A stretch of 64,000 nt of DNA from Rhodosorus marinus CCMP1338 (lineage: Eukaryota; Plantae; Rhodophyta): NCBI GenBank assembly GCA_029953675.1, contig JAMWBK010000001.1, forward strand, positions 2,790,001 to 2,854,000. The letters run 5' to 3'. Position 1 is the stretch's first letter; each line of letters opens with the position of its first letter. Shown here in pieces: positions 1 to 64,000 of this stretch. The position numbers and the translations under genes are program-made. A model generated the notes under the pieces. It searched no databases. It saw nothing but the letters and a program-made list of their open reading frames with translations, and was not told the origin of the DNA.

Positions 1-790
1 ATAAAACTTTACGAAATATAAAAACCTTCAAGTAGCATAACCAATAGATAGTACTGTCGTGTCCAGAGAATTTTGATATGTCCAATTAAAAAATATGCTA
101 TGCGTCTGTTTGCCTTTTCCTTGACCATTACTGTGTTTAATTAAGTAAGAATAACAGATGCGTAATCGTGAATTGAAGTATAAAAATAGTTTGTCCTATT
201 TCATTTGAAAACGATTTGGATTTTGTCGCTGCTTATTGGTTGAAACTGTTTATTTAATACGGAAATAATTATGTAAATTTGAAACTTGATAGTTTGGATT
301 GCTTTTCCTTTTTTTTGCTGGTTGGTTTGATTGGCTAGGGTTGATTTTGCTTTGTTGGTGGTGAGAGGGGTTTCTTAGTGGAAGGAGGTAAGTGGGACTG
401 GATTGGGGTCGTACGAATGTGGTTGGGAGATCGACTGGATTCGAAGGGAATATCCAAGCGAAGAAAATGTACCTTACAGGAGGTGTGGAAAGCGGCAAGA
501 TTAGGCGGGGCGTTGGTATCGTCTGGCGCGCCGTAAGTAAGCTCAATCACCCTGGCCGAGGCGTGCTTTGTAGGGAATCACTCGAAGAATCTTGGCATCA
601 TCTGTCGAAATGATCAAAAAACTCCTCTGTTGTTCACAGAGAGTGCTCCAAAGCGAATCTAGATCTGTCCTCAAGCAAATTGGTTATAAGGACACATTCG
701 TCGGTCTCAGTCCGACACTCGCGTACGGTCTAGTAGAAGAACTCGCGTCGGTTAGTAAATTGCATCGGCTTATTTCAAATCTTCAGAGCT

Positions 791-3112
791 ATGTTGAAGA
801 TATCTACAGTACTCGTTCTCCTATCTGCGGCCTGGGCCCTGCAGAAGCCCGAACAGAGGCATTATGGATGCATCAAGGGAAGCGATGTTTGTATATACCC
901 GACTAATACCGCGGAGTTCCAGTGCGAAACCGTTTTCGATTTTGAGGTCGAATGGCACGTAAAGTCGGGCAAGAAGGCATCGATAGATGACATCAAGGTC
1001 ACCTTCACGGTCCTGGAGACCGGCAAGAAGTACGGCGTTGACCAGTTCTTCCGTATGTCAAAGGGCAAGGAGAGGAGGTGGCCCCTGGAAGTCTACGACA
1101 GCGTGGTGGATGATGAAGCTGAGGTCTATGATTCCATTGCGATCAAGTGGAGCAATGTCTACGTCAGGGAGAAGTTCGGAAAGGGTGATATTAAAGTCAT
1201 GGTGGTTACCCCGAGTGGCAGGACGAGTATCATGTGGAACGTCCACAAGCCGACGAAGAGGATCGCGAAGAATGTTATCCTGCTGGTCGGAGACGGAATG
1301 AACATCAACATGGTATCTGCAGCGCGAATTATTTCCCGTGGTATGGCCGATGGAAAGTACAAGGATCTGATGCATATGCAGAGCCTCCCGTACTTTGGAT
1401 TGATCAACCCCGCCGGAGTCGATTCCATCATCACCGATTCTGCCAACTCTGCATCTACGTTCAACTCCGGTTTCAAATCCTCTGTCAACGCTCTGGGTGT
1501 CTACGTCGATTCCAACACCGATGATGGTGCCAACCTGGACCATCCTAAGGTCGAGCTTCTGGCCGAGCACGTAAGGGACATGGGCATGTCCGTCGGAGTT
1601 GTTAGCACTGCGGAGATTCAGGACGCGACCCCAGCTGCATGCTACGCTCATACCCGTAGACGCGGTGACAAGGCTGAGATCACCCGCCAGGGAATTGAAC
1701 CATGCCCCGGCTGTAGGTATTCCGTGATTCCTGATGTTCTAATCGGAGGTGGAGGAAGGTACTTCCTCCCAAGTTCTTCGTGGGACGGTTCGGACATGTA
1801 CGAGGCGTACGAAAAGGCCGGGTACACGGTGACCTACACGAAGAAGGAGATGGTCAAGGCCGCGAAGAGCAAGAGTACGAAGAAGCTGTTGAACATTTCC
1901 CACTACGGAAACATGAACGTCTGGTTGGACCGAAACGTGTACACTGACAACCTCAAAGTCCAGGAGAATAGTCCCAACCCGGACAAGGTCAAGGACGCCA
2001 GTGGGCAGCCCAACCTGGACGAGATGGTTGACTCTGCCATCAAGGTTCTCAGCAAGAACGAGAACGGATTCTACTTGATGGTCGAAGCCGCTTCCATTGA
2101 CAAATCTGCTCACCCACTCGATACTCACCGACTCCTCGCCGATACCATCGAGTTGGACAACGTTGTCGGGAACCTCAAGAAATGGATCAAGGAAAACGGT
2201 GATGACACCCTCCTGCTCGTAACCGCTGACCACGGACACGGCTGGGATGTCTACGGAACTGTTGACACGCACGTCTGGAAGCAGGTCGCTGAGAAGTGTG
2301 AGGACAATGCTGACATCACCAACCTCTGCAAAGACGTCAAGTGCGGAGCCCAGAGGTTCAAAAACTACTTCGCGAGCGACGTTCAATCACCTGTACGTGA
2401 GCTGGCATTGTCCAGAAGGATTGCTGTAGGCACGTACGCCGGTGCTGGATACCCCGACTACGAGGACAAGGACGGTGACGGATTCCCGGATGAGTGGGAC
2501 GTTAGAACCGTGCTTGCGGCGGGCGCGAACAACTTCCCCGACCACACTGAGAACTTCAGGGTTTCCCCGACCAGCAAGCGCCCAGCCCTCTTCAGCGCGG
2601 AGGTTGGTGCGTACCTGAACAACCCCGAAGACGACCCCGACGGCATCTTTATCAGCGGAAACATCGGTCCGAGGGGCTCAACCGCTGTCCATTCCATGTG
2701 CGATGTTGGGATCTACGGTTACGGCCCTGGAGCTGAACACATTAAGCCGAACATGGACAACACCGCCGTCTTCCACATCATGGCCGAAGCGCTTGGTCTT
2801 GGAACTAACGGCAAGCCGATGGAGAAGGACGAGATGATGCCCAAGGAGATAGAGATGTGCAAGAACACCGCAAAGGAGTGCCACTGCGGCAAGGTGACTG
2901 AGTCCTGCTTCAAAGCTATCAAGCCGTTCAAGGGATTCTGCGAGAAGGTTGAGTGCGAGAAGAAGGCATGCATCTGCACTCCTGGAGCTATGGGATACGT
3001 CGCCGCGGGCACTCCTCTCTGCAAGAAGTCGGAAGAAAAGGTCTATGAAAAGACCGGCCCTATGCAGAGCAAGGGAATCCCGTGCGTCCGTGCTAAAGTG
3101 ATGATGCCTTGA
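791..3112 (+). CDS. phoA: Secreted alkaline phosphatase (PhoA family), intronless, with N-terminal extension and Cys-rich C-terminal tail
   Basis: 773-aa ORF with a hydrophobic signal peptide. It carries KNVILLVGDGM, the nucleophile motif TDSANSA, QDATPA, MVEAASIDKSAH, LVTADH and AVHS, i.e. the full set of PhoA metal-ligand motifs. Confidence 0.93.
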   Translation: MLKISTVLVLLSAAWALQKPEQRHYGCIKGSDVCIYPTNTAEFQCETVFDFEVEWHVKSGKKASIDDIKVTFTVLETGKKYGVDQFFRMSKGKERRWPLEVYDSVVDDEAEVYDSIAIKWSNVYVREKFGKGDIKVMVVTPSGRTSIMWNVHKPTKRIAKNVILLVGDGMNINMVSAARIISRGMADGKYKDLMHMQSLPYFGLINPAGVDSIITDSANSASTFNSGFKSSVNALGVYVDSNTDDGANLDHPKVELLAEHVRDMGMSVGVVSTAEIQDATPAACYAHTRRRGDKAEITRQGIEPCPGCRYSVIPDVLIGGGGRYFLPSSSWDGSDMYEAYEKAGYTVTYTKKEMVKAAKSKSTKKLLNISHYGNMNVWLDRNVYTDNLKVQENSPNPDKVKDASGQPNLDEMVDSAIKVLSKNENGFYLMVEAASIDKSAHPLDTHRLLADTIELDNVVGNLKKWIKENGDDTLLLVTADHGHGWDVYGTVDTHVWKQVAEKCEDNADITNLCKDVKCGAQRFKNYFASDVQSPVRELALSRRIAVGTYAGAGYPDYEDKDGDGFPDEWDVRTVLAAGANNFPDHTENFRVSPTSKRPALFSAEVGAYLNNPEDDPDGIFISGNIGPRGSTAVHSMCDVGIYGYGPGAEHIKPNMDNTAVFHIMAEALGLGTNGKPMEKDEMMPKEIEMCKNTAKECHCGKVTESCFKAIKPFKGFCEKVECEKKACICTPGAMGYVAAGTPLCKKSEEKVYEKTGPMQSKGIPCVRAKVMMP

Positions 3113-3673
3113 AGCATTTGTCTTTTTAGCCTATACGAAAGATTAAGTAGCCGGGTAAGCTAGTAAAAAGTTGTACTGGAAACGGTCTTCGTCTCACAAC
3201 GGTCCTCATCAGCTAGGAGATTCCAACCTTGTGTCGAGTCCTCCTGTCTCAATGCCACTGTCCCAAGACTTCAGTCAGCGGGAGCCGCTCGGCGTGCTCT
3301 TGCAAATATTTCGCTGACGATTCTGCAGCCTTTCTAGACGAGCTGCCGGCAGAAGCTCGATACTGCAGCCCCGGCTTGTCTTCTTTGGATCCCAGTTCCG
3401 AGTTTTCATTACGTCCTACGTGGTGCTTTGGGTACCCACGGGAGCAGGAGAATTCTGCAGGCTATGAGGATTTCGACATGTGCTCTCTCCTTCTATATTA
3501 ACAATGAAATCGAACATTTACAAACAGCTGCGTCTTATATACAAGCTTTCCTCATCCACTGACGGATCCAAACGTCTTCTTCGCGACCTCCCAACAGGAA
3601 CTTCCAAATACTTCCGGGTGCGGCTTGACGAGGCACAGGCTTTGAGCCAGAACCGGCTGGGTGATCATGTTAT

Positions 3674-5979
3674 TTAGAATGGAACTTCTTCCTCTTCTTC
3701 TCCCTCTGCTCCCTCCTGCTCATGTTCAGCAAAGTCCTCCATCGGTTCCACGAGGTCCCTCGTAAGCAGCGGTTTGAGAATAGCTGCATCGAGCCTTCTC
3801 ATCCAGGAGTTCTAAAATCGATGAGCAGGCGGAAAGACGCGACGATATGTCAACAGAACTGCAGGAGTTCGATAAAGTCTGCGCAGGGGTTACCTTGGCT
3901 GTCAAATTCGGAATGTACGACTCATTCACATCCGTAACGTCCATTTCCTCGAACCGATCGACGTCCACTCTGGACGCCGCCGTGGAGAGGTTGATCGCAG
4001 TAGCACCTTCCACTCTAAGCAGCTGAAGAATCGAGAGAGTTCCTCCTCCGAGGACGATAATCGTGAACAGAATGATCGCCTTCAAGCAGTTCGAGACGAA
4101 AACCTAGTTAGCAATCCGCACCTAGGCGAAATGAATCCTCATCCGGCTGTGCTTACGAGAGTGGTCGATATGACTACCCGCCTAGTTTCCTCATTGCCTC
4201 CGGGAAAGTTGAGCGATAGGGCGAACGCGATGGCGCCTCGAAGTCCAGAAAACCACATGATGAACTGGGTCTTCTGCGAGATTTTCTCCCTCCTTCTGTA
4301 ACGATTTATGATGAAAGCAAGCGGATAGATGTTCGTTGCCCTGTCGTCAGAGAAAAGAGAACGATCAGCTCCGGGTAGTCTACCGCAGCCTGGCTGCCGT
4401 GAGGTTCGTACCTTGAGATCAGCACGAGCAGTATCGAGATCAAAACCGTGATTACGTTCCAGGAGTGATTGAAGGACGTCAGCGCCAGCCCGAGGTAGAT
4501 GAAAACAAAAGCTTCACCGCAATAAGCGATGGATTTGAAGAGCTGATTTGATGAAAGCTGTCCAGTCTCGCTCAGGTTGGGCATGCCGTAGTGACCGAGC
4601 GTCATGGCTCCAATGAGGATACCCATGATTCCAGACATCTTCAGGCCTGGATTCGAACCGTGAGAGCAGTACCAGCCAATTCAGAAAGCTTTCGCAAGTA
4701 CCCTAGGCAGTCGGAAGGTAAATTCACCTTCGCAGATGAAGTACGGAAGGAAGGCGACGAGGAGGTAAAAGCTGAGTTCAAGCGTCGGGTTCTGACGCAG
4801 CTCTGTGCTCTTCAAGATGAACGCCGCCAGACAGCTTGTGGTGATTCCAACAACGGTGGATCCGATGAATATGTACAGGAACGTGAGGACCGGGAGGTAC
4901 CAGCCGGGTTTGTCCGGGCCTATCATCTCTGAGAAAGATCTGTACAGCACGATCGCGACCTAAAAACAATTCCCATTTACGACTCAGTGGAGCCTTTAGG
5001 CGGCGGGTGAATGCGATTTGAGACTTTGCTAGTGCGGGACTTACGGCGTCGTTGAGAACGCTCTCACCGAAGACGAGATAGTGAAGCGTCTTGTTGACCT
5101 TCATCGCGTTGAAAATTGCTATAGTCGCGACTGGATCGACTGCTGATATCAAGGATCCGAACGTCAGGGCCTCGTAGAACCGAAAGTAGTGCCCGATCCC
5201 GAAAAATCCGACGAGAAAAATTCCGCCCTGGGGGGTGGAAGTTAAACAAGCGCGGAGATAGAGCGATTGATGAGAACTGGGCCTTGCTGGTTTTTTACCG
5301 CCTCTCTCGCACTTACTCCGAAGACGAGAGCAGTGATGATGGTGCCAACGACGGCGAAGAGAAAGATCGGAATTGCTTCTTCGAAGAAGCTCTGCTTGTT
5401 CATGGAGTACCCCGCCTCGAAAATGATCGGTGGAATGATAAATAAGAAGAACTCCTGCTGATTTGGAAACGCTGAGCCCGCTGCGTCTGCTCTTCCGGTC
5501 AGACGAAGTCCGGTTCCAACGATGATTCCGGCGAACACGTAAATGATGCAATCTGGGAGCGTCGTGAACGAGTTCCTCGCCAAAAAATAGGATCCAAGCA
5601 CACAGAAACACAGCGTCAGGATGAAGTAGGTAATTCCTAGCCCGAGCTTCTCCTGCTGGTTCTCGTCAACTTCCACAAACGGCGCATCCTGTCCAAGAAG
5701 AAACAAACCGAAACACCCTTCAGATCGATGCTCCTGCTATCCTTGTCCAGGGGGGGGGGGAGGTGGGGCGGGAGGCCTCTATATCCAAACGCTCACGTAA
5801 TCATTTAGTGCAGGCTGGCATATGGGACAATCAATGTCCTCCTTCAGCAGATACTGAATCCCCAGCGCCAGACTGAGCACAATGGTCAGCGCCGCCAGAC
5901 CCAAGATCACCACGGTCCTCCATCCTTGCGATACGATCTGGTTACTTATCTGTACACTGCGTCTTCTAATATCCTCCAT
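3674..5979 (-). CDS. Na+/H+ exchanger (CPA1, NHE8/NHX-like), multi-exon
   Basis: ORF fragments give [48 protein letters not shown] and [13 protein letters not shown] (read manually at ~4200-4280). Exon 1 (5979) joins via a GTGAGC...CAG intron. The stop follows ...EEEEVPF at 3674. Confidence 0.9.
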
Positions 5980-6971
5980 GAGCTCTTATAACCATCCAAG
6001 TTCTCAAAATTAAATGAACAAAATAAGAAAGTCAACATTGTCTGAGTCCAACGCCCCGCCTCCGCCCAGTCCCCTGCCTGCCCCCATCCCACTCTATTGA
6101 AAGTCTAATTCTACACGGATGAGATATATATCCCAAATGTTTTCCATAAATTCAACGTATATTCTATATTAAAGACTAAATATGGTATAAATTTGGTTCT
6201 TCGTCCTAACTTGGAGGAGCAGGCGTAATTTTACGTCAACGGGATTATATATCCTAGATATTTCTTCTGAAACAATATAAAGCTTAGATTAGAGATAAGT
6301 TGGGACTTAATCGTGCTAGTGTTGGTTAGTCTTTCTGTTGGAGAGGAGTTCTCGAGCGCTCAAGCTGAGCAAGACATCGGAAGTGGTTGGATTGAGTTGC
6401 TGCACAGCCGGATTCTTTGTACTTGGGAGCCGTCCCAAGCCCGTACACTCTGCGTCCCTCGCGAGCGACTCACGCGCAACGCAACTAGATAGAAGTCCCT
6501 CATGAGAAACACAGATAAAAGGAATACGCCATGATGATGATAAAAGCCGTCAGCAAGGTGACTGGATTCAAGCCGCTTCAGGCTAGTCTCTAAGCGGAGT
6601 CTCCACCCCCCAAACGAGCTTCTTGTTTGGTTGATCACTCCCGCATTCCTCTCCCCCCAAAGTCTAATCCGCGCAACTTCTTCATGCACGTTGCGAGCAC
6701 CGGTTCATGGGCTGCCAGAGTCTCAGTAATCGCACTCGACAGTCGAGCATTGTGGCATCCGGACCTCGAAAAAACTCGACTCCTGCCTTGGGACTCTGGC
6801 TCCAGCCTCGCCAACTCCAAGCGCTGATTCTACGGAGGGAAAAAGGGATCGCTCCTTTTCGTCTGCAAGGGCGTGAATCCGATCAGATACTCATTCATAG
6901 CTCGATCTCGAGATTCCGTGAAGCAGCGTAGAGGCTTTCAGATCCGAACGCTTCCTTTGCTTCATTCAAAA

Positions 6972-8018
6972 TCACAGTCTATGGAAGAAGAGGCACGGAG
7001 GAAGATGATCTTCAGCATGTAGCTATGAATAGCCGGCGCACCCGGCTGCGGTTAATCGGCCCCAGGCAACCCTTACCAGCCCGTGATAGGGATTGATCTT
7101 CTGAACGTTCCTGAGGGTTAGGCCGCTCACTGGATCTTCCAAGCTTAGCCGGACTCCATCGAAGGTTTCCTGTTGATTGTCCTTGAGCCAACGAGACGAA
7201 AAGTGTGTGAGGAGGAGGGTTTTTGCGCCGATCTTCTTCGCGAAGTTTCCCGCCATCTCCGCGGTTGAATGCTTTGCTCGTTGTGCAATTTGCGCCTCAG
7301 ATTTGGTGAAAGTAGCTTCGTGCACCAGCACGTCGCAGTCTTTGCCGATCGACTCGACTGCACTCGAGTCACATGTGTCCCCAAGAACAACCAGCTTCCG
7401 ACCAGGCTTCTGGAATACGAAGCCGAGCGATGGAATGCCGTGACGAAGTGGAGCAGCTTTGACCTCAAAGTGGTCAGTTCCGATATATTCGGAGAGGTCC
7501 CATTTACCGTCGTCGCTCATCGACACGATCTTGTAGCCGCTTTCAGAAGGATGAAAGTTCCAATTTCTTGTCCAGTAGGGGGTGTACTGAAGCTCCAGGA
7601 TTCGGTATCGAACGCCTAGGTCTGGTGCCCCCACCCAAAGCGCGGGGTTGAGCCACTTCCGCATGCCTGAAGGGCCGATGATCGTGACCTTCTGCTTCCC
7701 GCCGGCGCGCTTCACCGCCGAGAGTAGTGATGGAAGCCCGAAGACGTGATCTCCGTGAAGGTGCGTTATGAAAATTCCCTTGAGCCTCCTCAAACCTTCC
7801 AAACCACACCAGGACTCCTCCATCAGCCTCCCCATCATGTTGTCCCCAGCATCGATCACCCACATCGATTCCTCCTCAGCAGCAGTCGTCGTTCCGCTCT
7901 CACTGGACGTTTCTTTAAGATACCTCGTCAACAATGCGAACGAGGAAAGCTCGAAGCGAACTGAAGGCGCACGCGCACAGTTTCCAACAGATATCAAACG
8001 CCATCCCACCTTGCCCAT
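6972..8018 (-). CDS. rnz: Short-form tRNase Z / RNase BN-like metallo-beta-lactamase
   Basis: Motifs IDAG, THLHGDH (HxHxDH), LRHG, LGDT, VHEATF, KHST and THFSSR occur in ORF 7023..8018. A possible ~50-nt 3' intron would move the stop to 6972. Confidence 0.85.
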
Positions 8019-9029
8019 ACTTGACTCTGTTCCAAGCCTCTTAGACTACAACTACTCTGGTTAGACAGCACCTTAGGTGCTATCAGTCTATCTTAGCTGT
8101 CTCTCTCTTGAGCTAGCTCTCAGAACCTCCCGCTCTACTCCCCCAATCCAACGTCTCCTTCGTCAGCGCGTCAATGGTGAAGAAGAAATAGCTAGAGAAC
8201 GTGCAAATCTGCTGGTGAGGACTTGGGGCTGTGAGAGGTACGGACAGATGCTTCCTTAGAATCGGGGTGTCTGGTAGATGGAAGTTGGCTGAGCCGACCA
8301 CGCACCACAAACTCGACAACCTTTACGACGTATTTACCATCCATGTTCTCCGGTCATGATCTGAGCAAGGAGACTGGAGTTTTGTTGGGACACCGGTGGT
8401 GTTTTTGAACGATAGTTCAGACTAGAAACAGCTAAGATTAAGTAGGCTTCACCTACGATGCAGCTTTATCACTGCGTTTCTCGGCTTACCACACCCCCAT
8501 CCGGCTGTATATACGGAGCATTATGGTAGTCCGGTCCGGTCTATTCTATGATTTGCGGGACTTTGCGTCTCCAATTCGACGAAATTATCTTAGGCTTGTC
8601 CTTAGTACTGTTCAGAAGACTCTTACACCCCCTCTATTCTACAGCACATCTCAAACAAAACCAGCAGACCCAACCCGATCGCGTTGTCAAGGTCGGCCCC
8701 TAGGTCTTTTACGTCTGGCACACGATGAATGAGTACGACGCCAAAAAGCTTGCAGAGTGTTCCAATGGCAGTCTTCAGCGTCCAATTTTTAGTACGAGGC
8801 GCCGAATGCCGTCGCGCAGGCCCCGAACGAGATCGATCATAAGCGTTCCTCTCGAATCCGACCAAATACTCCTAAGGCGTGTCCTTACTGCTGTCCGATA
8901 AGAGATCAATCTCAATGCCAGGATGCTTCGGTTACATCTTCTCAATTGGAGCTCTCAGAAAAGGAGAAAGAGGTCTGTGGGAGGAGTTCACCAATTCGAC
9001 TAGCCCAGAGTTCTCTTACTACAGGTTCA

Positions 9030-9073
9030 GGAACAAATTCTGAAAGTTCAGTTACCTTCATCTGATTGACATC
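9030..9073 (+). repeat. 44-bp dispersed repeat, copy 1
   Basis: ggaacaaattctgaaagttcagttaccttcatctgattgacatc matches 13149-13192 at 42/44 positions. Confidence 0.85.
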
Positions 9074-9088
9074 AGACGCATGATAGTG

Positions 9089-9137
9089 CGATATAGCCGG
9101 AGAACGCCGGCGTCGCCGGCGTTCTCCGGCTATATCG
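9089..9137. repeat. Perfect 49-bp palindrome (24-bp arms, 1-nt spacer)
   Basis: cgatatagccggagaacgccggcg-t-cgccggcgttctccggctatatcg; the arms are exact reverse complements. Confidence 0.97.
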
Positions 9138-9288
9138 TCCTCTCCATTGCGGCGTTGAGGGTGGGGAAGCAGAGCGGAGTGGGTTACTGACAGCTGGTTC
9201 AGGACGGAGACAGATAAGAGAAGCGGGCAGCACCTCCGGTGCTGGTTTGCTAGAACGTTGGGTGGCCTTTGAGCTGTGCTGGAGCTGG

Positions 9289-11272
9289 ATGGAGTCGACA
9301 GGATTCGTGCAGGTTAGCAGTGGAGCCTCGGGGAGGTTGAGGCGAGGAAGGAGTGTGGCGACTGCGCTTGGTCCATCGAACCTTGTGATCGCTGCGAATG
9401 CACTGAGCGGAACTGCATTGTTGATCGTTTTGGCGAGGCTGCGAGGTCAGACGAGATGGTGGTCGGCTGAGGGTCTGTTGCGGAGTGCGTTTCCGACGAT
9501 CTCGAGGGCGTCAGGAGGGCGGCGGGATGTGGAGTTCGGAAGCGGAACGGAATGGGTAAACTGCGATCCGTTCTCGTTCTCCAAGGAACTGAAGGGCAAG
9601 GTCGTACTTCTGCACTTTATGACGTACGGGTGTTCCAACTGTGTCCACGCGCTGGACTCGATCAGGGCGATCGAGGAGGAGGTTCAAGATCCGAGGCTGG
9701 TGATCATCAGCGTGAGCTGCGGGAAGCTGGTCCCTGAACGGGACTCAAAGAACGTCTCGGAAGCCGTTCAACGCCTTGGAATCAAACACTGCGTCGTCAA
9801 CGACACACAGCTTGAGCTCTGGCAGTCCGTGGGAGCACAAGGCTGGCCAACCCTGGCCCTCGTCGATGGAAAGGGCGTTTTGAAGGATGTCGCTATGGGA
9901 GAACCGTCTCCGACGGTTTTAACAAGAAGAATCAGAGAAGAACTTCAGCTCGTTCCCGAATCTACAGCAGCCTGGCGGCCTTCAATCTTATCAAACGTCT
10001 CGGCTTCAAGATTCTCATCAGCAATGCGCTACCCGAGCGCCGTTGCTATTGACGAACGCCGCGCGCAAACGTGGATTTCAGACTGCGGCAACCACAGAAT
10101 ACTCCAGCTCGATCAGCAAGGTCAAGTCACCAACGAATTCGGAGGCGCCGGCGAGGAAGGTTTCGAGGACGGAAGGGCCTCACATGCAAGGTTTCGTCGT
10201 CCTAATGGGCTGGCAATCTCCAACAAACACAACGCCCTGTTCGTCGCTGATACAGGCAACCACGCAATCCGAAGGATTGACCTGGATACATTGGAGGTAA
10301 GAATCGCTTTGGGTGACTTTTCACGAGAGGAGAAGAGGATGGAAATCGGCACCGCCGTTGAAGCCGCGCACGAGTCTGCATCCCCCAGGGTGACCGATGG
10401 GTTTTGATTTCATCGTTGCTGCCGGCTTGGCCGGTCGCATGCGGGCTTCGTAGGTCTTTGTCCAAGTGACCCTTTTTGCTGCTTCTTGCTCGTCCGTCCA
10501 GGTTTCAACTGTAGCCGGCGATGGTACTCAAGGCTTTGACCTTGTAGGTGGAAAGGTTGGCGCCGATCAGAAGCTGTGCTCACCAATGGATGTATGCGTG
10601 GTTTCTGGTCTCGAACTTTTGATTGTGGCTATGTCTGGTTCGAACCAGATATGGAAGATGGCGATGGATCGGATGGATGAAGGCCTTGTATCGTTTTCAG
10701 GGAACGGAAGCGAAAGACGGCTAGATTCCAGTTCGGCAGCCAGGGCTGAGTGGGCGCAGCCGTCGAGCGTCGTTGGCCATTCGTCATCAGACGGGGAGGA
10801 GCGTCGCGAGCTGCTGGTAGCTGATGCTGAGAGCAACTCGATACGATCGGTGAGCTTGGACCAGTCTAACTTTCCCACGAGGACGATCGCAGGCGGTGAT
10901 CCCCTGTTTCCGGATAATCTTTTTGCCTTCGGGGATAGAGTTGGGAACAGGTTCGTGGCCAGGTTTGCGCATCCGCTCGCTGTGGTAAGTGCAGGAGACG
11001 GCTCCCCGTACGCATTCGTCGCGGACACATACAATCACCGGATAAAGAAGGTGAACGTCCGTACCGGTTTCGTCTCTATTCTCTGCGGCACCGGCGCTCC
11101 CGGATTCTCAGACGGTACCGGTACCCAGGCATCGTTCTGGGAACCATGCGGACTGTCCCTGTCAGAAGAAAACGAAAGGTTGCTCGTAGCAGATCGAAAC
11201 AACCACGCCATCCGGGTGGTAAACCTCAGAACTGGATCAACTTCCACGATGAGGATCATGACAAGTGCATAG
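9289..11272 (+). CDS. Thioredoxin-like + NHL-repeat protein (SOQ1/NHLRC2 family), probably plastid-targeted
   Basis: FMTYGCSNCVHAL, QGWPTLALVD and the NHL repeats ISDCGNHRI, VADTGNHAIR, VADTYNHRIK and VADRNNHAIR. Predicted intron 10297-10501 (GTAAGA...CCAG) joins the two ORFs in frame. Confidence 0.88.
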
Positions 11273-11778
11273 TCCAGAGGACTCCCCGCAAACCTAACGC
11301 TGTACCACAAAAACCGTGAGATTCAATAGAGTGTTGTGTATATGGAATCCAGCCGGCGAGGTCGCCAAACATTCGTTCCCGAGCATGAACTGTTACTAAA
11401 GCCCGCTAATGTCAACCTGCTCACAAATCACGAATCCAACACCTTCTCACTCGACTGTCACGGCTGAATTTTGTACATACTACATCGGCGAACATGGTGG
11501 CTATTCACCGAGCACTCAGCTAAGACCTTTCAGCTTGCCAAGGAAGCGGGCAGTAGCCAACACTTTCGCCTGGGGCTGCTCAAGGAGTGGAGATGGTGCT
11601 CGTCAATACAGTTGTGGGGGGGGCGGCAAGCAGATTATGTGAGCGTGCTCTTCTATGCTCCTTTCACGAATGCCCGCACTTCCTGTCGGCTGCTTGTCCC
11701 AGGAAGACGGAATCGGCGCGCTACGACCCAGCCGGCGGAGCCGGCCTCACCTTCACGCCTCAACCAACTAACATGCCG

Positions 11779-11913
11779 GGACATCTGGGACATCAGGGAC
11801 ATCAGGGACACCTGGGACACCTGGGACACCTGGGACACCTGGGACACCTGGGACACCTGGGACACCTGGGACACCTGGGACACCTGGGACACCTGGGACA
11901 CCTGGGACACCTG
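11779..11913 (+). repeat. 9-bp minisatellite (ggacacctg), 15 units (12 identical)
   Basis: Directly visible. The three 5' units are ggacatctg, ggacatcag and ggacatcag. The repeat is stop-free in all six frames. Confidence 0.97.
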
Positions 11914-13056
11914 GGACAATCCTTGGAGCAGGCCGACAAGTATATCTTGGGGTTGATGGAGTCGATGGCGAAGGAGGAATGAAGACGGGTTTTGAAAGCG
12001 AAATTTTTAACTATTGAGAATTGGTCACTATGGGAGGTGATGAACCTGATCGAAGTGGCTCAGTGTAAGTATAAGTAAATATCCTTTTTGTATTTTTTTG
12101 GGGTGTTGTGGCTCTCGATATGATTGTGGGGCACGCGGACTTCCCCACCGAAGAGGGAAGGCAGTTTGCATCGATGCTGGCTAGTGTAGGATTATGTTTT
12201 GGAGCCGGCTTCGCCGGCTGGTCGTATCGAGTATCTGTATCTGAATTTTGTTAATTTTCTTTTTCTTCTGTTCGTGTGGTTTAGTGGTCGACGAGGTGGT
12301 GGAGGAGGATTGGGACCTCGAGTTAGAAGTAGTGGGAAAGGAGGTGGTGAAAGGAGTAAGACGAACGGAGATCGTGGTGCTTTGGAGGAATCGCGTGGTG
12401 TAGAGCGGAAGTTTAATAGCGATGAAGCTGCGGCGATGATGCGTGAGGAGTGGAAGAGGACGATGGATCTTCTGAGGGGGCCTGAGAACCGTAAGGATCT
12501 GTTGCTATTACCTTGCGTTCTCGTGAGGTTTCTGCTGCTGATGCTATATCTTCTGTTCTGTGTTTTCTGACTTGGGAAGAACGTCCGGTGGTCAGTAGAA
12601 GAAGTGATAAGGCATGGACTTCCAAAGGTGGAAGCTCAGGTTCGGCTGATTTTCTCAGCATGCTCGACGCAGCAATGAAGGATTCCAAGACTGATGGCTC
12701 ATAGGAAGAACTGCAACCCCAAGAAAGAAAGAAAACTCAAAACCAAAAAACGAGTGTCCGTCGATCAGTTCGCACGTGCGAGATCATTGAACCAATCTCC
12801 GCCTGCAAGCCATGACCGGTGCGATCTGCTCTCCCTACCACGGTACAAAGTCTTCCAAAGATGTCGTTCACGAAACAAGAACCTGAGATGTTAATAATTT
12901 CAAAAACCTGCATCCGAGCAATACGACAAAGGAGCCAAGACCCATGAACCAGAAATCTTTCGTGGGCAATCGCCCCACGTTGTATTCGACTTCCTGCCAA
13001 AGCCGTGATGGTCCACATGTACTCAACCCGCTGATCGCAATACTCTGAAGAACCAC

Positions 13057-13213
13057 ATTATCTACTCAGATGATCTCAAGACGCTTTCACAAAACAGAAC
13101 CGAATTATCCACTCAGACGATCTCAACAACGCTCACACAAAACAGTGGGGAACAAATTCTGAAAGTTCAGTTACCTTTATCTGATCGACATCTCAAGGCG
13201 CTCTCACAAAACA
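13057..13213 (+). repeat. Degenerate 47-bp tandem repeat (2 full units + 1 partial) containing copy 2 of the 44-bp dispersed repeat
   Basis: Units begin at 13057 and 13104 (attatc.actcaga.gatctcaa..acgct..cacaaaacag). A third atctcaag.cgct.tcacaaaaca lies at ~13190. Confidence 0.75.
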
Positions 13214-13592
13214 ATTTCCTGTCGAATACGACTCGTAGGCAAACTGCTCTAATCAGTTCGGGATTGATAGACAAGCATCCTTTGTCAATACCTCTTTCCA
13301 TCTGGGCAACCTCTCGTCACGACCAAGAAGCAAGGAATGCCGTATACATACTTTTCAAAGAGCAGATAGATGTTTTATTCGCGTGCGGCAACTATGTGCA
13401 ATAAGGCCGGTGTTCCTCAAAAATGCAAAACAAACAAAACATCGATCTTCAAACGTCCGAGGCTAATTGGCTACATAGGTAGGTGGGTCTATTCTCTCTT
13501 CTACCGGCATCTGCACTTCTGTTTTATACAACGGGGAAAAGGGAATGTTTGTTGTCGTCCCTCCCCCTCCCCGGGTAGGGACTCCGCACCCC

Positions 13593-16409
13593 TTACGAGT
13601 ACATCCTATTTCCGGTTGGGGTTCTCTGAAATTCTCGGACGGGAGAGAAACGGAGTTTATCGTCGGCGACGTCGACGTTGATCGTGTCTCCATTCTTGAA
13701 ATTGCCGCTGAGGATTCCCTTGGCAATTGGAGTTTCCAGCTCCTTTTGCACTGCTCTCTTCAAAGGTCTGGCTCCGTACACAGGGTCGTACCCGACCTTT
13801 CCTATCCAGGCCCGGGCCGCTGGGGTAAGCTCGACCCTGAGCTTCTTCTCCTGAACCCGCTCGTTGAGCTGGTCGACCTGGATGTCAACAATCTCGCGCA
13901 GCTCCTCCGGTCCGAGGGCGTGGAAGATGATGAACTCGTCCAAGCGGTTCAGGAACTCTGGCCTGAACTGCGCCCGCATTCGGTTCATTACCGTCTCCCG
14001 CATCTGCTCGTACTGGGATTCACCGTTGAGCATTCCCAGGATCGCATCGGACCCAATATTCGAGGTGAGTATGATCACAGTGTTCGTAAAGTCGATCACT
14101 CTGCCCTGTGAGTCAGTAATTCGGCCATCATCTAGAACCTGCAGCAGAATGTTGAAAACGTCTGGATGCGCCTTCTCAATCTCGTCGAACAGAATCACCG
14201 AGTAGGGTCGACGCCGAACTGCTTCAGACAGCTGACCCCCCTCGTCGTATCCAACGTAGCCAGGAGGCGCTCCAACGAGCCTGGACACGTTAAACTTCTC
14301 CATGTACTCGCTCATATCCAACCGAATCAAAGCGCTGTCGCTATCGAACATCTGCTCGGTGAGGGCCTTTGCGAGCTCGGTCTTTCCAACACCGGTAGGA
14401 CCTAGAAACGCAAACGACGCAATTGGCCGATTCGGATTGGACAGTCCCGCTCGCGACCTCTGCACTGCTTCGGCTATCGCCTTCACCGCCTCCCGCTGTC
14501 CAACGACGCGCTTCGCCATGGAATCTTCCAGGTGGAGCAGTCTATCCGCTTCCGTCGAAAGCAGCTTCTGGACGGGGATCCTCGTCCAGGCGCTAATCGT
14601 CGCGGCGATGTCGTCCTCAGTCACCTCATTTCGCAGAAGTGGTGCGGCGTCGGAGGTCTCCATGTTGCTTTCCATGGCCTTCAACTTATCCTCCAACTCT
14701 GGAAGTCTACCAAACTTGAGCTCCGCTGCACGATTCAGGTCATACACCTGTTCCGCCTGCTCAGCTTCAGCTTTCACATCCTCTATCTGTGCCCGGAGGT
14801 CCTTCACTCCATCAATACCCCCTCTCTCCAGATCCCATTGGTCCTCAAGTCGGCGCTGATCCTTCTTGAGACCCGACAGCTGCTGTTCGATCTTGGATAG
14901 CCTCGTAGTGGACACACTGTCTTTCTCCTTTTTCAAGCTCAGCTTCTCCATCTCCAACTGGAGTATCTTCCTGTCAAGGCTGTCCAGCGCTGAAGGCTTG
15001 GATGTAATTTCCATCTTCAACTTCGCCATGCTCTCGTCGACCAGGTCAATGGCCTTATCAGGGAGAAACCGGTCGCTTATGTAGCGGTTTGAAAGAGTTG
15101 CCGCTGCCACGAGAGCGGAATCCTGAATCCTTACGCCGTGGTGCATCTCATACCTCTCCTTCAAGCCTCGAAGAATAGAAATCGTATCGGTTACCGACGG
15201 CTGGTCAACCATGACCTGCTGGAATCTCCGTTCGAGGGCCGCATCTTTCTCTATATACTTTCTGTACTCGTCCAGCGTCGTCGCACCAATGCACCGAAGT
15301 TCTCCCCTGGCCAACATGGGCTTCAGCAGGTTGCCAGCATCCATAGCCCCATCCGTTTTCCCGGCGCCAACGACCGTATGTATTTCATCAATAAACAGGA
15401 TAACGCTGCCCTCAGCTTCCGTCACCTCGCTCAGAACGGCCTTCAGGCGTTCTTCAAACTCTCCTCTGTACTTTGCACCAGCCAATAAAGCCCCCATATC
15501 AAGCGCGATAAGCCGGCGGCCTCTCAACGATTCTGGTACGTCGTTGCTCACTATTCGCTGCGCCAAACCCTCCGCAATGGCAGTCTTTCCAACACCTGGC
15601 TCACCGAGAAGGATGGGATTGTTCTTTGTCCTCCGCGAGAGAATCTGGATCGCGCGCCTAATTTCATCGTCTCTTCCAATGACGGGATCCAACCTCTTCT
15701 GCCTTGCGTCGGCGGTCAGATCTCGTCCGTACTGGTTCAGCGCTTCGAAAGTGCCCTCAGGCGTTTTTGTAGTTACATTCTTCCCAGCTCGAATCTCTTC
15801 AATTGCTTTGACCAGCTTATCTTCTGTGATGCCCGTTCCGGAAAACACGTTCCAAAGCCTTCGTTCCCTCGAACAAGCCAAAAGAAGAAGATCCACCGAA
15901 ATAAACGTATCTTTACGCTTGTCCTTCTCCTTCTGCGCATCAGTTAATACGTCACGGAGAGAATTTCCCATAATGTGAGAATCCGGTTCCCGCACTTTGG
16001 GCTGCGACTCCAAATAGGAAACCGCCTTCCGCTCCAAATCCTTCGCCTCAACGCCTACAACTTCCAAAACCCTCGCGACCAAAGGATCTTCAAGCAGCGC
16101 GATCAGCAGCACCTCCGCCTCAATCATCTGCTGCGACGCTTTCCTCGCAACCGTCGAAAGCTTTCCCAGAACATCCCAGGCCTTGTCCGTGTACCTCTCC
16201 GGGTCAAGCAAACCACCACCTGTGTTCGCCTTCATCATCGTAATAACCCGCCTCGGTCCTCCATACACCCCAACCGGCAGTTTCGATCTCCTGAAACCCG
16301 GCCGGTACGCCACAAAACTGCTCGTCCTGGAAGCCACATGCTCAACTCCACTAACACTCAATCGTGGCCCTACTCCCACCACAAACCCTAACCCATCACC
16401 CGTCCCCAT
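13593..16409 (-). CDS. clpB: Chaperone ClpB/Hsp100, plastid-type, intronless
   Basis: Two AAA+ modules (GEPGVGKT; GPTGVGKT), [16 protein letters not shown], coiled-coil M domain, [10 protein letters not shown] and GARPL. Likely start [10 protein letters not shown] at 16409, with a transit-peptide-like extension. Confidence 0.96.
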
Positions 16410-16544
16410 CTTCACTAAAACCAACCCCCCAAAAAAGACAGATCCGGTTCCTCCCACTTCAAGCAAAAACCAAAAACTCCCCTCCCCCGCCCCCTTTCCC
16501 CTCCCCATCCTCCCCAACCTTCCAGACTCTCTGCCTAACGTCCC

Positions 16545-16554
16545 TTTTTATATA
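16545..16554 (-). promoter_or_regulatory. TATA box of clpB
   Basis: TATATAAAAA on the minus strand, ~135 bp upstream of the predicted ATG. Confidence 0.6.
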
Positions 16555-16637
16555 CTTACGAAATCTCAACGATCCCAACAAACGCCCGTTTTTTCATTGT
16601 CCCATAAAATTCCAAAGTTTCAATAACTTCCGGGGTT

Positions 16638-16703
16638 TTCAAGAAAACCCGAGAATTTTCCATGAAGTCAGTCATTTTGTCGCGTCGGGTTTCTGGAATT
16701 TTC
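16638..16703. promoter_or_regulatory. Heat-shock element cluster upstream of clpB
   Basis: Perfect 3-unit TTCtgGAAttTTC at 16691-16703, plus 2-unit TTCaaGAA (16638) and GAAttTTC (16653). Confidence 0.7.
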
Positions 16704-18909
16704 TTTATGGCATAGTAGCGGTGGAATTATTTGATTTTCTTGTTTGTATGTTTGGGGGTTATCCAATAGACTTTTAATGATTGGGATTGGTCGGGCTCGG
16801 GCGGCTCGGGGAGGAGGGAAGCGGATGGAGACGACTGACTGATACTGTGAGATGTCTTCATGGACGTTTAGGGTTCATGATAGTACCTCTAGAACTGCCA
16901 TAGTTCACGGCAGTTCTTACCTGCCAGTTCAGAAAACTCTCGTTTTGCGGCATCAGTTCCCCCTAACGGAATGAAAAGCGTCCGGTAAAACTTACGGGTT
17001 TGCACCCTTCGATGCTCGACGGTTCTTTCTTTTCGGGCGCAGGCGGGGCCTTCATCAGAGACGTTTCAGGAACCCTCACGGGCCCAAGAAGTTTTCTTGG
17101 GCCCGTTCGTGGGACCGTTCAAATGATGGCAACGCATCTCAACAAGTAATCACCATCACTGTTTGTACGTTCTGCGAGGCTTCTCTTCAGCTTGTGGCTC
17201 AAGAAGCTCTGTAAAAGTCCGTAAGCAGTTCTTAAGCATAATAGAAACGTGCCGAAGCTCAATCGTTGATCAGTCCGTTGTCCTTAGATCCTCTCCCCAC
17301 CCCCACCCCAAGCAGGTTTTATGTACTCAACCCGCAAGCCGCGTGCACTAAATCCCCACTCCCCAATTATTCTCCAAAACATTAAATATTAAATCGTCTT
17401 GCAATAATTTTATTCATACGTTCTTTTTAATTCATAAAATAAAAATAATTATCTTGAAAAAAATAATTTTATGATCGTCGCAGTTGTTTCGGATACACAG
17501 AATTATTTAGATTGAATGTTTGCGTAGTGATTGAAAGGCGTTTAACATCCACCAATTGCCGCGCCATGTGATAGTAGACTGAAGAAATGGGAAGGGGTAA
17601 TATAGAATTCCAAATAGTTCATATTTTGTTATCAATTAGGTAGAATTGAATGTTACGACAACTGGTGCTTAGGGGGTCGACAAACTGGTTGGTAGATTTG
17701 ATTATTTTCCCTCATGGGATTGTGTGTTTTGGAAGAATCTTGCTAGCAATGGCAATATTTATTCTTTATTCTTTTCACGTTGGATATGAGGGAGAAAGGC
17801 TTTTTGACGCCAAATTAGAGAGGCTCCCGGCCCGATTTTTCTCCATCATGAATACACTGGATTTGCGTGGGTTTCCTTTTCTTTGGGGGGGTGGGTGGGT
17901 GGTAGCGGAAAGGGGTAAAATGGAACTGGCTTGTTTTGTTATTTTTTGGTGCTGTCGAGCGCGGCTGTTGTTTGTGGTGAGAAGGGGTGAGGGGTTCTAA
18001 TTCAAGCCAAGAAACCGGTGTTGTAAAGATGGTCATGGCTGAAGATGCCAGAAATCTTTGAATCTTTGGCCTTTCCTTGCGGCCAAAGGTGGTTTGTGCG
18101 TCCTGATTGGATCTGACTGGATTGTTGACAATGTTCCCTACGAGTTTGATGAAAATCTAGTTGACCGGGCCAAAAACTGAGTGCGTGAATTGAGGGATTG
18201 ATGGCGACTGTTACTCGTGGAGTGGTGAAACCATTGGATTTTGTGGGCGCAGATCGGGCTAAGGTTCATGCTTCCATAGAGGTCTGGAGGGAAATCTGAC
18301 CGAGTGGCTATTGTTACATGAGCCTGTATCAAGAATCCTGAATTTTCCTGGTGCTAGTCCGTCCAGCGCGGTTGTGTGGCAATGCGGTTGCGAAAGACTG
18401 GCTTGAGGGAAGCATGGGGAATGGTACCTGCAAATAGTGGACTTTTCGTATGTTGATCGGGCCAATGTCTGCTAGTAGGTCGGCGAGGAGAAGGTGGGGG
18501 GGGTTTGGTGTGGACGGATTTGGCTCGACGGCCAATGTTACCGGAGAATCCTGGATTTTGTGGCAGCTGATCGGGCCCCCGAAAAGTACTGCTACTGCCG
18601 AGGAAGGGGGAAGGGAGGGGAAGGGGGATGCGAAAGTACTCCTAGGAGAGTGATCGGCGGATGAGGCCCATGATACCGGGAAATGGAAGAAAGTACTGAT
18701 TTTTGTCTGGGTTTTGTTGGCCAACTATCGTCAGAAAGTATCTGGCCGAATGTCTGGTTCTGGGAAGATGTATTTATCGGCCGCTCTAGGTACGGGTTGG
18801 CGTCCGAAGTGGGTGGCGGAGGGATTGAAGCAGAGCGGATCCTTGGGTCTTGTGTGGAGGTTGTTGAGAGCCCCGGGCCTCTTCGTGGTGTCACACAATT
18901 TCGAAAAGC

Positions 18910-20499
18910 ATGGAGCCTATCAAGTATGATATGAGCGCTGACGATTGGGACCTACCCATTGATGCCGATGTCCAGGTTGGTCCACAGTCCTGGCTTGAGC
19001 GGGGATTGAACGGTGGTTCGAATTCTCCCCTGCTGGGCCAAAATACCAGTTATGTAAGCGGGCTAGTGGAGGCCAAGGAATTCAAAGGAATTCGCCCTGG
19101 CGCTAGTCCAAGATTCGTGGAAGGAGTCCCTCACGCTCGAGGGTCGAGGGAGATTCGTATTGATTCGCTTGGCAATCCTACGCCAGCACCGCTGAGCGAT
19201 CAGGGGTTGAGGTGATCAAAACGTATCTAAGGGGGGGGCGATAATCACTGGCTAACGCTGTTTTTTGGCACCGCAGCGTGAAAGTTACCCGAAAGAAAGC
19301 AGAGACGAGCATTCAGAAAATTGCCCGAGCTTCAAGTCAGGCCCCGAGAAACCGCGTTCTGAATATGGTACGATGGAGCACGACTAATCCGGCGCTCTTT
19401 GGGGACAACCTTTGCCTGAGGTCCACGCAGCTGCTTGTGATTCTGAAACATTTCTTGAGGGTGGATTTGGACAACCCAAGGCCTGCAAGAAAGGTGGCGA
19501 TGTTTCGACACTCATGTGCAAGCGATCATGGTCACTTCAGCGCAGCAAACTGCGAAGCACGTACAGGTCCAAAGCCTCGAAGGAAGCCAGAACCCAGTCA
19601 AACAACATTGGCGCTCGTGACAGAGGTGGTCTCGGCCTTTCACATCTTGCACAGAGTTTCGACATTGGCGTTGGTATAGGTCGGGATCTTCAACCTTTCG
19701 ATTTCCAGCAACCGTTCGAACCAGTCGATGGAGACCTCGCCGACTCGCCGACTATGCTGCCTGTGCATGAGCAAACGCCGCGTTCTCGGTTGGTAGCGCA
19801 GGAGGGAGCTGAAACTGAGCCCTCTGAGTTGCGCTCTCAATGTCTTCTTCCCGCGGAAAGCGGAGAGATGGGGGCAAGGTATGGCTCTGAGAGCTATTTC
19901 CTCAGTCCTGAACCGCAAAACGATTTGGCTCAAGCATTCCAACCGCCGAGGTACACGACAAAAACCCTCACAACCATTCCACGATCATTCAACTCGACTC
20001 ACTGCGTCCCGTCTCCAGCATGCAACCTTTCGCGGTTGGGCTCGGTAGCCCCCCAGCTCCAGCATATGGCCCTCTACAACCCCATCCGGACGTATTGAAC
20101 ATCACCAAAAGCAGCGATCCGCAAGCCGGGGAAGATCCTAAGCTCAATGACGGTCTCCATCAGACCAAGATTGATAAATTCGTGCGACCTCTGGCGCACT
20201 CCAAGAACAACCGCATGCTCAAAGCAAAGGGTTCAAAAGAGAACATGGAAATCACAAACTTCTTCAAACCCGCAAAGGCAAAGGCGTCTGCGGCAATCGG
20301 GAACCCGCCAACGGCCACAAGGCCAACGTCGTCATGCTCTCATGCAGTCAAACCTGGGGTGACCAAGATGTTGCACCGAGATGCCACTAGAACTGCTAAA
20401 GTAATCGCTGACAATCTACTTCGACGTGGTAATGTGTTCGAGCGGGATATCCAAAGCACAGGAACCAGTCCAAGCCTAAGAATCGGGCAGCTGGCTTAA
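18910..20499 (+). CDS. Hypothetical low-complexity protein with PIP-box-like motifs, probably multi-exon; 5' end uncertain
   Basis: ORFs 19412..20098 and 20020..20499 join in frame through a predicted intron ~19951-20018 (GTACAC...TCCAG). Contains QTKIDKFV and NMEITNFFKPAK. Confidence 0.4.
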
Positions 20500-20815
20500 T
20501 CACTTTCGTCGCGTAGCAAAACCTCGAGTCCATCTAGGCTTTTCAAGTAGGGCCCCTCCCACTCATGGATTCAAAGCAAAAACAAACCTTTAATAAACCA
20601 CCACGACAACCACCCAAAACCCACCAAAAAACGGAAACGGATCATTACAAGCAAACGAAGCAAAATCTATTCACACCAGTCGAGGGCCACCCAAGATCGC
20701 GTCCGAATCCCGAGATTCAAGCACACCAGCACAAGAGCGCTAGCGCGCAAGCGCAAAACCGAAAACCGAAAACTCTCCCTGATCGGCGGATCTGGCCTTT
20801 GCGTAACACGGCTAG

Positions 20816-22548
20816 CTAAAACGATGCAGCAGCAGACCGTTCAGATTTCACAAACTGCAAGCCGAAGAAGCTGAAGAGGTAGGTAACCACGAGGAAAAAG
20901 GCCGCGATCGCGACCATCTCTTGTGTATCGGGAACGCCGCCCTTCCATATCACAAACACTCCATCTCGCTCTCCTCGGGTATTTATCAGGTACGCAACAA
21001 CAGCAGCGAACAGGACAACCACAGCGCGGTTCAAAATCTAGAGCAACAGGGACGCAGATAGGATAAATCTTCAGTCGACAGAACCAGCAACCCATCATCG
21101 GACTGAGCTTCGCGCAATTTGGGACCACTTACGGCGAGGTTTGGAACAGTTGGGACATGGGGCATGCAGACGTTCATGATCTCCTGAAGAATAACCTTTG
21201 TCTCGTTGTAGGAGGGGTCGTTCGGAGGAATCTTGCTCTCAATTTTCACACAACAGCTATAGTACAATTGCATAAGCTTGTCAAAATCCGAGGTCTCAAC
21301 AACGAGCTTCGCGGTAGTCCCACGCCGCAGCTTCACGTTCGTGTGGAAGACGTTCCTGTTGTTGTATACTTCAACAAGGGTTCCGATACCCATGATCTAG
21401 ACGGGCAGATGAGCAGAGTTTGCACTAAGATGGCCGGGTTCGTGACCTCTTCGAAAAACACGCGGACTAGGTCTTACCTGTGGTATTGCGCAGAAGTTGA
21501 ACACCTGACGATTCTTTATGCGCTTCATGTACTTGATGCAGTCGAGCACGTGTCCCAAAGCGTTCGTCACCATGTGATTCAAGCAAGCCAATGACTTGCC
21601 CTCATTACTTAGCTTTTGCAAGTCGGCCAACTCCGGCACGTATTTGCTCCAAATCTGACGCGCAAACGGGAAAACCAACCAAAAGAGGAATAGGTCTTAA
21701 GGGAAAAGTTCTCCCGGTTTGAAGGAGGCTGAGCGCGGGCTCTGTATAGACCATGATTTCGTACCTCTCTCGGCCAAAACGTTCTCTCCTCGTCCAAGTC
21801 TTCTGCATAATCACGGATAATGTTCACCTTCTGCAAAAACTGTCCCATGCTTATAGAGAGATGTTCATCTTCAACAAAGCATTTGTCTTCCCTCCCCGTT
21901 TCGTAGAATAGCCTGCTTAGCCCGATCCCCACGAGGCCAGCGACGTAGAAGCAGTATCTGTTGTAGTCATCGACAGTGTAACACTCCGTATCTTCAATGT
22001 GCTCAGCCATGCCTGCGCCCATTTTCTGACAGATCTCACGGATGACGACCTGATAGCGCTCGTTTAGCGACAGAAAGCACTCAACAACGATGTTATAGTG
22101 CTCAAGAAGGTTCTGCTCGGGTTGACGGAAAAGATGGGAGAACGGGGATCAGTCTCCGAATTCGAGTTTCAGCTTGATGCCCTCGAATGATAACTACCTT
22201 CTCGTGCTCCTTTCCGTATCCTGTACACGACCAGCCGGCCTCATCAACGTGCTTGTAAAACTCAACGCAGTCAACTTTTCTCCTGCTCGCGGGTACCGTA
22301 GTATCATCTTCGACGGTGTCCAGAGCTCTTAAAACAAGGTAGAAAATACAGACGGCATCCCTAACCTCCGGCTCCAGCTCCATGATCACCATCGCAAAAG
22401 ATCTGGACACCTTGAGCAGGTGGTTAAAACAGAACCTCCACTTCTCATCGGACTGCTTCGCCAATGCTGGCGCCTTCTTTGACTTTCCATAAAACTTCAA
22501 GAGCGGTATCAGCTCCTCAGGATGCTGCAAAACCTCAGAAATCTTCAT
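20816..22548 (-). CDS. SQS: Squalene synthase, multi-exon
   Basis: LQHPEELIPL, KVSRSFAMVI, CIFYLVLRALDTVEDD, YCFYVAGLVG, FLQKVNIIRDYAED, FWPRE and FCAIPQ motifs, with a C-terminal TM anchor. Confidence 0.95.
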
Positions 22549-24586
22549 CCCACCAAAGCAAGCAGAAACACAACCTCTACACAATCCCCAACAAAGGCCA
22601 AAACAACCCCTCAAAAACGACACAACTTCTCAAAAATTAGACTGCAGGCACCCATTACCAGGACCCCTCACCTCAAACACATACCCCTCCCTCCTCCCCT
22701 CCTCCCCATCCGCAGCGACCCCCTCCCGCCCACTCCTTAAGAAGCCCCTCAAACCCCACACCCTTTGCTGGACAAAATCCAATCCAATCCTTCGCAATAA
22801 TCTAGAACATTTCTTCATAATTAAACTGAAGGTATCATAATCATGATCTACAAAAGGTGTTCAAATATGGAGAGCTGTACATAATAAAATCCATTTATTA
22901 ATATAATTACAAATACTCTGAACCCAACGGGTTTCAAACATTTGGGCTCAATATATTCTTAAACTAGACTTGTGGATGGATACCGGAAAAAGAGGCTAGA
23001 GGACATAAATCTAGACAATATTTTCCTAATTAAACTAAGATACTCATAATCATGGTCGTTCCGAGAGGCTCAGGTCGGCAACTGCTCATTATTGAATACA
23101 ATTTTAACCTTTCTCCTAAAAATGGGGGTCCCAAAATCTGGGCTATAATATTCTGAATCTAGATCAATCAAATCGATGCCTAGGACACGGACACACCGCT
23201 TTATCCACGTGACACTTATGTGAGTCACTTACAACCAATAGAATTCTAAATTTAGACACGTGTATTAAATATATTGGTTTACTATCGTATCCAATGAAAC
23301 TTAGAAAAAACTTAGAAGAAGATGGACAGGTGTGAACTATGGATTGGTTAATTTAGAAAATATCCAATGAAATTCAAATTTTGGAGGAAAATAAACGTGA
23401 AAGGATAAAGTCCGCTGCCACTCAACGGGCTTCACATTATCTCCTACCCCTACGTAAATGGTAAAATGAAATTTGTGATTTTTACTTTTAAATTCCATAT
23501 ATATTATCCAATTAATAACAGCTATAATGGCCTTATTCTTTTCTATTGGTGATCGTGCGATGAGATTCAATCATATTCTCTTTTTGCTCCTATTCCTCAT
23601 GTAATTGGTAAAATTTTACAATGTAAATACCCCCCCTTGCACGAGCTTTAATGAAAATGGAACATGAGGCCATACATCCTCAATTTTCTAAAATAAATGA
23701 ATACTCGTGTTTGAAGGAAGAAAAATAAGGTATTCTAATTGACTGCATGTCAATCCTTTTATAGTCGTGGATTGATTTTTACACCGACGGTGAATGAGTA
23801 TCATGCTTTGGTTTGGGAGCTTTGGTGGAGAAGGAGGAGCTGCACAAGGCTGGGGAGCAAGCAACGCATGGTGACTAAGAGGATACGAAGTTAAGATCTC
23901 AGGAGAGGATTCTTCTTCAGATAGGATAGGACTTGAGATCGTTGTTTTTGAGGTGACTTTCGCGCGGGAGGGGGTGGGAGTGTTGTATAGCACTGCTCTC
24001 TCTCTCTCTCCCCAAACGGCACATGAGCGCCGCGACTAGTTCAATCATCTGTAATCCATGGCCAGCTTCTGTTCCACTGATCCCAAGCTTCGAGTTTGCG
24101 GTGCGAGCATCGGCTCAAGCGGTCGCAAATTGAAGACTCCAGAACCAATCAACCCCAGTTCCCTTCTCTTCTCATTCCTTAGCTCTCTTTCTCGCGTGAA
24201 GTCAATCTGTTCGCAAAGAAGCTGCGCCCTCCACTGCCAAAGCGATGCATCCGCGTCGAGGTCAGATCTTTCATCTGCCCTGAGCTTCTTCACCGTTGCC
24301 TCGAGGGTTATTTTCCAGGCAGCTTCGGACTCTAGGAACATCAGCTAGAATAGAGTCCACTAGCTTCTGTCCTCCATACAACAAGAGTCTCAACTTGCTC
24401 AGAAACGACGCCTTCTCTCTCGAAGCGATCGTCTCCTTCTAAAGCCCCGAACTATGCATCGGAGTCGCTCGGCGAAGGGGGCGGGCGTGGGGGTTGTCTG
24501 ACAAGGCAGGTAGACTAGTGAGGAACAAAATGGAAGTAAAGTGAAGCAGAGCAGGAAAACTTATCTAAAAAGTCTTCTGAAGAAGA

Positions 24587-26551
24587 ATGGAGTATTTAGA
24601 CGAGGAAATGTCCCGCTATGTCGGCGAGGTTCAGCGCCGACTGGAGGGGATGAAGGAGGACGGAGAGTTGGAGCAGCTGGACCATGACGGGCGAGAAGAT
24701 CTGGCGCTCTTCGTTGAGAATTCGCTGAAGGAAATCCAGGGTTCGCTGCCTCGCGTCGTTCGTGATCCGATCGGAAGTCGTGCGGTAGAGCTGCTGATCG
24801 AAGTGGCGACGCCTGAACAGCTCAGCTCGACTTGCAGGAGCATCCTCGAGGGGGCCTCCAGTCGAGTTCTCGACATCATGAAGCACCCCGCTGGATCTTT
24901 CGTCATGGAGAAGCTCGTTAAGAAACTCGTTGCGGAGAATTCTGAAGATCTGAATCAGTTTGTCGAGGTCGCTGAGGTTCTCGGCGGCAGGGACCTGATG
25001 GATTTACTCTCAGATAGTCGCGGGTCTTTCGTCCTTCGAGTGCTAATCGCTGCCTGGGCTGGGCTCTCTGTTGATGAAGTTGTTCCGCCGCTAGAGAACG
25101 GCTACCAGAAGCTCGTTGTCGACCAGGATCGGATCCATAAGAAAGCCATCAAGTCTACCGCGGAGAAGGTGAATTCGAACGGAGCCAAGCTCGGTAAGAA
25201 CATTGAGCTTCCTCAGGTAGCCGCTACGTTGAGCGTTCTTGTCGGCTGCTGTGGGCGCTTTGATGCGGGCCTAGTAGATTCCCTCGCGGCTGTGATCATA
25301 GGACGGGACCTCGACTTCCTGGAGCAACACGCGACTTCACGAAGCGGAAGTCACCTAGTCGAGGCCATCGTCTACTTTGGAAGTGACGATCTCATCGGTA
25401 GAATCTACAGCTCCCAGCTTAGAGGTAAGCTGAAGGACGTCGCTGAACATGGCATCGCCAACTTCATGCTGCAGCGGTTCCTCTCGAGGGCTGGAGCAAC
25501 TTCAAGCGGAATCGTGATGGGCGTGCTCGAGGAGGTTGCGGAAGACTTTGAGTCTTTGCTAAGATATCGTCCTGGTGTTGTCCTAGCTCTTGCCCGAGCG
25601 TGTTCACAGGTAAGGCTTGCCGAGCAAATCTGGGTAGTATTCACAGCTTCTGATCTGCGATTTCAACAGGCTGATGACCAGGACTGCAGGGTGCAGTTCT
25701 TGAAGCACATGAGAGAAGCGACAAAGGAATCCGGCTCAATGCTGGGCGCTGTCGCGGGTTTTCAGAAGGGTCCAGTGGGCAGTTTGATCATTCAGGCAAT
25801 GCTATCCTTCGAGGGCAAGCACGCCGTTGTCGACGTGGGTGGACTTCCAGCCGGGGAAGTGATTCGCCTCTCGAAAGATCCGAGCTGGAGCCGAGTCGTC
25901 GAATCCTACCTGAGAAGCGACGTCGAAGAAAAGGATAAGCACAAGCTCATCAAGAAGCTTCGCGGCAGCCTCGTTGAGGTTTCCTGCGAACCTGGAGGGA
26001 GCCGTGTTGTTGAAGCAGCATACGTGTACGCCGGAAGTTCGGATAGGAGGCGTGGTATCGTCCAGGAGCTCGCCGATGCTGAAGCGAAGCTGCGCGAAGA
26101 TCCGAATGGACAGTTTGTCCTGAAGACATGCCGTGTGGACGTGTACCTGTCAAGGCGCGAGAATTGGGAGCAAATGGAGAATCAAAAGGACAGCCGGAAG
26201 AGATTATTTAACGACATTTTGGAGGACGATGAGCCTGTAACTGAGAAGCCGAAAGCTGAGAAGAAGAAGAAGAAGCAGAAGGCAAAGTCACAGGACAAGG
26301 CAGCGGGAGGAAAGCAGGCAGGCCAGCTGCAGTCGGTTATGGAGACGCTTGGGTTCGGTGGAAAGGAAACGCCGCTTGAAAAGTCTACCCAACCGGAGGA
26401 GCAGCAGGGTGCGGAGCCTGGCGCTGCGGACGGCAATGTAGATAATGTGCTCGCCGCCATTGAGAAAGCGACGGGTGGCCTGGGGGCCGCGGACTCGAGC
26501 GCCGGAACTGGTAAAAAGAAGAAGAAGAAAAAGGAGAAAAAGGAAACTTGA
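24587..26551 (+). CDS. NOP9: Nucleolar protein 9 (Pumilio-repeat)
   Basis: Pumilio-like repeats (GSFVMEKL, GSHLVEAI, ANFMLQRF, WSRVVESY, GSRVVEAA, GQFVLKTC), RENWEQ and a Lys-rich C-terminus. A probable in-frame intron lies at ~25610-25665. Confidence 0.8.
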   Translation: MEYLDEEMSRYVGEVQRRLEGMKEDGELEQLDHDGREDLALFVENSLKEIQGSLPRVVRDPIGSRAVELLIEVATPEQLSSTCRSILEGASSRVLDIMKHPAGSFVMEKLVKKLVAENSEDLNQFVEVAEVLGGRDLMDLLSDSRGSFVLRVLIAAWAGLSVDEVVPPLENGYQKLVVDQDRIHKKAIKSTAEKVNSNGAKLGKNIELPQVAATLSVLVGCCGRFDAGLVDSLAAVIIGRDLDFLEQHATSRSGSHLVEAIVYFGSDDLIGRIYSSQLRGKLKDVAEHGIANFMLQRFLSRAGATSSGIVMGVLEEVAEDFESLLRYRPGVVLALARACSQVRLAEQIWVVFTASDLRFQQADDQDCRVQFLKHMREATKESGSMLGAVAGFQKGPVGSLIIQAMLSFEGKHAVVDVGGLPAGEVIRLSKDPSWSRVVESYLRSDVEEKDKHKLIKKLRGSLVEVSCEPGGSRVVEAAYVYAGSSDRRRGIVQELADAEAKLREDPNGQFVLKTCRVDVYLSRRENWEQMENQKDSRKRLFNDILEDDEPVTEKPKAEKKKKKQKAKSQDKAAGGKQAGQLQSVMETLGFGGKETPLEKSTQPEEQQGAEPGAADGNVDNVLAAIEKATGGLGAADSSAGTGKKKKKKKEKKET

Positions 26552-27002
26552 CCAGAACTGCTGCTTCTCAAGACGTTCTCCGAGTGGTCGTTGTCCGCCC
26601 TTGTCGAATCCTTGAGAAGTCGATCTGGAGAGCGGCTCTCCGCTGAAGCGAGACACATAGATACTAACTGGTGATTCAGGTCGGCACGGGGTAAATAGTA
26701 GTTTGTTCATAGTAAACTTGTGCGGTTGCAGACAACAGGTGAGCATCTGTGTGGGTCGTTTTTCAGTCTCCCTCCTGAAAAGTCAGCAATACCGAGCCAT
26801 CGAACCGAGAGCCGATATGCTTCTGACCGCAGAGGTCATCTAGCGGAGTTGCACGCCCCTTCGCGAGTCTTTCCCTTAGAGGGTTAGCGTATTGTCCAGA
26901 CGATCCACACGACAAGCCGGTTTTCCTTGGACAGCGATAAATTTAGCGTTGCCCTGCAGTTGGCACCAGCCCAGTGTAAGTTACAGTTCCTCATGCTCGC
27001 GA

Positions 27003-28118
27003 CTATTCCACGTCCTCGACATCTTCGTCCTCTGGTGCTGTATTTGCATGCAACCGCTTCTTCTGCCGCAGAACAATCTCCATGTCGACGTCCCTTTGCA
27101 AAGCGTTTTTTCGAACCTAGCATTCGCCCGCGAAGCTCTCGTTAGGTGTATGGCAAACAGCAGAATAGACTGGACTTGACATTACCGGCTGGTCACATCC
27201 ACTCACTGGGCACAGGGCCTGCTCGCGACTTTTCTGCATGGTCGCTATGTGCGCGTAGATTCCTTCCCTTGAATAGCTATGACCACATAATGTGCTGGGG
27301 AAACCACAGCGATGAAACCAAGCAACAAATGAAGGATCAGTACCAACTACGCAAGTCGGAAACTCATAAGGATATCCCTGTTTCTTGCCCTCACCTCCTC
27401 AATGGGTTGACCATTTCGTTCCCTGTTATGGGACAAGTTGTGTTGACGTCTAGTGTACTCTGAGTGACAACCAGATCATCATCAGCCATTCTCTAGAAAA
27501 ATCATTAAAGTGGGACCGAGTCAGGTGCAAAGGAAAGTATCAAGGCTTCTCCGGTAGTGTTCCCCGTTGCACAGGGTTTTATCATACCGAAACCAGCCTT
27601 TCCAAAGTTTCGACCTTTTTATCCGTCGGCTGGTCGCGATACAAGTTGTAGTCCACAGTTCGGGTAAACAGTTGAGACATATCTGAGCTAGCCAACTCAT
27701 CCAAGGCCTCCGCTGAAGTCTGCTCCATTTCGACCATAGAAAGATTGTCCCGAAGTTGCTGGCGCATCACCTGATGCGCCTTGAGACTGGCGCGACCGTA
27801 CGCTTCCATAGCCACATACGTATCCATCTTCCGCTTCAGTTGCTCCCCCTAACACAAAACCAACAGAAGACAAACCCCCCAAAAAACCAAACAACGCCGT
27901 CAGCCAGACAACTCCACGTCACAAAATCTACCACGACCCAAAAAAAACAAAAAAAAAACACCCATTACCTCAGCCTTCTTCTCCACTCCCGACATACCCT
28001 CATCCTGAGCAACCAAGTTAGCCCAGCTCACAACAAAATGCTTCGCCATCTGCAGACTCTCATTATACTCCTCCCACCCAGTTTCACAGCTCTTCCCCAT
28101 TCTAGTATACCCTTCCAT
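27003..28118 (-). CDS. NSE2: SP-RING E3 SUMO ligase NSE2/MMS21 (SMC5/6 subunit), multi-exon; start approximate
   Basis: Manual splicing across introns ~27394-27295 and ~27185-27117 gives DDLVVTQ...CPITGNEMVNPLR/STLCGHSYSREGI...ALCPVSGCDQP/VRKNALQRD. The stop is at 27003. Confidence 0.82.
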
Positions 28119-28980
28119 TCTTGCTCCTCCACGATACAATCCTCCTACCCCCACCCAAAGAAACAAATCCACACGTCTTTGTCTCCCAACAGTCAAAACT
28201 ACATACTCCTCATTCTTCCTAACCCAACCTCTCTCTCTCTCTCTATCTCACCGAACTTCTTCCTCTTCTTCCCCATCACCGAACTCGTGTATACCTTCCC
28301 GCCAAAATCGTGGGATTTTTGTCCCTCTATTTTTCTTCATTTAAACAAGGTGGGACAGGAGAATTCCCGCTAAAAATGTTTTGCTTGCATGCAGTTTGTC
28401 ATCTTCGACCTCCTCATGTTTCTGGGGCGCTGCGCGAAGCGCAGCTAGGCTACGAAGACCTGCATAGCTTTGGTGATGGAGAAGTGTGGTGCGGCTCGAA
28501 CGGTGTGAGTGGTAGTTCCCCCTCTATGTTGTAGTAGAGAGTCCCCAGTCTGGCTGACGGTCAAGCAAGGTGGTGTGGATTGCCCTCCGTCCCTGACTTG
28601 GTACCCTAAGATTCCTTGACCCTACATATCCAGTAATGTCTGGACTCCTCCTCACTAGCAGCAGATCCGGAATCGAGACCTCCGTTGTACACGACGGTCG
28701 ATTCCCAATCCGCATGTGGTGAAAACATTCTCACGTATGTGGTTGACTCTGGCCGTGATCTCATTCGTTCAGGATGAGATATTTCGTACGGATTCCACAT
28801 CTGTGGGTCTTCAACGACGACTATGCTTCACGTACGATTCTCTACCAAGCAGCTGGCTCTCGATATTCCTACATAGTACATATTAGTACAGGGACCATAT
28901 AATGGAAATTTCAGTAATTTTTTTGTTGAGGGTGAGAATCCTGCCTGGTTGAGACGGAAGACGCTGAGGGAGTTCAGCTT

Positions 28981-29832
28981 TTACTTGAACAAGTTGGGTT
29001 TGCTTCCTACGGAGTCGTCGATGAAGGCAGAGATAAAGACGGTCTGATCGAGGTTCAAGGTGGCATGCCACCAGTCAGCTGGGATGTATATGACCTCCGA
29101 CTGAGAAACCGTACAATCGAGTACGTTCCGGAGCAGCTCCGTGTGTTTCACGTTGTTTCTTAGGTTAGTCGTAAGCCAGCTCGCTGTAGATTTCTCTCCG
29201 TCAAACTTGGGCCTCCTTCCTGGGGGTAGAAGAAGCCATCTTTTCCTTCCAACGATTGTCTCGGCGAACACTCTGCCATGGACGTGGAAAGGCACGCCGG
29301 AGTTTTTCGCGCCGATGCCGAAGCTCAGGGCGGATTTGGACTCGTCCGCAAATGGCGGGAGGACGTACGCGCTGAAGAACTCCGCCCACTCGTCGTGGTC
29401 GTTATTGCCAAACCAGTACCAGGTATCCGTACCAGACGCTTCAACCTGACTCTGATCCTCTTCCACAACCTCCAGAATGTACTCTTCTAGCCTCACCTTC
29501 CTCTTCTTGTAAGACTGAGTGTTCGCCGTCGACAGGGTGATCTCGCGCTTCCCATACCTCTCCAGCATCGCGTCCTTCGCAGACGCTTCTCTGAACTTGA
29601 CGTTCCTCCCATCGCCTAATCCAGTAACTATCACAGGCGCAGAGCTCTCAAATTCGTCCTTAAACCGTTCAAGACTTAGATCCTTGATGTCCACCTTCTT
29701 CACGTTACAATCCCCACCACCCGATCCCTTCGAAACCTTCCATCCATACCTCCGAACCGAGTCGTCATCCTCAGCCAACACCAAGGCGATCGCGGCCAGG
29801 AAGGTGACTGCTAAAAACAGCTTGGAAAACAT
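28981..29832 (-). CDS. JmjC-domain protein, JMJD8-like, with signal peptide
   Basis: Hydrophobic N-terminus, GVPFHVHG (HxH type), GRKRWLL and IYIPADWWHATLNL. Confidence 0.85.
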   Translation of the reverse strand: MFSKLFLAVTFLAAIALVLAEDDDSVRRYGWKVSKGSGGGDCNVKKVDIKDLSLERFKDEFESSAPVIVTGLGDGRNVKFREASAKDAMLERYGKREITLSTANTQSYKKRKVRLEEYILEVVEEDQSQVEASGTDTWYWFGNNDHDEWAEFFSAYVLPPFADESKSALSFGIGAKNSGVPFHVHGRVFAETIVGRKRWLLLPPGRRPKFDGEKSTASWLTTNLRNNVKHTELLRNVLDCTVSQSEVIYIPADWWHATLNLDQTVFISAFIDDSVGSKPNLFK

Positions 29833-31064
29833 CTCTCTACGTCGACATCAACTCTGATCGCCGACGTGGAGATAGCAATGCGCCAGAGGAGATCTCGTCA
29901 ACCAACGACGGCTTCCCCTCCTTCGACAGGCTCAAAACAAGTTCCGATTCCTCCGAGCTCCAGAACGCCAGCTCAGTGGATGACAGGACTTGACCTAGAA
30001 ACGCACACTCACAGAACAGGCTGATAGATATTCTAAGGCCGCCACGGCTTCTCGTTCCTCAAGACCTCGTACCTCTTTCTGCCTCGACCGATCCGCCGAT
30101 ATCTCGTGCACGCAGGCTGCTTCCTCCGTCTTAGACAAGCTCGCAAGTTCTGACACTTCCTGAGCACAGAAACAGAAGCTCAATGGAACAGCTGATCAGA
30201 AGGTTCGGCTTCCCTTGAGCGCTCTAGGCTTAACATAGCCAGGCATCTGACACTGCTGCTGGAAACCAGACAGATAGTCCCTGAAAAAGGCCGCCGTCAG
30301 CGTTGTTATAGCGACGCTGGACCCCTCAAGAGCTAGCGCCGTGAGGGTGAAAATTTCCAGCGAGAGTGATCATGAGAAGGTTTACGAAGAAAGGCAAACT
30401 GGAAGTGGAGCTCCGAACAGTTAGATAGCTATATATGAACGCGCTCGCCTACAGCTGAGGAAACCGTCATCTAACTGCGACCGGGATAGTAGTGACGCAG
30501 AGTTCCCTTTGGACTTGTTAAGAAGGTCGCTGGACAGCAGCCTAAACCGTAGGGCCTCGACCTCTGGTCAGTTTCGTATACCTGTGCTCTCCACTCCGAA
30601 CTGTCGAGCTTATTGCTTCGAGTTCGAAAGCTGTAGTGCAGCGGGAGACCTGTTTTCTCACTGCTTTGTTCGACGCTGTGAGGGCTATTGTCTGATACTC
30701 TTAGCCAGAGACTTTCTTGCTCGCTAGCAGTAGACTGTGCCTGTCATCGCAGACGACTTGCCGGATGCGGTCTCAGCGGCGCAAAGCGTCTGCAGAGTAA
30801 GCATACAAACTTGGATATCTGTCTGGTCCCTTTTACTTCGGTCTGATACTCTCGAGCACTTGAGCATTGCGAAGGATGGAGCTTGAGCATTTGTTCTGTA
30901 GTAGTGCTTTTTATTTTAATGTAGACTGTTAAGTATTTTGCGGAGCTTGAAAGAGTTTTCTCCAGCCTTTTGTGGTTGATTTTCGTAGGTTTCGTTGGTG
31001 GATATCTACAGGTTGCGATATGCCGAGAACAGAAACCACCGCTTCATCTTGAACATGTGGCTGT

Positions 31065-31502
31065 TTAGCGGTATGTTCCAATCAGCCTGTTCACGTCCAC
31101 ACGGCAGATTGGGCAAGAGTCGACTTTCCTGGCACAAAAAGAGCAAAATTGGTGCCCACAAGGGTCAAGAACGCAGTTTATTCTGTAATGCATGCAGACT
31201 GCACATTCATGGGTTTCCTCTTCAGCCTCCAGGGCCGGGGGGAAGTTCCCAGGCTTCCGAAGTCCATGAAGCCAGCTCACCACCGCGCACGTCAAAACCG
31301 CACCCAGCCCGAACGAAAAACCCAACAAAAACCCAATGTCCCATTTGCTCGTCCCTTCTCTTCCATTGCCTATCTCCCTAGCTCTCTCAATACTCTGCGA
31401 GCACAATTCACGCCCTGTCCCATTCCTCCCATTCACCCCCACAGACGATACAAACCCGCTCCCGTAGTCCCGAGCCTTCCCATTATCATCCCTGAAACTC
31501 AT
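31065..31502 (-). CDS. Single-TM C3HC4 RING E3 ligase-like protein
   Basis: CAVC...LDPCGHQFCSFC...CPICR is preceded by a hydrophobic segment. Likely start MSFRDD at 31502. Confidence 0.8.
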   Translation of the reverse strand: MSFRDDNGKARDYGSGFVSSVGVNGRNGTGRELCSQSIERAREIGNGREGTSKWDIGFLLGFSFGLGAVLTCAVVSWLHGLRKPGNFPPALEAEEETHECAVCMHYRINCVLDPCGHQFCSFCARKVDSCPICRVDVNRLIGTYR

Positions 31503-32664
31503 TCTTCGAAATCCCCCAAAAACAACACACACACAAGTCCTCCTCAAGAACTCCTTTCTCACATCAGGTACCACTAAAAAGCCACCAACACCGCCTTCCT
31601 AACTCTTTTCCTCCCCCAACCCCTCCAGGAATCGCGCTGCTTATACAGCGCGGAAGTATATAATACTTCCCGAAGAGCGGAGTCCTACGTCACTCATGGA
31701 CAGCTGACTCTACTTCACCCGTCAGAAAGGAGATACGCTAAAAAAGAAATAAAAAATACTGCACGCCCATAGAAGATATGACGATTCAATATTATATTTT
31801 TAATCGTTTTCATGGTATTTCTAGATTCACCATTATTTGTGTTAAAAGCGAATGGAAGGACTGCGTTATTGACAAGTAGCGATATAATTTAGCATAATAC
31901 AAATTTACCAATAAACAACTTATTTTATATATTTTTATTTTATTTATTTTATTAATAATAAACGCATATTTCTTTTTATTGTAAATAATCGTATATATTA
32001 TTATGTTTTAGAATAGTTTTTAATGATGTTATGATAGAATGGAATCTTGAAAGTATCTAAATTTGTGATACTATTGATCTTGATTATAGACTAGAATCTA
32101 GATTTTCAGTTGAACGGAAAAAAGTCCGGCTTCGATTTCGGTAAAGCGATGAGAGCTGGGACTTCTCATCGTTCTGGTTTAGTTCGGAGCGGAGGGCATA
32201 GGGTATCCATATGGATTATCAAAATCTTCACTCCGTATCCTAGCAACATCTGAAAGAGCTAAGCTCACACAAGAAAATCCATAAGAAATAGGACAGAGAA
32301 ACTAAATGATGCGTTTATATGGAAGCGTGACTTAGTTGAGTTCGGAGTTCAGGCTGCATCGGAGAAAATGGAAATCCACCGCTAGAGCTTCTGATCCCGA
32401 CGTGATCGATATGATAAGATATATACTCCAGTTGATCGGATCTAGCTTTTAGTTGCTGCCCAAACTACACCTTCCCCCCAACCTCGCACAACGAGCTGAG
32501 TAGATCTATATGTGTCACGTTGATCTCAATCCGGAGCTTGGCTAGTAGGCGCGGCGAGCTGGATGTGCGGTTGGGTTTGGGAGGTTTTGGGAGACGGACA
32601 ATCGCATTTGAAAGGTCAGGAGTCTCTAGTATCCGTGAATTTAGGAGCAAATTGAAACGAAAAG

Positions 32665-33177
32665 ATGCCTCTGAAGTTGAAGGTTGGTGACGTCGCACCC
32701 GACTTTGAGCTGATTGACTCTGGGCTAAAGACGGTCAAGCTCTCGGATTACAAGGGCAAGAAGGTCGTTGTTACTTTTTTTCCTATGGCGTTTTCTGGAG
32801 GTCCGGAGGAGGGATGTGAAAGGCATCTTTGCTCTCTGAAGACGATCAAGGGCGCCGAAGTTCTGGGCGTCTCCTCGGACCTCGTCTTCGCGAACAAGGC
32901 GTTCGAGCACAAGCTGGAGCTTCCGTTCAAGCTGCTTTCGGATCCGAATGGCAAGCTCACGGATTCCTACGTGGATTTCTTCGATATCGGGACCTTCCTC
33001 GCCGACGTCGGTGTCGCTGAAGACGTCATGCGCGGGACCACCACGTACCCGCGAGCACTTTACGTCATCGGCGAAGACGGCACTGTAGTCTACACGTGGA
33101 TCGGGGAAGAAAATGGTGCAACCCATCCAGGGATCATGCCCATTCTCAAGGAGATTCATCCTTTCACAGAAACCTAA
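32665..33177 (+). CDS. Peroxiredoxin (AhpC/TSA; PrxQ/BCP- or AhpE-like), intronless
   Basis: KVGDVAPDFEL, LSDYKGKKVV, FFPMAF, LGVSSD, FKLLSDPNG and PRALYVIGEDGTV motifs, with CERHLC (CxxxxC). Confidence 0.88.
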   Translation: MPLKLKVGDVAPDFELIDSGLKTVKLSDYKGKKVVVTFFPMAFSGGPEEGCERHLCSLKTIKGAEVLGVSSDLVFANKAFEHKLELPFKLLSDPNGKLTDSYVDFFDIGTFLADVGVAEDVMRGTTTYPRALYVIGEDGTVVYTWIGEENGATHPGIMPILKEIHPFTET

Positions 33178-33933
33178 AGCCTATTTCATTAAAGTTTGGA
33201 CTACAGAGCAAGCTCCCGGGTCCCCGAGTTTTACCCGCCCAATGCTTCTCCAAGCAGGCGGGACAGTAGGAACCGCTCCCGTCCTCAAAGACGAAGAAGC
33301 ACGCTCTTTGTACAAACCGTACCAGACGACAAGATGGATCCTGATGCGACCGAGGTGTTTGGTTCTGCTAAAGTCCCTCTGTAAGTTTTACTTGCGCATC
33401 TCCGGCAGGTTGGTGCTAAAGAACTGGTCGGTTGTTGGTTTGATTCTGACCTCACCCCCACCCCTTTTGAGCACAAAGTAGGATGCTGACAAAGATAGCC
33501 AAGTCCAGCTTGGATTAGGATAATGAAGGCTAATTTTACTCCTGCTCAGTCAGCTAGTTTCTGAGGAACTTTTCGCGGAGGACTACCCAGCTCCATCCGA
33601 GCAGACGTTTAGACGCAGATAAACGGATGACCCAGCGCGCGGATGAAGACGACTGGAGATTCTTGAAGAGTTTCGAACCAAAAGCGGAGTATTTTATCCC
33701 CAAGCTTCCCCTTCTTAAAGATTCACTTTTTCGAGAAGCGCACGACCCTCTTTCCCCCCCTATCGTCGCTCTTCCGCACTGCATGAGAGGACAGCGGGGT
33801 TTCAATTTGAGTAATGCGTTTGTACCTAGGTGGCGCAACGTCGCGCCAAAGACGCACAGCTGGATCTCGCTCCCACGAGCTCCACGGATCGCTGTTCTAG
33901 CGCCTACCATTGGCTTAGGCTCTCTAAATCGAG

Positions 33934-35301
33934 CTAGGTTGAGGAAGTAATTCCTTTCTGAGGACATGAGGGGCCGCCTTCTACGGTGACCGGCGCGTCC
34001 ATCCGCGGTAGGCCGTGTCTCTTCATGATCTCATCAGCCTTCACCTTCGCGACCGGGGTCCACGACGAGTTTATCGCTTTCTCCACGGTGGCCTTGGCGA
34101 AGCCAGAATACTTTTGGGAATCCTCCCCGAAGGCGGACATCGCTTTCGTGAGCTGCTCTGGGGCAAAGTTGCAGTAACGAAGATCGCTTTGAAGCAGTAC
34201 TGCTTGTCAGCGACAATGTCCTCGTATCGAACGGCTACGATCTTATATTCTGCAGCGTAGAGCTCATTGTACTTCCCAAGCATCACCCCAACGGGTAGGC
34301 GCTCAGCGAGGATCGGGTGACTGCAGATGTCGGTGAAGTCCTGCGGGAAGAAGCCGCAGTGTCTGCCAAGGGTGTGGTAAAGAGAACGGCGCTCGTATCC
34401 AACCAGGAATCCAGTACATGCTCCTGGCGATCATGGACGAGGGCATCTGGTTGAGCACCCTCTCGGAAGACTCGGCAGTTTTCTTCCGATCCCTCCACAT
34501 AAATATATGCTTTGCGTTGGTGAATAAAGGCCGTAGAGGGTACCGCAGCTCGTCTGGGGTGATCGCTGCTTGAAAACGTAGGAGTCTAGTTTGCCAGGGC
34601 TCTTGACTGGTTTGCACATCACGCGTATGACATCCCTGGCAAGAACGTCTATGGCTTCGGTTGGGAACGAGCTTTGGAGGAAGCTCACTGCCTCTATGGC
34701 GTGGGGCTCGGAGTAAAAAGCCGCTTTATCAGTCGATTCAAAAGCGCGGCAGAGGAGAGTCGATCCGCATCGCGACCCGTTGGCCAGGAAGATCAGCTTC
34801 TCATTCGGATCCCCCAGTGGTTCCGCAAATCGATGGAATGCTAGAGCGGAACAGTAATAACTTTCCTGCTGTTCCTGAAGAGGCTAACTCCGAAGAAAGA
34901 TCCGCACTCCAGCCGCCACAGTTGCGTTCCTTCCTCGCCTTCGACGAAGACTGCTCCTTCCCGAGTCAAATCGTAGAGGAAAACGTTGTCCTTCCTCAGG
35001 TAATCCATGCTTACAAACTCTCAGTGTACCGTGAGAAAGTTCGACGCGCTGCTAGCTCCCAGGAACTCGTCGTATTTGAACCTGTACACGATGTCCTGAA
35101 CATGTGCGCCCATGCAGTAGCCTGCAGGAGCTCGGCTCATCCACTCTTGGCTCGAGACGCCAGAAAACAACCACAGCGTTCTCCTCAACCACACCCAAAT
35201 CAGGCTAAAGCGACGTGCAACATGCTCTGAAGCAGCAACCCGGAGCCCGACATCCTCGTCCCGTCCGAACGGAAAGGGACGTGGTCGTTCATGAGCCTCA
35301 T
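33934..35301 (-). pseudogene. Disrupted paralogue of the sulfotransferase-like gene at 37384-38766
   Basis: Colinear near-identical peptides (VQDIVYRFKYDEF, SMDYLRKDNVFLYD, RCGSTLL, FMWRDR, RYEDIVADK) are broken by TGA at 35021-35023, TAG at 34841-34843 and several frameshifts. Confidence 0.9.
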
Positions 35302-36845
35302 CCCCTCGCGTCTATGATCTGCCATGATCAGTTTTCACGCCCTCCGCACAAATCCTCGAGACTACTTAACGACTTCCCTGTCATCAGCGAACAGGCTGTT
35401 GAATTCAAAGCTAGAAAAGAGCTAAACAAGTCCCCCCCTTTCCCCGTCCACCCTAGCTTCAATCCCACCACTGATACCGTCCGACAGCTCCTAATGTCGC
35501 CAACGGCTGCCCTGGTTGATCAACCTGTACCTGCTACGCCAAGACCCCTACGGAACAGATCCACAAGCTATAGTCCCGTCTCCCATTCTTTTACAGAGGG
35601 CGAGGCTCTCAAGTCGCCATTGCAAAGAGCTTAGCCTCGCCTGATGATGACCTCCCCAGCCTCAGCCAGAACACCCTACTGGTTTTTTACTAGCATAGCC
35701 TGAAGCGCCACGCATGGCGTGGACTGTAACTAAGAACTAGGGAGAGAAACATGCAAACCCAAGCGCCGATGGCGCACTTCGGCAAGCATGCTGCTAGAAT
35801 AGAACACCTTACTAACTCAGAATCCAGCGGAAAGCACCAAGCCAAAAACACGCAATCAATCAGCGCGAACAACGAAACATGACAAAGGATCCTAGGCACC
35901 GACCGATCCCCGCCAGAACAGCGTCAACCACCAGGTCCTTCCTCGCCAAGCAGATTGGTTAGGAACAGCCTGTCGCTCAACCCCAGCCTTGTCAGCAAAA
36001 TGTTTCCCCCGGTGGGTGAGATCGTCTACAAAAAATTCAAAAACATAAGAGCAAATCCCCACGAGAAGAAGAAGCGATCGATGTCTATGTGGAAACGGAC
36101 TTTGCTCGCTCTGGGCCGTTGGTCTCCGTTTCCTCGTAGACATTATTGATCTTTTCTGAAAGATTACTGAAGAAAACGTGGATCGCCAAAGGGGAGGGGG
36201 AGGGAGAGAGAGAGAGAGGGTGACGAAGAAAGGCCCACCCTCGCGAAGCTAATCCCGAAACAGCACAAAACCTCGCCTCCCCCTGGGCCCAGAACTCTCT
36301 GATGACCGCCACAGTGGACTCTGGTCGGGCCGAGCGAAAAATCCATCCGAAGGAATCCGATAAGAAAAATGTTAAATTCATCCTACCCTATTGAAAACTT
36401 TATCAATCAATTTTCAAACAATATTTCCAGGTATTTGAAATTTATGTACCTTCCTCAGAGGGGGGGTACAGTATTGATCTACGGAATTCAATATTCGTGC
36501 TCAAAAAACCCACAGACTACGTGATTGAATCTACTATAGGGGTAAGAGAATATCCGATCTTTCTTTATTATACTGTATAATAAAGATTTTGTACCATTTA
36601 TGATATTTGTGCAGGGGGGTATGGATTTTCCATCCTTCCGTTTCGCTTCAAATTGATTCTTAATGGCTGTGATGGGACAGCGGGACAGTGGGACAGTTGG
36701 TTGGGGTCCTAGCGTCAGGACCCAATGACGGAGGTGGGGGGGGGGGAGAAGGCGTCACCGAGGGTGGCCTTGAAGTTTCAGGTTTCGGCCTGAAGACATA
36801 CGAATGATAGGTATATTGAGCCTAGGATTTTAATTGCATGTATTA

Positions 36846-36967
36846 CGTCAGAGCCCGTTAGGGGTAGGCATCCTGTATTTGTTTCTAGCCTGGCTATTTT
36901 TGGCCGCGTCAGCGCCCGTTAGGGGTAGGTGTCGCTTGTATTTGTTTTTACCTCGGCTATTTTTGGC
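36846..36967 (+). repeat. Tandem duplication, 2 x ~60 bp
   Basis: cgtcag.gcccgttaggggtagg...tgtatttgttt...ggctatttttggc starts at 36846 and again at 36907. Confidence 0.85.
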
Positions 36968-37383
36968 TTTTTTTTTATGAACTTCGTGAGAATGTTCGTG
37001 ATTCTTTGGCGAACGTCTCGAAACAGATGTGGATCAGGGGAGCTGCATCGTTGCTGTGATGGCTAAGCTAGTGGGAAAATCTGCATTGCCTTTCGTCAAA
37101 TACCTGCCCTGGCGGTGCGCAGCTCAAAGGTTGGGAGAGCTTGTTAGAACTTGCCAGTCCTACTTCTCAGTACGACTTGCGACCTATGGAGGCGAGGATG
37201 GGGAGTTCCCCTGAGCTCCGTCTTGAATTCATCTCTTAGACTATTTAGTAGCTATTTTCAGGTGTCTAACGACCAGGCGAGCTAGTCGAACTATAATATC
37301 CACGATCTGGTCCATCCAGGACACGGTTTGCACCTTGATCCCCTTTCTAAACCCATAAGCTAAACAACGCATGTATTGCGATC

Positions 37384-38766
37384 CTACGTAGAATAAATCG
37401 TACCCTCCAGTGGGCACGATATGACTCCCTCGCAAGCAACAGGAACATCCATAGGGGGCAGGCCGTGCCTCTCCATCATTGCGTCTGCTCGCTTCCTGGC
37501 CTCGTCTGACCACTGAGAGTTTTTCACTTTCTGCAAAGTAGTCCGTGCAAAACCTGACTGAGCCTGAGAATCCTTGAGGAATCCATCTAGGGCTTTTGGA
37601 AGCAATCTCATGTCGAGATTGCAGTACTCGAAAACCGCTCTCAAGGCGTGCTCCTTGTCCGCAACGATGTCTTCATATCGGACCGCCACCACTTTCATCC
37701 CCTCGTTGCAGAACTCCCTATAAGCTGACAGTATTATAGCGACTGGAAGCAACCCGGCCACGATCGGATATTGGCACAAGTCGACAACGTCCTCTACCGA
37801 AAACCTGCTGTGCGGACCCATCTTGATTTGCGAAAGCTTTCCCGTAATCGTTCCCGCAAAGGCGCTTGTCACTCGCCCTAGTTGAACCAAAGTTAACTGC
37901 CTCAGCAGCTTCTCTAGCGACTCCGCCGTCTTCCTTCGATCCCTCCACATGAATATCTGCTTTGCATTCGGGAAAACGCGGCCGTACAAAGTGACGCACT
38001 CCATATGTGGAGATTTTGGCTTGAAGACGATTGTATCCACCCTCTTCGGTGAAACCACGGGCTTGCACAGCACTCGAATAATATCCCGGGCGAGCACGTC
38101 GATTACTTCCTGCGGAAGGCTTTCCGTCATGAAGCTTAGTGCATCCAGCGCGTAAGGCTCAGAGTAGACGACTGCTGCGTCAGTCGCCTGGAAAGCCTGG
38201 CACAGAAGAGTTGACCCGCATCTGCCTCCGTTCGGTAGAAAGATCAGCCTTGCCGTGGGATCTCCGAGCTCTTCCGCAAACCGATGAAAGTGTTCGATCG
38301 GTACGGTGATCATCCGCTTGGAGTATCTGAACAAATTGACGCTGAAGAACGATCCATACTCCATCCTCCAGAGCTGTTGTCCGGGTTCCGCTTCCACGAA
38401 TACGGCCTCGTTCTTGTTCACATCGTACAGAAAAACGTTATCCTTTCTCAGATAGTCCATCGACACAAACTCTCGGTGCACGGTAACGAAGTTTGCACGA
38501 CCGCTGGCACCCATAAACTCGTCGTACTTGAACCGGTACACAATATCTTGAACCTGCGCTCCAAACCTATACCCAGCCGCAGACTGGCTGGCCCAGAGAT
38601 CGTGCGAGACCCCGGAAAAGAACCATAACATCCTCTGAAACACCCACCAAACCATGCTCATACCGGTCCACAAAACAAAGTACAAGCTCTGAAGAAATAG
38701 ACCAAACCACGACAGCCCGGTCTCATCAAGCCCAATCGAACCCACACTATTGTTCATCAACGACAT
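37384..38766 (-). CDS. Sulfotransferase-like P-loop protein with N-terminal membrane anchor, intronless
   Basis: 460 aa. Contains GGRCGSTLL (5'-PAPS-binding loop type), MWRDRRKTAES (3'-phosphate-binding type), VRYEDIVAD and a hydrophobic N-terminal segment. Confidence 0.75.
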   Translation of the reverse strand: MSLMNNSVGSIGLDETGLSWFGLFLQSLYFVLWTGMSMVWWVFQRMLWFFSGVSHDLWASQSAAGYRFGAQVQDIVYRFKYDEFMGASGRANFVTVHREFVSMDYLRKDNVFLYDVNKNEAVFVEAEPGQQLWRMEYGSFFSVNLFRYSKRMITVPIEHFHRFAEELGDPTARLIFLPNGGRCGSTLLCQAFQATDAAVVYSEPYALDALSFMTESLPQEVIDVLARDIIRVLCKPVVSPKRVDTIVFKPKSPHMECVTLYGRVFPNAKQIFMWRDRRKTAESLEKLLRQLTLVQLGRVTSAFAGTITGKLSQIKMGPHSRFSVEDVVDLCQYPIVAGLLPVAIILSAYREFCNEGMKVVAVRYEDIVADKEHALRAVFEYCNLDMRLLPKALDGFLKDSQAQSGFARTTLQKVKNSQWSDEARKRADAMMERHGLPPMDVPVACEGVISCPLEGTIYST

Positions 38767-40989
38767 AATTTTGTTCCCAAACTACTCAAAACCTATCCCA
38801 ATTCAAAAAAAAAAATTCCCTACTTGGCTATCATCCTCCCCTCCACTCCCCTCCACTCCCCTCCCCTCCCGCGCGAACCACGCCAAAACTCTTAGCAAAC
38901 CCTTTTAATAAATCCCCTAGGTCACCTAAAACACAATATCTCTTTCTCTTCCCTCCCTCTCTCCCTCTATATCTCAAGATCAATACACCCTTCTTTCGGC
39001 TTTTATCCTCTTATTTCAACCTTACCTCCCCTTCCCCCAATTTCCCTCCCCGCCTTCCACCTTCCAAGCCTCCTCAGCATAAAAGCGATTGTTTCCCTTC
39101 TCCTCTCCAGCTCTCTGAACGAGCCCCTCATTCTCACCAATCGCCAATTCGCAACTACATAACGGAGTTACCTCCATTGAAATAATGACTAATATTCAGT
39201 CCAAAACAATATTGTACTCGCCGCTTTATTCAACCCCTGAAAACTCTTCCGTTCGCCAATCCACGCATGTTTTTTAATATTTTTATGAACATAATTGGAA
39301 AAAATACCATGACTACTACTACTACCTTACCCCTCGTCCTAGTGGAACCAAAAAAAACGGACTGAGGAAATTGAGCGGACCGAGAAATTGACCGGATCGA
39401 GTTAACGAAAGAGGTTCGGTGGTTCCCAGCCAACGACTCTTACCCTCGGGTAAGAGTTGTTAGTAAATTGGTTTATGTATGTTTTTATAGGACTAAAGGA
39501 AGCTTTGGGTTTCGTTGGGACGGAGGGGGGGGAGGTAGGGCCTAAAAAGTAGCGATGTGTTTATGTCGGTTTGAAAGAGGGTTTTTCAAATGTCAAAATT
39601 TTTTTTGGCCTAGAGAGAAGGCTCTGTCTGTTCTAAAACTAGAGTATAAGTTTCTATCGGGTCTGAAAAGCAGCATATGCTTTCGTAAATCTTGACATTT
39701 TATAAGGCCAAAAAATGCAATCACGGAAGTATGTCCTTTTATTGAGTTAAATCTGGATTGTAGTTAACTATTTTTGACCGACCAAGTTTGCTGACAGGAA
39801 TGCTCCAAAAAAAAGAGAAAAAGCAGAGCAAGCTTGCCTCTCAAAACTAATGAACTCATTCGTTCTAGTACCCCTTCCCCTCAACACACACAAATCCACA
39901 ACTTTCATAATTATCTAATAAATTTGCATTTACAAGTGCAGTTGTACACCCCAACCAAGCCCCGCTTAAAGTGGTGACATGGGGCATGCCCCATAAATGC
40001 CTAGTGCCCAACAAACGAGATAATAAAATTAGATAGGTATCCTTGATATGGGGCATAGTTCGGGGCATATCGCATTGGGGCGGACGTGCTATGCATATTT
40101 ATTTTATATATTCATGAAAATGATGCCCCTAACAATATGTCGTATTACAACTAAAATACAATATATCGATGCTCATTCGTACGATGAAGAAAAATCGAAT
40201 GCCTCATAATACTGAATTATTCATCTAAAATTCATTATAGTTAGTGACACAGAAAGCCGTCTTTCAACCACATATTCTACCTGATCAACAGCCCCAAAAA
40301 ACCACAATTTTTGAGAAGCCGGCTAAGGATTTGCGGCAAATGGAGGCAAGCTTTAGGGGGCACTATAATCCGAACGATCCGGTTGGTTTAGAAAATTTGA
40401 TATTGATTGCCTCCATGGGGGTGAATGGGGGCATCAAAATCGTTGAAATTTGCTTCATTTTGATAATGAGGCAATGTAGGAGGCATGCCTCATATGCACC
40501 TTACCTCATGTGGATCTGGCCCCGTGCCAGATGAAAATTTTTGTTCCCGGATTCCTAGGAAGAGATAAGTAAATAAATTATCATAAAACGTTTGTTGGCG
40601 TGGCCCAGTGTCAGTTTGTATAAGTTAGTACGTGATAGTACTGAGGGATAATGTTAATACTAATGAGACTTTTTTTGGGGGTTTTCTTGCTATAGATTTT
40701 GAGACATTTTGATTCGGTTGTCTTTTGGGGGGATTGGGGCGGCTGAGTTAGGTGGTGGGCGATTGAGGGTGAAGGGGGGGGGGGGAGCCTTGAGGAGCAC
40801 TTGAAGATAGGTAGTGACTGGAACATGATGCTCCAGGGATGACTATCTGTAGCTTCTGATGTCATGTAGTCAGTACTTGGCTTTTCTACAGTGCTAAAGG
40901 TTACTGGTCGTTTGTTTATTGCTTTAGTTGTGCTGTGAATCTTGTCGTTTGAAACTCTTTTTTTTGGGTGGGGGAGTGGAGCGTTGAGA

Positions 40990-42006
40990 ATGGAGGCCAC
41001 GTTGGAAAATGGGACAGTGAAAAGCCTTGAGGAATCTATGGGAGAGCTTCATGTAGACGAGGTGAAGAAGCTCCCACCACTAGATCCGGCTGAGTTCAAG
41101 CTGAAGTACGAGGTGAAGATCAAGATGTCTACGTTCGGGGAGCACTTGGCTAAGGACCTGTTTCTGATCGGCCACAACGGGCTGAGATGGGAGCTGATGG
41201 ACCTTCAGAGAGTGATGCGCCGGTTTTTCAACGAGAGGTTTCAGGTGGGAAAAACCGATGTCGAGCAGCTCTTCGGCTGGCTCGAAACCTTCTTTGAGCT
41301 TGTGGGAGAGTATTTCGATTACGAGGAGACTTTGCTGTTTCCGTGGATCTCTACGAGAATGTTGCTCAAGTTTGGGGAGCATGGTATCCATCTCCGATTA
41401 CGAATGAAGGCCAGGCTTTTGCTGGTCATGCGAGCATGTGAAGATTACTACTCAAGGTTTTTGTACACGGCACCAGGAGAGTTGCTCCCAGAGTTCTGCG
41501 AGGTCCTGAGGTTTCTGACTGAGGCTCTGTTAGAGTACATTGACTTTGAGGAAAGGGGGGTCATGGCCTTTGTTGCCGCGAAGATTGACGAGAAGGATAC
41601 ACTTGAATACTACGAGCGCATGCAGAAGTTTATCGTGGCGGCGGACTACCCCTTACAGCTTTTCATATTCTTCACAAGACATGTAAAAATGTCTGACTAC
41701 TTTCCCGCTTTCATCCGTGCGTGCGAAGAGAACCCCAAGGAGCACCAAGAGGCGTGGACGCACTTCAACCAGATCAGTACCATTCTGAGTGAATCGACTC
41801 AGAACGTGGCTCTAGACCTGCCGGAGGATCTCCCGCAGATTACAAAGTCAGCTAAGCGATTGAGCAATCCGCTAGCCTTCTTGCGCGGTTCGAAGGACGA
41901 AGAAAGGGAAAAACGGAACGTGAGACGAAGCAGTGGCTCATCGAGCGGCAAAGCCAACGGCGTGAAGGGCTGGAGGCGATCAGCTTCGAAGAAAAGCGCA
42001 GTGTAG
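40990..42006 (+). CDS. Hypothetical protein with hemerythrin-like four-helix pattern
   Basis: Long intronless ORF with GHNGLRWEL...YFDYEETLLFPW...YIDFEE, the spacing of an HHE/hemerythrin-like domain. Confidence 0.6.
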   Translation: MEATLENGTVKSLEESMGELHVDEVKKLPPLDPAEFKLKYEVKIKMSTFGEHLAKDLFLIGHNGLRWELMDLQRVMRRFFNERFQVGKTDVEQLFGWLETFFELVGEYFDYEETLLFPWISTRMLLKFGEHGIHLRLRMKARLLLVMRACEDYYSRFLYTAPGELLPEFCEVLRFLTEALLEYIDFEERGVMAFVAAKIDEKDTLEYYERMQKFIVAADYPLQLFIFFTRHVKMSDYFPAFIRACEENPKEHQEAWTHFNQISTILSESTQNVALDLPEDLPQITKSAKRLSNPLAFLRGSKDEEREKRNVRRSSGSSSGKANGVKGWRRSASKKSAV

Positions 42007-43037
42007 TGGACGTGAACGCCCTAGGCGTCGCAGGGATTTCATAGGAACACCGAAGAGAGGATTGTAAATAGGATTGTCACAGCAGCAGTGGTATGTGAAG
42101 GTGACTTACCAATACTAATGAGTCGAGGGCTCTCGCAAAGCAACGTCACCAGAGGGATGGACAAGAGGTACAAAGGACTGAAACGATGAGTCGTTCAAAG
42201 CTATTGATGCATCCGCTAGATTATGCTCTGGAATGCCTGAGGAGTTCTTGCTAACAGAGGACTTGAAAAGCAGATCGGTGCCTGCCGGTCTTGTTGAAGG
42301 GGAAAGGGGTAAAGCAATGGAGGGAGAGGGAGCGGACTGGAGAAGACATGCAGAAATACATACCTACTAGAAAGTCTGCTCCCTATTAAAAAGCCCACAA
42401 GCTCAACAAGTTCCGAACAACCTCGTCCACCACCGCTTGAACCCCGGCAAAATCAGTCATTACGACCGATAATGACTGAAAATCCTAAACAATTCCAATA
42501 TTCATAAGCAAACACGGGCGCCACGAAAAGTCAAGGTTCTTTAAGCGTCCCCTGTAATCAGTCAATTCAGTTGACTGATGCTCCAATAAATAGCTAAATT
42601 AAAACAATTATGCAGTCAATATGCATAATTGGCTGAAATATTGATATGACTCTTATGATCGACAAAAGAAATTGTTAAGTGTCACCATATTCTGAGTCCA
42701 GTAAAAGATTGAATAGCTGTTTTAATTTTTTTAAATATTGTATAAAGTTGGGGCTTGATTGATCCTTGACGAAGGAGGGAGGTGACTCTTATATGGAATA
42801 TATAAATTTCATGAGGACGGTGGATTTGAAGGTGGAGATTTCTTGCGGTGAAGAAGAAGAGGTGAAGATGAGAGGGATTTTGGCTCGTTATTAGGAGGAA
42901 AGAAAGGAAGATTTCGAAGGGGTAAAGTGAGGGCTTGGAGATTTGATCTAGTGCTTTGGTTTAGGTCTTTGTTTAGTTCTGGTTAAGTAGGGAGGGGGAG
43001 GGAGGGAAGACTGACGGGTCGAGCACAGGTTGTTGGG

Positions 43038-43707
43038 ATGGGGGGCGGCGGTAGCGGTGCGGTTTGCATGTACAAGGATCGAGCCGGGATGGCATCGATG
43101 CCGATTGGATTTGTAGCGCCATGGGAAATGAAAGGGTTTGGGAGTGGTGTAGTTGAGGAGCTGGTAGGGAGGGCTCAGCGGCATGCAGCGAATGGTATGG
43201 GCCAGGTGTTTCGTATCCTGAAAGTGAAAGGTGACGGGAGGTGCCTGTTCAGATCGATCGCGAAGAATTTGGCTCTGTTTGGTGGACGAAGTTTACCGGA
43301 GAGGCTAGAAAAGCAAGATGCTGATGCGTTGAGGGAGGCCGCGTTTAAGGTAGGATGTTCAGATCGCGGTGGATTTGCGGACATTCAGCTTTGTTGTAAA
43401 CCTCCTTTGATTATGATTTCTCTAGGTGATTTGCGTCGATAAGAGGGAAGATTTCCGTAAGAAAGGAATCATCGAAGGAGATATCGCCAACTACTGTACC
43501 AGAATGAGAAATCCCGACTTCTACGGCGGTGAACCTGAAATGTTTGTACTAGCGGAGGTTCTTCAGACGCCCATTGGGGTCTATTTACAGATTTCACATA
43601 ACAAGTTCCAGAAACTTGTGATGTACGGAGCCCAGTTCGCAAAGAAAACCAAGGATGAGATTCGTGTCCTGTACAACGGCACCAACCACTACGACGCGCT
43701 GATCTAG
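43038..43707 (+). CDS. OTU-domain deubiquitinase, 2 exons
   Basis: VKGDGRCLFRS (catalytic D/C), YGGEPEMFVL and YNGTNHYDAL (catalytic H). Intron 43350-43425 joins FK/VICVDK in frame. Confidence 0.9.
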
Positions 43708-44641
43708 CGAGCATGTACTTTCGTTTTTTTCTCCTTGGACGGAGGAAGGGGAACCCGTAATTTTTGGATAGTTAGAGAAAGATAGAAGCAGGCTGTGAAT
43801 CACAAAAAAGGGGGGGAAACCATAATCCCCGACGAAGTCTGGAGATCCAGCAGGCGGCCTTCTCAAATCCGCTTACTATACAGGGCCACCACGCGCGTTG
43901 CAGGAGCTCATCCTCGTCAATTTCTTAATCGATTCAAGACCTACGTACTCTGAAATCGACAAGAACAGCACAGTTGATTCCTTCCCAATCAGCTGCTGCC
44001 TGTCATGCAGAGACTTCACGCAGATGTACGAGCCCCTCTTGTCTGCTGAGTCTGGTTACAATTTCTTTTCTCATATGTCAGCGAGTCGTCTTATAGGAAG
44101 CTCCTCCGGCTCTACTGATCTGGAGCCTGAAGAGCTTCGATCCGACTGTCTCAGCTACAAGCAGACGCCAACGATTTAGATTTTAGTACCAGCTACTATA
44201 AAACACTAAGAGTACATTCGCTCTCGAATGGTGGACAGTGGAGTGGGGAAGAAGCACTTGGTATCGGTCTGGGGAAGAGTCGATTATCAATTTATGCGCT
44301 CAACTGGCCAAATAACAACGCCAAAGTGTGCTGTTCAAATTGTTCTCTTGATTTCTAACGCGATCATCTCCTGGAATTTTGAGCTTCAGCTTGTCTGGGT
44401 GTGAACCGGAGCTGAGACAGAGGTTCCGCCGAGACAGCCTCACCGAAAAGCTCAGTACGAGATTGACATAAACGATGTTCACCGTCATCAGACCCTCCTC
44501 ACACCCCGCCGCCCGGCGGTAAGTAACTCGACTCTTCATGGTCGGGAAGAAGGAAAACCTATGCCGTATCAAGTTGTGGGCGGGAGGACAGCATAGCAGT
44601 TCCTTTTCCCGATGATGAATTGGTGAGATCGATTTGGAGCA

Positions 44642-46702
44642 ATGGAAACGAATCTTGGGTTTCTGACGTCACCTGCTGGCGTTTGGTCTAAGAAGAACCG
44701 ACGGAGAAGGACTGTAGATACGGCCAAGACGGTGAGAATTGAACAAGGAACTGTACATGAATCCAGTTTAGAAGATGGAGCGAAATCTATGTATTTGGAC
44801 AGCGCGAGTCGTTCAAAGCCATTTCAGTGCTCTGTCGACGCTCTTCAGCAGTTTTATACACGCGAGAATGCGTATGTGGCCAACGTCGGGGTTTGTTCGA
44901 ATACTCTCGCGAAGGAGCTCGCTTTTGAGATTGATCAGGCCAGATCTTGCATAAGGTAAAACAAAGCCGAACCTGTGGATGAATTCCTTCTGAAGTTCGC
45001 CGGCTTTTTGCCGGCGTTGTTCCATCCAGTTGCCTTAGTCTTCGACAGACCCGCGAAGGATGTGGTTTTTCTGACCGATTTTGTTCCCCATCTGAATCGA
45101 GTCAGGAGTCTGATCAATGGAGATAGTGAGAGCGAGATTGTGCTAACTGGAGGAGCTACGGAGGCGATCAACATTTTAGCGATGTCATGGGGATCATCAT
45201 TTCTTCAAGCCGGCGACGAGATCATTGTATCCACGATGGAACACCACAGCAACATCATTCCTTGGCAGATGATAGCAGAACGAACCGGAGCAAAGCTGAA
45301 GTTCCTGAACATCTCCCCCAAAGGAGACCTCCAAGTCAAAAATCTGGCGAAAACAATCAACCCCAGGACAAAGCTGCTCGCCGTTACCCACGTCTCCCAC
45401 GTCCTTGGATCGGTCAATGATGTCAAGTCACTCGTGGATTACGCAAAGTGCGTCAACGTGAAGGTGAGGAGACTCCTCCAAATGACCCAGAGCTAGACTA
45501 CAAAAATTTTAAGCAACAAGAACGTGAGCGCAGCGACACCTGAGGCTCGTAGTTCTATGCTGTCTGGCGTCTTAACGGAACCAAGATAGAGCTTCCTCGC
45601 CGGGGATAAGATCAGCCCAGCTGATCCACCGGACGGAAGGTCTGGTTCTCCAGCGCCTGAGAAGCTGCTACAAAAAGACACGTTGGGAGAGAAACAGGCC
45701 TAAAACTGTTATTGCTCGTGCATATTCTTTAAGGTCCTTGTCGATGCCTGTCAGAGCCTGCCGTATATGAAAGTCGATGTGAAACAACTTGGATGTGACT
45801 TTCTCGTCGGATCCGGTAACAAACTGTTCGCAGCGGGTGGCGTCGGATTCTTGTACGTCAAGAAGAGCGTGCTAAAGAGTATCCCTGCGTTTCTAACCGG
45901 TAAGTTGATACTAGTTTTCGTTGGTTGTGCCGCGACAGCCGGTCTCGCCGGTCATCAAACGCTGTGGGACTGACGGGAGCTCGAGTTTCGAGCTCTTATG
46001 TTGAGACTACCGCAAACAAGCTGATATCAGCACAGCGCTCTGCGGCCTGGAGCAATGTACCCCTGCTAAGCAAGGACTTTCCGTGCGCTATGACTAAGGC
46101 GGAGAATCAATGTTCTCCAATGTGTCTCTGGAGAAGTCAGCGATCGAGTGCGGTAGGCTGGAGGCGGGATTCCCACCCGCGGCGCAGGTCTTGGCGTTGG
46201 CATCATCTGTCCAGAAGCTCAAAAGTTCGCTGGTTTTCGAGTCGGCTCCAGCAGTCGGCCCGATGAGGAACTCCCCTCAGGTCGATAAGCACAGTGCTCT
46301 TTTGAGCCAAATTTTACTCGAACAACTTTCAGACGTTCCCAGAATCACCGTCTACTCCCCGGGACCAGATTCCAGACCGAGAGTTCCCATTTGCGCGTTC
46401 AACGTTGACGGAACAGATGCGGAGGTCATACAATCCATGCTACGAGAGAAAGGTAAATTCCAAGACCATCTGCGCACCCCCGAGGGACCGAGGAATCTCA
46501 ACGTCCCCATCCTTTTGCGTGAGCAGGAATCTACATTAGCGCCGGTACACATCAAGCGATTCCTCTTCACCGTGAGCTTGGGATCGAGTCGTCTGTGCGC
46601 GTTTCCTTCTCTCACTATAATACTGTAGATGACGTGGCGAGATTCACAGATACACTGAAGCTAGCCGTTGACGAGCTTCCCAGAAGCCGAAGTAGTCCTT
46701 AG
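44642..46702 (+). CDS. SufS/NFS2-like PLP-dependent protein (class V aminotransferase fold) lacking the catalytic Cys; 5 exons; probable plastid transit peptide
   Basis: YLDSAS, TGGATEAIN, STMEHHSNIIPWQ, VTHVSHVLG, VDACQS, GSGNK, LEAGFP and SVRVSFSHYNT. Predicted introns at ~44957-45105, 45464-45733, 45900-46098 and 46453-46526. Confidence 0.88.
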
Positions 46703-47304
46703 CCGTACGTCCTTCGGGGCGATGTGGCAGTGCTCATTGTGTACAATATAGCAAAACTTGGTAACAAGCGAGACAAGTTCCGGAACCTACATTCGTGGCA
46801 GCCGAGGAAGTCAGGTCTTGGAGCTGACGAAGAGTGAGGAGAAGTACTCTTGCTGGTTGCTCATAGCGTCTCTCGAGCGACTCGACAACGGCATGGAAGA
46901 ACAAATCTGCGCTCCCGAGATGAGTTTCTCAAGAGGAGGGACTGTGGTCTTCAGTCGTGTAGTCTCAGCTCCACTGAGACGCCAAACAGCGAAAGCTAGC
47001 TTATCAAGCCTGTGGTAAATTCTGTAGATAATTAGAATACAAAAGCAGAAACGAAGCCGATCTGGGAGAGCCCTGTTCCAGTAGCTGTGGCACCGGGTAC
47101 CAACCAGAGTACCGGTTGCAAGCCATCAGCGTGGCGTTAATCCTGGGCGTGAGCTGGGTTGGTTGAGTACCGTCAACGTCCTAGTCTTGCACTTGATGCT
47201 GTATCGTACGGGGTAACGGGGTTGGGGCGTATTCTGCGGGTTATTTACATTCGTAAACGTCTACGGACCCTTGAATCCTAGTTCATCCACTTGGATCGGT
47301 TGGT

Positions 47305-50300
47305 TTAAGCTTCCGCCACGTCGTCGTCATCATCATCATCGTCATCATCGTCGTCCAGATCGCCAAAGTCGATATCATCGATATCATCATCCGAGTCATC
47401 TTCATCTGTCTCGCCAGCTTGAGGTTCATGACCAGCACCGGTTTCCTTCTCTTCAGCCGCTTCGGGCTGATCTGCAATGGGTTCGGAATCTCCCAATCCA
47501 TTCGCATGAGTCTCGAGCTTTTCGCGGTTTGTCGAATCGCCGTTGAGCTCCTGCTCCAAAATCCCTGTTGCCAGCACGGCCTTGTACACTTGGTACTGGT
47601 CCGAGTCTACAAGTTTCAGCTTCTCCATGAGCTCTGCGTTCTTCTGCTGAGAATCAACCGATTCCTCGAATCCTTCAAACAGATGAGCGTGGGAGGTCGG
47701 ATCGGCCAGGAGGTCTGCCATTCTTACATGTCCGCCCTTTCTTAGATCCGCTTTCCACATCTCGACGATCCTAGTGACCTGATTCACGAGAAAAAAATGG
47801 AGCATGGTCATAGTAAGCTCTCCAGAACAGTTTTTACCGGACGAGGCGTGGAGAGGCTTTTGCTTTGTCTCCTACCTCGGCGGGACAGTAGCTCCGAGCG
47901 AAGAGCGCCGCCTCCGGTATTCTCCCAGACGACAGGAGAACGTTCAAGCACTCATCCACTCGGCCCAGCATGAAGCTACTGAGAAACGCGACGTTCATGA
48001 TGTTCCCTGCCTTGGACTTTTCAGCGACGGTTTGCAGCATTCCCTCATTTCCGGTGGCCATGCCAAGCGACATCAGTCCAGAAAAGTCCTCTCCTTCAAC
48101 CATGCACTCCTCCGCGAGATTCCATCTCCCCGCTTGTGTTGCGTGCTCTCCGAGACTCTTCCACTTCAACGGACTAGGATACTTCCTATTGATCTCAGCG
48201 GCGAGATCTAGCTCACCCAATCCAATTGCCAACTCGCCCCTAACCAAAAACCGGACGCAGAAGGCGCTCTAGAAGCTTAGCGTCCTGGATCAACGGGCTT
48301 TGAAAGATAGCCTATGCAGGGGAGAGACACCTACTTGTAGTCTGGGTCCGTAGCGAGCTGCAAGGCCTGTTCTTTTAGTCCCTGCTTCTCCAAGAACTTT
48401 GCGAGCTTGTTGTGCTCGCTGGGGGGCACTTTCTCCAGGACTTTCGCGGCCTCTGCGTGATCGCTTCTAATTATCGCGGTCTTGTACTCGATCACGCCAA
48501 GATTCAACGTGTACGAGCAGACGTTAACCTCCTTGTCCGCCAGGAAAATCCGGTTGTCCTTGGTCAGGTAGCCCAGTATGAATAGTTGTCCATCCAAGTG
48601 GTGAAGTAGGCTGACTTCCGAACCCACGACATAGTTGAGATGGTTGTTTGAGTTAGTGTAAATGAAGCAGTCCCCGATCCAGCAGCCGCTTGCAACCTTT
48701 TCTGAGTACTCATGCAAAAGCTCAAACGCTTCTTCAACCCCGTCCTGCAAGAAACATCTCAAGTCTGAGGGCGAAGGCATTTCTTGGAGATCACTTGCTT
48801 TTCCTCTCTTCAATTTCTACTTACTGGTCCGACGACACCGCCGCTCCGCTCGACAGCTTCTTCGAAAGCCTCGCGACTAAATTTCAGTACAAAGAACGAC
48901 TGCTCTGTCGCCACGCACAGCAGTTCCGAGTCCGACCAGTAGATCTTCGTCGGGACGACGTCAATCCTCCGTATCAATTGCAGCGTTTCCCAGTCAAAGA
49001 AGCACACAAAGTCGCTCGACCGCACCGAAAGCAGATTTCCACCGAAAATTCCGTCCGCCATGAAGTCCGTCTGCATGGCAGTCCTCTCCTTGAACTTATT
49101 CGAGAAGACCCGAATGTCTGTCGTGCCGCGACGGGTTGCGTATTCACCTGCTCCGTTATCCCATACAACCTACAATTGCGCGCGAAGAGTTCAGTATCCT
49201 GTTCCAAGTGACAAGTATTCAATCGAATGTGGACTCGAAGTCGCACCTCGTCTGCTTGCCCAAAACTCTTGTTCCTCCACGCAAGCGCAGTGTAGATAAT
49301 GTATTCTCCATCGCCGCAGACGGACACGAATCGACCGTTAGGGCTGTGGGAGATGAACTGCGGTGAATTCTCGGTGTTACCGAGCTCTTTACCGACTAGC
49401 GGAAGGCGGTCACCATCCCCGTGTGACGATGTATCGATACTGCGTACGTTCACAGTGCTCACTTCATTCTGCTTGATGTAGATTACCTTTCCGGAGCTGT
49501 CCATGGATACGAGGGGAGTATCCTTACCGAACCTTACCACAATCGTACCTAGTCGATGTAGAGAGATTGCGGGTGCGAGCACGTTCACAACCAGCTGGAG
49601 CAAGCGCGGGATTACAGGATTTGCTCTTACCGATATCGTATCCGATGGCTATTCTATTCAATCCCTTGATGTGAGCAGCGGCCCAGCACCTCTCCATGTT
49701 AAACTGGAGCGTTGCTTCGTTTCTGTAGGTATTAGTATTCCAGAGGACCACCGACCCATCCTCCGATCCGCTGAGGATGAGCGGCCGATCGTGAATGAAC
49801 GAGACGCAGGAAACATTGTGCTGATGGTACTCCAAAGTCTGTACGCAATTTCGCGTCTGATAATCCCACAGCTTCACCACCTGGTCATCACCACCGGAGA
49901 CCAAATACGGCTTGTCCGCTCCGACGTAGTAGTCGATGCAGTTCACTCCCTTCTCGTGACCTTCCAGGGTCAAATTCGGAATCGGTGATGATATGCTCCA
50001 AACCTAAAATCGGAGAGGTCGCTTTCAGGCTTCCGAATCCTAGGTCTGGAAGCGGGAGATAAGGTCATCGTACCTTGATTGTGTGGTCTAGTGAGGCGGA
50101 GGCGAAGGTATTTGGATCTTTTGGATTGAAAAGGACCTGCATGACATAGTGACCATGGCCTTCGAATATCATGGTATTAGCCCATCCCTTCTCCCAATCC
50201 CAGAGCTTGATGAGCATATCGTCGGATGCAGTGACGACGAGGGGCAGCGTGGGGTGAACGCTAACGCTTCGAATGTAGTCCATATGCGCTTCAAAAGCCT

Positions 50301-50696
50301 GTACCTTCTCCATGGTATTGTAGTTGTACACACGCATCATCATGTCATCGCAGCCGCAGATGATCCATTGTTTACGGGGGATAAACATCCCGCAACGAAC
50401 AGGCTGCTCAGAAACTTCGAAGGACTTCACAACCGTCTCCGTGGAGTAGTCGTAAATGTGCATCGTCCCGTCGTATAGAGATGACAGCACCCATGGCTCG
50501 GTAGGGTGCAGATCAACGCACTTTACCCGCTCAGATCGAGCGTTCAACTCCTTTTTAATATCCAATTTCATCGGCTGGAGAAGACAAGTCACGAAACGAT
50601 TCAACACGAACAAAGTCAGCACCGATCGGATACAAAAAACAACAAGTCGTCAATGAGATGACACTCCAAGAGCGATTGGTTCTCTCTCACCCCCAT
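47305..50696 (-). CDS. COPB2: Coatomer subunit beta' (COPB2/SEC27), multi-exon
   Basis: [57 protein letters not shown] and [13 protein letters not shown]. Exon 1 is predicted as ATGGGG/GTGAGA at 50696. Confidence 0.96.
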
Positions 50697-52484
50697 CGTT
50701 CCTCCAGTAATCCAACTCGGAGAGGATCCGTCTCCTTATGCAAAGCAACCAGAAGAAACCGACAAAACCAGCCAAACAAAACAAAACTTGACAAAACCCT
50801 CAAAACCTCTTCTCGATCAACAGAAACCAGTCCTGTTCAGAACTAACTGCTTCATATCCTTAACCCGTCCATGAAGCCCCTCCCAAAAGAGCTGTCAAAC
50901 GGTGCGGGAAGAAAAAAATTACCTAATCCAAAAGAAAACTGTTTCCGTTCGTTTTCGCTATATAGTTTTGACCTTGTCAGTCCCTATCTCCTCGTCCTTC
51001 CTCCTCACCAAACCTACTTCAAGTCTCTTCCTCTACTTCCTCAGCGACGAGGAAGAAAAACGATTCCAAAAAAGGGTCCAAAGAGGTCTCCAAAGAGGAA
51101 AAGTAAAAGAAAAATCGAAGATTTTGAGAGCCAAACTGCTACTGTTTCGGGAAATCTGGGTCTTTGGAAGAGGAGGTATCTGTGGGGAGTCATTCTGAGT
51201 TAAGTGGGAGGCCTACAGATCCCCGAGAGTCTCCGCAAACATTCGTGAAGACGGCTTTTGGACTAGAAAAGCTTCTGATCATTTGGTAAACCCCCGCTCG
51301 GGGGGTGGGGACAACTTGGTCACACAAACACTCAAAATCACGCCTCTCTGGTCTACGGCGGACCAGAGGGAATGGAACAAACGGGATCGGCCAGCGTTTC
51401 TTTTTGAGTTTTCAGATTGCTCCATACTACTTTTCAACTTGTGCGAGAGAGCAAAACACACTGCTCCATCCGCCTTCCTCCCCCAATATCACCAGAGGAA
51501 CATCATATTCCTATGCCAGCCACCTCAGTGTCGTTATTTGACTGATATATCAATCAATAATATATAAAGACTAGATATCAGTCAATATATTGTATTTGCT
51601 CTTATTTACGGGGCAGGTTTGCAATACGTTTCGCAAGTTCTCTTTCACTTATGAAGTATATAAAGGTTTCTTGATTTCAATGGTTTCATCTCTTAGGGGT
51701 TGAGATAGTTCCTTTTTTTGTGAGATTTTTGGACAGGGTTCGTAGAATTCGAGACAAGGTTGGCAGAGGGGGGGAGAGATTCTGGTTTAAATTGCACTGG
51801 TGATATTTCTTGCAGTGAAAGATCAGTTTTTTCTGACCCTGGACTGTTCTACAGTAATACCATTTCCTGAAAATTTATTTCGTATTTATTGAACAAGGCG
51901 AAAAATGAATCTAATTCGTAGGAGGGGTAACGAACGACATCACCTCGAACTGGTTGTGACGAAGGATTTCGGGAGGGGGGGGGAAAGGGAAGCGAAAAGC
52001 GTTTTCGCGAAAGAGCGAATTTAAAAACAAAACAGACAAAGCCACAAGACCAATAAAACCGGTCAGGGCAAGGATTTTATCCATATCTAGACCGTATTAC
52101 TACTCATACACGATATTCAGTCATTATTTTTATATTATCCAATTAAGTTTCTTGATAAATAATGCAGTCAATATTTGTTAATAAGTATCCAATAGATCGA
52201 TGGTAATATGTGATTAAGTTGCCTAAATATCCAATTAGATGGCTTGAGTTCTTAAATTTAGAGGGAAGCGGCAGCTGAGTTCTCCGCGTTAAGAGTATTG
52301 GCGTTCGGTTGAGATGTAGGGAGTAGACTCGGGAAGGTTGCCCGGGGGGTTTAGAGTAGGGTGAACAGGTACAGAAGGCCTTTTGGGGTAATTTTTTGTT
52401 AGATCTACTATTAGGAGGGCCCTGGAGGGTTTTTCTACGATCTGCTTTGTTCTGGGAGGGGTGAGGTGGAGGTGTGGAGCAAGG

Positions 52485-53679
52485 ATGGGAACTGACGGGG
52501 ACAAGAAGGAGGCGGTGATCGATCCGCAGCGTCCTGACGGACATGGTCAGGACGTTTTGGCCACCTGGTGAGCGCTAATAGAGCGAAAACAAATTTTTTT
52601 TGCAGGGTGCTGTGGCTGATCCTATTTTCCTGCTCGTTTTGTTTTTGGTTTTCGATCTGTTGAGGAGACAGAGGAATGCCCCGAACAGGCCCCTGACGCA
52701 CCTGAGGGTGCTGGTTACTGGCGGCGCGGGATTCATCGGATCTCACCTTGTAGATAGGCTCATGGAGGAGGGCCATGACGTTATTTTGCTGGATTCCCTT
52801 TTTACTGGTACCAAAACAAACTTCAAGAAGTGGCTGGGACATCCTAACTTTGAGTGGGTCCGCCACGATGTCACTGAACCTTACTACGCGGAAGTGGATC
52901 GAATCTATCACCTTGCCTGCCCTGCGTCTCCTGTTCACTACAAGTACAACGCCATTAAGACTTTGAAAACCAATTTTCTTGGGACGATGAACATGCTCGG
53001 GTTGGCAAAACGTACCGGCGCGCGCTTCCTCCTCGCGTCCACGTCGGAGGTGTACGGAGATCCTGAAGTCCATCCCCAAGTTGAGGAGTATTTTGGTAAC
53101 GTAAACTGCATCGGTGTACGCAGCTGCTACGATGAAGGCAAGCGGGCAGCGGAGACGATGGCTTTCGATTACCACCGCCAGCACGGTGTTGACATTCGCG
53201 TCGTTCGTATCTTCAACACGTACGGACCACGTATGGTGGAGAACGACGGCCGCGTTGTCTCCAACTTTGTCGGACAGGCGATCAAAGGAGAACCGCTGAC
53301 GATCTACGGCGACGGATTGCAAACGAGGTCGTTCTGCTATTGCGGTGACCTCATCGAGGGCATTGTTAGGATGATGGAGAGCTCGCATACGGGTCCGTTC
53401 AACCTCGGGAATCCGGGAGAGTTCACGATGGTTGAGCTTGCGGAGCATGTGCGCAGACTGATGAACAAGGACGTAGAAATCAAGTACCTACCTGCCACCC
53501 CTGATGATCCGATGAAGCGTCAACCCAACATCGACAAGGCGATGAAGTACCTTGACTGGGAACCCAAAGTATCTCTGGAGGAGGGGCTCAAGTACATGAT
53601 CGAGGACTTCCGCACTAGAATAGAAGCTCGAAATGCTGCGAATGCTGCGATGACAGAGAAGGAAACTGGCGAAGGCTAG
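52485..53679 (+). CDS. UXS: UDP-glucuronate decarboxylase (UDP-xylose synthase); first exon uncertain
   Basis: [56 protein letters not shown] and NLGNPGE. Confidence 0.96.
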
Positions 53680-54248
53680 TTCAGCTGGGGCTTTTGTTAG
53701 ATTGAAGGGAAAGAAAAAATCGTTGTCCGCATGTTCTTGGATGAAACGCTTCCCCTTAGCATTTTTGCGCAGGAACAGCGGAGGCGACTCGGTCAAAGAC
53801 TCTGCACCAGGACTCGGCTCGGCCCAAGCTTGGAATCATTTGCGGGCGATGAGACATTTGTACAACGTCAAAAGGGACAACTGGTTTTGAATAAATTGAC
53901 TAAACGCTAAGAGATAATTCCTTCCTCTCCCACGAAATGAGAGCAGTTGACACCTAAAGCAGGCAAACGGCTGCAACAAAACCGGTTCTACCCGTACGCC
54001 TTAGAGCCCCTATGGTTTCCTAGCCTCATCGTGAAACCTCGTGGGTTGCCTTGGATGATCTCAACCTTTCCATTGGGCACGCCCTCGCGGCTGATTGATA
54101 ATAAAATACTACACACTTTCTATACATCAGTTCAACACCCCTCCACTAAGAATGCACCTCCGTGCGCATTGGTCTCACCGGGACGAGGCCGACGGCGAAG
54201 ACCACGGGTACACTTCTATAAAATCCACATCAGGTCTCGCTGCTGATC

Positions 54249-56866
54249 TCACTCCGCTACACAGCAGGCTATCCTCAGCTTCCGGTTCGGCTTCTTTGCT
54301 TTCGGAATGTTCTCGCTCCCATGGTGGCCATTCGCCATGGGTTCCTCGCCATGCTCAGCGATTGCTTCAAGGGGTTCCGCGCCCGTGAACTTCGATTGAA
54401 CGACGTCAGAGGGAACCGGCGGCTTCAGCGGAAGAGGGCCCTTTGTGAATTGTTTGTTAGACGTGTTTCGAGTGGTTAAGGCAACCGGTTTTGTAGCCCC
54501 GCTCTTCTGCGTATGAGTGTTCGGCCGGCCAAAGAATTTGTCCTCCGCCTCCTCCCGTGCATTATCCTCCTTAATGAATTCTGGCGAAGGTCCTTTGAAA
54601 TCCTTCACAGCCTGTTGACATTCCAACGCGGCTTCCTTTACCTGCAGGAGGCGACGTCGACAACGTACAACGTATCAAATAAAGAAGGTCAGAGTTCCAT
54701 TTCAACAATTCCCGCATCAAGAAGTCTCGAACCCCAATTTTGCAAAGGTGTTAGCATACCTCTGGGTCCGAGTCGGTTACCAGCTTGGCGAGGGCATCAG
54801 TGTAGAGTTTCTGATCCCAACTTTGCGCTATTGTATTCTGCAACAGCTTCACAAGCCTCAGTCGCACGTTCGAAACTGGATCATTCCTCATCTTGAACGC
54901 TTCTTCCGCAAACATGCGGTTGTACAATTTCTTTCCAAAAATTGTGTGGGAAACGTCGGTTCCCTCCAGGTAAGCCAGCCTTGTCCAATAGACCTTTCCC
55001 CGCGCCCATTCTTTGAGGAAGTGGCTATGGATATGATCCCTCCTTCGAATTGTTGAAATGTGGCGCAGAACACGTACAGCGGCCGTGATGGAAGTATTGC
55101 GTACGAGGTACGTGCTCTCCCTGGCCATCTGGAAGAGCACCGGAGCGACGTAATCGCAGAGCATTTCCTGGGGAATGAGGGGCGCTGCCTTATTCAACTG
55201 CTCGGCCAAGACCTTTTGCGTTCGCCACGAGTCCTGAGAGAGGACCTCCAAGTTTGTAAAAACCTTGTCAAGCTTCCCAGCCGCAGGTTCCTTGTCCGAC
55301 ATCACCTCCAGGAGCTCCGCAAAGTGCGAGAGAGCATTCATTCGAACCTGTGGGTTCTGATCTGTCATCAGCTCTCCCACGGAAACAAGAAGTTCGCCCC
55401 TCAGCTCGGTATCCCTCAGCACTCGAGCAGATTCGTGAATGCCGGCTGCGAGGGTAGCCCTTGTGTCTACGTCCGTGTCTGTTGACAGGGCGTGCAGGAC
55501 TCCCTTGATGCGATCCGGTCTCTTATCACCACAACAACTAGAAACCGCCGGAAGGTTGAACGCGCACCAGTGTCGGACGGTAGGACCATTGCACGACACC
55601 ATCCGTCTTAGCCCGTTCAATGTCAGCGTCCAAGTTTCCTCGTCTTCAAAAAGCGGGTTCAACGCATCTAGAAAATAACCGTATACCTCAGCGAAAATCT
55701 CCAACATCACATACGTATCGTCATCTACGGTGCGAAGGTCCGTCGCCGCAGTTATTGTCGCATCCTTGCACTTCTCAATGAACATTGGGAGGAGCAGCTA
55801 CAATTGACCAAAGAAAACGTATCAGCAACGCAGGTCCACTGAGGTACCGATGGGAGAAACGCTCATTGGGCCCTCTATTGAAGGGAGGCTTACGGTTTTA
55901 AACATGTTCGAGGTAGCCGCCTCCGCTTTGTGTGCATCGCCTATCCTAGCCACAGCACGTACGGCTGCGGCTCTCACTCGAGCACTGTCATCCTCCACTA
56001 AGAAACACAGCTTGGGCCAAAGATTTTCCTCGACGACTTTCAACGCCAGCTTTCTCCCAACGGTCGCTAGGGACTGTGCGATCATTGCTCGTACCGAGTT
56101 GTCCTTGTCGTCGCACAGGACCACAACCTTCTGTAAAAACAAACTCTCGAGCTCTTCCGCCGGTGTGACATCAGCCAGAGATCCGATGAGCCTCGCCGCG
56201 AGACGCCTCGATTCGATCGTTCTCGATGTGCAGCGCTCGAGTGTGGCGGGAATCAGCTTGGTTCGTACCTCATCTGAGGTGACTTGCGGAACAATCATTG
56301 ACAAAATTTCTCCCCAAGCGTCAAAAATATCTCCCCGCCCCATTCTCTCCAAGATCTGCAGCGAGACATCCACGATAGCAGCGGCAGTACCGTCGGGAAT
56401 CAGCAATCCAATCACGAAGTAGAGTGCCTAGTCAAGGAAGAAAAATCCAAATTCCGAACAGCTAAGGATCCGCTGCCTGCTTTTTGTGAACAGGCTGAAA
56501 AGCAGGTGAGCACTACCTCTGCAGACGCCATGATCGCGTTTTCGGTCCACTCTACCGCATGCTTGCAGATCTCAGGAATCATGATGTTAATGGTATCGGA
56601 GGGACAGTGTTCCAAAAACTGCGGAAACTGGAACAGGACGGCCAGCCTTTCCAGGTCATTTCCTTCTACCAGGACGTTGCTGGCGTTGTAAACACTCGTG
56701 AGTACATCATCGTTAAGAATGACATAATCCACACCCTGAGAAAGCAAAAACTATGGTCAGCAAAGCTCGATCGCCCAAAATTCCAGGCCGGAGCAGCCAC
56801 GCCTTAATCAGATCGGCTCGATCTCACCTCATATCCTTCTCCATCCAAATCCGCATTATCCGACAT
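54249..56866 (-). CDS. HEAT-repeat phosphatase regulatory subunit (PP4R4/PP4R1/PP2A-A-like), multi-exon
   Basis: HEAT motifs LCDDKDNSVR, LVEDDSARVR, DVDTRATLA, LMTDQNPQVR, DPVSNVRL and LVTDSDPEV. Exon 1 MSDNADLDGEGYE splices (GTGAGA...TCAG) to GVDYVIL. Confidence 0.75.
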
Positions 56867-57378
56867 GTTCAATTCGACCAAAACGCTGCTCTCCAGAGCC
56901 CACACCAAGAGCAACCTCAATCACCAGTCCCGATCGTCCCGATCATTCACGCAAAACCTCTCCACTACCTCGCCAATACGAAAATCATCGACAAAAAACA
57001 CAAAATCCAAACCTCAAGCCCTAAAAACCCCAACCAGGCCCCACCCCGTTTTCACAAGACCAATGCTCGCCATCCCTCCTTCCCTCTCCTCGAAACCAAT
57101 CCAGCTGATCAGTCCAAACGATCCCTCCCTCGCCTCGGCAACAAAAAGCCCTCTCAACAAATCTCCCACCACACAAAAACCGCTCACTCCCTCAACAAAC
57201 CCACACGATCTCAAAAAATAAACAAAACCAAACCCATCTCTCCCAAACCTCACCTCTCCCTCCCCACCCACCGCCTTCCACCAACCCCTTCTAAAATCTA
57301 TCCTTCCACAACATAATACGTAAATTCTACTAATCTACCCACTAAAACTATAAAACAAAAAAGAACACAACTATACAG

Positions 57379-57385
57379 CTCTCTC

Positions 57386-57429
<44 letters not shown>

Positions 57430-57505
57430 TCTCTCTCTCTCCTCTTTCTCCCTCCTTTCCCTCTCTCTCCTCTTTCTCCCTCCTTTCCCTCTCTCTCACT
57501 CTCTC
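57379..57505. repeat. (CT)n microsatellite with a duplicated pyrimidine-rich unit
   Basis: Directly visible CT run, followed by two copies of ctctctctcctctttctcccctcctttccct. Confidence 0.9.
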
Positions 57506-57989
57506 AACACCTTACCCGCCAACCCCCTAAAAGCGATTTTCATATTCTTTCCAAAGCGCCATTTCCTTCTCACTAAAAATTCAAAGAAATCCTAACTCGC
57601 GTCTGTTCTCCCCCCCCCTTTATATTTATTGCTCTAAAATCTGTAAATAACTTTTTAAAATATTTTACTGAATACATGATTTGGAAAATATTGATTTTAG
57701 GGGTATGATGTTTTTGGAATGTGTTTGAGGTCTTGAAAATGGACTATCTTAAAAAAAAGAAATTCTTCCGATGTAACTGAGAATAATTCGAAAATAGGTG
57801 AGTTCGTGAGAGTGAAATGTTGAAGAAAAACTTAGGGGTTTGGGAAAGGGGGAGTAATACGTCAATGGGCGGGAGGACTTATTAGAAGATCGTGCGGTGT
57901 CTTCGGGATGGCTGGGGGGGAGGGGAGGGGAAGTTGTTCGTATCATGCGCAAGTACAAGAATGAATGAAATGGTTTAGTCGGAGACTGA

Positions 57990-59900
57990 AAGAAAAAAAG
58001 CGGAGGGGGAATAATGACTACGCGCGGGGAAGATCGCGCGCCTCCGACATTAAAGCTGCGTTCATACGCCACAGCAGGAAACTTGAATGGGTAAACAACG
58101 AGGAGAGGTGGTCAGAGCGTTCGAGGAACAACTCCCGAAGCCAACGAGGACCAACGGAATCCGGAAACCCAAAGCACTCAATGACCAGAGGTACCAGGCG
58201 ATGAGCTAGAGCCCAAGAACGAATCCCTTGGGAAGACAAACCCCCCCCATATTTCACCTCTGTGCGACGTCTCATACTGGCAGGGGCAAATCCACGGCGC
58301 TCTCCCGCAGGTGGCAAGTAATGACTAGCCTGAGGATTAGGAACGGCACTATCAACGTACGTCGTTCGGCGGTTATTGCACAGGTGGCCACGAGGTCAGC
58401 CATTCGGCGTTCGTCATTTTGGTCAGCGGAAGGCCGTGGTAGCCGCGGGGCCCGGGGGGTGGGGGGTTGGGGGTGTAGGCTTTTGCGAATGCGAGCAACC
58501 CCTGAACTCGTCTTTGTTACACCGGTTTCGTCGCATTTGGTGCTCGTATCCTGCGGAGGTACACCGAGGCTTTTGCAGTCCACACTTGCTTATCGGTTTG
58601 TCCCATTTGTTGTGGAGGTCTTTGGGTTCATAGCCCGCGTTGGGGGTGCTTGGTTGCGGGAGTGTTAACGCGACTGCCCTGATGCTCTTTCCCAACTGTT
58701 TGTTTCTTCGAGTCTGGCTCTCTGGTGTACTGGAAAACTGACATCGGCGCTTGCACTGCTCTCCTAGTTTTTGAGGCGCGCTCTCTGAGCCCTTCCTTGA
58801 GTGCATCATTCAGGGACCTTAGCGTCCGATTAAACCGATGGTGGTACAAGAAGGTCATGGTAGCGGTTGGGGAGTGGCTCTTTAGAATGCGCCCAACCCC
58901 TGAACCCGCCGAACCGGTTTCATACCACTTGGTCAGTGGTAAAACCAGAGCGCCAAAGCCGCTCTGGTTTTAGATGGTGTTCTCTCTGTTGGTGTAGCTT
59001 TCACTCTTTCAGGGTTGTTGCCTGTAATTAAACGATGAAGAACTACTATGGGGATTGGTGGGGCAGGGTGAATCGACAGGGTTCGGGAGTGGCGTCGTGG
59101 CGAGTGAGGAGCTTCCGCACCAGCGTCTCTTTGAAAGAGACGCTGGTGCGGAATTTTTGTGCCTGATTGTCAAGAGTGTGAGTAGAGTCTAGGCGAAAGT
59201 TGAAGGATCGCGCATTACTAAAGTTTAACAGGTTATGAGCCCAGGTCAAAGCTGAATTGTAGAACTGATGGTGTTGGACTGAGAAGGCTGTTTGGCTGTG
59301 CAAGAACAAGGGTAGGCGTGCGTTTCTGGTGAGCTGGCGGAATAGTAGTTTCTGCGGTGTCCCAAGTTGAATGGTCCAGAGGACTTACTCGAGAAGTAGG
59401 GCAGAGGCGTTGGAGCGGCTATGTTTCGCGAATTATCACATGCGGTTTTCCCTAATCAGGGGATTGGGGCCGGAGACGGCGGCATTTTATCCTAAAGTAA
59501 TTTGGACTAGAATTCTGCAATCTCCTTTACACCTTTTTTCCGTCAAATTCGGCGGATACAGTCTCTCCATCGCCTTTGCCCTGCGTAATAACTTATCCTC
59601 TGAAATGTACGACTTCGGGCACTGCAGGGAGACTAACCAGTTCCTTCCCCACCTCACCACACCCCCTCGGTGCAAGCGTTGCCCCAGTTTGTACTGGTTG
59701 TACATAATTCGTACTCGTCGACCAGCATTGAGAGGTCACTTGCGACCCCTGTGCCGAGTTGGGTTTTGTCGCCTCGCCAGATCTCGATGTGATGGACCTG
59801 TCAGGCATCACCGTCATCGACTATTCAGAGATAACAGGCAAGCGCGACAGCAAGCTGGTCCTTGGAGCTCCCCCCTATCTTAGAAATCTGATAGATGTCT
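57990..59900 (-). mobile_element. Decayed non-LTR retrotransposon 3' region with restriction-like endonuclease (CRE/R2/NeSL-type) motifs
   Basis: Frameshifted pieces in the expected order: RRMADLV, then RRTEVKY, then LVPLVIECFG..RWLREL, matching the RPAD...K..KY...F.P...E..G pattern. Upstream thumb/RT-like remnants are weak. Confidence 0.5.
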
Positions 59901-60359
59901 GCACTTGCAGCTTTGGAAGGATGCTACGTCGGTTCTGTGCGACAGCCGAGTGGAAGCTGAGCTCTAAAGTAGCATGATCCATCGTAAATCGTTTCTCAGC
60001 GCTGATGCTTCTCTTCTGTTGATGATGGCCCGCGTAGAGTTCTTATGATTCGCATTTTCCGGATTTTCATGCCATCGATCCTTCCGGAATCGATCGGGTT
60101 TTCAGTGCCCTTCGCAACCACCCGGACGTCCTCCCTTCTCTTTGCGATCTAGATATGCCTTGTACACATCGCAGAGCAATGCAGGCGGGTTTCACTTTGT
60201 GTTGCTTCATGCGCCAGACTCGCTCACAATGGCAACTTCATTGTGCTAATCTGCAACTTGGCAAACCCTGCCTTGAGAGTAGTGAAGCGAACACCGAGAA
60301 TCATCATCCTTGCCCAGGCTTTAGCTATCATCATCCTTGAGAGACAACAACCCTGCGCA

Positions 60360-60501
60360 GATGAAGGCTAGGCCAAACCGAGAGAACGGGCCTCACGAAA
60401 CTCACGAAGCGTTAGAACGCCGGGAATATTAGAACCTTAGCTATCAGCACTTCACTCACTACACAAGCTTTAGCTGATCTCCGTTCGGCCTAGCCTTCAT
60501 C
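60360..60501. repeat. 142-bp segment bounded by perfect 15-bp inverted repeats (MITE-like)
   Basis: gatgaaggctaggcc (60360-60374) pairs with ggcctagccttcatc (60487-60501). No clear target-site duplication. Confidence 0.6.
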
Positions 60502-60549
60502 CTCTCATGGTTGTTACACGATGACGATGAGCTTTAGCTTCCGTAGTCG

Positions 60550-62600
60550 AAGCCACAATCTGGCACAGAGAATGTCGCAACATGCGTCAGTGTTTCCGGT
60601 ACAACTTCTGCTAAGACCTTCTGCATTATTCTCAAACAGTTTCGATGAGTAAGGAATCCAGCCGGGACCTTTTCTTACAAGGCTATTGAACACCTTCCCG
60701 GGAGAACGAAGTGGCTCGATCCGGACGAATTTCGAAAGCTTTGCGCGGTAGTACACTCTTGGCGGCGAATGCAATGGGATGTGACGACAAGTACCGGACT
60801 ACGGATTCCTGATATTCCAGTTTTTGACCCCGTCACGTTCCTCCGTCTCCATCGCTTACTGTTGAAGCCCTCAGCGAAACGTTGTTTAGGCGGACACTGC
60901 GGTGCTCTATGCTACTTTGCACACGTCTTCGGTAATTTAGTGCCCTCAGAGTAGAGTACTTTTGCCTTTGTCTTGATCTATGAAGGAGAATGAGGAGATC
61001 CTCTAGCTCAGTTCCAAGCTCAGTGAGAGTGATGTTGCCATGTGAATTTACTAACATAGCCTCAAGCGCTACACCGGATATGATGCGAACTAGGTGCTGG
61101 GAACGCGTGCAAAGCAAGGCGGCGGTGCCGATCCTCGGCTATCATGCTGCTAGAATATCACTATTGAAAGAAACTGAACCGGCGAGGGAGTACAAGATAC
61201 TCGACGGGATGGTCAGTAAAACATTCGCGCCACTCTTAAGCTTGACTTTTCAAGATGACTGAGGCTTTCCACCATGAAAGTCTGCGCTCTATCCGAGGGA
61301 GTAACCTGTTCAGCGGTCAAAGGGAGTCCCGAATCTATGACCAGTTGGCGGAGCGAAGCTTTCAATTCGGATCAGGGCGTGGCGAAGTGTATTCCATTCC
61401 GCTCGTTGATGTTTTGTACTGTCACGGTGCAGCTGGAATGGACGGACGAGGTGACAAACAATGGTGTTGATAAACCTTAGATCTAGACTCTGACCGGGAT
61501 TTCAAGGCATGCTGTAATGCTCACTGACTATGCGGACAATTTTCGACTGTCTCGCCGCATTCGGTTGCGCAATGTATTCGCTATCTCTTCGCCGGCAAAG
61601 GCTACCAGTCGAGAGCGTGGATGAGCAGATTAGGTCCGAGGTAACTACGCGAAGGTCGAAGACAGTATTAACACCCAGAGTCAGCCATCGGTCGGGATTG
61701 AGCTTTTTTAACTGATTCCACTGGCAAATTACCGTAGCCCATTCGGTTTGTCTTGCTGCTTTCGGGAGACCCAAGCAATGCTCTTCTTTGACCTGGTGTA
61801 TTTTAATTAGAGACAGCTCAGGGCAAGCGGAATACTGCGTTGAGTGTAGACGGCTAAACGAATGCCGATTCCTCTTAGCAGCCATGCATGAGAGGGTTTT
61901 TCGACGCTTACGGCAGTAACCGTGTTGCCTCTGTGCCCAGTCCCGTCATAAACGCGCAGTAGATTGGTTTCTCCGCCTGTGATCTCCCACTATTCACCGT
62001 TTCCGCACAGAAGGCCCGCCTGTAGACAACAACGACGTGTTTTGCCGCCCGGACGTGCTGTAGTCTCATAATTTTGAACCTGCGATTACTAGATTCCAGG
62101 AACAAACTACTAAGTGCGAGGTAGATTGGTTTCTCCGTCTGCGTTCTCCCAATCACCGCGGCTTCCTCACAGAAGGTTCGCCTGTAGACTACAACGACGT
62201 GTTTTGCGGCCCAGATGTGTTGCGGTCCCATACAGTTGAGCCTGCAAGCTGGATTCCAGGAGCAAAGAGCATGACCATCCTCCGCAGTTTCAAGCGTTTT
62301 CAAGTCGATTTTCAGGGCCGCATTATGGTTACACAGGCTCGCTACCCGGTGCACCGGCTTAAATGCTTTCGTTCCTCCTGCTTAGTTCGAATTATGTATT
62401 CGTAGTGAATCCGTCGGGAATTAGTAGTGAAAGACCCTGCGAAGCAATATCTATCCAGCCACTCTGACCCCCTTGGAGCCCCAGAACGGTCCTCAGCATC
62501 GATTTAAACGCCAACTTCCGCGCGTCTACAACAGAATCTGTACCGCAAAAGGAATTTATTTTCTGACGTTGACAATCCAGCCCAAAAGTTTTTGGAGAAG
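60550..62600 (-). mobile_element. Decayed LINE reverse-transcriptase region
   Basis: Minus-strand remnants in RT order: VVVYRR...IYCAFMTG, CLGLPKA...W...KKL..DRW, SGLPL, then LLPRIERRLSWWKAS...IPSSILYSL (post-RT pattern L.KI..RL..WK...S.P.Y). Many stops. Confidence 0.5.
61959..62270. repeat. Diverged 162-bp tandem duplication (~1.9 copies)
   Basis: gtagattggtttctcc begins at 61959 and 62121, and the copies stay colinear through acagaagg, cctgtagac, acaacgacgtgtttg and attccagga. Confidence 0.9.
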
Positions 62601-63152
62601 CAGAGAGACCGCGGGTCTCAAACGCACGTCAACAAAGACCTGGTGAGGCTGGCACGCCGCATTCGCACATTGCTTTTGGGCGAGTTTCGGAACGTGTTTC
62701 GGACTCTTCTCCAATCCTGGTTGCTACTTTACTTCTTTAGAGGCCGGTGGGGATCTCTGCTTGGCCTAGTCTCCCTCCTCTCAGGGTTGTCGTCGCTTTC
62801 TAAAGGATGAAATCGTAAAACCGTCATTACCAGGCCACTAAACGTTGGTAGTTCTTGGTTGGAGTAAACGAACGGTTTCTGTGGATGATAAGATAGTGGT
62901 TTCTTCAGGGAGGACACAGTGCGAGAGGAGTGCACCGGGTGAGTCGTGGGAAGGGTCTGGTGTGTTCGCTAGGGATGGGGGGCCGGTTGGAATGGGGGTT
63001 GCTGTCAGCACATCGATGGGCTTTGGGAGTGCCTGGTTCGAACGAGTTTAGGCATGTTCGAGTGGTTGCTGTTTAGGATTGGGGCAACTCTCAATGGATA
63101 CTGTTTTGCCGATGACGGACTATTTTGCTATAGGTAAGGGCGTGTGAAAGTC

Positions 63153-64000
63153 ATGAGCGACGGAGAGGACTTTTTTGGGGGGGGTTGGTTTTCTGTGTCG
63201 GTATTGAGCGAGGTAACGCCTTTTGACCTGTTGTAGGAACATTCCTTGGCGATAGCACGGATAGTCGGGCTCTTTGTAATGAGAAGATCAAGGACCGTGC
63301 GCGCCGGAATGGGTTCGACATCGTCATTCGCAGCTCTGATCCGTTTGTAATGCACTATACCTGCGCCACGAAGAGGAGGGATGGAAAGGAGGAGCAGGAG
63401 CTGCAATTTTCGGAGACCTCGACTCGGAAAAAAGTAAAGCGGAAAAGAGTATCAAGGAGGGTAACCCAGTGCCCGTTCTCTGTAACGGTAGGCTAAGCGC
63501 GGGTTGGTGTTGACTTTGTTAAGTTTGTGATCCGAAGAAGCTCAACTCTTCCAATTCATCTATCCCCATAACAGGCGAAAAAGATTGTCAAGGCTCATCT
63601 GGATGACCTTGACAAATTCTGCATGTCGAAGAGGAGGGAAAACCTGCTGAAAATCTTCCACGGAAGGATTCCTTCAAAGGAAGAGCTTCGGGAAGGCTGG
63701 TACATCGCGGCGTCCCACTCGGTTCACATGGGACACGAACGCAGTTACTCACCCACGCTTCGCTCGACCGGCTACGAAGCGTTTGAGGAAGACGCATTGG
63801 ATGCCTACGCGCGGGATTACGCGACCCGATCGGACTACTATTTTCGAAACTCGACCACTTCTGAACGCACCAGCTTGCTCAACGAGCTTTCGAGGAGGGA
63901 GGTTCTGAGGACCAAGAAGAACTCTGTTATTAGTGAAAAGCGTGCGGAACCAGAGCCCGGTACGGAGAACCGAGCGCGGGTGGCAGATCTTCTCAACTAT
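63153..64000 (+). mobile_element. FAR1-type DNA-binding domain / Mutator-like transposase N-terminus, disrupted, running off the window
   Basis: Frame 63227-63496 reads PVVGTF...ARRNGFDIVIRSS...YTC...RVSRRVTQCPFSVTV. After a stop and frameshift, a second frame is open from 63523 to the window end. Confidence 0.5.

Follow-up and report, generated by a model that had tools for sequence, protein, structure and literature searches.

The window analyzed here comprises 64,000 nucleotides of the Rhodosorus marinus CCMP1338 genome (contig JAMWBK010000001.1, positions 2,790,001 to 2,854,000), and between positions 44642 and 46702 of its forward strand lies a five-exon gene with a coding sequence of 1368 nt for a protein of 455 amino acids. 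The introns are 150, 270, 199 and 74 nt long, and all four have GT-AG borders. The predicted product is residue-for-residue identical to the NCBI protein KAJ8908967.1 from R. marinus, labeled there only as a hypothetical protein, and the gene model has the intact spliced frame with a leader that the original prediction described. Exon 1 (44642..44955; codons 1-105, ending in phase 2) encodes a leader of 45 residues (44642-44776), which has low pLDDT in the AlphaFold model, followed by the start of a class-V aminotransferase fold with a rewritten loop between helices α3 and α4 (NAYVANVGVC, residues 76-85, 44867..44896), which in alignments replaces N(A/S)NVHRG. Exon 2 (45106..45463, to codon 224) contains the motifs GATEAIN, EHH (45239-45247) and HVSHVLG together with the codon for His203 (45398-45400), while exon 3 (45734..45899) contributes DACQ (45743-45754) and SGNK (45812-45823), the latter ending in the AAA codon of Lys254 (45821-45823). 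A diverged β-hairpin region and the motif RLEAGFPP are found in exon 4 (46099..46452), as are the Phe304 codon (46170-46172), a lineage-specific insertion of 13 residues (SSLVFESAPAVGP, 46224-46262), and helix α16 (DAEVIQSM, residues 386-393, 46416-46439), which stands in place of the family motif HxxDxx-zeta-Phi. Exon 5 (46527..46702; 176 nt including the stop codon) reads GIYISAGTHQAIPLH and carries the loop SAGTHQAIPL (46538-46567) and the codon for Arg422 (46598-46600); within the loop, the CAA codon of Gln407 (46553..46555) falls in the alignment column of C364 in Escherichia coli SufS and C384 in AtNFS2. The gene and its product are therefore referred to below as the Gln gene and the Gln protein.

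The start codon at 44642 is firm, since an in-frame stop is located five codons upstream of it in the window and in all four of the available orthologous transcripts. An alternative upstream exon (ATG at 44475, GT donor at 44519) was rejected, as it has no frame-compatible acceptor and the stop precedes the ATG at 44642 in every transcript. The same four transcripts, which come from two other Rhodosorus lineages, are spliced exactly at the predicted exon borders and have CAA as codon 407 without exception, and a tblastn search of the whole 64-kb window with the C-termini of canonical SufS proteins gives a sole match at 46526-46678 and no Cys-bearing exon. Given these observations and the agreement with the NCBI protein, it is hardly credible that the Gln exon stems from faulty annotation or splicing and that the true transcript uses a Cys-bearing exon elsewhere, the outcome by which the original prediction would have been refuted. 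The neighboring genes, for an OTU protease, an acidic protein, sulfotransferase-like and hemerythrin-like proteins, ClpB, NOP9 and an alkaline phosphatase, provide no functional link.

SufS/NFS2 is the sulfur entry point of iron-sulfur cluster assembly by the SUF system of plastids and bacteria. Judged by its sequence, the Gln protein is a descendant of SufS/NFS2 that has kept the fold. The Pfam family Aminotran_5 (PF00266) matches residues 50-437 at 8.6e-95, and a PDB sequence search retrieves SufS/NFS2 chains at 1e-67 to 1e-82, with AtNFS2 (4Q75) at 1.8e-82. The AlphaFold (AF2) model has a pTM of 0.85, and Foldseek ranks AtNFS2 and E. coli SufS highest, with TM-scores of 0.8-0.9 and 4Q75 at the top (0.81/0.88). 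With these two proteins the Gln protein shares the fold, the length and a short active-site loop whose alignment is gap-free and lacks the type I insertion, an architecture characteristic of type II enzymes; its sequence identity to AtNFS2 is 37-38%. The divergence is nevertheless considerable, as the Gln protein scores 346.3 bits against the SufS model TIGR01979, below the cut-off of 475.1, and its orthologue P0002 scores 328.3, whereas the canonical Rhodosorus SufS, P0284 and P0003 reach 581.6, 546.5 and 501.7 bits, respectively. Among the PDB matches listed are also UstD and FGM3, desulfurase-like enzymes of other chemistry. C-DES of Synechocystis, a Cys-less NifS-like lyase that carries out β-elimination of cystine (PMC8300815), has no chain among the best 60 PDB sequence matches (weakest E=4.6e-16); as descent from C-DES is not indicated by sequence similarity, any lyase activity of the Gln protein would be convergent.

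The features shared with plastid and cyanobacterial SufS are the EHH and DACQ motifs, the Ser of SGHK, the PLP lysine (in this strain), the carboxylate-binding Arg and an N-terminal leader, by which the protein is probably targeted to the plastid, as predicted; unlike them, it has Gln in place of Cys, a rewritten NVHRG motif, DAEV in α16 and the 13-residue insertion. First, Gln407 aligns with the persulfide-forming Cys of both AtNFS2 (4Q75) and E. coli SufS (C364), just as the original prediction had it. Among the homologues in the hit lists, all those from outside the Rhodosorus group have Cys at this position, and Gln is found in five Rhodosorus sequences only. A motif pattern recorded the Cys in 225 homologues; the nine sequences it missed consist of eight full-length proteins, in which the Cys can be seen by eye, and one fragment, a short sequence of the Gln group that ends before the loop, and the five Gln sequences are the Rhodosorus ones that cover the loop. 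The surrounding class II motif R(T/A/V/S)GHHCA (PMC8300815) has become SAGTHQA, in which, according to the alignments, Ser402 and Thr405 replace R359 and H362 of E. coli SufS. Having no Cys at position 407, the protein is, as had been proposed, a SufS/NFS2 derivative unable to form the canonical enzyme persulfide. Next, the predicted changes in two further motifs are both present in the alignment. NVHRG is rewritten to (Y)VANVG(VC), with His55 and Arg56 gone, Val in the Arg56 column and extra residues that include Cys85; SGHK is altered to SGNK, with Asn253 at the position of H225. In SufS, R56 and R359 function in C-S cleavage and persulfide transfer, and their variants have major transpersulfuration defects (PMC11507941); the R56 loop, moreover, is supplied by the adjacent monomer and forms part of both the active site and the SufE interface (PMC11408855). 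Finally, α16, in which HXXDXX-zeta-Phi docks the transpersulfurase, has lost both of its key residues: HxxD is replaced by DAEV, corresponding to H343D and D346V (with Ile instead of Val in the JGI lineage), and D346 is the only strictly conserved residue of α16, the D346A variant of which no longer binds SufE (PMC11408855). Contacts to PLP or substrate are altered as well, by N175 to His203 and T278 to Phe304, making three such changes together with H225N.

Several residues of the PLP site are nonetheless retained. These are EHH at 150-152, with His151 equivalent to H123, DACQ at 228-231, Lys254 equivalent to K226, and Arg422 within SVRVSF, equivalent to R379; H123 and R379 of SufS are the acid-base His and the carboxylate-binding Arg (PMC8918507). 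The original prediction that all of these are kept holds in the window, but for the lysine it does not extend to all orthologues: the window and the MMETSP strain share the codon AAA, which is AAT (Asn) in two sequences, L001 and L002, of the JGI 3300016967 lineage. Across the family, the Gln protein keeps 60 of 102 near-invariant positions, compared to 100 of 102 in the canonical Rhodosorus SufS. Against this background none of the six sulfur-transfer residues is kept, for which 0.41^6 gives approximately 0.005, a value to be read in light of the post hoc choice of the residues. PLP-core residues are kept at 8 of 11 positions, which is not distinguishable from the 59% background, and such retention by itself is consequently no proof that PLP is needed.

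A canonical SufS is present elsewhere in the genome, as the original prediction suggested (NDN08_003327, KAJ8906843.1). It is likewise nuclear, contains introns and has a leader of the red-algal type, and the last introns of the two genes agree in position and phase; it lies, however, on another contig and is only 37% identical to the Gln protein. A recent genus-specific duplication of this gene can be discounted, the sister relationship being rejected in the AU test (p=0.002). The best matches outside Rhodosorus, at 41% and 40% identity, are two divergent red-algal SufS paralogues, P0003 and P0004, which resemble the Gln protein in having K(L/M)FA after the PLP lysine, EAG(F/A)PP without Thr278, a Cys and extra residues in the α3-α4 loop, and a leader of the form F-V/L-(T)-S-P-A ... 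RRRR. In contrast to the Gln protein, they keep the Cys, HK, HR, Arg359 and HxxD and pass the TIGR01979 cut-off (502 bits), and P0003 is intronless. On its contig, SRR23274491_2252, P0003 has a canonical-type SufS as a neighbor at a distance of 13.5 kb. One tree joins the Gln group with P0003 and P0004 (SH-aLRT 82), while in a better-sampled tree the placement floats, and neither a clade with these two proteins (AU p=0.26) nor a position within red algae (p=0.19) is rejected; the stem branch of the Gln group amounts to about 5 substitutions per site, and because of such long branches the orthology of P0003 and P0004 with the Gln group is unproven.

The Cys in the rewritten loop also raises the idea of a sulfur-mobilizing enzyme with a relocated nucleophile, for which Cys85 and Cys297, the latter preceding RLEAGFP, would be the candidates. 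Both stand at family-invariant positions, Gly and Pro, respectively, and are identical in all three Rhodosorus lineages; the α3-α4 loop of the neighboring SufS subunit is known to reach the active site (PMC11408855), and the loops of P0003 and P0004 likewise contain a Cys (GAC). Those two proteins, however, keep the canonical Cys beside the loop Cys, and the Gln protein has lost Arg56, Arg359 and the motif for SufE docking, which makes a relocated nucleophile very improbable.

The Gln gene is a maintained and not a decaying copy. Over the tree of the Gln group ω is 0.311 and ω=1 is rejected (p=1.4e-15), so that the orthologues, for which relaxed selection had been considered in the original prediction, are found to be under purifying selection, albeit weaker than that on the canonical gene. 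No stop or frameshift occurs in 4 x 455 codons at a dS of 0.2-0.3, the splice sites are conserved and in use, and 33 of the 42 replaced family positions are identical across all three Rhodosorus lineages. A duplicate with no function of its own that is heading for loss, with slow decay at least in the lineage without the lysine, would account for certain other observations. For the same pair of organisms, ω is 0.30-0.35 in the Gln gene and 0.06-0.10 in canonical SufS, a constraint 3-5 times weaker; intron-retaining transcripts of the Gln gene occur in one strain; and the homologue search places the Gln-bearing group so far only in the genus Rhodosorus. In addition, ω is 0.19 in the two lineages that keep the lysine and 0.49 in the Lys-less one (two-ratio against one-ratio model, p=0.0016), and the comparison of L001 with L002 shows nonsynonymous differences in 14 codons and synonymous ones in 8, which is compatible with neutrality (binomial p=0.16). 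Even with the Lys-less lineage as foreground, ω=1 is still rejected (p=0.0008), and decay is on the whole an improbable explanation, one that is close to refuted for the lineage of the window. The substitution K254N, considered as proof of a dispensable lysine, was not accepted as such, since it occurs in a lineage with relaxed constraint whose two variants are compatible with neutrality; the contigs of L001 and L002 are moreover identical in their 5′ two-thirds and so are not independent witnesses of the change.

Taken together, the Gln protein is best described as a maintained non-desulfurase, to which we assign a probability of roughly 85%. With the SufE-docking His and Asp and the persulfide-transfer Arg residues gone, participation in the SUF relay by way of SufE appears unlikely from the sequence, and Gln407, the loss of Arg56 and Arg359 and that of the α16 His and Asp together mark a departure from the sulfur relay. 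What the protein does instead may tentatively be sought in a new, Cys-independent PLP reaction, to which we give somewhat short of an even chance. PLP would still be bound, because His151, Asp228, Gln231, Ser251 and Lys254 are kept, and so presumably would an α-amino acid, because Arg422 is. Candidate reactions that require no cysteine of the enzyme are β-elimination and β-replacement, with a substrate of the type of selenocysteine, cysteine sulfinate or cystine whose leaving group departs easily, and also transamination; any of them would take place in a pocket that lacks two Arg and two His. The lineage without Lys254, whose ω exceeds that of the Lys-keeping lineages, would, on such a reading, be losing the proposed PLP function; its ω below 1 could, however, also mean that the protein has a function for which the Schiff-base lysine is not needed. 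Evidence against a PLP enzyme includes the contact changes N175H, H225N and T278F, the replacement of 42 of the 102 near-invariant positions with a TIGR01979 score of 346 against 475, and a constraint much weaker than that on the canonical enzyme. Catalysis on this fold without the active-site Cys is known from two proteins of the NifS/SufS type, C-DES and the engineered SufS C364A, which has been used as a selenocysteine lyase (PMC10778597). The former belongs to a distant family, the Gln protein being far closer to SufS, and the latter differs from its parent by a single laboratory substitution, in contrast to the 42 of 102 conserved positions changed in the Gln protein.

Alternatively, the protein might be a non-catalytic pseudoenzyme which retains the fold of SufS along with its dimer interface and exerts its effect through binding, a possibility that we regard as real, if rather unlikely. 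It might form a heterodimer with canonical SufS, in which a loop devoid of Arg56 would line the active site of the partner and damp persulfide transfer, or it might be a putative sensor that binds cysteine or PLP. None of the residues linked to catalytic sulfur transfer remains, and loss of the residues for the ancestral reaction is found together with purifying selection and spliced transcripts; one lineage has Asn for the PLP lysine in an intact, transcribed frame with ω below 1. The contribution of the R56 loop to the neighboring SufS active site and SufE interface (PMC11408855) would give a heterodimer its means of action, and the canonical Rhodosorus SufS itself deviates near the active site at two positions otherwise conserved to at least 95%. 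A Cys-aldimine is trapped in E. coli SufS C364A (PDB 6O11), thus a Cys-less protein could hold cysteine without turning it over. A precedent is provided by the type I IscS of the archaeon Archaeoglobus fulgidus, which is inactive, has Asp199 for the PLP lysine and has been proposed to serve as a scaffold (PMC8918507). Both are desulfurase homologues retained despite the loss of a strictly conserved catalytic residue; in the archaeal protein the Lys is lost and the Cys kept, whereas the Gln protein has lost the Cys and kept the Lys except in one lineage. Without the SufE-docking residues, however, the Gln protein cannot serve as a SufE decoy, constraint is relaxed in the very lineage that lost Lys254 and could have given way to neutrality there (L001 against L002, p=0.16), and the approximately 5 substitutions per site on the stem branch make a preserved heterodimer interface uncertain. 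More specifically, a dominant-type regulator of plastid Fe-S assembly that gates the hand-over to SufE through a putative SufS heterodimer, possibly upon binding cysteine or PLP, appears improbable.

The literature searched contains no report of a Cys-less SufS or of a desulfurase pseudoenzyme of this kind, and the practical reach of the finding is limited by its confinement, so far, to the genus Rhodosorus. Depending on which reading holds, the maintained non-desulfurase would give the red-algal plastid a new PLP reaction that needs no enzyme Cys, or it would be a pseudoenzyme with a regulatory part in the SUF pathway; as a heterodimeric regulator, if that proves true, it would be the first such pseudo-desulfurase among type II (SUF) enzymes. 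In either case, a naturally evolved and selected SufS that has dispensed with the nucleophile, the transfer Arg and the SufE docking but has kept the PLP core may be viewed as a natural experiment on the scaffold uncoupled from its sulfur relay.

The SufS-like gene at 44642-46702 (+) of the window consists of five exons (44642-44955, 45106-45463, 45734-45899, 46099-46452 and 46527-46702, all +) separated by introns of 150, 270, 199 and 74 nt, all four with GT-AG borders. Its 1368-nt coding sequence translates into 455 residues identical to KAJ8908967.1 ('hypothetical protein NDN08_005667 [Rhodosorus marinus]'), and the match, on a 3.8-Mb contig of Rhodosorus marinus, the genome of which was produced by study PMC10250338, therefore places the window in the nuclear genome of a red alga from the class Stylonematophyceae. 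The exon borders are matched exactly by transcripts from two other Rhodosorus lineages (contigs L001/L002 of JGI 3300016967 and L003/L004 of JGI 3300017118; also the MMETSP protein P0001), and the start codon is firm, since an in-frame stop five codons 5′ of the ATG is present in all orthologous transcripts. The residue corresponding to the catalytic Cys364 of E. coli SufS is Gln407, encoded by CAA (46553-46555, +), and all four orthologous DNA sequences read CAA at this position. A tblastn search of the 64 kb with canonical SufS C-termini matched 46526-46678 alone, hence an alternative Cys-bearing exon is absent. Both the loss of the cysteine and the intact spliced frame, as put forward in the original prediction, are thus confirmed. 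An annotation artefact behind the Gln exon is excluded.

In L003 and L004, from an MMETSP-type strain, intron 3 (45900-46098) is retained and approximately 36 extra nt are present at the exon 1/2 junction (window intron 44956-45105), while L003 retains intron 4 (46453-46526) as well; every such segment results in premature stops. The MMETSP protein P0001 represents a further, fully spliced form. The 3′ UTR alignment of L001 (46703-47389) reaches 47389 and runs into a convergent Asp-rich ORF (47305-47811, −; 168 residues, no Pfam match); this reflects either overlap of the convergent transcripts or their merging during assembly. The five neighbouring ORFs with matches, namely an OTU cysteine protease (43426-43707, +), a weakly matched hemerythrin-like domain (40942-42006, +), a sulfotransferase-like domain (37384-38766, −), a ClpB-type AAA+ chaperone (13593-16517, −) and an alkaline phosphatase (791-3112, +), are ordinary eukaryotic genes with no SUF-pathway gene among them.

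The predicted fold of the Gln protein is that of SufS. The Pfam Aminotran_5 domain is matched at 8.6e-95, the nearest solved structures are those of Arabidopsis NFS2 (4Q75/4Q76, 1.8e-82), Synechocystis SufS and E. coli SufS, and the AlphaFold2 model (mean pLDDT 82.5, pTM 0.85) superimposes best on 4Q75 and E. coli SufS, with TM 0.8-0.9. Residues were mapped to E. coli SufS numbering via a HMMER alignment. The EHH, DACQ and substrate-binding Arg motifs are retained as anticipated (H123, H124, D200, Q203 and R379 correspond to H151, H152, D228, Q231 and R422), as are S223 (S251) and K226 (K254). The NVHRG loop, home of H55 and R56, is indeed rewritten as VANVGVC plus extra residues, and the SxHK motif is altered by the change of H225 to N253. 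The losses exceed those originally listed: in addition to C364, R359 and H362 are lost (S402 and T405), and N175 and T278 are changed to H203 and F304. The Gln group alone carries a 13-residue insertion, SSLVFESAPAVGP (46224-46262), which is modelled at low confidence and ranks with the most variable stretches between the orthologues.

The losses appear to be concentrated in sulfur transfer. A set of 67 canonical SufS sequences has 102 alignment columns with at least 95% conservation; of these, 60 are kept in the Gln protein, 85 in the divergent red-algal paralogue P0003 and 100 in the canonical Rhodosorus SufS. None of six sulfur-transfer residues (C364, R56, H55, R359, H343, D346) is kept, which at the 59% background would occur by chance with a probability of about 0.005 by our own arithmetic, the residue set having been chosen post hoc; by our count the PLP core keeps 8 of 11, no better than that background. 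The TIGR01979 score is 346 bits, with a cut-off of 475 and 582 for the canonical Rhodosorus SufS. Major persulfide transfer defects are reported for R56 and R359 variants (PMC11507941). In the transpersulfurase-docking helix α16 the usual HXXDXX-ζ-Φ motif reads DAEVIQSM; D346 is reported to be the sole strictly conserved residue of this helix, and D346A to abolish SufE binding (PMC11408855). With the docking residues lost, the protein is unlikely to be a SufE decoy, and relocation of the nucleophile to Cys85 or Cys297 is a minor and highly improbable alternative.

The gene is maintained, in agreement with the original prediction. Pairwise dS is 0.19-0.28 and dN/dS 0.16-0.37 for every pair of orthologues but L001 and L002, and ω is 0.311 on the four-taxon tree, with ω = 1 rejected (2ΔlnL = 63.8, p = 1.4e-15); IQ-TREE and our own GY94 implementation arrive at an identical likelihood. 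The canonical SufS expected elsewhere was found both in the same genome (NDN08_003327, KAJ8906843.1; 4001-5606 of locus L010, JAMWBK010000003.1) and in the JGI 3300016967 organism (L008). The canonical Rhodosorus protein departs from the ≥95% consensus at two positions near the active site, with Pro for Ala in FEPGTP and Asn for the counterpart of E. coli His362 in GNHC, whereas the related Bangiopsis has the consensus at both. Between R. marinus and the JGI 3300016967 organism, the canonical gene shows dN 0.019-0.022, dS 0.23-0.31 and ω 0.06-0.10, and the Gln gene dN 0.072, dS 0.21-0.24 and ω 0.30-0.35; the constraint is therefore real, but three to five times below that of a working desulfurase. 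Slow decay of the gene is a minor, rather improbable rival.

The PLP lysine is retained in the window as predicted (K254, AAA), but not in the two JGI 3300016967 contigs, which read SGNN with AAT (Asn). A two-ratio model gives ω 0.19 in the two Lys-keeping lineages and 0.49 in the Lys-less one, the foreground branch of which spans periods on both sides of the substitution; the model fits better than a single ratio (p = 0.0016), with ω = 1 still rejected for the foreground (p = 0.0008). L001 and L002 are identical to codon 356; beyond it, within the 3′ third, 22 codons differ, 14 of them nonsynonymously and 8 synonymously, a ratio that neutral evolution would also allow (p = 0.16). The pair could represent two alleles, a gene duplicated very recently or an assembly chimera and, sharing the 5′ two-thirds, does not provide independent witnesses. 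Given the mixed branch and these differences, K254N is read as a sign of relaxing constraint in that lineage and not as proof of a dispensable lysine.

The Gln and canonical Rhodosorus genes share the position of their last intron, within one Gly codon and in identical phase, which argues for nuclear duplication rather than separate acquisition. The branch of the Gln group is long (about 5 substitutions per site) and its placement not firm; AU tests reject neither a clade with P0003/P0004 (p = 0.26) nor a position inside the red algae (p = 0.19), but do reject the canonical Rhodosorus SufS as its sister (p = 0.002). The closest relative is the divergent type P0003/P0004, which, unlike the Gln group, keeps all catalytic residues and passes TIGR01979, and shares with it K(L/M)FA following the lysine, EAG(F/A)PP with loss of Thr278 and an α3-α4 loop with extra residues including Cys. 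P0003 (16528-17874, +) lies 13.5 kb from the canonical-type P0284 (1601-3043, −), divergently oriented and both intronless, on SRR23274491 contig 2252 (Logan, L005/L006, 26,392 bp), therefore at least one other red alga has two SufS paralogues. The N-termini of P0003/P0004 also resemble the leader of the Gln protein, 45 residues ahead of the conserved core that are basic, hydroxylated and of low pLDDT, with Phe at position 7. An N-proximal Phe is typical of red-algal transit peptides, and the Gln protein is probably plastid-targeted.

From its sequence, the Gln protein would still bind PLP and an α-amino acid. As the lysine loss goes with relaxed constraint, the preferred reading, at a probability of roughly 0.4, is that it may act as a Cys-independent PLP enzyme, for which SufS C364A serving as a selenocysteine lyase (PMC10778597), the Cys-less lyase C-DES (PMC8300815) and the desulfurase-like UstD and FGM3 with other chemistry are precedents. 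The alternative that the protein is a pseudoenzyme without catalysis, one that pairs with the canonical SufS as a heterodimer or binds cysteine or PLP, for example, is possible though somewhat doubtful; its precedents are A. fulgidus IscS without the PLP lysine (PMC8918507) and the Cys-aldimine trapped by E. coli SufS C364A (PDB 6O11).

Inactive or repurposed desulfurase homologues are already known; the literature searched, with a survey of SUF components in algae (PMC8003979), contained no report of a type II (SufS) paralogue that naturally lacks the Cys. Among more than 230 SufS homologues obtained from 5.8 billion proteins, every sequence outside the Rhodosorus group has Cys at the catalytic position, and all five group members spanning the loop have Gln; identity to the Gln protein falls from 92% and 87% in the orthologues to 41% in the next match. 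The finding is so far confined to one genus and concerns a protein in which the canonical enzyme persulfide is impossible and the residues for sulfur transfer and SufE docking are gone, while the fold is kept and under selection.
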